The translations under genes were made by a program, and so were the position numbers. From Trichoplax adhaerens (taxonomy: Eukaryota; Animalia; Placozoa), in NCBI RefSeq assembly GCF_000150275.1, contig NW_002060946.1:4669454-4733453 (forward strand): a stretch of DNA of 64,000 nt. The letters are read 5' to 3'. Shown here one piece after another: positions 1 to 64,000 of the stretch (the first letter of the stretch is position 1; the number at the start of each line of letters is the position of its first letter). The notes under the pieces were generated by a model, which saw only the letters and a program-made list of their open reading frames with translations, made no database searches and was not told the DNA's origin.

Positions 1-1128
1 AAGCAATGGCAAAATGAAGTACAAAATGTAAGATAAAAATAAACATCTAATAAACTATCACTGAGTTATCGCTACCATTCGAAAATAATTGTTAATGATA
101 AATCCCTTGTCCTAGAAAATTGTAATAAATCATTCTTGATAATACATGGTATATGCATCTAAACACTTTTATTCATTTTTTTCTAATGAATTTTAGATGC
201 GAGACCGCGTGAAAACTTTAGAGGAGGAAAATAAAGCTTTATTAGCTAAAACCAAACTTGCAAATCAGTATGAAGATAAAATTAAGGTAAAAGAACTTGC
301 TACTTTCTTATATACGGGTAACTTAATAACGTAAATATTCTCTCTCTCTATTTATATTTTATACGGTAATAAAGCTCTTATCAGTAGATTATTGTAATAA
401 AATACGAAAGAAAATTATTAGATTAATCAGTTGATGCCAAACTATTTTAGGAATTGTTCAGTGAATTGGACAGAGCAATAAAGAAAATTGAAGATCTTAA
501 ATTAGTTAATGAAAAAGTACTGCAAGAAAAAAATAAAATTAGGGAAGAATCTAATAGCTATTACGAAAAAGTGAAAAGTACAAAACAATCTTTAAAAATG
601 TCGACCCAGAGGATCGAAGAATTGGAACGACAAATTAAAATGAAGGAAGAAATTATTAAAGAAGAAACAGCTCAAGTTAACATACTAAGTGAAAAAATCC
701 TATTTACTGGTCGAGAAAATCAAAAACTAATTTCCTCTAATAAAGAATTACAAAAAAAGGTTAAAAAGCGTATACATCAAATGGAAGAATTGGAAAATTC
801 AACTGTATCACTACGTGAAGAAAGGAGTGTATTAGCTGATCAAGTTTCTAATTTATCAGTAGATTTGGAAAGAATGAATAATTTATATGCCAAAGCGGTA
901 AATCCAAGTATGGGCGGGCATTTCAAGGAGTTTGTTAAATTACGCCGTGACTTTAACAACTTAAGAGAAGAGAATGAAACTTTACATTGTAAATTGCGTG
1001 TTAAAATGTCGAATTATTTACCTTTATTAAAAGCTAGCGTTACCTTCAAATCATCTACTAGCAACAAGCTTCACAACAATAGCGATGTGACAAGTAGCCG
1101 ATGGGTTTCGTCCAATTTATTAAAGTAG
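1..1128 (+). CDS. 3' part of a coiled-coil protein gene (begins before the window); exons ~1-27, 197-286, 451-1128
   Basis: Phase-0 GT/AG-bounded exons join in frame (KQWQNEVQN|MRDRVKTLEEENKALLAKTKLANQYEDKIK|ELFSELDRAIKKIED...). E/K/L-rich heptad composition; stop TAG at 1126-1128. Family not recognised. Confidence 0.75.
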
Positions 1129-2083
1129 TTGCTAAATAAAGGTGTCGATCCAATTTACAAGATAGAATATCAACTTTGAAAATTATTAGTTTGCTATCTT
1201 TAATTTTACTGAAAAAATCTACTTCATTTATGTCACTACTGATTTATAATTTTTGATAATTATGATTTATAGTACGCTATAGACACTATCGCGTACACGC
1301 ATTTAATAAACTTTAATCTTGCTAAACAGGGTCCGTAGTAGCATCAACGACTATGATGATTGTAAAACAACGTACTGTACAAAAGTTGATGGGATTGTAT
1401 GTAACAGATCGTAGATATTGCTAGTACAAAACTGCATACATCTGATATTTGTAAATGATTCATTGTATCAATATTTGTTCTAAGAGCATCAAAATTTTAT
1501 TAGCTTCACTTAATTAAAATTGAAGGATCTACTAAAACGACGTTGACTTTGTTAAAATATCTTATTGCCAACATCTTATTACGTATTGCTGTCTAATGTG
1601 CCATCCATTAATCCTAAGTATAAATAACCAGAAATTGTCTATGCAGTTTTTTAAAAGTAGAGGCGAAAAATTCTATCATCTTTTGAAATAATGTACTTAT
1701 GCCTTAAAGTATATGATTTTATCATTTTCTATGTCAACTTTAAAGCCAGCTTTGAAAATATCTAGATGGCATTGCTTAATATTTTTGAAATAATGAGCGG
1801 TACAAAGAATCGAGAAGTTTTTAATCGATTTCCTTATATTACAATTGTGCTTGAATATCATGTCAGCTTATTGATTTAAAAAGATGATTTTTAAATTCGA
1901 AGTAAAGAAATAAAATGATATTTGAATACTTAGTACAATGCGAATACTTGCAAAATAACACATTGCATATATGGACAGCTAGTACTTCATCTCTCTAGAT
2001 GGGTCCGTTATATGAAAGAATTTGATTTGTTCTATCTTAAATTTCATTATTACAAATAGAGAGCTAATATAAAGGCAGCCAAT

Positions 2084-4382
2084 CTAGCGATTGTCTTCAA
2101 CCATAATTGTTCCTCTTTGATATCCTGTTAATTCCACAAGAATATAGCGATAATCGTAGTTACCTCTTGATACCTAGCATCAAAAATTATAAAAAAAAGT
2201 TATTTTTGTGACATCCAATTTTAAACAAAATAATTTTACATCATTAGAGGTAATACACTTTCACGGAGGATTTAATTTAATTTACATATATGTCATCGCA
2301 TAAATCATTAACCTCTTTCAAATCGACGTGTACGGTTCCTTTATTCCTTGTACCATTGATATAATATCTTACTCTCATATAGTTCACGTCGTCGACAATA
2401 TATTCTTGGCTACTGTTAAATTAAAAATTTGTAGTAATGTTAACTTAGGTTAATATCAAATCAATGTACAAGAAAACTTCTTCATTACAATAGGAAAATA
2501 TGGAAAAATAGCAATTACACTAATCTATAAAAAGCAAACGTGATGATAACGTACGTACATGCAGTAAAATAAGTATAGTATTGCTTAAAATAGCGAAATA
2601 GCATCACTATAACAACTTAATGGTACCTAATATTTCGATATCTATTTCTTCCTGACTGATCGCCATGAGCTGTTATTGGAGTGCCAAGAGCATCAATAAC
2701 CTATTAATAGAGAGTCATTACATCTTCACATTGCAATAGTTAACAACACGAATAGTCATGTCCATGACAATATCTCTAAAGAGATGATAAATAAAAAAGT
2801 TCGGATGTTACCTAGACCAGGTATCCTGTATTTAGAAAAAAATTAATTATTATTATGGGAAATAAGTACGTACTTGTTGATTACTCTTGACTAATTTCAG
2901 GGTATGAGAATATATATTATTGGCACTGTTACTGGAGAATAATTCCCTAAAAACGCTCCAGAAGAGGATACCTATATTAAGTAAATTTTTAAAACGTTAT
3001 TGTGATATATACGGGATCGATGTCCTTGCTAAATATTGCGCTACACTGATTGCATTAGCCATTACGCGTTGACAGCAACGCTACTGCTCAGTTGATCATA
3101 ATTACGAGTAATAATGCGATATTAAATTTTTCTGAGGCGGAGTAGAAAACAGTGGACGCGTATGTAAGAATGTACATGGTTCTTTTGCTATTCTAACTAA
3201 AATTAATTTGATAACAATCCTACAATATTTAACATTAGTTTATTTTTACGCTTGTGTAACCTAATATCGATAAGCAAAGGCTATCATTTCGCAATTAGTT
3301 TATCTTACACTAGTAATATACCTGTAATACCAAACCCAATTAGTATAACTCCAAAGTAGCTTGCATCCTTACCGGCTTTAGCAACTGCAAATTATAAAGA
3401 GAAGTCTGATCAGGCTTAATCCTCACCACGATATAATTATTTCACCAATTATGATATGCGTAAACATTCTAAAATTTATCGTGGGTATATTTAATAAGCT
3501 TAATAAGTGTGACGATGTGTTCATAGAACCTCAAATGGGTTATACTTTCTCTTCAGAGAAATACAAGCGCGTACTGTATACTCTTATTAAAGCGCTATAA
3601 AAGTAGTTCTATTCAAGTTCCTGCATTCGTAGAAGAGTTTGCAAAAGTGCCTGTATGGTAATGGTAAAAACGGTCATTTATAGCTTGCGAATGATGCAAT
3701 TATATGCCTTCTATTGCAAGGTAAACTAACAATCGTGCATATTGATTGTCGATAGCAAGTTAACAAAAAGGAGTTTTTTGTAACTGCGGACTGTCCTACA
3801 ATACTAAGACTTGTGTAAGTAAGTGATGGAATAATTAGGACTTTACCATTGTACATAGTACAACATACACGTATACACACAGATCTATTAAGGAGTTGTT
3901 GATAGTCCCTAGGCTACACCATGATTATGGTAGCTTGAGACCATTTCATGAAGTATTGCACATTTTCAGATTGATGTTGAGTTATTTACAGTATATGAAA
4001 ACGTATACAAAGTACGCGTCTATGAGTATTCAGTAGTCGTCTGGGCACCTTTTCTCGCAGTACTTAGTTGAGTTTCCGCCCTAGAATCCGATTCTGTTAG
4101 AGCACTTCGAAATTGCTTCTTCTCATTGTCACTATCCGTGGAATAAAGTTGAGTAATCATCAATATCGCTGGCTTTGGTTGATATTGACGGTATGAAATA
4201 ACGTTGCCAAGAGAAACAGCCGATGATCGACACCATCGAGCATCTATGTTTACAATGCTATAATTTCTACATTGCTTTGGCAATATAGAAAGGAGGCTGC
4301 CGAAGATAGAGGATGATCTATTCGACAACTGATAGATTTTAGTAATACACCGATGGGTTGTAGAAGCGCTAGCAACGATCAT
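2084..4382 (-). CDS. TIMM21: Mitochondrial import inner membrane translocase subunit Tim21 (6 exons)
   Basis: Spliced translation: R/S-rich presequence ...QLSTARK|VAKAGKDASYFGVILIGFGITG|ILFWSVFRELFSSNSANNIYSHTLKLVKSNQQ|VIDALGTPITAHGDQSGRNRYRNIS|SQEYIVDDVNYMRVRLYINGTRNKGTVHVDLKE|VSRGNYDYRYILVELTGYQRGTIMVEDNR*. This matches Tim21 hallmarks (FxELFS, GTV, YxxRYIxVE, TIxxEDNR). Start codon (4382) is less certain than the rest. Confidence 0.9.
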
Positions 4383-5370
4383 ATCTTCACCAGTTTGAAA
4401 TTCTTTGCTTGCCAAGCTTGTTTGACGACAGTCTTGATTTGCTAATGGAACAACGTTGCAGCTTTGCAGGTGGATCTGGGAACTGCTGCAAGTTAGGCAC
4501 AAAAGTAGAGAAGGGACGGACGGAAAATAGCCTTCTCGTACTCTAGAAATGGGTAAGAAGACGATGTTGCTGGTCATTTTAACTATACCGTATATCCGTA
4601 ACCGCTACAGTATATAGCAGTACCAGGCTTACCAGCAACGTTGATAGTACAAGTGCACGGTTCCAAGCATCCAGCTGTACAGTGTACAGTTTACAGTACA
4701 CTGTACTCTGTACTGTACACAATGCACTGTGTGATGTTGGTGGTAATTGGTAATAAGCAAATATTTTACTACATCTATATACAGTATAATATTTGTACAG
4801 TACTGTTAGGGTAGCAGACCTCTGCAAACGAAGTTAAAAGTAAAAGTAAAGCTCACGCCAGCCCAAACCCAGTAACATCAGCCTGCCCATGCAGAGATCT
4901 GCTGTAACGGCACAGTAAAATCGTTTGTAAAAACTTTGAGTTTGCCAACTAACAGTATAAATTATATAGGTTCTAGTCCAGTTGATTGACCAGCCGATAG
5001 TGCTTTGCTTTTTTTCCAGCACAGCTACACCAGTCTACAGTACAGTACAGTACTCAGTGGATCGTTGTACTGTACTGTACACTGATAGCACAGTACAATG
5101 TACTGTACAATTACAAAACCCACAGCAATCGGCTTACTGTACGCAGGCGTACTGTACCATAGCAAAACCATAGGCCTGGGTCCTTTCCTTCCATGTGTCT
5201 GTAGCAGGTTCTGCGGTTGTACAATTACAAAACCCACAGCAATTGGCCTACTGTACGCAGGCGTACTGTACCATAGCAAAACCATACGCCCGAGTCCTTT
5301 CCTTCCATGTGTCTGTAGCAGGTTCTGCGACTTCCTTTAGTCAAAATACGCGGGTAACTTAAAAAGCAAA
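4383..5370. promoter_or_regulatory. Probable bidirectional promoter between TIMM21 and HAUS4
   Basis: Divergent start codons about 1 kb apart; locally higher GC; dense TACAGTA/TACTGTA motifs. Confidence 0.55.
5104..5329. repeat. Two-copy tandem repeat, period 114 bp, in the TIMM21/HAUS4 intergenic region
   Basis: 5104-5215 and 5218-5329 align with about 5 mismatches (tgtacaattacaaaacccacagcaat...ccatgtgtctgtagcaggttctgcg). Confidence 0.95.
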
Positions 5371-7917
5371 ATGGAGCTAACTGAGAAGTGTAAGTAGAAG
5401 GCGACGTCTGCCAACTAGAACCATATTCACACGCTACTGTAGTAGAATTGTGCCACTAGACATCCTTAGCCGATGAGTTTTATTAGCTACTTACAGTATA
5501 TGATTCTGTAATTTGTAAATGCTATCAAAATACGCGTACTGTATTCGTAATGGTGGAAGAATCATCAAGGAATCTTCCTTCTACAGTATGAAAACTACGC
5601 CTGTAGTACTGTATTGACTGCATTTCAATCCAACGGTATTAATTATTGCAAGTGAAAATTACATCTTCACTAGTTCATAGTTAGCTGAAATAGATTAGTA
5701 GACCAACGACTTACTGATAGCTCCCCGTAGAATTGATTTTATTGTCAAGATTCTAATGACTGGCCAGTACACCAACACTACAGCATCAATCGTCCAGTAT
5801 AGTCGAATTGCTTGACAGTAGAACTACTATACTGTAAATGTTTATCCTAGCAAAACTAACCTTGCTATTCTAAAAACGCAGGAAAGCAATTACTTTGAAA
5901 CGGTTAAGGATTGATGGAATGCTTATCCATTTACCAGTATCTTATTTTATTTGAACCTATAGTAGCCGATTCCTTACCGATCGCGATAACCGACGAAGAT
6001 GTAGAGAAAAATCCAGAATTTTGTAAACTACTCGATTCTCTTGCTTACAGATTGACTTCCAACGGTATGACGAGGTCTTTAGATGAAGAATTAAATGCTG
6101 TAAGTGAGATTTTGGACTGAAACATGAAAATGATACCGTTGCATGTACCTTAAAAGTAGTTCTGCTTGATTATTCCATAGATGAAGAAATGTTGATTGCT
6201 ATTATAATCATTACTAAATTAGTTGGTAAATTTATAGGCTAATGAGGAATTAAAGAAACAAAAATTTGCATTTCTACAACAACGGACCGTATTGGATGAA
6301 CTCAAAGAATACTTAACTGAATGTGAATCCCTCCCGAAAAACGGATCGACGTCGATAAAAAACAACCAGGTTGTCTTGACCAATTCTTAAAATATTCGCA
6401 GTACTCTATTTCGTATCGATGCTAGAATACGTTCTAAAAATATTGTTGACTACAGCACTATGCTATAGGTAAACGTCAATGCATATACAATCTAAAAGCT
6501 AACTGATTGCGTAATAAAATTGTTTAGCTACAGCTATGCAAAATCGTAAGCGAATCATTAATGTTGGCTGAACTCAACGATTACGTCAATTTGGGCACTA
6601 CAAAAGACGGTACAAAGCTTGCACTACTTGGTGTTAGTTGTGAACATCTATCGCAGTTGAATCCATGTAAAAGATCTGTGCAACAGGTATGATTCATAAT
6701 TTATGATTAATACATAGATAGGAAATATGCATTATACAGTACATACGTTAACCTGCTTTGTTGCTTCTTCTACCAGTATCTATCTTCGGTACAGCAAGTA
6801 CTAATCCCTGAAATAGAGACTAGGCTCAGGAAGAAATGTGAAAACCTTGCTGAATATTATAATCCTAATAGTCAAGATGGTCAGTTTAGTAAACATTAAT
6901 TTATTTATATACTGTATAAAGTGTCGGCAGCTTAATGTATTATTTTGTTAGCATGAAAGTTAACAGAAACATCTAATTGCACAATATCTTGCATACAAAT
7001 TTACATCTATTGATTCGTATGAATTATTTGCTCTTGCTCATTACTATATACCGTAGATGGCGAACCTATGACGTTTGCTAATATCACTGAGCTACCTGAA
7101 TTAATTGAGCGAGATAAACGTCGTGTTGATGATGAAAAGGCTAATTTAACTAAGGTTGCAGTTCTTCGTCGAAGAAAGTTCTGGCAATACTACCAGGTAT
7201 AGGAAAACATTACTGTATGGCACCAAGCCATGCAACTCTAGTATTTGCAATATTCTTACTTCTGCAATAGCAACTATTTATTGACAGTACGTATCCGTCC
7301 TAGGAAATTCAAAAATGTATCGAAATATTGGATGAGATTATTCGTAAATATCGCTTAAAGTATCAGGCGGACCATGATACAATAACTTGCAATTGGTTTG
7401 CTGCGAAATGTGATGCCATGTGCAACAAATTGAGGTGAGTTTTAAATTAAGAATACCTAAATTATTTATAACAATGTTTTATTATTTTGAAACGGTATTA
7501 CTCCAAATTTATGCATTAATATATATTTTTCCTGACAGTGTACTCGCAAATCATTTACTGAAAGATTCATATACCAATGAAACCGTATCTGCACTAAATC
7601 AGATAAAGTAGGTGGCTGATATTCAGATTATACCAAATGAAAAGAAATGCTTATGTTTACATATATATTGTTAGCATGGTCTTAATGAGCAAATTAGTTA
7701 TCAAACATTCTTTAATATTTGATATAGACATCACTTGGTCACTGCACAAGCTGAAGTAGAAAATGAACTGACAACAATTTCCGAATCATTACGCTCATAT
7801 GAAGCCATTGGAATGGGATTTGATAAAATTGTACTTCAATATGCCGAAATAGCGAAAAGTATCGATGAAAAACGATGGGCGTTATCACAAATTAACGAAA
7901 GTTCAAATCGTACCTGA
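5371..7917 (+). CDS. HAUS4: Augmin/HAUS complex subunit 4 (multi-exon)
   Basis: Exons read MELTEK|LADSLPIAITDEDVEKNPEFCKLLDSL...; LRKKCENLAEYYNPNSQD; KYRLKYQADHD...KCDAMCNKL; LLKDSYTNETV; LRSYEAIGMGFDKIVLQY...EKRWALSQ. These are collinear with recalled HAUS4 motifs (NPxFxKLL, LKKKC..L..YYDPNS, DTYT.E, SYE.LG.EFD, KRWAL). The first micro-exon (5371-5389) is inferred. Confidence 0.85.
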
Positions 7918-10153
7918 TTATAAAATGACACGATGTCCATTCTATTTACGTTCAACTACCTCAGTAAATTGTGTATTAAAAAGGTATATAGAGTCGGTGC
8001 CTATGCTTCAAGATGATTACCATATCAGTTACATTAAACCCTATTCGCTATAGAGACTGCCTCTTATATAATTTACTTTTCATCAATAATTGAAAATATA
8101 AATTCTAAGGTAAAATTTAATGCGTAAGAAGATAATTTTATATACGACAACATGTTACCAACTGAATCTATAATAGCTCAAGTTAGTCAATCTGTTTCAA
8201 CTTTGTAATGTTTTCATCCTAGTAATTACTGAATTCAGTAATACTAGTATACCGCCTTAAAGTAGCAAAACCAACTTCAATACTACACTAGCATCCTGTA
8301 TATATATGTTATTATATATCAAACGTGGAATGTCACTTACTGTATAGTGAACAAGGGTCACAATCTATCTTAATTCTAAATTAGTTACTGTATACTGTAC
8401 TGTATAGTGTTATACTGTATGCTGTCAAGTAACCCGTATAATTAAGCGCCGGAATTTAGTGGCAATAATTAATTAAAATTGCGTTATAGCCAGCTATTTT
8501 TGTAATCAGTCATGTCCAAGATATTCTTAATTATTTGGATGTAAATACTATTGTCGGGATGATGGGATTACTATTTGTTAGGTTACCGCAAATAAATTGA
8601 TTTGAAATGGGAAATCCTTCATTGGTGGATACAAAAACTATGTTTCTGCAATCTATTTATTGTTATTCTTATTGTTTATGATCGGAATCAATAATGCGCA
8701 TAGTCTCTAGGTACTAATTTGTTATAACAAACTAAATCTGTGTAGAGAAAAGTTTGACATTTGCACCGCTGTCATTACTGGGCTTCAATGAAAATCAAGT
8801 AAATGAAAAAAAAGGTTTTATCTAGGTTAGCTACTCCAATTCCTAGTCCGGCAGATAATATGCTGTAAAGACATTTTCAGGTCTTTGGCTTTTCATTTAT
8901 TACAAGTTCAAGAATTGATTTTTATTAGTAAAATTGTATGATTTAAAATCGTTTTATAGATTTTCATTATTATCACAAGTGATATGCTAGAGCAGATCAC
9001 GAATGCATAGATTAACTAATCATAACATGATAATCCATGTAAAATGTTTACTGCAGAACTTCTGTAAGGCTTACTGTAGCCCTATGAATTACGGTATACA
9101 ATGCACTTGTATCATGAAATTTACTTTCGTACATTCTGTGAAAAATTTCGATTAGCTTGTATCATAAGGATCACGATAAAACACATTGCAAATATTGCTA
9201 AATTAACTAAATCTCTGATGTGTCTTAAACGGTTGATCGCGGTCCAACAATTTTATTGCCTAGTAGTTCTTCGAGGCAAATTTCATCATTGGAACAAGGT
9301 GAAACCAGGCGGACTCAGCAATAACAAGTATAAAATATTATTTATATATCAGTAAATTATTTTGTGCTGGCTGCTACCTGTATCTTTATCAGTTCATCTA
9401 GTCAAATTTCAACAATAGAAAATATAAACATGCATATCTTTTTAGACTATACAGGCATAACGTACTATCATGGACAATTCCGACACGTTTGCTAATGGAA
9501 CCTAGTTAATTTAGAAATTATGATAGCTTTTAGTCAGTGAATAGATACCTATCTGGCTATAGAAAGGTTGCAGCATGGCAGTCAAACTAGTGATGATTAA
9601 ATTTCTTAATTCTGCCCTTGGCCTTACCGCGTTTCCAACTATACTTGCGACTTCAAGTTATACTTGCTAATAATTTGCATACGCTGCACCGTAGCAAACA
9701 AATCATCGTTTATTTTTCATCACTAATATAATGATTTTGCATTAATGAAGTAAAAAGATCAACAAACTGCGTCAAAATACGATAAACTGCAACAAAATTT
9801 TATTTGTAAGATGAAGTAAAAATTGCGCTGCCAATTATTCGTGTTGCTTATGTTTCAGCTAGATTTTTAGTCTCGGTATAAGGTATAGCAAGCTAGAACA
9901 GCCTATACAGCTGCGTTCATATCGTAGTTACAACTAAAAAACTTTTGTACAGGCTTAAGCTAGCCTAAATAGTAACAGATGAAATACATAATTAGTTACC
10001 AGACAATCATATACAGGGTAACTATAGTCTTGATAATATTTGTTATTACAATAAATCAGACAGAAAATCTAACAGGGACGAAGTTAAACAAAAAGTTATA
10101 ACCTCAATAAACAATTGTACCGTATAGCATAAAATACCACGGGCATGATATTA

Positions 10154-13100
10154 TTAAACGAGTATTAAATCATCGTCACTATCCACAATTTCCAGCCGGG
10201 AACGTTTGACGCTTGGATAGTCTAAATCATCTGCGGTTCGTTTCGTTTGTCCGATATTGTTACGACTATTAGACTCATCTTCTGTTGATGGTATATCACC
10301 TTCAATTTCAAATTCTCCATCTATTAAAGAATTGCTGTAAAAATTATAGATTTTACAATCGTTAATTTCGAGCTACTGATAAAAAGCAATCTGGGTGGCA
10401 TAAGAACATACTCATGGATGACTTTTAACTTTAGTGAGTAATTTTGTAAGAAATCGTCTGCTTTCAACTGAGAGCCGTTACGGATACCAAACTGTGACAA
10501 TTTGCAATTGATAATGTCTGAAATTTACCAATAAATTATAATAGTTTAAGTCTAGAACGATATCGTAGGTTCCCAAAGTATTTGACATCAATAAAAAATG
10601 TATGATATGACCTTCTGTTTCCCCTTCTTCACTAGAAATTAAAATTCTTCCTGTAGGTGAGGTAGAATACAAGCATTGCTTCTGGTTAACCATACGTACA
10701 TACAATTAATTATCACATAAGCTGTACAGTAGCTTGCATATAGGTTCACATACCCGATCCATCGTCAACTTCAACATCAGGAGCAATCATTCCGATCCTT
10801 TTCTTTAAAATCTGAGGAAAATTGAATCGCTAAATCAGTCATAGTGTAAATTTAGCAAACCATTAAAATGAACTACTGTACCAACCTCTTCCCCGAGATG
10901 TCTTATTGTAATATCATCTATATTAATTCTAATACATACCTACAAGATAATGACAAATAGTTTCGATAGCGTGAACAAGGTAATTAACTGTAAATTATTT
11001 ATCCATTTAGCAGCCACAGTACCTCAGGCTTTGAGGAACAAACATAGCATCCCTTATTGGGTTTCTCAAGCAAACATGGGATAATTAATTTTTTCATAGT
11101 TAGATTATTCTTGTACATTATCACCTATAAAAACATCCAAAACATACGATAAGAAATGTGCATACTCGTAGCTATTCATGCTCTATTAGGGAACGTCATT
11201 CACAAGCACTTACAGTTCGACACAAATCTAGCCTCCCTTTTAGAATTTTTAAGGCCTCAGTTACTATTAGACCAGCAACAATTGCGTTCGTAGTAGCAAT
11301 TGCTGGTATAATATTTCCTGCCATGGCTATAGTGATTAACATTTTAAAAAAGTTACATCAGCTATAGTACCGATTTTAAATCAAGTTTCAAGGTACTATA
11401 TCAAACAAACAACTTTCTCAACGGAAGAATTACAATTCGTTAACAGCTTACATTTAACGTCGAACAGACTTTTCAATGGTATACCAAAAACATGAGCTCT
11501 CACATTTGCTGAACTTGCTACAAAATGCATAGCCACGTCATCATCCTTTATTTCGGGATATGTATATGTATGTCAATTATACAGACTATTGAAGATTAAA
11601 GTGATAAAACACAGAAAATCTATCATGACTGACCTTATCCCAAATTAAGTAAGATTTCGACATCTCCAATCGCTTTTTCAGCGAAGTAACGCTAAATTAT
11701 AAAGTGAATTTTTAGACCAAAGTTGCACTGCATAAAGTGAGGGCCGCATACGTATCCGAGATATGCATACAGTATAACAATACTTTCTTTACAAGTTACC
11801 TGTGTAAAAATTCTTGTACACATTCATGAATGTTCCAAACTAATTGATCTTTCAAAACAGTGTTATCATTACTGTTATTGCCATTGTTATTACAAGTACT
11901 TCCATCAACTTTACCTACACATTGTTAATTAGAGCGTTAGTGAATTAGTAATTGATGCAGAAATTGTTACAATACTTGATACATAAAACAGCTGTCACCT
12001 TCCAATAAGTTATCAAAATCTAATGGCACAGGTGGCTTTCTTTTTTGCCAAAGTTTGTCCATCTTTAGTAAGTACTTTATGTCATCTTGAAATAACTAAG
12101 ATTAACCAAGTACTTTTATGAGTAATCTCGAAAAAGTTTGTACATTTTGTCAGATAGTGTAGGTATTCAATAACCTTTCGTAATAATAACTGGGGATCAT
12201 AACCCACAGATTCTGCCCAGGGCCGGGTTGAAATTTTAAGATTACTATCAGAGCCCTGGTCGATTTGCTTGTTCGCATCTATATAAGCGTAGTGAATAGA
12301 GGAGTTAGTTCGTTTTCAATTCATCTTCGACTTCTTTCAGGCTTGACCGGGAAGCAATTTCATAAAGCCGTGGAACAAGGAAATACTAAAGAATGTTCAC
12401 TGCATGATTAAATATATACCTGTAGCTTCAGGATCTTCGGCATCCGGAGTAACTTCGTTATCTTCATCAAGCTCTGCAAATAATTGGCTGCATCGGAAAA
12501 ATTTGAATAGGAAATTATTAAATAATTATAACTTGTTAATATCGATAGTATCAACACATTAAGTACTAACTTAAATAAATGTTTCGCCCAAACTATACAA
12601 TGAATTGGCTCTGTTGGGGTATTACGTATAGTACAACTGGGATAGCTTTTTTGAGTAGGCTTTGGTTGGCATTCGTAGCACTCAGTTTCTCCCTATATGC
12701 AAATTAGTATAAGGGTGGTAACAACTTAACAAAATGAAATAATCAATTATGCAGTATTCTTTGCGTACATAATCCATTGTAAGTGACTGATGAACGATTA
12801 ATAAAGGAGACCGATATTGCTATATGAATTAATAGCAACTATATTGGACACATATATTACCAGATCTGATAAAACGTGATAACTAATTTAATAAAGAAAA
12901 AGTCATGAAAGTTTTGCTAAATATCTTACTTTCAACACTAAATTATGTCTATCTTTATCTATGAAAGAATTAAATTACAGCTAAATTGTTATTTCACGTA
13001 GTTATTGTAAAGAAAATTTGCCTTTTTGATAACCGTTACTTGACCAAGATAGCCTGCGCTGCCACTTTCTATTAGGGGTACATCAGCAGCTAAGCACATT

Positions 13101-16100
13101 CTATTGACGTGATTGCGAGCAGCTATATATATAATAAATAATTAGCAAATGTCCATATGAACATAGGAAAAAAAGAATTAATGATTCCAGATTACAATTG
13201 AAAAAAATTGTATTTTAATACAATGTTGAGCATTATCGTAAACGAACCCCGATTATCTAGGGCATTCAACACTATCGTAAATTGTCGAAAGTAATCCACA
13301 TCATAGTCAGGACTGAAATATAAAAATTAGCAATGAATCAATTGCAATAGATGCAATTCGAATTGAGATAACAGAAAAAGAAATATTGATGCAGGATAAA
13401 TTAATGACGCTGCGTATTGGATTCTACTGGAGACCAGTGAAAAAAATTTAAAAACTAATATTGCTGTGGAAGATATAAATATTTTGCACGTTTAATTTCA
13501 TAGTAATGTACTATAGCCATCACTGAATTCAGAATTATACAACGACAAGAACTTTAGGATATAACCATAATATGGAAATCTTACTTAATAATACTATCAT
13601 GTCTTGCTAAAATGTTAACATCAGGATTGAATCGTAAAGCATTCTCCTTTGCAACCTGTAATAACAAATGATTAGATGACAACTGTTAGTAATTATACTG
13701 TAATAGTTTGTAACAGGAGAATTTTGTACCGTACTTAAAATTACAGTGTTAGAGCTACTTTTGAAGCAAACAATGGCAATATATACAATTCTTTTTACGA
13801 TAACATTTGTCTATCATAAGGACAATACGATCCAGTTAGAGATGGATTAAATAATAAACTCGTATATATTTCTATTAGGTTGGATTAGCTAAATTTCGCT
13901 TAGGGTGCTAGTAATTCTTAGAATGCTACAGATATCAAAAGGCGTAGCACTAGTCTCTTAAGAGAATAATATTGAATATGTGTACATTCTCGTAATCAAT
14001 CCTTACTAGAGATTTAAATAACAATATTAAGTTCAGTCGAGATTGTAAAGGCGCCATATTCAAAACTTAAGTAGAAAATATCTTCAAGTATAGAAATTTG
14101 TTATATAATAATACACTGATAAAAGCTAACAAGATTAAAAATAGCTTCAAGTCCAAGATGATGGATGTTAGTAAGTGCTCATTATCATTTCGAATGTTAA
14201 AAGTACAAGAATTATCATGACTTCCAAATTACCTTAGCCTTACTTTGACCAACATGTTCTTTTCGGAATAGAAATTGACGGTTTAAATTACTGACATCGA
14301 TGGTGTCCAAATCGACCTAAAGATCAAGGTAAAGCATTGATAGGCATTTAGATAGATAGATAACGTGGATACGTGTATTATCACAAGTTTTATGAAAATA
14401 AAATAATATCTTGAGAAATAGAACACATAACACATGCATCACCACTACTATAACATTATTTGGCTTATTCCCCATTCAGTCCTACTTAGACTGTCATGAT
14501 GTTACTCTACCATTAAAAGCAAGTTTACAATGTCATGTAAGTAAAATTTAGCAACTTGTCGGCTATTTATTTAAATTTAATGCCTTTAAAAATTTTGTAT
14601 TCATTCTCTTCATTCGCCTTCTGTTAATGTAAATTAATACAGTAAGTTTACAAGTTTTTTACCAATTAGTTGCATTCTATCTTATCATTTTACTCCGTCA
14701 TATTGTATACTAAATATCCGTATCAACTACCAAGATCGCGGATGATGGAATATCTTGTCTATCGTTGATAAAACTCAAGTAATAATTGATCTACGATTCT
14801 GTTGTCCATGATATCTTGGTTAACAATAACGTTCAAAATTATGAATGGACATCTGATTCCAGAGCGTTGTACCTCTACATTTCAGAGTAGAAATATTCAT
14901 ACTGTATACGTATACAGTATTTCAATACGTTAAATAAGCTGACATATCTATATATCTATATTTATCTTCCATGGAAATTTTAACTTTCCTGTTTAGTCAT
15001 TAGTAGATCGCAAAATAAAAAAAGATCACGAGCAACACACTCTATTTACTGAATAGCTGCAGAAGTTGCATTACCATCATACGATAGGACACCTGTGATG
15101 GATAAACATTGGACTAGAGACTAGAGATACTGATGCTAGGATAAATAAATAGCATACCAATACTGATCAGGCCAACCCTCAGTTAATGGCTACTAACTTC
15201 ATCAATCACATCACGATTGATGATACAGTAGCAAGATAGATGAAGGCAAGAAAAAATGTAGGATGTGGAATATCAAGAGTAAACATACACGTTTGCTCGC
15301 GATAATTTAGTATGAAAGAATAGTGATTAACGCGCTGATCCAATGAGGACCTGCAGACAAGAAGGAATGGAATGTCAATCCACTTTGATATTACAACTAG
15401 GTTCATCAAACGAACAAAATCGTACGGTATTTCAGTAAGGTTCAATCCAAAAAAAAGACACTATCATAGCTATGCTATTTCCCAAAGTAGAAGATGAATA
15501 AGCATGATGGTACTACAGATTTTATAAATGCTTTCGATTAATACGTCAGCAAAGAGGATGATTTCCAAGGTAAGCATCTATGGTGTACTTTTGTTACTAG
15601 CAAGTGGAAATAGTCTTCATACTAATTCATTAGCATCGTTTTAATCTACATGAACGAGATGGTGAACATGGTAGACAGGATTGATGAAAGAAATTTTCTC
15701 CTGGAAATGATGATATCATCGGATTGAAAACTAGGAAGAAAGATTGTTCATCCTGTTGACACTATTCTACTCCCATCGTCCTGGGCATCATGTACATCGA
15801 CATCGTGATATCAGTTGATGTACATTCCATTGGATCTATTTCTACCACCATCATGACTAGTATTGAATAGACTATTTATGTATAATGGCGACGAATTCAT
15901 CAATCTTACATCCATAATTATAATCAATAAGAGTTTGTTGATTGCATCGCTAGCCATCTTGACAAGATTGGTACTAAGAATGGCCTTACCAATTCGATAT
16001 TGTGAAAGCCAGTCATAACTAAATTCTTGATCAATTCACAACCGATGCCGCCAGCACCCACCACTAAAACTCTACATTCAAAGAGTTGCTTTCGTAGTTG

Positions 16101-16112
16101 TGTTAACATCAT
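10154..16112 (-). CDS. UBA2: SUMO-activating enzyme subunit 2 (SAE2), multi-exon
   Basis: [17 protein letters not shown] Rossmann motif; [16 protein letters not shown]; [13 protein letters not shown]; [35 protein letters not shown] (catalytic Cys); WDKDDD..MHFV; [17 protein letters not shown]; PNKGCYVC; acidic tail ending ...DSDDDLILV* at 10154. Confidence 0.96.
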
Positions 16113-17372
16113 CAATCGATGCCTAGTAGATCCAGATTACCTACAAATAAGCGCAAGAAGATATTTCGACTGCAATTAATCCAAGTTTCATGAAGATGAA
16201 TTTGCAATGATTTCATCGCGCAGTCTCAGTGAGACGGTAAAATGACGCGCGCAACGACTCAGTCAGTGCCTTCGTCTGGAGACTACGCCTTCGATTGGTA
16301 GTATTACCGACCATGTAGCAGTGCGCAGTACAGTTCCTACACTGCGTATTGTATATCGTAGACTGAGTCATATGGGTTTTTGCATACGCTGTCTTGACTG
16401 GTCTTCTGAGTTAGTACTCGTGCAGTAGTGCGCAATACAGGTGCTACACTGGATTATACTGAGATATTGCAATTTTGTTGTAGGCACTTTTTCTCATCTT
16501 CCTGGTCCTAACTTGATGCCATCATATACTGTAATATTTGACTGCATATTGTGCATAATCCATAATCCATGTTATACAGTAGCAACATAGATTCCTTGTG
16601 CTCTAACAACGACTATTTAATCTAAGTTTATCACACCAATCTCCCTCCCCTGCCACATTAATAAAGCTAAAGGAGAGAAAATCGTTTACTATACTTTCCT
16701 CTCCTTGGTATAGACGTAAATCACGTGACTAATTTGGCAACGGACGGACAGATTGAATGTCTACGAGGGACTCACGACGGGAGACAGACAGCCCATTGGA
16801 CATTCCGAGGAACAGAGTGATCGGGCCGATCATTTTCTAGTCATTCTACTATACGCTATGACTGACACCGTCTACTATACTGTATAAAAGTAACCAAGCA
16901 GCTAGTTGATCTTTCATTTTGACTACAGTAAATGACTATTGCTAGTCCGAGTTATCCTTCTCTTTCTTTTGACAGTGAAACAAGTGCCAAAATAGAGCAA
17001 TAACTACCGGTAATTTCCTTGCTGATCTCCGATACGACGTCCAAAAATAAATGACACACAGCTAATTTAATATGGGATTATGTTAGTAGCCATACTAAGG
17101 TCACGGTAGGTTCTCGTGTAGTACAGTATGTTGTACAGATTACGGCTTGACTGCTCCGTCTTAGTCTACATACTGTACTGTATCACTAGTTTTGTACTAT
17201 ACCCATCGTACCACCTTAAGATGATATACATACTGAAAACATAATTACTGGGCTATAGAAACGCATGTAATTTTAGGGATTGTTTGATTTATGACTGACA
17301 TACACTCGCCCGCTAGACACTATAGTGCTACTGTAGTGGAAGGTGCAGCTGCATGAGCTCGAGCTAGCAACC
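16113..17372. promoter_or_regulatory. Probable bidirectional promoter region between UBA2 and RPP40
   Basis: Divergent genes about 1.26 kb apart; CpG-rich patch ~16215-16330 with ATTGG (reverse CCAAT); repeated TACAGTA/TACTGTA/ACTACA motifs. Confidence 0.5.
16621..16840 (+). mobile_element. Possible short non-autonomous Helitron-like element
   Basis: Hairpin GTGATCGG-G-CCGATCAT (16817-16833) followed by CTAG (16837-16840) then T; internal GGAC/AGAC microsatellite-like runs; candidate A|TC 5' end at 16621 is a guess. Single copy in the window. Confidence 0.3.
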
Positions 17373-20187
17373 ATGGCAGCAGGCAGTTCGTTTCTGCCCT
17401 ATCAAGGGAAATTACTAGTAGAGTCTGGACCATTCCAAAATACTGATGAATACATTGCTAAGAGAATTGAAGAACATACCTTTAATTACGGCGTAAGATA
17501 CAATATAAAGATTAGACGTTATTCTGTTGCTATGTTATGCGCATTAGAAAGCAGCTGGATGCATGCAACAGCCAGATGCATGCATGCATCGAGATCTCAT
17601 CAATTGCCACCAATGAATCCAATTCGCAGTCAATAAGCAATCATTTATTAATACCTATACTTCCATCCTATTACTTTTTACTGATAGAATGGATATATAC
17701 AGCATACATTCGTTTGTGTCTTCATGATTAGACTTGATGCCGGTAGAACTGTAGTATAATCGTATATTATAATTACAACGGATTGCATGGATAATTGTCC
17801 TAGCTGTTGAGTGTACTGTATGGCCTACAACTTGCACTCGATTCTTAGAGAGAGAATGGATGATATGCTCTTATGTAGTTTCATAACAATGATTGACTCT
17901 GCAGTGTTAGAATAGCCGATAGTGAGCTTAAATTGAGTCTAAATGGTAAGTTCTATTATCATAAATATTTTAGATAGCACACACTAAATGCAAAGGTCGC
18001 AATAATACCACCCAGTTGAAGTATAAGATTGTCAACGCGTAACACATAGACTGTAAACTTACTGTAGTTCAATATTATTAGTCTTGTATATTAATTAAAA
18101 AGTCATTTCTACTAAAAATTTACGATCACATAATGACAAAATAGATACAGGTATATTCTTACTGAGGTCTTCAATGAATGGTTCATAACAGCCTGTCGAT
18201 AAAACCTTAAATGCTATAGTACAGTATATCATAAATCGATTATACGGCTAAAAATAACTAATTGACAGTGAACAGGATACAAAATAGTAATAAGTAAATT
18301 GATGTTTTATGAAACTGAAATAGGTAAATGATTATGAAAAAAAATATAGAACTTCATAATTCTACATTTGTGCTATAATAATTGCAGCAAAGTGCGGCAT
18401 CATTTATATTAAATTTATTATTGACCATCTTCCATTATGTTACTAAAACAGGTAGAAGTTGTTATACCCGGAATAGACACGCTACCACCGTTAATTTCCG
18501 ATTGGTTTACTTCAACAAGCAACTGTCATTATTTTGCTCATCTACCAGTTCATAAGTTCATCGACCTTGATTTTATCAATAATGTCATAAGGAAAGGTAT
18601 AGCAATCTTCATGATAACTGAGATTTATCTTTTGATTTAAAGAAGCACACTTATGTCATAAATGGGAATAATTCTGAAATTAATATTTTAGCATCTACAG
18701 TCAATTTGACATTTACTATATTAATATACAGGTAAATTTACAGCTTTATCTTGCTCTCACGTGGATACTGGCGATAGTATTGCTATTATACCAACAGGTA
18801 TCCAAGATTATAACCATCATTATAATCAATACCACACATATGCATATGTTGTCATTCTAATTTAAAGTAATTATGTTATAAAATTGACAGATACAGCTAT
18901 ACCATATAACAACGGTTGAACTTTTAATCTTTGCAGGTATTTTATATTTTTCATTGATGAAAGATACTTATCAGCAATTAGGATTGAACGGAAAGTCCTC
19001 GAATTTCAAAGGAATTGATCGATTTAGTAAATATTATATTTTACAACATCAGGCAAAAGCATTTAATATATATCAGTTTAAACTATACCTACATAATTTC
19101 AATGCTCATAACGCATCTACATTTTTTTTACCTAAAGTTGTACAGATAGATCTTCGCGATCCTGCTATCAAATCGGGTTCTAAATTATATAATCGTATTA
19201 ACTGGTGCCTAACGACTAACTTTGATATCAAATTTAATTTTTTAATGTCATGGATTCCTGGTATGTAACCAATCTTATTCTTTCTAAATATTTCTATTCT
19301 ATTACCTTTTTGTTGCTAGTAGAAGACTGTATAGCAATATCCGTAAACGTAACGCAATTTATATTAGTGCAATTGGAAAGGATACATGAATTATTTGCTA
19401 TTTTTAGACCATGATAACCAATTTAGATTAGAGAGCTGGCTAGAAGGACACAAATACTCAATTAAGCAGTGTTCAAGTATCCGTAAACATCATGAAAATT
19501 TATCTGTACCAGAAATCACTTGGTCATACCCGCAAGGATTTGTAGATGGTGTTGAAGATAAGAGCTGTAACATCTCTAACTTTTATGAATGGTTAGGAGC
19601 GCTATCATGCGATATTGACAGGTAAGTAGATATTATACTGACGCATTTATTACAATCATTTAAAATATTTGCTCCTAATTTTTTGCTATTTGAAAATTCA
19701 TTAAATGGCGATATTTTAATTTCTTAATTTCACAGTTCTGTTGGATCACCAGACAATTTCATATCAACCTATACTTGCCCAATACCTAATTTTACTGTAT
19801 CGAATTCCATCACCAGTAGATGTTTAGGCTTTATTTCTACTAATCAGATTAACAATCTAGTGCAAGATATTAGGTAAAGTTTCTGGTCAATAATTTTGTT
19901 AATAAATAGAATGTGTTACTTATTTTCTGCTAAATATAAATGCCAAAAAGGTTACGAGCGCTAATTTTGTTTAAATTGAATTAATCAGAAACCGTATTAG
20001 TTGGCCTGAAGATATTCCTTGGATAACCGTCAACGTATGGGGATTTCACGATAGTCCAGTATCATGGAAGGGATTTGAGCATAATTATTTTGTATGTGGT
20101 GATAATAATTACACTATAGTAATATTTCCGGGAACCTCTACTATTTGGTATATTTTTGCCACATCGGCGTACGATTCATATTCTTAA
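17373..20187 (+). CDS. RPP40: Ribonuclease P/MRP protein subunit p40 (multi-exon)
   Basis: LLVESGPF...HTFNYG|VEVVIPG; YFAHLPVHKFIDLDFI; DSIAIIPTG|ILYFSLMKDTYQQLGLNG; YNRINW; FYEWLGAL; STYTCP; PWITVNVWGFHDSPVSW...H...GDNNYT are all collinear with RPP40. Confidence 0.92.
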
Positions 20188-21792
20188 TACAATAGTCATT
20201 CTAATTATTTTTCATATTTGGCTATACTACTAGCACAAATCTGTATATATATATATATACTAACATATATACATATATGTCTGCAAGTATAACAGATATT
20301 GGATATATCGAGCTGATTATATATGTATTATTAAAAGGAGTTAATACTTGTTAACAATTTTGCATGTAATAAAATTTTGATGGTTCACGAAATCTTCTTA
20401 GGCTAACCGAATCCTAAATTAGGTTATTTGCTAGTATCAGTAATTACTGACTTGATTTGAGGTGATACATAATTTTGCATGCAGAATCGGCGGACGCCAT
20501 GGTTTAAGGCCGAAAGCCCTTTACAAGCCAATTGAATCTAAAATTATGAATCTATTGAAAAATTTGTTTATTCGTGTTGTAACACAATATTCTCGTACAT
20601 AGGGCATTAAAATACCATAACTGGAAGCCATACACCTTGTGTATCACTCTAAAATTGGTTCTTATTTAATATGATGCACTGTTTAGTGTTTATATCTTCA
20701 TTATCGTGGCTGCCTATAGAGTTATTGCGGTAATTAATTTAAGAACATTAAAATGAAACCAATTTTGAAATTTCGGTAATAGCCTGCAGTAAAAAATCTC
20801 ACAACCGTAATTTCGAATAATTGCAAAGATAAACATGTCTGAAAGATTAATGCTTTGCGTATAATATAATTTAAGGTTGTACAATATATGAATGTATGGA
20901 TGTGTAAAGTCTATTCTGAAAACTCTAAACGCATCTTTAAAATGTAAAGTATTCAGATCTTATTTACAATGTACATTATTACCGTCATTAGATTACAATA
21001 TGCGTTAGATGATTTCGATCGATATGCTAAACATTACCAAAATGATAAATATCTTAAATTATACATAATATCATGCTAAGCTTTTACATAATATTATGCG
21101 TTACATTCAACTTAAATGTAAAGATGTCATTAGCTTAGAACACGCATTATCTTAAAACAGAAGGCGATCTTTGTTAACACAGTAAAAAGTTTTTTAACAC
21201 TGTAGATACGAGTACATAAATAGTTTCTAATGAAATAATAAAACCAGCGTACGCTGTTGGCAATTCAATAATATATTAGCGGAATGTAATAGTTACTGCA
21301 ACTACAGACACGATACTGGTATAGAAATAAATTTGTGTAATCAGTCGTGTACGTAAAACCGTTATCTCTTTATGCTTTCATCTCTCTAATTTTAAAGAAG
21401 AAAATTGCATCGAATACTCGCTTAAAGTCATCGATATATTTTCCCGCAATTGGGGTAAAATTCCATTAGTTTATTAGTTATAAGAAATAACTTGCGAATT
21501 ATTCACGTTAGCTCCTACCAGATTTTTTGGTTATTAATAAGGCCAGATTTTGATTATCCATGCGAGAATCATAAAATAGCAATATTTCGAGAACAAATAT
21601 AGCATGATTTAAAATATGCTATTTGCTGATAGCCAGGGAGACAAGGTATTTCCTTATATCTATGTGTAGAGTATACTTAACATGTTTGAAATGAATTTTT
21701 TAGCCATGCATAAGTTTTAAATTTTGGGTATGAATTATTGATATGAAACTATAAATAATTAATCATCAATCAGTCTTGGAATATTACAGTAT

Positions 21793-22806
21793 TTATCTCT
21801 CAATAAACTGATTTGTAGCAATATTTTTATTTTTAGGTAGAAATCGACCATCGACAAAACGCAATCGAGTCAAATCGTTGAAATACTTGTTGTAATCATC
21901 TGGAGCTCGATGTAGACCTAATGATAGATGTGAAAGATAGGAAGACGCTGTTGATGATTGTTCTAATGGTTTCAAGTGGTAGCGATCACTGCTAACCGGT
22001 TGGATGGTCATTTTATTTACTGACAATTCAGGATTGCTTATCTTACCGGATTTGGTTAATTGCACCTGATGTTGATTATAATTTTTTTGACACAGTATTT
22101 TATGGTTACTATCCTGATTAAGATATTGTTGATTTGAAGCATCTTTAGCGCAATTATCGTCATCGGATTTCATTTTTGTAATATGAAGAGCTTTACTTTT
22201 CTCACCATAATTAAGGTTGTCATCTTGATGGCTTCTAGAAATAGTATGGCCGTTATATTGATGTTGTGGTAGTACCGGCGGTTGTTGATCGTCTATAATA
22301 CCATGTCGGCCAGTAAGACGCTCACGATTTTGATCATTTAAGATCGTTTTGTATTTATTAAGTGACTGGTTAGGATCTGAGTAGCCTTTATAACGATATT
22401 TATAAGTGACTGGATCAACATTAACATAGTAGACTAATTCATTATTATCTGTATGATAATTGAATCTCCTAACAGGATGTAAAGATTTCTTACTATTTTT
22501 ATTACCGCCATTACTTTGACTAGAAGTGTGATGATGTGATTGTTGGCTTTCTTTATCGTTAGGGTGATGTTGACTTGTTATTATATAACCAGCGTAAGGT
22601 TTAGCTTGGCTCCAACCGTAACACATTGAATAGTTATTGATTTCAACATGGGAATGGCATCTGGCTAAGTTACCATCATAAACTCCACTACACATGATAA
22701 GGTTATCTCGAATATTTTGCGCCGTTTCAAAATCAACATTTTGGCAGGATGAGCGTATATTTGTAGGTGATCTTGATACAGACAATGTTGGTGTTGATTC
22801 AGACAT
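21793..22806 (-). CDS. Single-exon 337-aa hypothetical protein, N/Q/S/H-rich
   Basis: A 1-kb non-repetitive ATG-initiated ORF in ~30% GC DNA is unlikely by chance. A polypyrimidine tract and AG lie just upstream, suggesting a 5'UTR intron. No family recognised. Confidence 0.65.
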   Translation of the reverse strand: MSESTPTLSVSRSPTNIRSSCQNVDFETAQNIRDNLIMCSGVYDGNLARCHSHVEINNYSMCYGWSQAKPYAGYIITSQHHPNDKESQQSHHHTSSQSNGGNKNSKKSLHPVRRFNYHTDNNELVYYVNVDPVTYKYRYKGYSDPNQSLNKYKTILNDQNRERLTGRHGIIDDQQPPVLPQHQYNGHTISRSHQDDNLNYGEKSKALHITKMKSDDDNCAKDASNQQYLNQDSNHKILCQKNYNQHQVQLTKSGKISNPELSVNKMTIQPVSSDRYHLKPLEQSSTASSYLSHLSLGLHRAPDDYNKYFNDLTRLRFVDGRFLPKNKNIATNQFIER

Positions 22807-25741
22807 TTCTAGTGTTGTTTACTAACCATGAATTGAAATAATATAGAAAGAAAAAACTGGAAAGAACACTCTCAAGTCTCGATAGATGCCTACCGAAGTG
22901 TGTTGAAAGAATAATTTTACTGCCGCATAAAGTACTCTCTCCTGTATTATAATTATAGTAGAGTGTATAAAATTTAAAATCGTTTGATTTCCATATCCGT
23001 CATACCTTACTTTACTCCATCTATTGGCAATCTAAGTTCAGGCCTATAAATGTACGGCTGAATATAGCTTATTCTCATCGATATTAGTGATGAAAGAAAA
23101 AAATTTCATATTATAAATGATGACAGCAACCGTCTAAATTTACATATAAACTGTAACTGGATGCTTGTTGTTATGGTGGTATGATACACTATAGATATTA
23201 TCTTTAAATACTAATGTATGGACTCCTATATAACAGGTTAGGCATAGCTGGATAGCATCATGGGGCATATGATGATTAAGGTCTTTCAAGTAGGGCGTCG
23301 TTACATTGTTTGTTATTTTTCATCATCACAACGAGGTCATTATTTCAGCAGTAATTATTAGATAATACTGATTCTATTCAGTCTTTTCTTCAATATTATA
23401 ATGCTATCTAGAATAATAACAAACGTTATCAGTTTATTACTATATTAAACAATTGTAGCTATTGTTCTATATGTCAAAATGGGTCACGATTGAAGAAAGA
23501 TCTTGACTGTATAGTTTTTCAATATCAAAGAAAGGAAATTCTGGTTATGCTGATGAAATAACATTTCAATTTGCGTTTGTAGCCTGCCTACTACGCTGAA
23601 TTCTATCATTTAAGAAGAACCTTATATGCGTAACAAGTTTGCCTTATCACAATTTACTTTCAGATAATTACATTGTCAAGTATAGAAGTAGGGTAAATTG
23701 TTGGGCTTAAAAAAAATTCTAGTAGTTTAGTATTCTCATTCTACATTATTATAGTACTTTTTAGCCAAGTAAGTACAAGATATCATTGTTTTAGGATAAT
23801 TATAGATCTATGGGATACCGTATGCATTTACGGTAAGCTAATGTTGAATGTTAGTTTACAAAGTTGAAATAGAACAAATGGTAGAATAGAAGTGTTTCGA
23901 ATGGTCTAACTTATTTAGTTGCTATAAATTAAAGCATCACTACCGTCTCTTTCTGCCAATTATGAGTTGATAAATCACAGTGGAATCACTAAATTAATGT
24001 TTAATTTTCAAAATACAGCCCTACAGATCTAAACTATTGCGATATTTTAGAATAAATCATATAGATCAAATTCTTCAGGCCGGAATGGCTCCATAAACCA
24101 TATACATGGGTATTGATTGATCAAGTTGGAGTACAAGTAGCAAGAGTTACAAAGGAATAAAAATATGAGATCTAGTACTTCCAGAAATGTAGATTATCCG
24201 ATTTCTATGCATGAGATCGTATCAATCGCCCACCTTAAGCAATTATGAAATGATGGCATGCCACTAGTGGATTAACGCTTAATTTTAATGCTCATAACAG
24301 TTTTTGCACGAAATAATAACGCTTTTAGATCAATCATATCAGTGTCGACTATTTCTTTTAAGTAGTTGAGTTAAAAAAGTATACTATTAGTAGATATCCT
24401 TCAAATTAGGTAGCCAAGATATAAATAGTATGCATGATATAAATTAGCTCTGCTAGATAATTACTCGTTTAAGTTTAAAAAGCATGCACTGAACACTAAT
24501 ATAACTCGTAGCAAACGGATGCTGAATCGAAAGCTTTTAGGGTAACAACGAAATGAATGTTGTATTTAATGTACTTCATCTCTGTAGATTACTCGGTCTC
24601 TATTAAATGTTATCTGCTTCTTGTGTTCTTTTTAGTGATCAAGGTGCATATTTCACCGGAGCAATACCAATATTTGCGTACATGCCATACTATAATCCCG
24701 ATGTCGAGATATGAAAGCACCCGTTACCTACTGGTATAACCGTAATTGTTCACATTTACGGAACGTCATATTTCGAGTTATATTAAAAATAAATTTACAA
24801 AAATTTCCTACCGTCTTGCTATGAGCAACCGGTCCTCACGTGAACTAATTCATTAAAAGCCCTGAAAATGCATCATAATAAAATAAGGTACTTGTTAGTG
24901 CTCTCTTTCTTATCTAGCAATATTTGCACTATATTCTTTAATGTAGATTATACAAACATTTATTCTACGAAACCATATTCGAGTTATAAATTAAAAGTGG
25001 TAGTTCCTTTTTTATTAATCTATCCAAATAATAGGGTTATTTTCTAAATCAGATATTAATTGCCGGTATATGAATAAACGGTAAATTAAACGAACCTTAA
25101 AATAGACGGAAGTGTTCATAGCATTTATGATATAAACATTAAGATATGATGACGATATTTGAACCAGCTATTAACTTTTAAGCGTGATTGTAAGTATATT
25201 AAGATGAAATTATAACCAAAACATACGAATATTCCATTTTTAAACTAACTCATAACTACAGAAGTTATATAACAATACAAGGTACAAACCAGAATACATG
25301 CTAATGCTCTAAAATAGGTCAAAGTATTACGGATACGAAGACATATTAGAAATACTTTAAGTTAATTATTTGTTTGACCAGAATTATTCCAAGGTGAAAC
25401 TTTTAATTATTGAAATTATATAAACAAAGGAAATGGAATACAGCATACATGCATACAGGATGGAAATGACCATATGTACATACGTATTGATATTATAATT
25501 ATTGGAAACTTCCAAATATTTTCCTGACAATAAGTATTCTGTAGCTTACTTCATAACCATTTACAGTAAATTAGAAAACGGCTGTTCCAATTCTAACTTC
25601 GGCACATATGAAAATTTATTTCTAATCGCAAAATTTATCAGTTTCTCACCATACCTTTCAGTCACGATGTCAAAATTTCGTAGAACCTATATTTCATAGT
25701 AAATATCAGGTAAATATTCCAAGAAATTCTTGATAATTCTT

Positions 25742-25981
25742 NNNNNNNNNNNNNNNNNNNNNNNNNNNNNNNNNNNNNNNNNNNNNNNNNNNNNNNNNNN
25801 NNNNNNNNNNNNNNNNNNNNNNNNNNNNNNNNNNNNNNNNNNNNNNNNNNNNNNNNNNNNNNNNNNNNNNNNNNNNNNNNNNNNNNNNNNNNNNNNNNNN
25901 NNNNNNNNNNNNNNNNNNNNNNNNNNNNNNNNNNNNNNNNNNNNNNNNNNNNNNNNNNNNNNNNNNNNNNNNNNNNNNNNN
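25742..25981. other. Assembly gap (run of N)
   Basis: 240 N bases. Confidence 1.
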
Positions 25982-27175
25982 ATTGCTTTCTAACAGCTGC
26001 CTTTAGTATTTGATTAAGGTATCAATATCATTATTTTTTAATTTACAATAGTCTAGAATATTTATTTACAGTACAGCACTCATATCTAATTCTGTCAAAT
26101 AAATGGACCCGTCAACAATTTAGAATTGTCTTTTAACCTTTTTAATCGTAAGCATTCCCTTTTGCAGATTTATAACCCTTTAAAAAGACTATATTTGTAT
26201 AGTGCCATAATTGGATGGAAAATATATGCAACTTTAGTGAGTCTCCAATTCAATACCAAGATGTTTTAGATCTATTTAACTGTAGAATCATTTTATAAAG
26301 TATTAGAAACAAGAACAAATGAAATACCTTCTGTAGGCGATGAATTTTCGATCATTTTTGGTTATTTCTATTATCGTACATTTTTAGCAGATGTACGGGT
26401 ATCTCAAATAATTCTTATAAGGATAAAAGTATCAAGCTATACTATATGCCGTTGCGTCTTTACAGAAAGCGTTCTAGCAACACCAGCAATGAGCATGTAG
26501 CACCATCTAGTAAACTTTCAGAGACAAGAATACGAGACTATAAACAACAGCAGAATGAATGCATCTATAGAACTAGGTCTTGAAACCTCAGTTTATACTT
26601 ATATCCAGATTTCTGCTATATTTTATCGATATATTGATATATTGTCTTCAAGTCTACTTCATTCGGATAGATTATATATAGTATAATGCAATTTAATTTT
26701 CGATAGTGTACTATCAAAGCTTCTTCTACAACGTTAAATACTAATAATAAGTAATTTTTTTCATCAACTTCGTGCTAATTCATTGATAAAATCCTTATGT
26801 CATACACATGAGTTTACTCTATTCTAATGTTACTTCACGCAAATAACTTTTTAGAAAGCTCTAAATTGTATTAATAAGCTATAAAATTCTTCCCTATCAT
26901 TTAATTTCAGCTGTAAGGAATCATTCTGATTTATTTTAAGCTAATCTTTTAATAATTTCATGCCAGCGAGTGTTATGATATTATGGAAGATGCATTTTCA
27001 CCAGAACGGTCAATATCAGTTATAATGAGTAATGTTACATTATGGTTTTAATTTTTAGCTTCTACAATAACAAATAATGCTGACGAAAGGATACAATTAC
27101 TGTAATCATTCATTAATACTCTAGTATTGTACAGTAATGTCATCTATAACTCAATAACCGATGAAATGAGACACT

Positions 27176-27793
27176 TATAGTAACGATGAAATATAAACTA
27201 TTGTAGCCTTATTAATATTACAAGCAGAATCGCCGCCTCAAGTCCTCTTAAATCTCACAAAATTCAATATCTCATTGACTCTAGTACTCTATCAATATTA
27301 TTTAAAATAACCATTGAAGTAATAGGATCAACTTAGATAGTAATAGGCGTAATATCTGAAATATTATACATCAAATAGACTATAGGAATAATCAAAATAA
27401 AATACTTATTACGCATTCTACATTAAGTTTCGGTACCGGTAATTGTAAACATTTTAAATTGATCAAAAAGCCTCAGAATGAGAAGAGTTACTTATTTCTA
27501 TAGTAACGATGAAATAAACTGCTATTACTCTTACTAATTTTACAACACAATTATTTGCCTCAAGTCCTCTTATATCTCCAAAAAGTCAAGATCTCATCGA
27601 TGTTACAGCTTTACAGATGCAATTTAAAGTAAGCATTGAAGTAATATAGTCAATTTGGGTAGTGCTAGGCGTAATATTCGAAATATTATACATCAAATAG
27701 ACTATGGAAATAACCAAATACAATACTTACTACGCATTTTAGACCATATATAGGTTATCGTTAATATTTTATATTGATTGGAAAGCTTTGTAT
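27176..27793. repeat. Diverged two-copy tandem duplication, period ~323 bp
   Basis: Shared blocks tatagtaacgatgaaat, gcctcaagtcctctta, cattgaagtaata, taggcgtaatat, gaaatattatacatcaaatagactat occur at 27176+ and 27499+. Confidence 0.9.
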
Positions 27794-30700
27794 CTCAATA
27801 TTACAATACCAGAAATATTTGAATGGCGAAAAAATCTTTACCTTATTGCCCTTCTTCTCATACATCATCCTCTATTTGATCGTTATTTTACCTTCGGTAC
27901 CATAATTAAACATGATGAGAACAAACAATTAATTGTCTACCGGCAAAGTAAATCCGTTCCCTCGACTGTCCAGTATAATAGAGTTAGTGGAAATAACCAT
28001 TGCATCGATCATAAATTGACTTAGCCTAACAGTTAAATAATGATAATATGGCTTAACTAATGTTATAATTTAGATTGGTTTGCATTTTGTGGCTATAAAG
28101 CAAAATTTAGATACTATTGGATGTTGCAATTTTATATTAATTAATTTTCATTTTTCATTAACGGTATTCCAATTTCATTTTGCATAATTAACATCAGTAG
28201 GATAAAAGGTATTATACGGAGGATTGTAGAAAATATAAATTTTACAATGCGTTGTCATGATTAAATGATTGGAATCTATTTTTAAGATGTTGACAACGTT
28301 GATTTTAAATCAGGTCTCCGCCTATGATAGGGTTAATTTTAATATGATATGTTCACGTCAAGGTATTTATTGCTGATACAATAACTTAACTTAATATTAA
28401 TTATCGAGATTTAGGCATAGTTCCTTATATAGTGTAATTAACTTAAATTACTTATTTTTACTTATATATTACTTCATAAAGTAGACACTACATAATATTT
28501 TCCTTCGTATAACATATTGTGATGGAGGGTTCAATATCTCGGAGGATTGAGATTTAGTTGCCATTTACAATTAGTACACTAAAAGTTGTATAAAAGTTAT
28601 ACTTTATTTAAGTAGTAAAGTAAGTACAGTGAGGTAGTTACGACATACCGGCATGCAAGCTGTCGTGAGTAACGTGTGAAGGAAGACTAACCAGAAACTA
28701 ACGATTTCTGAGGTGGAAAACGGTGGTATTTATAGTTTAAAGACAGAGCACATGTAGAGAATAGGATTGTAGAATTAGATACAACATATACCATAACAGG
28801 TTACAACATATCTGATGATTGTATCAGCAGCGAGCACTGTAATAACTAAATACAGTAGCCTATATATGAATGTGAAGTAAGCGGACTGTAGATATATCTA
28901 AATATAAGAGCAAAGCAACATGTCTATATTTAAGAGTAGAATATAGTTACAGTATATTCTAAATGCACTACACATATTCACCAAAAATATTATTTGAGTC
29001 ATAGAAATTAGCGATAAGCATTGTAGATCTATTTGTTTATCCAGTTCATTTAGTTAGGAAAAATAGATGTCACCAACGAATAATAGGATAAAATATTAAT
29101 CCAAAGCCGATACATTATCAACGAGTAGCAAGGTCAAAGTACCTAGAACTCTCCGATTTCCCTTGCCTCATTATCTTAGCCTTCTCAGGCCTTGTATACT
29201 GTCCATTATATGAAATAATATAAAGTAAAAATAACTAAATTTAAGTCAATTACACTATGTAAGAAACCATACGTAAGTATTAATAATTGTTACTAACGTA
29301 GGTTATTGAATCAGCAATAAATACTATAACTCGGATATTACATAATCTATCGATGCGATCCGAGGAACGATGACAAGTACGATGCCCAAGAAATTAAGGG
29401 TAAGCATGCTTAGCTGATTGCGTAATCTTTAATTAATGCTTAAAACGTTCCTCTTAAGTTAAATTTCAGTCAATTCAATGGTCTTTGAGAGTGTCGGTCA
29501 ATGCAATTATAAGGGCAAAATTTCAATACACATTGTAATTCACTTGGTTATCGCAAATCGATTATTGCCTTGAATTTTGAACATTGGCTATACCTTTGAA
29601 TCGATAAAAAGGAGTTTTACTACTGCTAAAGATTGGTTGTTATTGTTTATAAAATTTTAATGTTACTATTTACAACAATTTGCAGAATTTTCGATTAATA
29701 GGTAGTGTTGATATTCTATTTGGCAAGATAAAATGTATTGATCAACTTAGCGACAGTTAATCAAATTATCATTTATAAAGTAGAACATCTTTACGTCATG
29801 TGATATTTTTACTTAGAGTAAATAAGTGTGAATATAGAAATGAGATTTTAACATTGTGATCTAGTAGAATTTGTAATGAAAAGAGGTTTGTAGCCAAGTA
29901 ATTAAGCTTGAAATGCTCCTTATATTTAAGTGATATTTTTATTTTGAAATTAATAGTTTGTTCAAATCGATCACTACCAACTTGTAGCGATACCTATATG
30001 CTATGATGTGAAATTAAAGTAAATCATTCAAATCGATGGTGATGTAGAATAAGGAAGATACATCGATAATTATAATAAGTATCATAGCCATCAAAAGTAT
30101 CCATTTTATTAGTTAAAGAAATGAGTATAGAGAAAGCAGGAAGCCAGAGTTGATATTCTCATATAATTTAGTATGCTAGTTGGTAACCTTAATACTAATG
30201 TATAAAGGTAGAAAAATACAAGCTAAAATGTTATAACTTATTTAATTTATGGATGCTAATAACAATAGCTGTACAGCAGTTATCAGCCAAACTATATTTT
30301 CCCTTGATTTCTTTTTATAACATTAATTAGTTAGATACTGGTATAAAAAAATAAAGGGAGTTGACTATAAACTGTTGTTACAATTAGCATTGGACATTTA
30401 GACTCTTATTATCTTCAATTCACCGTAAGACAAAGATGGCAATATATTAAATCTCTTATTAGTAATGATTGACATAAAAAATAACTGTTTAGAATATCTA
30501 ACCTATATTTATATGGGTACTAGTACTCAAGAACGAGTAGTACTGTATAATAGAATAAATACCAACATTGAAATAAACATCCACGTCAATTATGCTGTCG
30601 CATTTTAAAAATTTATAACTTCATAAACATGCCCATTACAGCAAAACCCAATAGGCAAATGATAATCTTGACTTAGGGCTGGTAAATTGATAGATGAAAT

Positions 30701-30871
30701 GTAAACAAGATGATTGCAAAAGTGGTGGGGTTAGAACTATTAATAATTCCGTAATTGATACAATGTATTAAAAAGTAGGCTAGATATTTGTACGAAGTCT
30801 ATCTTGCATTAGTTCATGATTTTAGTATATTATCTACCTAATAGTAAGAAATATCAACATTGTACAATGTT

Positions 30872-31155
30872 GGTAACATAGCCTTTAATAATTAAAAATT
30901 AAAAATTAAATCGTAAATAACATGACTGATTAGAATATAGTTTAGACATATCTATAATTACATACGCGTGTATTATGCGGTCAATTACAGGAAAAAATAT
31001 ATCAACGTAGTGCCGGTAATATAACCTTTAATAATTAAAAATTAAAAATTAAAATGGCAAACGGCACGATTAATTAGAATGCAGTTTAGATATATCAATG
31101 AATACATATGCGTATATTATGCGGTCAATCATTGAAGAAAAATATATCAACGTAA
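30872..31155. repeat. Diverged two-copy tandem duplication, period ~144 bp
   Basis: cctttaataattaaaaattaaaaattaaa...tattatgcggtcaat...aaaaatatatcaacgta at 30882 and 31026. Confidence 0.9.
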
Positions 31156-31453
31156 TATTGGGTCATCACGATCTGCAAATTTGTCTAGATAACAAACAAT
31201 AAAAATAATACACCAATCATGCAAGGTAACAGAAAATTTAATACGACATAATAGAATTTATTTCTGGCTAAATCAAACATAAAACCAGACGTGATTACAT
31301 AATATATCAATTGGAAAGACAGCTGCATGAAATTAGGTTAAATCAGTTTAAGAGCTTACGATTCGATGTGTTACATTGAACAATACATTAGTTATAATAA
31401 TAGATATAGATAGTCCCAAACTATAATATTATCACTGATTAAGTTGTACTGTA

Positions 31454-31945
31454 TACTAGATATAGCTAATACTATATCTCCTTTCAAATTAATATAAAAT
31501 TTTATTGGAATACCCTGCTTATAATTTAGTACTAGCCACGATAGTGGCAGCTTGCAAGTAAATAGCATGATTAATGGGGATTGTAAGTCAGACGTGCTGA
31601 CATTTTATACCGATGATATAGGTAGGATAGCACCTAATATTATTTTACTCACTATGAAACTTCCCACTCAAAAATCCAACTATAGACCTATACTGATAGC
31701 TGTAGGCTAGATAGATGATGGATGATAGTTATAGATGGTTTCAAACTATATTTAACATCACCAATAAAGTTACATACTAGATATAGCTAATATTCTTTCA
31801 AAATTAATATAAAATTTTATTTAAATCCTTTATAAAGATATCCTTATAATAATGTACTAGCCAAGATAGTGATGTTTACAAGCGAACAGCATAATTGATG
31901 AAGATCGTAAGTAAGACATACTGGTATGTATATCGGTGATACATT
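31454..31945. repeat. Diverged ~170-bp direct repeat, copies ~320 bp apart
   Basis: atactagatatagctaata...aattaatataaaattttatt...gtactagcca.gatagtg...gtaagt.agac at ~31454 and ~31774. Confidence 0.85.
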
Positions 31946-33554
31946 GAAGGCAAAATAATATGATTCAATGATAACTAGATCTACATTAGGAACAAGTTCA
32001 TTCATGATCTACTAAATCATCTAGTATCGTAATATAGCTATAAAAATAATCTCATTACAAATGGCAGTTAACGTCCATTTCTTGTCGTTGGATCGAGAAT
32101 AAAGATGAAAGTAGAACAAACTAATAGATACGTTACTCTTTATTAGTCTTTCCTTAAGCCTAGAATAATGGTCATTATTGTTAACCAGCATCAGGATTCA
32201 TGCTGATTTTTTATACCACCTTTTCATTATTCCCATTCTATCGACTAAATAAGATGCTAGCCTATCGTCGCAAGTTGGTAATGAATGCTAGCCCTCTTAA
32301 GTTTCGCAATAACGATAATGATGAAAAACCCTATGTTGAAATAAAGCAGATAATAATATCTACAAATAAATGCCTTCTTATTTCGTCAACCCTAACTTAG
32401 CTCTAGTAAGTTATTGCTTCCATAGAATGATGATTTTATTACGTCTTACTATTGTTATTTTGCCAAATATATCAAATTACCCTAGATGATGATGAATTAG
32501 TACTATCCCCTATGAATTCTACAACGAGCTATGACAATCGATTAACTAAAATCTCTTTTATTGCCAGTTCATCCAACTGTAACATTAGCCATGATAGCAA
32601 TGGAACACCAACTTAACTGGCAACGTTATTCTATGATTTTATTAATGATGATTCTATTCCTTCTTATCAATAAGCATTTATTTCTGAACAAGGTAACCTG
32701 GGGTGGTAATGAATTGAGATTATATTTTCCCTTGATTCATCTAACTAACTGTGGCGATAATAGATATTGTCATATTACAATATCTTGATGACGATTGTAT
32801 TTCTTCTTTTGACTATCTTCTTTTTTATTTGTTATTTTTTCTGATAATAAGATTACCCGTCGTCATTTATTGATCAGAATAAAATGCAAAGAAAGAAAGA
32901 AAGTAGGCTTGGACAACTCCTTTTAGTCCATCTCTCGTTCTGTCTACCAGGAAAAAACTATCTAGCGACGTAATTGTTATGGTAAACAGGCCAAGCATAA
33001 CATTGTGACTGTTATTATTAGCCAATTCTAGTGGCGTGTTACTAAGCTTAATTAGCCGTATAGTATTGTATACATAAAAGTAGATAGTATAAATGCGTAA
33101 ATTTACAATAGCTAAAGTATGTTATAGCTTGATTACATACAGGCAATAATCTATCTGTCGTTCTAACCAGTTACATTGCTTTTATGCTGTTTGGTGGGAG
33201 AGAAAAAATTTATTTAATCGTTTATCCCGTGTTTTCTTACTAACTTATTCTACCATATTATTTTCATCACTCTATCTAATAAACTCATCGAGCGCATTAG
33301 TAAGACATTTTTGTTCATTCCAAGTTAGATTCAGTTATTGCTACGGTAATTTTAGGTAATCACGATACTATAGTCTAATCGAAACCCTTGCTGTTAAGAA
33401 GAAGGGAAAAATATTGGAATCGATCAATTCTTTCTTCTCTGCTTATCTAATCGTTTTCTCGAACTTCGACCAATTTTGGCATTTTCGTTGCTCTTGAATA
33501 TTTCTCCTTTTCCTTTATTTCATTGGATTCCTTTTTGGCCTAAAGAATTTCAAT

Positions 33555-36500
33555 ATGGGTTGTGGCAGCAGCACTGTCGATCAGAAAGCTGTGATAGCAA
33601 ATAATCAAATTGAAAAAGATATTCGTGAACAAGAATTACAAGCCAAAAAGATCATCAAGTTATTATTACTAGGTTAGTCATACCATTTTCACTCTATTTT
33701 AATAATATTGAATAAATAAAGAAGTTTATTAATTCGCTAATGGTGACAAGAATATCATGAATTACAAATTTCATTTCGCCATCTTTAATTACACCTTGAT
33801 TGTACGAATAGAATACTAGTAGAGGCAACAAAGACATGTTACACAATTGTCGAACTAATATGTATTAATCATTGAAAGTTGACGACTATTTTCTATTCCG
33901 TCTATATTTTAAAATAAATTTGCTGTCTAAGGATTACGTTAAGTATCACTTTAGGCAAGTCTGAAGTCTGCTTAATGATTTTGCAATCCTTAAAATAGTT
34001 GAAATACCAATCAAAAATGATCACATAACAAGCAGATTGGTTCTGATAGTATAGTATAGCGTTACAACTGATCGTCTAACCATGACATATGAATTTTTTT
34101 AATTTTACGTGGCTTTACGATTTTGTAATATTTTTACACCTTTTCTCCTTGAAATGATGTATTCAGAATGAAAATATATTGATAATAGCATCCGAATCAT
34201 TGTATTTGCCATAGTTTCTAAATTTATTCTTATCAAGGCAGGGGAAGCTCAGTATTTCAATCTTATAGCCAAAATTGTTTTTCGTAACAAAATATACATA
34301 ACCATCTTACATTGACGCTATTGTACTGGAAACTAGGTAGAAAGGGGCAGAATATCGGCAGGCTTATAAGTTTGACTTTATTACGAACACATTGCAAAAA
34401 ATAAAATTTGCTTTAAATGAGATTTTTTCTCATCTTATTTTAATAGCTATCATCCGTTTCGTTAATCTTGTTTTTTCTTCGACTATACAATGATACAAAC
34501 AAGAAACGAATTTGAATAAAATTGATGCAAGTATCAAGAGTTATTATGATCTAAACTAGTTGATAGAACACAAATCATCTGATAATTCTAATAGATTGAT
34601 CAGGATAAAAGAGAGAAAAAATGGTATTAATACACTACCTTGTATTACCTACCTCCTAATTACTATTACTCCAATTCATTAGTCTTATTTTTTCTTCATC
34701 TATTCAACCTTGCTAAACAAGAAGTAGATTTGATTAAAAGAGGTATAAGAATCAAAATTTATAATGAACAAACTGCCTGATAGAACTTTGATACATATGT
34801 GTGGCTTAAAACGAGTTCAAAACAACATAAAATCATGATATTCTTAAACCATCTAGCACCCATAAGAATATGAATTTTGATTTTCCTACTGTCTAGGATA
34901 TAAATTGATCGATATATTTAATTAAAATACCATATTGATTTTTATGGTCAATTTTAGAATTCTAGATGGAATATGTTAGCATGTTACACTAATTGTCGTC
35001 AAGGGAAAATATCACATAAAGCTCCAGCAGTGAAATATATCTTTTATCAAATCCGACATGTTTTCATGGAATTCATAAGCTTTCCTTGCTACTTCTGTGG
35101 CTTACGTTGGAGTCAAATGAGTTAATGCTATTCCAGGGTAACATCTAATATTAATTCTAACACTGTATTAGGATCGCTGTGATCGCAGCATTAATGTAGT
35201 TGATCAGCTTGACTAGCATAATTAGTGAAAAGGTATACAATAGACCGAAATGAAATGAGAGATAGGATTTTTAAGTAGGAATTTTAATTCCCGCTCTTTT
35301 ATCCCATAAAATTAATCCTATCATTTTTCCTATTATCACAGTAGACTAGCTTTGAGCCAGCTAAATGAGAAATAGGAATAGAGGATGGCTTACGATTGTT
35401 AATATAGAACTAATTATGGGAAATTGACTAAGGTCTACCAAACCATCACCCTGACTTACTGTTTTAGCCTTAATACTGCCTCCAGGACAATCTAACAAAC
35501 TGTATTTAACCTAATAGGCTAACTGGATATTTCTTTTTCTAATGTTGATTCAATTGCAATTATTAATGAGAGAAGAGAAAGATTGCTAGAAGTTATTTGC
35601 TTTTACAGTAATTTTCTTTATACCCTGATTCTATTTATCTAACGAACTTATTCTAAATGATTAGAGCTATGGCTCAAGAAAAATTTATATTTATTAGATT
35701 AGCACTTTAGCCCCTACTTAATATTGTCATCATCTGCACTTCTGTTCTCAATATACATGCTATTGATATTCGATATGTTGGATATAAGTTATAATGCTAT
35801 CCATCTCATTAACTATCGTTACAATTGAACATGAAGACCAAAAAGTGTCGTGGCGGATGTTATGGCGAGTTATTACCTTTAAAAATCACTTACTCATCAT
35901 CTTTAGTTCTATTCAAAAGTTCTGCTATTTATAATAAATACATCAGGTACGGGCAATGCTAATTAGTTTTTTTATTATTCAATTTGCTATCCTCTTCGTT
36001 ATAATATATCGGATGGCGATTATTTATTTTAATGCTTGATATTTAAGCAGTGTATTTATTGGAAAACATCAACAATTTAGATAAGTAATATTTAGAGCAG
36101 TTAGGTAAAAGTTGGGAAAAATTAGTGTGCATTGGGCGACGATTACTTAATCACGGAATGCTTCCAATCATTATGCTCTTAATTTAACAATTCAGTCTTT
36201 TTTAATCGCTAAGGTCAAGGTAATAACCGTTTATTAATTAATATAGCTATCAGTAGAAGATTTCACAATGAACCTCAGTGGTAGACGAAATATAAATAAT
36301 TACAGAAAATGAACATGTCATAGCTATAGTTATATAACTATATTCGCAAAGGTCAACTATTCGGTGGCTATTGTTTTCTGTATCAGTTTGAAGTCAAAAT
36401 AGTAAAAAAACGGTAGAATAATAACTTCAAATATAGAAATCGAAAATACTTATTTGAATCTAGCTAAGCTCTTATGACTTTATTCGAGATATTATCCTCC

Positions 36501-39500
36501 TTTCCAATTAAAAGAGCCGTACCCAATGCTCGTACAATCGATCATGGTATTATGATGCTTATTCTAGATGGTCATATGATATTCAAATTTTTGCTATTAA
36601 GGCTTGAAATAGATAAAAAAAATTACCGGTATTAGCCATAATATAAATATAGAAGAGATGATAGCATTAGCAAACGTGCATGTTAATAGGTAAAAATAAA
36701 TACAGATAGCATAATAGATGAATTGATTATTTAAGAATATAAATATATCATTTTATAAGGGATTATCTAGACTTTCTTGTCTATTAAATCATTTATTGGA
36801 ATCTCACAATTTGGATGATAATTGGATAATGGCAAAATCGGCCAGAAATCTAACTTTTTAGTACAGTTTGAAATTCAAGTCGTACTTCAGAACCATAAAT
36901 AATCATAATCTGCACTGTCTTAAAAGGAATCTGGATCCATCTTATCGTGTTTATTATTATAAAAATTCACATTGTTGTGATACAAATACCGTTACTAAAT
37001 GGATCACATCGATAGTAGTAAGATTGGAGCTGCTTAGACGGAATTTATTCTGTTACCATCTTTAGTGCTCAAGAGGTAGTCCTGTGGTTCGTCATCGATT
37101 TAGCCTTCACAGAAATGATGTAGGTTAGATTGGCTTTCTTATGGAATAGCATAGACATGGCTGTCGAATAGGTTTATTCACGCCCTCTTATAGTAAATAC
37201 ATACTCTTGTAGCCAATAATCAATGTTTAACTGTATCATTAAATAGCATAAGATGACATCAGACATTGATTCTCTTTTTAGAAATATCTGATGCGTGAAC
37301 ATGCAATAATTTAATGACACACTGTATTAATCTATTATATCTAAAATATTGATCAATACAGACGCATCTTAAATACCAATTGTAAATAATTTAGCAGCGA
37401 TTTTACTCATGTTCGTTAGCCTAGCTTTAAAGTGATGACTATTGCTATGATTGTATGTACTAGAAATGTAGACGATCATTTCGTGTAGAAAATACCTTAG
37501 ACATTACATATTACGAGTACTTAGCCATTTTATAATATTATGGCTAGGGGAAGATACGCTATAAGTTTATTTCCATTCTCTATCACTTTATGCCAATCAA
37601 ATTTAAGTTATAGTTTTTCTAGAGCAAATGTGAAATATCAATTTTTATAGAAACAGAAATAAAGAAGAAATGTCTATTCAAAATGATTTAGATTATTTTA
37701 ACACAACTAACTATTACCTAGAAACATGGCGTAATTATCTATTATTTAATACAAAAATGTTCATAAGATAACAAATTTCAGAAATATCTTTCCGTTTTAG
37801 TATGAAATGTGATGAATTTACAATCAATAAATTTCAGCTTCATCGTTGTACAAAATATTTATCTATTTTACTAGATTGAAGTGGGATTAAGCCATAAGTA
37901 AAGCGAATAAATCTTTCAATTCGGTTTTGAAGAGAACAGACCTTTTGAGTTTGAAATGCTTATACATTAAAGAAATGAAGATAAAAGTAAAGAGTTTTAA
38001 GTAACATCCCAAACTTAAGTGCTTGGGTTGATGGTTAAGACCGCCATCACGGGAATATTTTACTTTTTCTCGATTTAGCTTAATGGGATAGAAATTAACT
38101 ATTAAGAGAAATAAAGTGTACAAACTCCCTTTATATCATTAACCCATTACTGACTATCTAATCATCTACAGAAAACCGAAAATGGCTTAAAATGCATAGC
38201 TTATCTTGATAATATAAGCCTTATCTTTTAGTAAATACGTAGCAAGGCCCCACTTGATAATAAAATGTTACTTGAACTAAGCATATTGACTGGATTTATA
38301 TCGTTGATATGACATGGAGAATATTACAGTAGTAGCATTTTCCTTGAATTTGAAATAAAATCATTTGTTTTATCCCTTCAGTAGCTTATTTTCATCTATT
38401 TAACTCGCATAAAACATGCGGCTGAAATGATAAGAAATTATGAAATAATGTTCCTATGCAATATGTGTCCACAAGCTATATAGTAAACGAAAATTTCTAT
38501 CCGCAAGATATAGATATTTTTCTTAAAAGCTAGTAATTTTACACAATAAACCTTAAATACCTTATTTTAAAAGTGTTTTGCAGGTATTTTTATTCTAAAT
38601 CTTTGTTGGCATATTATCGTAATTCCAGCCTATAGTTAGGTTTCTACTTCACTTTCTATAGTGAGTAACTATAATAACCCGATTTTCAATAAAAAAAATC
38701 GGAAGAAAGTGAAATTATTATATAATTAAGCTGTTATATTATTATGTAAGTAACAATTGACATATATAGGTGCCTTTATTGCTTCAATTTCATGCAAAAC
38801 AACGTAAAAGGTCATTTGACTTTTATGATTGGCCAAATATCACAATAGAAATTACCGAATTTAAGATACTTTGAGATACTTTTGTGCATAAATGAAAAGT
38901 CATTCTATAACACAGATAAAATCGTAATACCTCTAATGTTTAGGAATAAATAGATATCAACTTTTATTAATCAAATCTTTATCAAATACAGCATATATTA
39001 GTAAATAAGTTTAATTAACATCGACACCAAATTTCAACTGAATTCATAAATCCATTAACTATCACGATTTATAGAAAATCTAATTCATGACCGGATTCTA
39101 TGTATTGCTCATAGCATGTTACATGTAATATCAAATAGGATATAGTTAGAAGAGAATTATTAAAACGATGAAAATCGAAAAGTTGAATTAGTGCTAAGGT
39201 AAGCAAAGTGTAATCGATAAAAGTATCGAAGTAGCGTTAATTAATGAAAATTAGTTATTCGATTACCAACCGTTGTATTAGATTTGTAACGATAAAGTAT
39301 ATAAAGGATAATTTAATATTTTATTAATTAGCTAACATATCAGCTGAAGCTACTGAACATCCTTAGTGATCTTATCCACAACTAATAAAACTAAATGAAA
39401 GGGTCACAAAGTGAATGAATGTATGAAATGATTACTCTGGTAATATCTACAAAGTGAGGCAGATATTTTTGTCATTACTATTGGAACTACCGTAGAATGA

Positions 39501-42500
39501 GATCATTTAAAATTTACATCTAAGGGAAAGCCATTAATAATTTTATCTTGAGTGTAGAAATTGACTGCTAATAGCTCCATCTTGAGCAAAATAAACATGC
39601 TCATATGAATTTTTGCAGCTTCTTTTGCAATTAAAATCTATTCTATCTTAATTAAAGTACTTTAACTTTAAAATATTTTATTTATAGATTGATAGCGTCT
39701 AACAGAAGTATGTTACTTTCGAATAGTACTAAAGCTATTCTTGTAAGTTGAAAATGCAATCGGTAGTATAACATCGAATTTATCATCTATTATAACGTAA
39801 TAGACGATTAATTTAAATGAAGTATTGATTATTTTCAAAATTGATCAGTATTGATGATCCCTACAGTTGCATTTATAAGTTATCTTTTTTTAATTTATTA
39901 ATATGAAGAAATAAATTTTAGATGCCACTGAAAGATATAGATGAATTATATAATTATCTTTCAGCTTCCAAACTATCCTAAATTTACTATATATCCAACA
40001 TTGACTGATTGCAATTTATAATTAATAAGTTGACCTATTAAGGAATAGTAGATAAAATAAAATACGTGCATATAAAAATGATTTAATCGCGGTTTAGGTT
40101 CTAAGGTTCTACATTCTGTAGTAGTATGATCTAATAGTTTAGGCCAATAGTCTAAAAGAAGGAAAATCGAAATCAATAATAATAGGGATAATAGTTGTAA
40201 GCTACTTGTCAGTATCTCCAGATACTGTAATTAGCTGAGCATTTCTCGCTAACTTAATCATTTCCAAAGTAGAAATCCTAAGATACAGATCACGTTGATA
40301 TCAAAATTTCAAGTAGCAAATTCTTATGTTTAGTTTCTATTTATGATATCATTTTTCGTCAATTTAGTTAATTCTAAGTTAATGAGGAGGTGCTCGAATA
40401 AGCTTTATAGTGATCAAAACAACTTAACACTAGATCATAGCTTAAAATGCGGAAATGTTTAAAAAGTATTTTATCCTGGTTTAATAGATTATGTTATTGA
40501 ATAGACGTGTATCCAGTAAGTTAATAGAACAATATTCTAAAGGAATTCGTCGAATAGAGACTCATTTTTATTAGTAGGTTTGCTATGCAAGGAAATAATA
40601 TCAATGTCGCTCCTTATTGATAGCTTAAGGCAATAATTATAACTTTTTAAAATGTTTATTTGAATTTCTTGACAGCAGCATAGAAGAAAATTTAAATAAA
40701 TAAATAGTAATAAAAAAATTGAGCAGTTATGTCTGATTATCATTTTCGCTAGCTATCTTCACTCTAATTCAGTAATCTACTTATAAATATAGTTTTAATA
40801 AGAGAGGCATTCATCCGGGTTTATGAGATGATTTATTGTAAGGCATTTTGGAGCTATTTTAATTTTTATCACGATCTTTATTTAAATCATGAATTAAATA
40901 TACATTTGTGATATACAGTAAAGTAAAATGGGGAATGACCTCGTTAAAAATCATACAGTATAGCACAATATGCTATTGTATTGGATTTGCTAAAAAATAA
41001 ATATTGATATATTTGGCGTTAGTACAGAAAAAATTGAGTGAAAATGTGTGAAAATTTGTCTTTTAATTAGCCTAGTTGTCAACTCGTTAACCTTATGAAA
41101 AGTATTGAAAAGTAACCAAACTTTCGACTCGAACATCATACTTTTCATAGCAGTGCTACAAAGAAAATGAAGGTTATACCATAAGAATACAACAAAGTTT
41201 GAAATTGAGATCTCAAGTATAGGTGCTGTACCGGTAAAAATAAAGTAGAGAACAATATAGTGGAACTTGATACATGATATGACTAAACCTGAGTCCTTGG
41301 AGACATCGAGAATTAATCGTGCATTAGATGTATTGAATTATCAACTTAGACTAAATGCAGAATTGATACTTTGCTATCCAGCCCTAACCATTATTGGTCA
41401 CATTATATGATGTTCTAGGTTCCTTAATATGCCTGTCCTCCATACGAGATTATATGCCTATGTCGTAACTGATCTATTACCACAGCGACTATTTTTTCAA
41501 GTCTGAGACGATTATGCCTGTAGCCACAGATTATCAGCGATCTATGAATTATTTTTTTTTAAGTTAATTTAATTCTTATCTGTTAGTTAAAGCTTAACAG
41601 ATTGTTGCCAGTAGCCTTATAGTAGATTGATTTTTTTTCAGTGTGTCTATGAAATAATATGCTAATTCTGGTGCGGTATATTTTTATCCGAAGGCATATT
41701 TTATATTGAGATAGATATTATTGACGCTATTCAATGTTTTAAGAGTAAATCTATCCTAAATTGATAATGGCAGCCTAAAAGTTTTTATCCAAGTCTTAAT
41801 ATGGTTCCATAACAGGAATTATTTAAGAAAGAATTACTTGAGGATCCTAGAGCTAATTATTGTAACAAGTGTGTCATAATATTTTATATTGATACATGAT
41901 AATCTATCCAAGAATAGAGTGCATTACTATAAAAGGAATAAAAAATAGCATGAATTAGCTTGAATGGAGCATACCTAGCCGATGAAATGCGTTTTTCAAA
42001 TTTAAAACAAAATAAATCAACTACTATGAAATAGTAGCATACAATTATGATTCGAATTGATAACTAAGGAGAGTAAAGTTGATAGAATATATTACTTCTT
42101 GATTTGGATTAGCTCGTTTAGATAATTTCAGTAGAAAAAGTCAATAAAGAGCTTATATTTGGATTAAATAATAGGACAAGATCCAGTAAAACAAAGCATG
42201 GTCGGTTTCTGGTGTCCACAGCTTACTTTACCAAATCATTTTTACTAACTTAAATTCGTCAAGGTTGAGCACATCAAAATTTAAAGACATCAATTATATA
42301 ATTATCGTTTAATCTGGTAGAGTTTACTTTCTACCGTACTCTTTAAATTCGATGAATTTCGTTAATTTATCCGTACAACTTCACATATTTTTATTTATTT
42401 ATCCAGTGTTCAATTACATTGATTCTGAGTTTATGATCGGGTAAATATTCATATTCACACTGTTCTAATTCAATAGATGATACTGTAATATCTATTCAAT

Positions 42501-45500
42501 ATAATACCGTTACGTAAAAGCAGGATTACCTATATTAATTTATTTTATCATCAAATGAAGATTAATCTTTCTATGTATTAAAATTATTTGTTATAATCAA
42601 TAACAGGTGCTGCAGAATCGGGCAAAAGTACTATCGCTAAACAATTGAAGTAAGTATTGTCCGAGATCATTGTACGTAGATAATCGAATAGAAAGAAAAA
42701 TATCTTAATCGATGATTGATTTATTGCTATATTTAATATTACCGACATCTTTAAACAATGATTTATGATGACGTAGATGTTGAATAAATTTTAATATTCG
42801 TATTAAGGAAAGTCAATAACATCCGGCAGATTAGATAAATTTAAAATTTGTCTTAAATTCCCTAAAGGAGCTAAGAAATAAATTTTATAGTTTTCTAAAT
42901 AAAATCATATAAGAAGCGATGTAATTTTGATCTCTAAAAATATTTATGTCATTCCTCTTACTAATATCCTATCTAGTTAGATAGATAGAAAATAAGTTTA
43001 GATATCGTATAATATGTACTTAAGCCTGCTCTTTCAATTCTTAATTCACAAGTCATCAACCTGATCAACTATAATAATAGTCATTTTGTCATCTTTATTG
43101 ATATCCAATACGTTTAATAATAGAGCATTCATAGCTACCACACTTAATTTAACTTACGGCCCTTATATGAGAGTATATTTTCGTTACTTGAATAACGATT
43201 TTGATATAATTGCTTTCTTTCTATAGTGAAGATCTTGTGTCATTAAATTATTAGAACAACGCAATTGAGATTAGCTGTCGTAATTTTGAAATCTTAAAAT
43301 GAAGAGTTTTTTTGTTCATAATTTAAAAGTAGCTAAAATTATGGAACCTTGCATTTTGGTTAACAATCTTGATTGATTCCTATACCATCTCGACAAATTT
43401 GGAACCATAACAGTTTCAGCTGAACTCATCGTTTCAATTATTCTTTAAGTTGAATAATTTAAAAATTTTCCCTTCTATTTTAGAACGCGATAGTGTTCAA
43501 GTAAAACTTAATCTGATGTGTATAAAATTATCAATATCTATTCAAGATTTAATCTTCTGTTATGCTAGAGACATTCTAGTATCGATAAAATTTTTTTTAA
43601 TTTAACCCTAAGGCATTTACGTATAAGCTTTTCTAGCACTTTTAAAATTATATATATGTATACAGAAATTAATAGCATGTCAAGTGTCCGTGATATCTTG
43701 AATCCTAACTGAATTCATATTTAAAGATATTCCTCATCAAATATCTTCTATGCTAAAATTTAGTACATGAATTATACTCTTAATATAATCATACTATTTA
43801 AAGACTGAAATAATTTTAACTATATTTTTATGTCTAATTTATATCTTGAATCAATTTCTTAGAATTATTCATATGGAAGGTTTTACTAAGAATGATATCG
43901 AGAAAGCCAAACCTATTATTTACAGTAACATTGTTCACACATTTATACAAATTCTGCAAAATATGAGACCGTTGAAACTTGAATTTAATAGTGAACAACG
44001 GCAGGTAAATTATAGGCATAATTAGTTTCTATTTATGAAGAATAACTGTGTTTCCAGATGATGATGGCGATATAAGTTACTATAATGTAACTATTTAATA
44101 CATCTGCTAGAGACTATATGAGCTATCATAATACTAAATAAAATTTACGATGTGATGTACCTAGTACGATTTGATTCAGTTTAAAGGCAGAGACACTGTT
44201 TTACCGCGTTTACTATCTCAGTAATATAGTCAATTGCTGTAGATACTAGATAAAAATTTCAAAACGCCACATTACCATAGTAAAATTTTTAAACAGTCCT
44301 TTGCATTAAATGCATTCTTACTATCATTTTAAAATTCTATTATACAGGCTGATGCCAATCAACTATTTGACATTATTGGCAAAATGAAAGACACTGATCC
44401 CTATCCACCTAGCGTTTTGAAATCTATGAATGCTTTATTAGCAGATGGTGGATTTCAAACTACAATAAAACGTGGACATGAATATCATCTTCATGATTCC
44501 GCTGAATAGTAAGTCTATATTTTAACTGACTCTTAGACCTCGCTATCATTTCCATAGAGGCACGAATTGAAGTATTCGTATAGATTTGCTGAGAGTACTG
44601 CGCTAGCTGATTTAATGCTACTATTCTGTCTTTATTTCATTCATATAAATGTAGCTTAAAGTTTCTCGCATGTGTAAAAGTATTCAAATATTCATATGGC
44701 TTTAACTTGTGTTAATAAATTTAGTAAAGACTGGTTACTGGAAATGTAATTGAAATTATTCCTGGTGTCGATATCAATTTTTTTAGAATGATAGATCATC
44801 TAAACTATTGAATTTCTGGCTATAATGAATATATTTAATTTTTTAACCTGAGATTTATCTAAATTTAGCTTCCTAAAGTCTCTTGATCGTATCGGAAATG
44901 ACAATTATGAGCCTACTGAACAAGATATTCTGCGGTCAAGACTTCGCACAACGGGTGTAAATCAGATTGAGTTCGAGTTTAAGATGCTTAATTTCCAGTA
45001 AGTTCAATCTTTCTTGGCGATATTTTACTCAGTACCCATATTTCGTAAATAAAATGAATTCATAGGCCAGTATCGGGACAAAGAGAAACTATTCGTGAGG
45101 CTAGATGTAGTTTACTGTCAGCTAAAAAAAATTTCAATTTATGTGGCCTTGTTTTATGTCTATTTCGATTGAAGAAAATATGTTGCATACAGTATATAAC
45201 TTTAACGAGTAGAAGTTCTCTATTTCTATAAATATCTCACGGAAGATGAAATCCTGTCAGTATACTCATAATATTGTAAAAGTACGAACAATAGCTGCGG
45301 TACTATCTGTTCAATATTTGAGTCGGGCATACTTGCATGATTACTTTTAATTTTGAATATTTATTCATGATAACTTTGCTACCTGGTGGGGTAATAAATA
45401 GATATAGATGTCGTCATGATAGTACTGCTAATGCCTATGATACAACTCTGAATTAGTTGACTATTTTTGCTCCCAGTCCTAAGAAGCTTTGGTATTTCTT

Positions 45501-46624
45501 TCAAAATTTATATGCCAAATTAATAGAAGACAGAAAAGTGATTACTACCATTAAAATATTGAATTATGTACCCTTATTTAATGTAACCATCGTATTTCTA
45601 TTGTCTCCATAAATACTTGTACAACGATGTTGAAGAAATCTAGAATCATACCCAATAATTTATTTACTATTCATACACCAAAAATATATATTTATAATGG
45701 GGTTATATTTTCGACTGTATTACAGAGAATAAGTAGCGAAATAGGCACTTTAATATTTTATCCTTAATGCTGAACGATCATAATTTATGGGTATATGAGT
45801 GTAGTATATAGTTTTACTGATTCACAATTAAGCTGATTCTTTAACCATTTTCTTGGATACAGAGTGATCGATGTTGGTGGGCAAAGGTCAGAAAGAAGGA
45901 AATGGATTCATGTCTTTGATAGCGTAACTGCTATTATATTTTGTGTCTCGTTAAGCTGTTATGATATGACAGTTTATGAAGATGGAAACACGGTAATTTC
46001 GGATACCGCTGTTAAATTTTTATATTTTATCGCCTTGATAATTAGTTTTCAATTTTTATTATAGTTCCAACAGTTCAGAATTGATTACGCTATATTATCA
46101 GTTTATTGTGCTGAATTTGCATATAGCCTATATTCGGATCAAGATTTAATATGATCCTAGATTGGCTCATTCTAGCTAACTAATGATATTTTTTCCTCGA
46201 TACTACAGAATAGCATGCATGAAAGTCTTAAATTGTTCGATTGGATCGTTAACAACGAGTTCTTTAAAGAAACATCCATCATTCTATTCTTGAATAAGAA
46301 GGACTTATTCGAAGAAAAAATTAAATCTGTTTCACTAACAGTATGTTTTCCGGAATATGACGGTAAGAATATATCTTGCTTATACTTTTACTGCAATATG
46401 AATCTGTTTAACATCCCTTATTTTTTATGCTGTTAGGGACTAAATCGTATGAAGATACAAGTCTATTCATTCAAAAACAATTTATTGACAGAAAACAAAG
46501 CAGCCAAAAAGAAATTTATTGTCATTTAACTTGTGCTACAGATACCCAAAATATATCTGTCGTATTTGACGCTGTGACGGATATTGTCATTTCGAATAAT
46601 TTAAGAAATTGTGGATTACTGTGA
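33555..46624 (+). CDS. Heterotrimeric G protein alpha subunit, divergent Gi/o class (354 aa, 8 exons: 33555-33672, 42607-42649, 43863-44004, 44348-44508, 44869-44997, 45863-45992, 46209-46362, 46437-46624)
   Basis: MGC lipidation N-terminus; KLLLLG|AAESGKST; [11 protein letters not shown]; [12 protein letters not shown]; FLNKKDLF; TCATDT; C-terminal NLRNCGLL (Cys at -4, Gi/o type). Exon sizes 118/43/142/161/129/130/154/188 sum to 1065 nt and follow the Gi/o-family layout. Confidence 0.96.
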
Positions 46625-49239
46625 TGAGAATAAGATGTTATTTATGTTGAAATTTCATGAATGCTACATTAGCCTTATGTCTAATGATAGAAATCAGGCA
46701 ACGAAAGATAGCATGATATTCTTTGATGACGTGGAATGCAAGTTGTTAATTGCTTCTTTTGCTAGCGTAATACATGATCCAATTTTTACCTTCCACGTTG
46801 ATTAGTAAACGAGAGTGAATGTTTTACACTTGAATTGTATTCAGATTAGTAGGGTCGTAGTTAAAGAAAGAAAACACTATCCTAGCATATAGTGCAGAAA
46901 ACATTTATTTTTTCTCACTATCAAAATACAAAGGCAATCTAATTTTAAAAACTAGCAATAACGAAATATGATTTAATCATGATCATCATGGCTTTTATGT
47001 CTTTAACCCAACAACAGTGAAATATCGTTTGATAGATGAATTTTCCTTTGATATTCAACTTCTACGATTTAATAATTTGGTCATGTCAAAAATGACTTGG
47101 TAGCTTATTGATCTATCTGACATAACTCTAACAGTGATTTTCATTTATAATTTTATTATCTTGACAAACTTAATTGTATTAGTATTTATAATCCAGGCTA
47201 ACTATTTAATTTATAATTATTATCATTACTATTAGTTTCGTCTGGATTGAATCATTGTTGTCTAAAATATTTATCATATGGTAGAAAAGTGTTAAATCTG
47301 GCCTAATTAAGAATTAGCTTTATTTAATATTAAAAAAAAACAAAAGTAACTTTTACCGGCTAGGGTGAAAATATATTTATCCATGTTAATTAATTAATTC
47401 ATTCTATAATACCATCTTTTAAGTTATCTACATCGATTATATACCCAAATATCTAACCTAGTCATGATTTGCAACTTTAACGAAATAACGACACTCATAT
47501 GGTATAAAAATTTTTTACTTCATCATTACATTTTTGGACTCCATAATAAAACTACCAACTTATATTTAATTACCGATTTCTTGGCTTTAATAATCTATAT
47601 ATAACATATACATATATCAATCAATTTCATGTATCAGCTGTACTTTAATAGACGATTGAAAAAAAATGCTACTAAAGGTAATCATGTTTTACCCTACAAT
47701 ATATTGGATATAGTATACGAGTATATAGACGATATCTCTTACGCAACACTATCCAGATGAATACTATTTACAAGATGTATCTAGAAGATCATGATCGAGA
47801 CGGCATTTCCTAGTAAGTCCATCTATCCTATTCCATTATTACCGTAACTCTTTTTCAGGAATATAGCAAACTAGTGAAATACGACACACATTGATGATAC
47901 TAAAATTACGTATGCATAAGTTTCAATACAATCACAAAAAGGAAATAAATCCGCGTGATTAAAACTATAAAATTACTGGCCTAATTCCACTTTGGGTAAA
48001 AATACTACTTCGTTAGCTAGATATAATTCTTAAACCCTACTAGATACCTATACTATCATAATAGAATGGACGGATATTGCAGTGTATCTGCTACATCGCA
48101 AATTTCACTCTACTAAATTATATTATAAAACTTTCTAGATCTCAGGTAGATTGTTTATTGGAAAACTTATTCGATTAGCAACAGAAGCATGAACATCTTA
48201 TTACTGACACAGTATGACTAGTAGAATTACGGTAAAGATTTCTTGAGCTGCCTGATAATATAATTCTTAAAGGAATGGAGTTGGAAAGTTACTGCAATTT
48301 TTAGAAATAACTTAATTCACTGTAGTAATGCATTTAAAATGTTGATTTAAACGCCGAAAGTACGAACCTATGGCAGGAATACTTACTGAAATAGGTCTAC
48401 GAGCAATTTATCTACCGATGACTAATGCTGGCTAATTACATCGTGGATTACTTATTATAGCAATAGTAGTAATGGTCGTAAAGGTATAGCTCTACTAATT
48501 AAGATTTACTATATGAGCTGATTGACTCATTTGGTAGAAGAAAACGATCTCTGGCGAGAATACTTGGCACAACCGTTAAAGAGCGATACAGCAATAAGTT
48601 CGTTTCGAACAACGACTGTAATTGCAGATCTTAATAAAATGATTTTCTCGATTGATTACCATTTTCCTTTCTTAAGTAGACAGTGTTGTTTGTCACTCGA
48701 ATTTTATTTTCTAGTAGATTTCGATCCATTGGGCTAGATAACAACACTATTTTTACTAGTAATTCTTTAGTCTTCTAATTGTATTATAGAACAAACAGTA
48801 TACAATACGCAAGGAATTTTAGCATTTATTTAAGGGATTCTAGAGGTTATCCATAGACAACATTTCCATTGGGATATTAGCATACAAGTGGTCACAATTC
48901 TAATGTTCTATTCGCGGAATAGACTTAATAATAATGTAAGTAATGAATATAAGGCTGGCATATACTCTATTCTATGGATACCATCAAATATTTTCTCATC
49001 GACTTGTTATTGTCACTAAAATGTATATTCTCCGATGAATTGGATAATTGCAGTCAGATAGAGTGATTAGCTAATGAATAACCGACTTTCCGTTATTACT
49101 AGAAGAAGAAGAATAGAACCAGTTCCTATTCCCAAAGGGGTAACGAACTATCATTTTAATTTGACTAATGAGGCACTTTTTTAACGTAACTTAGTAACAG
49201 CGGTTGCTGTTGTCGTATATCTTGTCAAAGGTAGGAGAC

Positions 49240-49572
49240 TATAAATGCATAAAGCTTAGGTAAGGTCAGTATTTGGATCAGATCGCAAATTTGCCTCGAA
49301 GAAATAGTCCTTACTGAGAGGTAAGCCTGAAAACAATTTTACTATAATTAATGTTCAATCTTTTCGTTCATATTTCACTTTCTGTAAATCGTTTTATGGC
49401 ACAATCTTTCTCTGGTAATAGCGGTGACAAATATTAGCAATTACAATAACATTGTGATCTATTAGTAATCGCTGAAAAATCTTTATCTGATTTATTAGTA
49501 TTTGTCGTTGACTGAATATGCTATGTCATGGATGCTAAAAGTCTAAATTAATCTCAATTCTCGATAGACAAA
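49240..49572 (+). promoter_or_regulatory. TATA box, Inr and non-coding first exon/5'UTR intron of the secreted precursor gene
   Basis: TATAAA at 49240-49245; TCAGT Inr at 49266-49270 (A is 28 nt downstream); donor AG|GTAAGC at 49321; acceptor AG at 49566-49567, 5 nt before the ATG. Confidence 0.7.
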
Positions 49573-50793
49573 ATGAATATGAAATTGGCTCTACTTGCAT
49601 CATGTGTCTTCTTGCTTGTCTGTGCTTCAGACGAGTTGCAAGGGTATCCGCATGAAATTCAAGAAGACGATTTCGATCTTAAAGAACTAATTGAAGATAG
49701 ATGGGAAGACCGGCTTAAAGAACGCCACCGATATCAAACTAAGGCGGATCAAGAAACTAAAAGAAATGATCAAACGAAAGCTGATCCTCTATCTCGAGCA
49801 AATTACGAAACGAAGGATAACTATCAAACCAAAGCGGAGCCAGAAACCAAAGGAAATTACCAAACTAAAGGTAATTATCAAACTAAAGCGGACCAAGAAA
49901 CCAAAGGAAGTTACCAAACTAAGGGAAACTATCAAACTAAAGCGGATCAAGAAACCAAAGGAAATTACCAAACGAAAGGTAATTACGAAACTAAGGGAAA
50001 CTATCAAACTAAAGCGGACCAAGAAACCAAAGGAAATTTCCAAACTAAGGGAAACTATCAAACTAAAGCGGATCAAGAAACGAAAGGTAATTACGAAACT
50101 AAGGGAAACTATCAAACTAAAGCGGACCAAGAAACCAAAGGAAATTACCAAACTAAAGCGGACCAAGAAACCAAAGGAAATTTCCAAACTAAGGGAAACT
50201 ATCAAACTAAAGCGGATCAAGAAACCAAAGGAAATTACCAAACGAAAGGTAATTACGAAACTAATGGAAACTATCAAACTAAAGCGGATCAAGAAACGAA
50301 AGGTAATTACGAAACTAAGGGAAACTATCAAACTAAAGCGGACCAAGAAACCAAAGGAAATTACCAAACGAAAGCGGACCAAGAAACCAAAGGTAATTAC
50401 CAAACTAAGGGAAATTATCAAACTAAAGCGGACCAAGAAACCAAAGGAAATTACTAAACTAAGGGAAACTATCAAACTAAAGCGGATCAAGAAACGAAAG
50501 GTAATTACGAAACTAAGGGAAACTATCAAACTAAAGCGGACCAAGAAACCAAAGGAAATTACCAAACGAAAGCGGATGCCCCAACGCCAGCAAATTATGA
50601 AACGAAAGGCAATTACCAAACTAAAGAGACTTTTCAAACCAAAGCCCCTGAACTCGCAATGGAATCATCTAATGAAGATTTTGAAATCCACGCTACTGAA
50701 ATTTTGTCTCATGACGATAAAGACGACGACATTGCGAGATTGATAATCGACCATTTAGCTCGAAAGGAGTCCCTGAAGAATACCAATAACAAT

Positions 50794-50826
<33 letters not shown>

Positions 50827-51678
50827 AACAACAATAATAATAACAATTCTAATGGGGTAAGTAGCTTAGTAGATTGTTTTGAACTATTCTCCTGAGTATT
50901 CCACCGGAATATTGTAGTAGTATAGCATTAACCCGTTGAAAGAAAGCATTCTGTTAATTAGCAATTATTATACAACGTTACATTGTGGCCATTACGAATA
51001 GCTAAATGCATTATTTCCCACTAATCTCATTGATTTTAATGATAGTATAGCAATGACCTGTTGAGAAAGTATTCATTAAACTTACAATGTTGCTCTTAGT
51101 TTGTAGCTCACAACAACATAATCACAATCCATCATTATTCGCTTAATATTCCACAACATTGATCGTAGCGTACTGTATCACAGATGATTGGATTGCGTTA
51201 AGACTATTACTGTTCGTTTAAACAGTCGGTTAGTAGAGATAATAGTTCATTAATTTTATATCATTCAACGACATTAGCTTGTTTAAATGCTATCCTAAGC
51301 AAGATTAGGATACGATTTCAATGACATTACCCTTCATTTATATCGGTTAGTGAACTAGGAGGATATTGCTAGACAGATTAGATGACGTGATGTTAAGTAG
51401 CTACTTCAACTAGGACAAATTAGATATAGAATAGACGTTCTTTATGTCAAAACAGCAGTGGTAGAGTTGTATTGATATCAACTGCAATGATTTACTTCGA
51501 TATAGCCCTGAAAAATTGTGGTCTACATTCACTGCCTAAAAATATTTTCATTTTTTTGATCATGTTTGCTTTCTAGTGGTATCGTCGTCGACGTCGTTTG
51601 GCTCGCCGTCGCCGCTGGGGTAGCCGTCGTCGCCATGCCTCTTACTTCAACAATTGTCGCTGCTACTGCAGCAGTTAA
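49573..51678 (+). CDS. Secreted prepropeptide-like protein: signal peptide, hexapeptide repeat array, acidic region, poly-Asn, C-terminal Arg-rich Cys-containing peptide (exons 49573-50856 and 51577-51678; in-frame TAA at 50455-50457)
   Basis: Signal-like MNMKLALLASCVFLLVCAS. The frame continues past the TAA into ORF 50659. Donor GGG|GTAAGT at 50857; pyrimidine-rich acceptor ttctag| at 51576; phase-0 GC-rich last exon WYRRRRRLARRRRWGSRRRHASYFNNCRCYCSS*; AATAAA at 51783. Inter-unit variation is mostly synonymous in this frame. Confidence 0.8.
49726..50643 (+). repeat. Coding minisatellite: 51 x 18-bp units (GNYQTK, ADQETK, GNYETK, GNFQTK and variants)
   Basis: 918 bp = exactly 51 units in register from HRYQTK to ETFQTK; 48 units end in TK. 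Confidence 0.95.
50785..50847 (+). repeat. (AAC/AAT)21 microsatellite encoding poly-Asn
   Basis: 63 nt of AAY codons in the precursor frame. Confidence 0.95.
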
Positions 51679-54600
51679 ACTTGATCGTTATGCAATATAA
51701 AAACTGCTGCGGTCATCCAAAATTACTGTAGACTGCATCACAGCTAGTTAGTAGTTGGGTAAACTTTTATCAAGAATTTGACAATAAAGTTTAAAATAAA
51801 GTCTTTACTAAATCCAATTCCAGGTTCTTATCTAACATATATAATGCCCTAAAAAATTAGCGTTATTGAACGTAAAATTTAAGTTACGCAAGATTGATTT
51901 AGGTAACAAACTTGTGCATTATCAATTACTATGATGTGCTAAGTATAATATGAACCATTTTGCAATTTGGTAGTAAAATATTATACAGCGTAAAAATGAG
52001 ATGAAGTAGTAGAAAAATACGATGAAATAATATCATGAGGTACCAAGGGTAGAAATAGCTTATCATTGTTGAGGGGTAATTTTGTAACGATGTAAGTGAA
52101 GGCATGAACATGTAAATATACTGATATTTCATCAATGGAACTAGAAACGATACGGAAATGACTGAGAATCTGTTGAAAGATTTTATCTTGAAATCAGTCA
52201 TTAAATCTAGTTCGTTATTTTGGCGAAATTAATAATATAAAGCATCTTGATAATGTTGCCATTCCGGTTAGGATTCCAGTAATGATATATGAAAATTAGG
52301 TCGTAGAGTAGCGACAAGCAGGAATTATATTAGAGACAACAGGTTCAATTTAAATGGTTCTAAATGAAGTTATCGTCGATGTAAAGTACTAACACCGTCT
52401 TCTATATTTTAATGGTGACAAATTCATTTATTCTCGATCATAGAGGTGAAACACGGTCTTTTACGTTTATATTCCGCCCATATACAGAGAATACTGGGAA
52501 CTCTGAAATTCTAGTTATCCATGATACTTTTTGTATGGATTATTGATAGGTATAGTTAGGTGATAAAATATCATGTTTAGCTAATTATCCTATCTTGAAA
52601 CCGGAAAATTAGTTGATATGCAATGAAAGGACTACTATCATCCGGATTTTCACTAATAGGAACAGTTGTGCTGTTGACCACGAGAGTTAAATAAAATTAA
52701 AATTTCCATTAAAATATTTACTATAGGTAAATACTCGGATTCGTATCAGTAATAAGAATTCGAATAATGATATGAAGAAAAATTGATTAAACTCGTTGAT
52801 AATGATGAAAATTTGGAGATGTAATAATAGATATCAACAACTGGCTCACAATTGGCCATTTGCAATAGTATAAGGACGATATTATAATTAGTAACTGCCA
52901 AAATTGGGAACACCTTGGCTGTCATCAAAATTTTCAACCACTTTAATCTGATTCTCCAATTCAAGGCTGCAGCTATAATATTATCCGGATAGAGATCTTA
53001 AAAATTGTTTTTCTATCTATGGTTATCCGTATTATATTGATAATCTATACAGTACATAGGTCAAGTGGTTTCATAGGCTATCTTGGCCTATCTACCAGTA
53101 ATGGAGCCGATAAATGAGAGCAAATTAATGGAAATCGATAGATACATCGAAATAAAATTGATACCTATAGCAATTACTACAATCGATACCTGATTACAAT
53201 TATTCACCTAAGGATTGTTTCAACTTTCTAGAACATTACATTATATAGTATTCAGGAATTTCGCTGCACTACCATCTTCAATAAGTTAGATAATTATAAT
53301 CATGCATATAGTGTACTACCTCAAAAGGTTCAACGTGCAGTATTTGCTATCGTAGTTTCATTAATTAGCAAAGACTGAAATTAGTATTATCAGCTTATCT
53401 CGAATTTAATGAAATATAGTATAGTATTTTTAATTGTAAGGGGTAAAGGACAAAGTATAAAGAACTTTTAGAGTGAACGTACATAGATAGAGTTATTTTA
53501 ATTATCATGAATATTTGCTCGTCGTCGTACTTTATAGTATAATTGTATGTAAGACATCACGCAGTCTTTATCGTGCCGATATACCAATAATCGAGCAGAT
53601 GCATAATACCAAGTTGATTAAAATGGCTTTTAAAATCCAGGTAACGGAGATGATAAAGTCAGTACTAGATTGATCTTATGTACCATGCTACGCAAGCATT
53701 CAATTACCATATCCTGACTTTAAGGCCTACATAATTTCAGCAGTACTGCCATCTTCCATGTATTAGATAAGGTCGATATTAATCAATGTCAATAAAAACT
53801 CCTAGTCTGTTAACCATCAATAGCAATAATAAACAATTCAAACATTATTGTCTCCAAATGAAAGTATTAATGTATTGCTAATAGTAATGAGACAGAAATA
53901 CGTTAACGGCATGTAATAAATCATATTTTACTATACAGAGGCCATCAATAATCAAGAATTGACATCATCATTAGCCACCTGCTGATCAATAGACAGTAAA
54001 TAGCTTTTTCCTATGGTGTATTGACTATATCTTATGGCACGCTTATTATTACCATTCAAAGCCATTAATCGTAATATTGCCAATAGAATATGTATTAAAA
54101 GCCATTCTCTTTAATTTCTTTGCTTTATTAGATTAACGTATGTCGCCATATTGAATAACCTTCCTAAATTTGTCTAGCCAAATCTGAAATTAGCCTGCAT
54201 ATGACGATAATAGACTTACGTTATCAACTCTTGTTAATATAAACAGACATCTAATTTTCCTTTAAGAGATTAGCGCCACTATGACGACCAAAATGAGATA
54301 AAGTAGTTATTTTGACAATACAGTCTTTAGTCAACAGTGAGGCAATAGAGAAATAGTAGCCATGACTCCATCAATTCAGAGCCTATAACATATATTGTCA
54401 AAGTAGTCAATGCGTAATTAGAGTTATATTCGTACTTTAAGCAGTCACGTTCCAAACTCAACTACTGACTATCCCACGAAACTTAATTAAGTGACTGGCT
54501 AAGCTAATTTTACATTTCTGTTATTATGCAATGTCATTCAATACAGAAATATTGATTATTTTAGTAATCACATACTTAGGTACCTAACTAGGTTAGACTC

Positions 54601-55062
54601 CTCTTATCAGGCAAAAATATTCTATGCAGGGACATTGATGACTTTAGTAGCCACGGTAGATCACTTATTATCTCATTAGGTTTAAATTTCTAAAAGTAAA
54701 GAAAGTGACAGTAAAGCATTTATTTTGGCTTGGGTTTATTATTGAGTACCTTGTACAAGAATACTGACTACATTCGCTAAAGTTTGATTAGGTGGCTAGC
54801 TAGGCTTAGACTCGATTTCAATTAGTAATTTGTGATAACTAATTTTGTTTTGCTTCATTGGAAAATTAGCACTGAAATTGTACAGTACTCAAATTAAGCA
54901 GCCATAGTACATATGACCTAATTCATGAAGGGACATATTTTCTAATTAGCCTTGAAATGTACAGATTGCAATTTAAAAGTCTTGTTATTTCGAATCAGTA
55001 AGATATCCGCACAAGAATCTTAAAATATCGCAGAAAATTGTAATTTTATTTAGCTGGACAAG

Positions 55063-58214
<3,152 letters not shown>

Positions 58215-58899
58215 GTGCTCTACTATCATTTATTAACATCGTCAATTACCTGAGATAATAAATCGATTCGTTGGTATTTTATGATTTTAAAAACTAAAAG
58301 TGAATTTGTCCTGTGATTTAGATATTTCTCTTACGTAACGACAATTCTTTAATATGTTATATTATCGTAAATTAAAAAAACGAATAGAATAGTATTTTAC
58401 GGTAATTAATCTTACACCACTAAACTATATTTACAAAATGATATTCTTTCCGTAATGGATTATAAGTTAGAAATTAGAATCTGGCTATGTACAAGAATAG
58501 CGACATGTATCATATTCATATTTTGCGTAGTTTAATTGTGTTATCCATTAGATTATGCAGGGTTATCGTAAATCCTATACTCAAATACTGGAATGTTTGT
58601 AGCTTATCCTAGCTATATCATCAAGTAATCCTTCTATGACATACGTGCATTATATATATTAAGTCAGTAACGGTCTACATAACATAATATCGGAATAGAT
58701 CTGAAAGTAGCAAGTAAAACAAATTAGAATAAATTATAATCTTATTACGAATTGAGTAATTGCTGTTGATAAAATCTATTATCTGTTCTCATTCAGGTTA
58801 TATCATTTCTTTTGGACTCATGTAAAATTTAATGTATTACATTTGATTCTTGAACATTTCAATTTGACATGTTAATGTTTTGTGAATGTAATCTATTTG

Positions 58900-60520
58900 G
58901 ATTAAAATTTTACTTCTCTACAATATATGATACTCGTAAACTTGAAAGTTCATAAATAATTTGTATATTTAGTAAAACTTATAGCCATAGAATATTTTAC
59001 TCTTTACAACGAATAAGTGTTGATGTCAGCGTGCTCATGGAATATTTTCTCCAATCAGTGGCATACATCTGACACGTTCAATGATGTATATCTCACAAAT
59101 ATACATTTTTCCTAGTTTGAAGACTTTATAATCATAATAAGGCAATGAATCTTTAATGAAACCAAATTATCCTCCACGTAATTGTAACTGATACTCATGA
59201 AGGAAACTTGTGGATGGTAGTATTTGCAGTTACAATTACATCTATATACAATCTCTAACGCGTAAAAAAAGTATTAAGGTTACTATTATCGAAACTACCG
59301 TAGTCTTTTAATGATAAAAGAAGTTGAAAATCATAATTTTTAATTTAACTACATACATTACCAGATATAGAGTATCAATCATTAAAAATTCAATAGATAT
59401 TAAAACTTACCTTTATCTAATAAAATCAAACTAGTTACTAATCCGATTTAAATATAATCAGATACGGAGCAGTTATTATATTTACAAATGCATGTTCTAA
59501 TCTTTCTTGTGCTTGATTGATTCCGTGGCATACGTATATCAATTTAATATTATTGCATTCTTACTTTTAATTTTGAAAGAAATTCTACTAAAGTAATACG
59601 TACTTATTTCAATATAATTTAACGCTAATTAGCATCTTAGTACGAGATATCTTTTTAATATGTACCATAAATCACAGAAAGAATATACATTCCAGAGATC
59701 TTTCAATTATATTTATTTACACCATCTCATGACGATAAAGTTATATATACGCGTACATTCGTATTATTTAATTCATAGTACAAGATTCCTATGGTGGTGT
59801 AATATCTGCATTGCTGCTAGTAAATTAGAATCGGTAGAAATGATGGACTTCATCTTGGTGCGATGAATACTGTGTAGTGTGAAATCATTTTCTAAATATG
59901 TATGTATTAGTTTGTAATGCTGAATGTGCTACATGACATAAAATAAATACAGTAGATTGAATATTATTTCAACGAGACTATGTTGCAACGACAAATATTC
60001 AAATACATTGCCATGATATAAACATCAGTATATGCTATTAAAGCTAGAATATTGTTTTATCACTTATTATCTCAATTATATAATGAATGTATCACCCTAC
60101 CATTTATGAGGCAACAATCAAACTATTTGAAATTTCTGGATTCTATAATATACTCGTACTTATATTCGATGGTATACTTGATTAAGTAAACAAAGGCAAG
60201 AGTATCGGCATTGCTTTTTGATGACTTTTCATCAAGGTCGATAAGTGCTACCAGTACCAACAGGCTTCCAGCATAATACGGTATCGCATACGAGTATTTA
60301 GGACAAATGATCACAATGATAGATGCCTATCAACTAGTGCTTAGATATGGCATCACATTTCCATAAGAGAATAACTATTTTGTTTTCTGTTTGCTATTGT
60401 AATTCGAAATTGATTGATTGCAAGACAAGCACAGTATCGTAATCTCTTTTTCATACAATAATAATTTTATTTTGGAAAGAGCAGAGTTGTATAGCTATTG
60501 TAATCTATCAACTATTTCAT
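58900..60520 (-). pseudogene. Possible decayed class C GPCR (mGluR/CaSR-like Venus-flytrap) fragment
   Basis: Frame-shifted, stop-ridden peptides in the expected order: NSALSKIKLLLYE../DYDT..LQSINF, IIVIICPKYSYAIP, AFVYLIKY, NNTNVRVYI, CDLW, CNC..YNYVEDNLV. Resemblance judged by eye only; boundaries approximate. Confidence 0.35.
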
Positions 60521-63500
60521 CTGAGACGGTATTGAAATTTTACAATTAATTGATTTTAATTAAGGTAAAGATATTAGTCAGATGCAATCTACATATGTTG
60601 CTAACTTAGCCCTCTCAATAGGATTAAGCTTAGAGTTACTGCTGACGATTAATGTGACAACTGAGCTTCCTACAGCTCAAAAGGTACTCCGATTATAATT
60701 ATTGTACTGTATCTTGCATTTAACCCTATACTGGTTAACTACCCTTACCCCAATGCAAAGCCCGTGATAGTTTTGCTTACGTGTAGTTTTTAATGTGGCC
60801 CTTCAATATATAAATATTGTCTTACTGTAAGTAGTAAAATATCGATTGCAATATGTATTACTGTAAATGTCTATCATTACATAATTTAAGAATCCTCAAT
60901 GGATCTCACAAATACCAGTGGACTCTTCCTTGGAGAACTCGGTTGTGAATCTATATAGTAGTCTTGAAATATTAGCACAATGTTAGCACATTATTTGTCC
61001 TACTTGATAAATTTTGAATTGTGACATTACATAATGTGTATACGCAATAACGAGGTTCAGTCACAGAATTAAAGTAAACATTACTTAATGATTACGTAGA
61101 TTAAAAGAACCGTTCCGTGTTTGTAGTTACGGTTCCCTACCAGTCATACTTTAATTACACTCAATCTAAATTAAACTAAATTAAGAATGCAACGATTGAA
61201 TTTGCATAAAGTCTATAATTGATTGATTATCATGAATCGGTAACGAATTGCGTGCTTCGTGTAATACTATGGGCATGACGATCAATAAACTCTTATGAAT
61301 AGTAAAGTTCCGAATAGCTTTAGCGATCATACAATATTATTTGAACTTACGGAATAAATTTGAACTATTAATTTCTTGATTACTCTTCATTACAAATTAT
61401 AGAATTAATAGAACTATTTTATGCCATATAACTTAAGTTTTACGGGACTGTTAGACTGTTATAGGAAAACAGTCTGATAAACTGACGATTTTAAGAAAAT
61501 TTAGCGAGATTAATGATCATAAAAATGTTCAAAGCGATACTTTAACTTTACTTATTTTTCTTTTATATCCAAACAATAGATAAGAGTTAAACTAAGTGAC
61601 CTCTTTCCAGTCCAGATCTTAATGAATAATATATGTAACGGTGCTCGATGATATTTTTTCAATTATTTTATCTACCCAGCTACAGTATTAATTAAAGTTT
61701 AACGACTACATTCAAATAGCGATATTGAATTACTTTTATTGTGGTTCTCGATTAATATCTTATTTATTCATAATACACGCATATTCCTGGTCCTTGTCTA
61801 AATTAACATACGAGTATCCTTGTGACTCGTAATGTGCCATGACATCTAAAGGATTAATTATTTCCCTACTTCACTAGTGATGATGCTACATTAATAAGGA
61901 ACTTTTTATCAAGATGCATTTTAGTATGGCAGTAGACAAATTTTTATCAATTTCCCTTAGTTTCTGTTTCCAATCTTGCGCTAGCCTGAAGTGGTTATTG
62001 TAACCTCATCAAATTACCCGAATAGTTGTCTACTGATGCTATTTTCTGGTTGCTATGCTACTTGGAATATTGAACACTATTTTACTACAGTATTCAATTG
62101 CGGTAATTATTTGTTTACTCGGTCTAATTTTCTGATTACTGTATTACGTTAACAGAAAGATACAGAGTGATTGTATTCTGATTTTAGCGCAGCGTTAATG
62201 CGGAGATAGTAGAGGATTACTTCTTACTATGTTGCTGCATTTAAGTGTTTGTCTACTGGGCTTATTTCCTGGTTTGGGATAATATTAGCTAGTTGATATT
62301 AGCCGACTATCTTACCTTAGGTTAGTTATTTGCTCACGCATCTGGTGCTATTTTTCAATTGTTTTACGATATCAATCATGGACTACTAAAAATTTTTTTG
62401 GCAGTCTTTGTATAAGTATAATATTTTCTAAATTGTATTTTGTTGCGTTGATTGACTAATTTGTCTACCATCCTATTTTTTGAATGCTATTGTGAAAGGT
62501 CATCCATACGAATATGTTATTCCTATGTATTTTCGTAATCTAGTCGCTTAATTAATTATATATTCGTACTTTTTTGCTTTATTAGAACGTTTGCTTTACG
62601 TGAAAATATCAATTGAATACTATTTCAAATAAAGTTACGATAACAGACTAGCAATATGATAAAGGAATGACAGCAAGGGTAAGATATGCTATGTTAATAG
62701 AATACAAGGCAAATAGTCGCAAGTTTAAAATTCCATATACAGTTTCCTCTTTCACTAGAATCAAAATGAGGAAACACCCAACGTAGAACCATTCTTCCTG
62801 CTTTCAACCGGTAATATCTTTGAGATTACAGTATATCGACGTAGATGATTATGAAGAGATCCGTTACTTAATTATTGATGCACGTGATTTAGGGTGTAAG
62901 ATTGTTCATGACTAATTGTCTTCGCTAATTTTTATTGACATAACAGGAATAGTTTACCTTATTGTAATTTAATAGGCAACTGAGACAATTTAGACAATAA
63001 GAGGTTTGTTATTTCTAGCAACATTTAGTTATTTATCTTCAAATTACAATAGATTTAACGACCTAATTAACTAAATTAGGCTTGCCTCCTTATTTAATGA
63101 ATAATAAACTAGCAGCAAATTGTTAACTTTAGCATCTCATTTGACGACGATATAAAGATCAATAATCGTCTAATGATGTATCATTTAGAAAAATACCAAT
63201 TAACCGAAAAAGAAATTATAATTTTCGCTAATAAGCAAGGGCAGATCACAATATGAATGCTAAAAAGTGTCGTAACTCGTGACGGATTACATAATGATCT
63301 ATTAATTAGCCATAATGAGATAAATTAGATTATTATTATTATCTGCAGGGTTAGAAACGATAGCAAATTCCTTATAATATAATCCACTAGCCATTTATGA
63401 TAAAGAATATTGGAACATTAATTTCAACATGATCATTATACTTTTAATCTACTGTATTTATTCGTATATATGCAACAAAATCGTCATATCGTTATTAATT

Positions 63501-63709
63501 TATGTACTATTATTATTCAAAATCAAATAGTTTTAATGACGCATGTTTTGGCTTGCAATGAAGGTTCAAATCCTATCGTTACTAATGCAAATACTAATTA
63601 AATCATTACTAACCAGACCAAAGTCAACATTCGTCAACACCCAACTGTTTATTTATTGACATTTGATGATTCACAAATAGAAAATCTCCTTCGCATTCAA
63701 TGGGTAAGC

Positions 63710-63916
63710 TATAAAAGTAGGTTACAAGGCGGAAGTTTTACATTTTCTGTCTTGCCTGCTGTGCGAAACAAGGTATTATAAATCGTTTGTTTCATTTTAA
63801 CTTTAAAGTATGCAGAGTATAAAAAATCGACTAACTTGAAAGCGTACATTATAGATGGCATCATGTAATCACTAAATTTAATATTTTAATATATTGATTT
63901 ACTTAGGATAGTCAAA
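63710..63916 (+). promoter_or_regulatory. TATA box and 5'UTR exon/intron of the second secreted precursor gene
   Basis: TATAAAA at 63710; donor AAG|GTATTA at 63773; acceptor AG at 63910-63911, 5 nt before the ATG, the same layout as 49240-49572. Confidence 0.6.
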
Positions 63917-64000
63917 ATGAACATGAAATTGGCTTTGATTGCCTCCTTACTTTTGTTGGCTGTTATTGTCAACGCTGAGGAAGAGAAAACTCCAGTCCGT
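63917..64000 (+). CDS. 5' end of a second secreted precursor, probable paralog of the gene at 49573 (truncated by the window end)
   Basis: MNMKLALIASLLLLAVIVNA-EEEKTPVR; DNA gatagtcaaaatgaacatgaaattggct vs gatagacaaaatgaatatgaaattggct at 49563. Confidence 0.8.
   Translation, partial: MNMKLALIASLLLLAVIVNAEEEKTPVR

Follow-up and report, generated by a model that had tools for sequence, protein, structure and literature searches.

Does a short arginine-rich exon in the genome of Trichoplax adhaerens belong to a working gene, and if so, to what kind of gene? The question arose from a reading of the bare sequence, in which open frames at 49573-51678 were joined across a stop codon and an intron into a secreted precursor ending in a cationic peptide. 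The frames lie in a window of 64,000 nucleotides, by which we mean the whole stretch of DNA that was analysed (C1411:4669454-4733453 of the 105.6-Mb assembly); coordinates below are positions in this window, and features lie on its forward strand unless stated otherwise. In this assembly the gene is single-copy and carries no annotation.

Structure and transcription of the gene

The coding sequence, as counted by script, comprises 428 + 33 codons. It starts with an ATG at 49573 and its frame runs to 50856, broken once, by a TAA at 50455-50457, beyond which it is open again (50458-50856). The encoded protein would begin with a hydrophobic signal peptide of about 19 residues (MNMKLALLAS..., 49573-49629), followed by a first acidic stretch of 32 residues with a net charge of -8 (49630-49725). 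This leads into an array of 51 hexapeptides in register (49726-50643) of the general form x-x-x-[Q/E]-T-K, with 19 copies of GNYQTK, 14 of ADQETK and further variants. The array amounts to 306 residues, about two thirds of the protein. With a net charge of +9 it is near-neutral, it lacks dibasic flanks, and the hexapeptides have a single Lys at the unit end and no Gly-basic motif. Codon differences among the G-type units are largely silent (41 synonymous versus 10 non-synonymous). The exon closes in phase 0 with 71 residues (50644-50856, net charge -8) that hold a second acidic stretch, an RK site, a run of 21 asparagines and SNG. Behind an intron of 720 nt (50857-51576), which has a GTAAGT donor at 50857 and a TTTCTAG acceptor ending at 51576, lies the last coding exon (51577-51678). 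It encodes a tail peptide of 33 residues with 13 Arg, 2 Trp, 3 Cys and neither Asp nor Glu (net charge +13), and then a TAA stop. The C-terminus of this tail reads ...CRCYCSS, hence the CxCxC pattern, and its only Gly motif is an internal W-G-S-RRR. Coordinates and counts of the sequence-only reading, from the 428 + 33 codons and 51 hexapeptides to the Asn run and the composition of the tail, were all reproduced by script.

Evidence for transcription comes from the contigs of four studies, one recorded as RNA (X19) and three that are probable transcriptomes (X15, X16, X18). The splice 50856^51577, which had been predicted from the sequence, is carried by RNA contigs in X15, X16 and X18: in these runs, contigs over 51576-51698 are preceded by 29 letters identical to 50827-50855 of the window, and in X18 a single contig of 227 nt spans both sides of the junction. 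The hidden 102-nt last exon and its frame are thereby borne out by sequence and RNA contigs alike. Contigs of the exon reach depths of 1129, 1225 and 104 in X15, X16 and X18, respectively, whereas intron-retaining contigs of the same runs reach 26, 18 and 9 and hence are 12-69 times shallower, from which it follows that these three data sets are RNA and that the second intron is removed efficiently.

The contigs also revealed a splice that was absent from the earlier reading. In X19 and X18, 49320 is joined to 49568 (contig joint 49318->49566, cut +2 at a GT..AG pair), which adds a non-coding 5′ exon (49219-49320) and a first intron (49321-49567, GTAAGC...ATAG); a loose end in X16 agrees with this. 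While the 3′ end of this exon is fixed at 49320, the transcript starts at 49219 or farther upstream in X19, and an X18 contig extends to 48955. Read across the joint 49320^49568, an in-frame TAG is found at 49305, such that the ATG at 49573 is the start codon. At the other end, the 3′ UTR (51679-51800; sequence and contigs) contains AATAAA at 51783 and 51795. The gene thus is genuine, transcribed and spliced, and it consists of three exons.

Protein searches were carried out piece by piece, that is, exon by exon and with the stop-interrupted exon in two pieces. For the first open reading frame, the N-terminal 76 residues and the 133 residues after the stop (the last against 1.84 billion representatives), no true homologue was found, placozoan or other, and these searches by piece likewise gave no homologue outside Trichoplax A/B. 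The sole protein matches were to fibre-like proteins of phages or viruses that contain [YF]Q[PT]KGNY repeats, with 37-46% identity over about 55 residues of the hexapeptide array. We rejected a relationship to phage tail fibres, because this likeness is at the level of the motif and the gene has no fibre domain. Neither piece of the coding exon matched a Pfam entry, and an AlphaFold prediction for the first open reading frame from the single sequence gave no confident fold (pLDDT 39). The neighbours in ESM feature space were secreted repeat polyproteins, namely polysialoglycoprotein (0.84), an apidaecin precursor cluster (0.78) and semenogelin, with all scores under 0.9 and thus to be taken as leads only.

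A family of genes with Trp-poly-Arg last exons

The relatives of the gene became apparent at the level of the last exon and its surroundings. A search of the genome for the signature of this exon (AG followed by TGG NNN (CGN)x4) returned 15 matches versus 1 in a reversed control, and the pattern therefore is not due to chance. At least 15 loci are built alike: their signal peptides resemble one another and are followed by an acidic propiece, an intron lies in phase 0, and the last exon starts with Trp-x-Arg4+; every locus that was fetched and could be modelled (i.e., for which the upstream exon could be found) has the same exon plan. The family forms clusters at C1410:4.75-4.78 Mb and C1411:6.59-6.63 Mb, the other loci being single.

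Three family loci lie 12-26 kb downstream of our gene. The first of them, paralogue B, starts at 63917 and runs off the window end (63917-64000), its last exon following 327 nt beyond. Its signal peptide is nearly the same as that of our gene, as is the DNA around the start codon. An acidic propiece and a GTAAGT donor in phase 0 follow, and its last exon runs from W-S-R5 to W-G-K-K. The second, at about 68.2-69.0 kb in continued window coordinates, is a pseudogene whose signal peptide is interrupted by a stop, and the third, paralogue C on the minus strand, carries eight LYYRRR units and ends with F-G-K-K.

The gene at 49573 shows the hallmarks of this family. Its signal peptide contains the family pattern M-[NK]-x-[KT]-L-x-L-[LIV]-A... 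and aligns over residues 1-19 with a profile of six other members (hhalign probability 90%, E 1.6e-6). An acidic propiece directly follows, here as two stretches split by the repeat array, and a phase-0 GTAAGT donor is paired with a last exon that starts with TGG-NNN-(CGN)4+. The tail aligns best with that of a single locus, L008 (59% identity over aligned columns), with which it shares the order W-aromatic-R5+...RRR...H...CRCY; CRCY also occurs in a further member, L017. Most paralogues end in Gly-Lys, and the amidation signal that they thus carry (C-terminal Gly, then Lys or Ser) is absent from this gene, unlike in most of its relatives. Compared with the paralogues, its propiece furthermore is seven-fold longer, with the array placed between the two acidic stretches, and it has a poly-Asn run and a tail with three Cys. 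The hexapeptide array was found neither elsewhere in the genome nor in any other family member. By these features, the gene is a divergent paralogue within a multigene family of placozoan secreted precursors. Its acidic propiece has been split and expanded by the 51 hexapeptides and the poly-Asn run, and the usual Gly-Lys end has been replaced by the Cys-rich ...CRCYCSS end. The layout that the sequence-only reading had recognized, a signal peptide and an anionic propiece with a separate last exon for the cationic C-terminal peptide, recurs in the paralogues, and gains credibility from being common to them.

That reading did not recognize a described family in the gene. The family, however, is most probably one that has been described. 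Five Trichoplax genes have been reported as "arminin-like" putative antimicrobial peptides (AMPs). They start with a signal peptide, their N-terminal region is acidic and their C-terminal region basic, and they have a C-terminal Gly; expression in peripheral ventral epithelial cells is very high (Mayorova et al. 2025, PMC12013895). AMP1 to AMP4 among them (Ta 55945, 56030, 60631 and 64402) are about 150-250 residues long and have their C-terminal Gly for amidation; AMP1 (XM_002111637.1) is annotated as "alpha defensin", AMP2 is XM_002111672.1, and the AMP label of these genes was given by analogy (PMC12013895). In our scans, the first exon of a member of the C1411:6.6-Mb cluster matched the Pfam domain Defensin_propep (PF00879) with 23.7 bits versus a threshold of 23.6, and matches to this domain in the whole genome were confined to the stretch C1411:6.594-6.620 Mb within that cluster. 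Furthermore, the accession of a cluster member, XP_002111678.1, is numerically close to XM_002111637 and XM_002111672. A signal peptide and an exon plan in common point to one family as well. On this indirect but good evidence, which consists of Pfam matches and accession numbers rather than of sequence comparison, AMP1 and AMP2 probably belong to the Trp-Arg-run family, and the relatives of our gene in the same genome would then include published putative AMPs. That the family consists of RWamide precursors was rejected, because the published RWamide precursor differs in sequence.

The existing gene models give a poor picture of this family. In the model of XP_002111678.1 (TRIADDRAFT_63910), the Arg exon is read in the wrong frame, and the Arg-rich exon is absent from the Trichoplax sp. 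H2 model TrispH2_011546. A text search of the literature with four peptide strings and with 63910 returned no paper, and a published prepropeptide supplement contains known neuropeptide precursors, the AMPs not being among them.

The in-frame stop codon and the possible products of the locus

The coding integrity of the gene in the reference is in doubt, because repeat unit 41 has a TAA (50455-50457) in place of the Gln codon found in its siblings. As written, the reference allele would end at residue 294; its product would carry no more than 40 repeats behind the signal peptide and the first acidic stretch, and would lack the cationic peptide. The 461-codon protein that was originally proposed is right as a gene model, but it crosses a real in-frame TAA of the reference haplotype. 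We rejected the possibility of a variant genetic code in which TAA stands for Gln, since the gene's own terminator is a TAA and the organism is a placozoan.

Is the stop codon present in the RNA? The 31-mers over 50455 are unique to this place, but the contigs give a mixed answer. None in X15 and X19 covers 50465, though contigs in repeats were dropped, so that such gaps prove nothing. In X16, a contig with the T context has a depth of 36, as compared to 435-1487 for the rest of the gene. An X18 contig with a depth of 273, which is at gene level, differs from the window at 50465, 31 letters from the contig end, and no difference is listed at 50455; this suggests that the T at 50455 is present in abundant RNA of X18. 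The stop may thus be part of an abundant mRNA, in which case the tail would not be translated from it.

Other differences point to a second haplotype. The last exon also occurs on a contig of 1540 bp (C542), which is the counterpart of 51474-52676 on the other haplotype (identity of 99.3% over 978 bp) and has an insertion of 338 bp between 51698 and 51699, 20 nt past the stop codon. RNA contigs of X15, X16 and X18 run on into this insertion. Moreover, at 49627, 51019, 51046, 51402, 51412 and 51453 the window disagrees with every one of the four runs, which indicates that the RNA is dominated by a haplotype other than that of the window. A second copy of the repeat exon, or a contig with its alternative haplotype, was not found in the assembly. 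The fact that 166 codons (133 + 33) are open past the TAA argues for a lesion that is of recent origin or confined to one allele, or else for a base-call error, and the open codons, together with the excess of synonymous differences among the units, are consistent with a gene that was functional until recently. Should only one allele carry the premature stop, we would have a natural heterozygous knock-out.

The sequence of the gene, its transcription and splicing, and its place in the family are established by the results above. Secretion, cleavage and activity are inferred. To the following reading as a whole we give a little better than an even chance: the gene is a spliced, divergent paralogue of the placozoan family of secreted precursors, at least some members of which have probably been published as arminin-like AMPs, and its Arg/Trp/Cys tail is the predicted effector. 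The signal peptide would direct the protein into the secretory pathway, where the anionic stretches may mask the +13 tail during storage. Enzymes of the furin/PC type could then cleave at the Arg runs, close to them, or at the RK site; a proprotein-convertase P domain is found at three loci of the genome. The released tail would act on anionic targets, for example microbial or algal membranes, or polymers. An antimicrobial role, for this gene as for the family as a whole, is put forward by analogy.

Instead of a precursor with an effector tail, the locus may be a transcribed gene in decay, one more pseudogene of a family with fast turnover, in which the TAA is fixed, the cationic exon is untranslated and at most a truncated secreted repeat protein is made. 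The TAA in the reference and the X18 contig without a listed difference at 50455 speak for this, as do the neighbouring pseudogene at about 68.2-69.0 kb and the clonality of the Trichoplax culture lineage. We nonetheless consider decay unlikely, because the gene shows a single lesion with all 166 downstream codons intact, its contig depth is high even though a stop 400 nt before the last junction normally triggers mRNA decay, the T-context contig is absent in X15 and X19 and shallow in X16, and the allele that dominates the RNA is not that of the window. Alternatively, the repeat array itself could be the functional product, that is, a secreted disordered polymer of Thr, Lys, Gln, Asn and Tyr that forms a glycosylated matrix, fills granules or coats the surface, while the poly-Arg/Cys tail is not released and instead sorts, condenses or anchors the polymer to polyanions such as mucus or cell walls. 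The share of the protein that the array takes up would be explained, as would the fact that the peptide sequence of the units is kept despite many synonymous changes; the ESM-feature neighbours point the same way, as leads below 0.9, and the odd number of Cys in the tail would suit intermolecular links. However, no other family member has such an array, AlphaFold gave no confident fold, and cross-linking through Gln and Lys is without an obvious enzyme in the genome, which has one Transglut_core locus and no Transglut_N, such that transglutaminase cross-linking of the repeats is not supported. On balance, a repeat polymer as the main product strikes us as rather improbable.

The Arg runs could also be convertase sites of a signalling-peptide precursor, which would release as its bioactive product the short Cys-containing C-terminus behind the last RRR (H...CRCYCSS). 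Our gene and L008 have the H...CRCY end after RRR in common, and in L008 the last piece would be amidated ...HCRCY, the Gly-Lys end of most paralogues being the classical amidation signal of regulatory peptides; convertase genes, too, are present in the genome. Yet it is unlikely that all Arg runs are mere cleavage sites, because paralogue B would then yield a lone Trp-amide. Known placozoan prohormones, moreover, have a different, multi-copy architecture with dibasic sites, and the hexapeptides, with their single Lys, offer no Gly-basic motif, so that a signalling precursor seems to us quite improbable. As a long shot, the gene might produce a composite secreted material, in which a hexapeptide polymer of Gln, Lys, Tyr and Thr is tethered through the poly-Arg/Cys tail to anionic surfaces (microbes, algal walls, mucus), and which, together with at least 15 largely unannotated poly-Arg relatives, would make up the effectors with which placozoans digest externally and defend their surface, an algal-lysing activity among them.

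Significance and comparison with known systems

What is new about the locus is the repeat-expanded propiece and the lack of a Gly-Lys amidation end in a gene without annotation, the family as such probably having been proposed in the literature already. Placozoans are among the simplest animals and digest externally on microbial films, and their secreted effectors therefore bear on the origin of animal innate immunity and feeding. Here, an abundantly transcribed secretory gene is absent from the public protein sets and its relatives are misannotated, such that single-cell atlases and peptide catalogues built on these models under-count the family. The gene furthermore illustrates the evolution of a precursor, with a repeat expansion in the propiece, the loss of the amidation end and the gain of Cys, and it offers a defined candidate peptide of 33 residues for activity assays.

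Several known systems share single traits with this gene. PR-39 and protamine-like Arg-rich peptides resemble it in the extreme Arg content of the product, and AMP polyproteins of the apidaecin type in being secreted precursors with tandem short units, in both cases without homology. In contrast to apidaecin-type precursors, the repeats here are near-neutral and without dibasic flanks, and the cationic part is present in one C-terminal copy. The multi-copy neuropeptide prohormones of placozoans and cnidarians contain tandem identical peptides with dibasic flanks, and a Gly for amidation or an acidic-Gln N-terminus; the units here end in a single Lys and have no Gly-basic motif.

In cathelicidins and alpha-defensins, an anionic pro-region neutralizes a cationic mature peptide, and the mature peptide of cathelicidins is encoded on the last exon. 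However, the cathelin-like pro-domain is absent from our gene (no Pfam match in both pieces of the coding exon), and so is the six-Cys domain of alpha-defensins, the tail having three Cys; there was no match to PF00879 at E<=1 either. In the paralogues, the Defensin_propep match covers the signal peptide and the acidic run only.

Arminins, which are known only from Hydra, are rich in Lys and Arg, have a C-terminal Gly and contain no repeat array. Our gene resembles them in layout, with an anionic propiece between the signal peptide and a cationic C-terminal peptide, but not detectably in sequence. Hydra arminin is highly expressed in epithelia (as cited in PMC12013895). The arminin-like AMPs are found in the same species as our gene. 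Compared by description with AMP1-4, the latter is set apart by its 461 codons with the 51-unit array and poly-Asn run inside the propiece, a CxCxC tail without an amidation end, an in-frame stop in the reference and the lack of a gene model, whereas the signal peptide, the acidic N-terminal region and the basic C-terminal region are common to both.

Transcript and alleles of the unannotated gene

A single contig from run X18 links 364 nt upstream of the first splice donor to the coding exon of gene A, our unannotated gene (window 48955-49320). A TATAAAT sequence at 49241 lies downstream of the start of this contig.

The haplotype of the reference is the minor one in RNA, since the sequencing runs differ from it at two coding positions. 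At 49627, all four have A where the reference has T, which changes Ser19 of the signal peptide to Thr, and at 50668, three runs have C instead of T (Ser to Pro).

On the other haplotype (L004, contig C542), a 338-bp insertion (979-1316) is found at window 51698|51699, 20 nt past the gene A stop codon, and is entered by RNA contigs from three runs. The 223-bp core of the insertion is a dispersed repeat that the genome carries at least 40 times. Many of these copies are 99% identical, which suggests a short mobile element that was active recently.

Paralogues of the poly-Arg family

Throughout the genome, Pfam Defensin_propep matches are confined to a poly-Arg gene cluster at C1411:6.59-6.63 Mb, which comprises loci L014-L017 as well as C1411:6602534 and 6619426 (G000 coordinates). 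In the public model TRIADDRAFT_63910 (XP_002111678.1), the frame used for the Arg-rich exon is wrong; from TrispH2_011546, the Arg-rich exon is missing.

Four further members (L009-L012), with the signal peptide MNTKLILVAT, lie in tandem on the minus strand at C1410:4.753-4.781 Mb. Their Arg exons continue into ...VSS(I/A)xNKIS..FINS, apparently by read-through of a GTAAGT donor, and these genes may therefore possess one more exon.

The gene A tail has a CRCY motif in common with two distant paralogues, L008 (3014-3094) and L017 (3243-3320); after this motif, L008 continues with GKK, and an acidic extension comes next.

Hexapeptides and phage or virus repeats

The gene A hexapeptide motif YQTKGNYQ (49726-50643) is close to [YF]Q[PT]KGNYQ repeats in phage tail-fibre proteins, one of them with a Gp53-like_C domain, and in long virus-like proteins (P0002, P0003, P0010, P0011). 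This likeness probably reflects convergence on a short motif.
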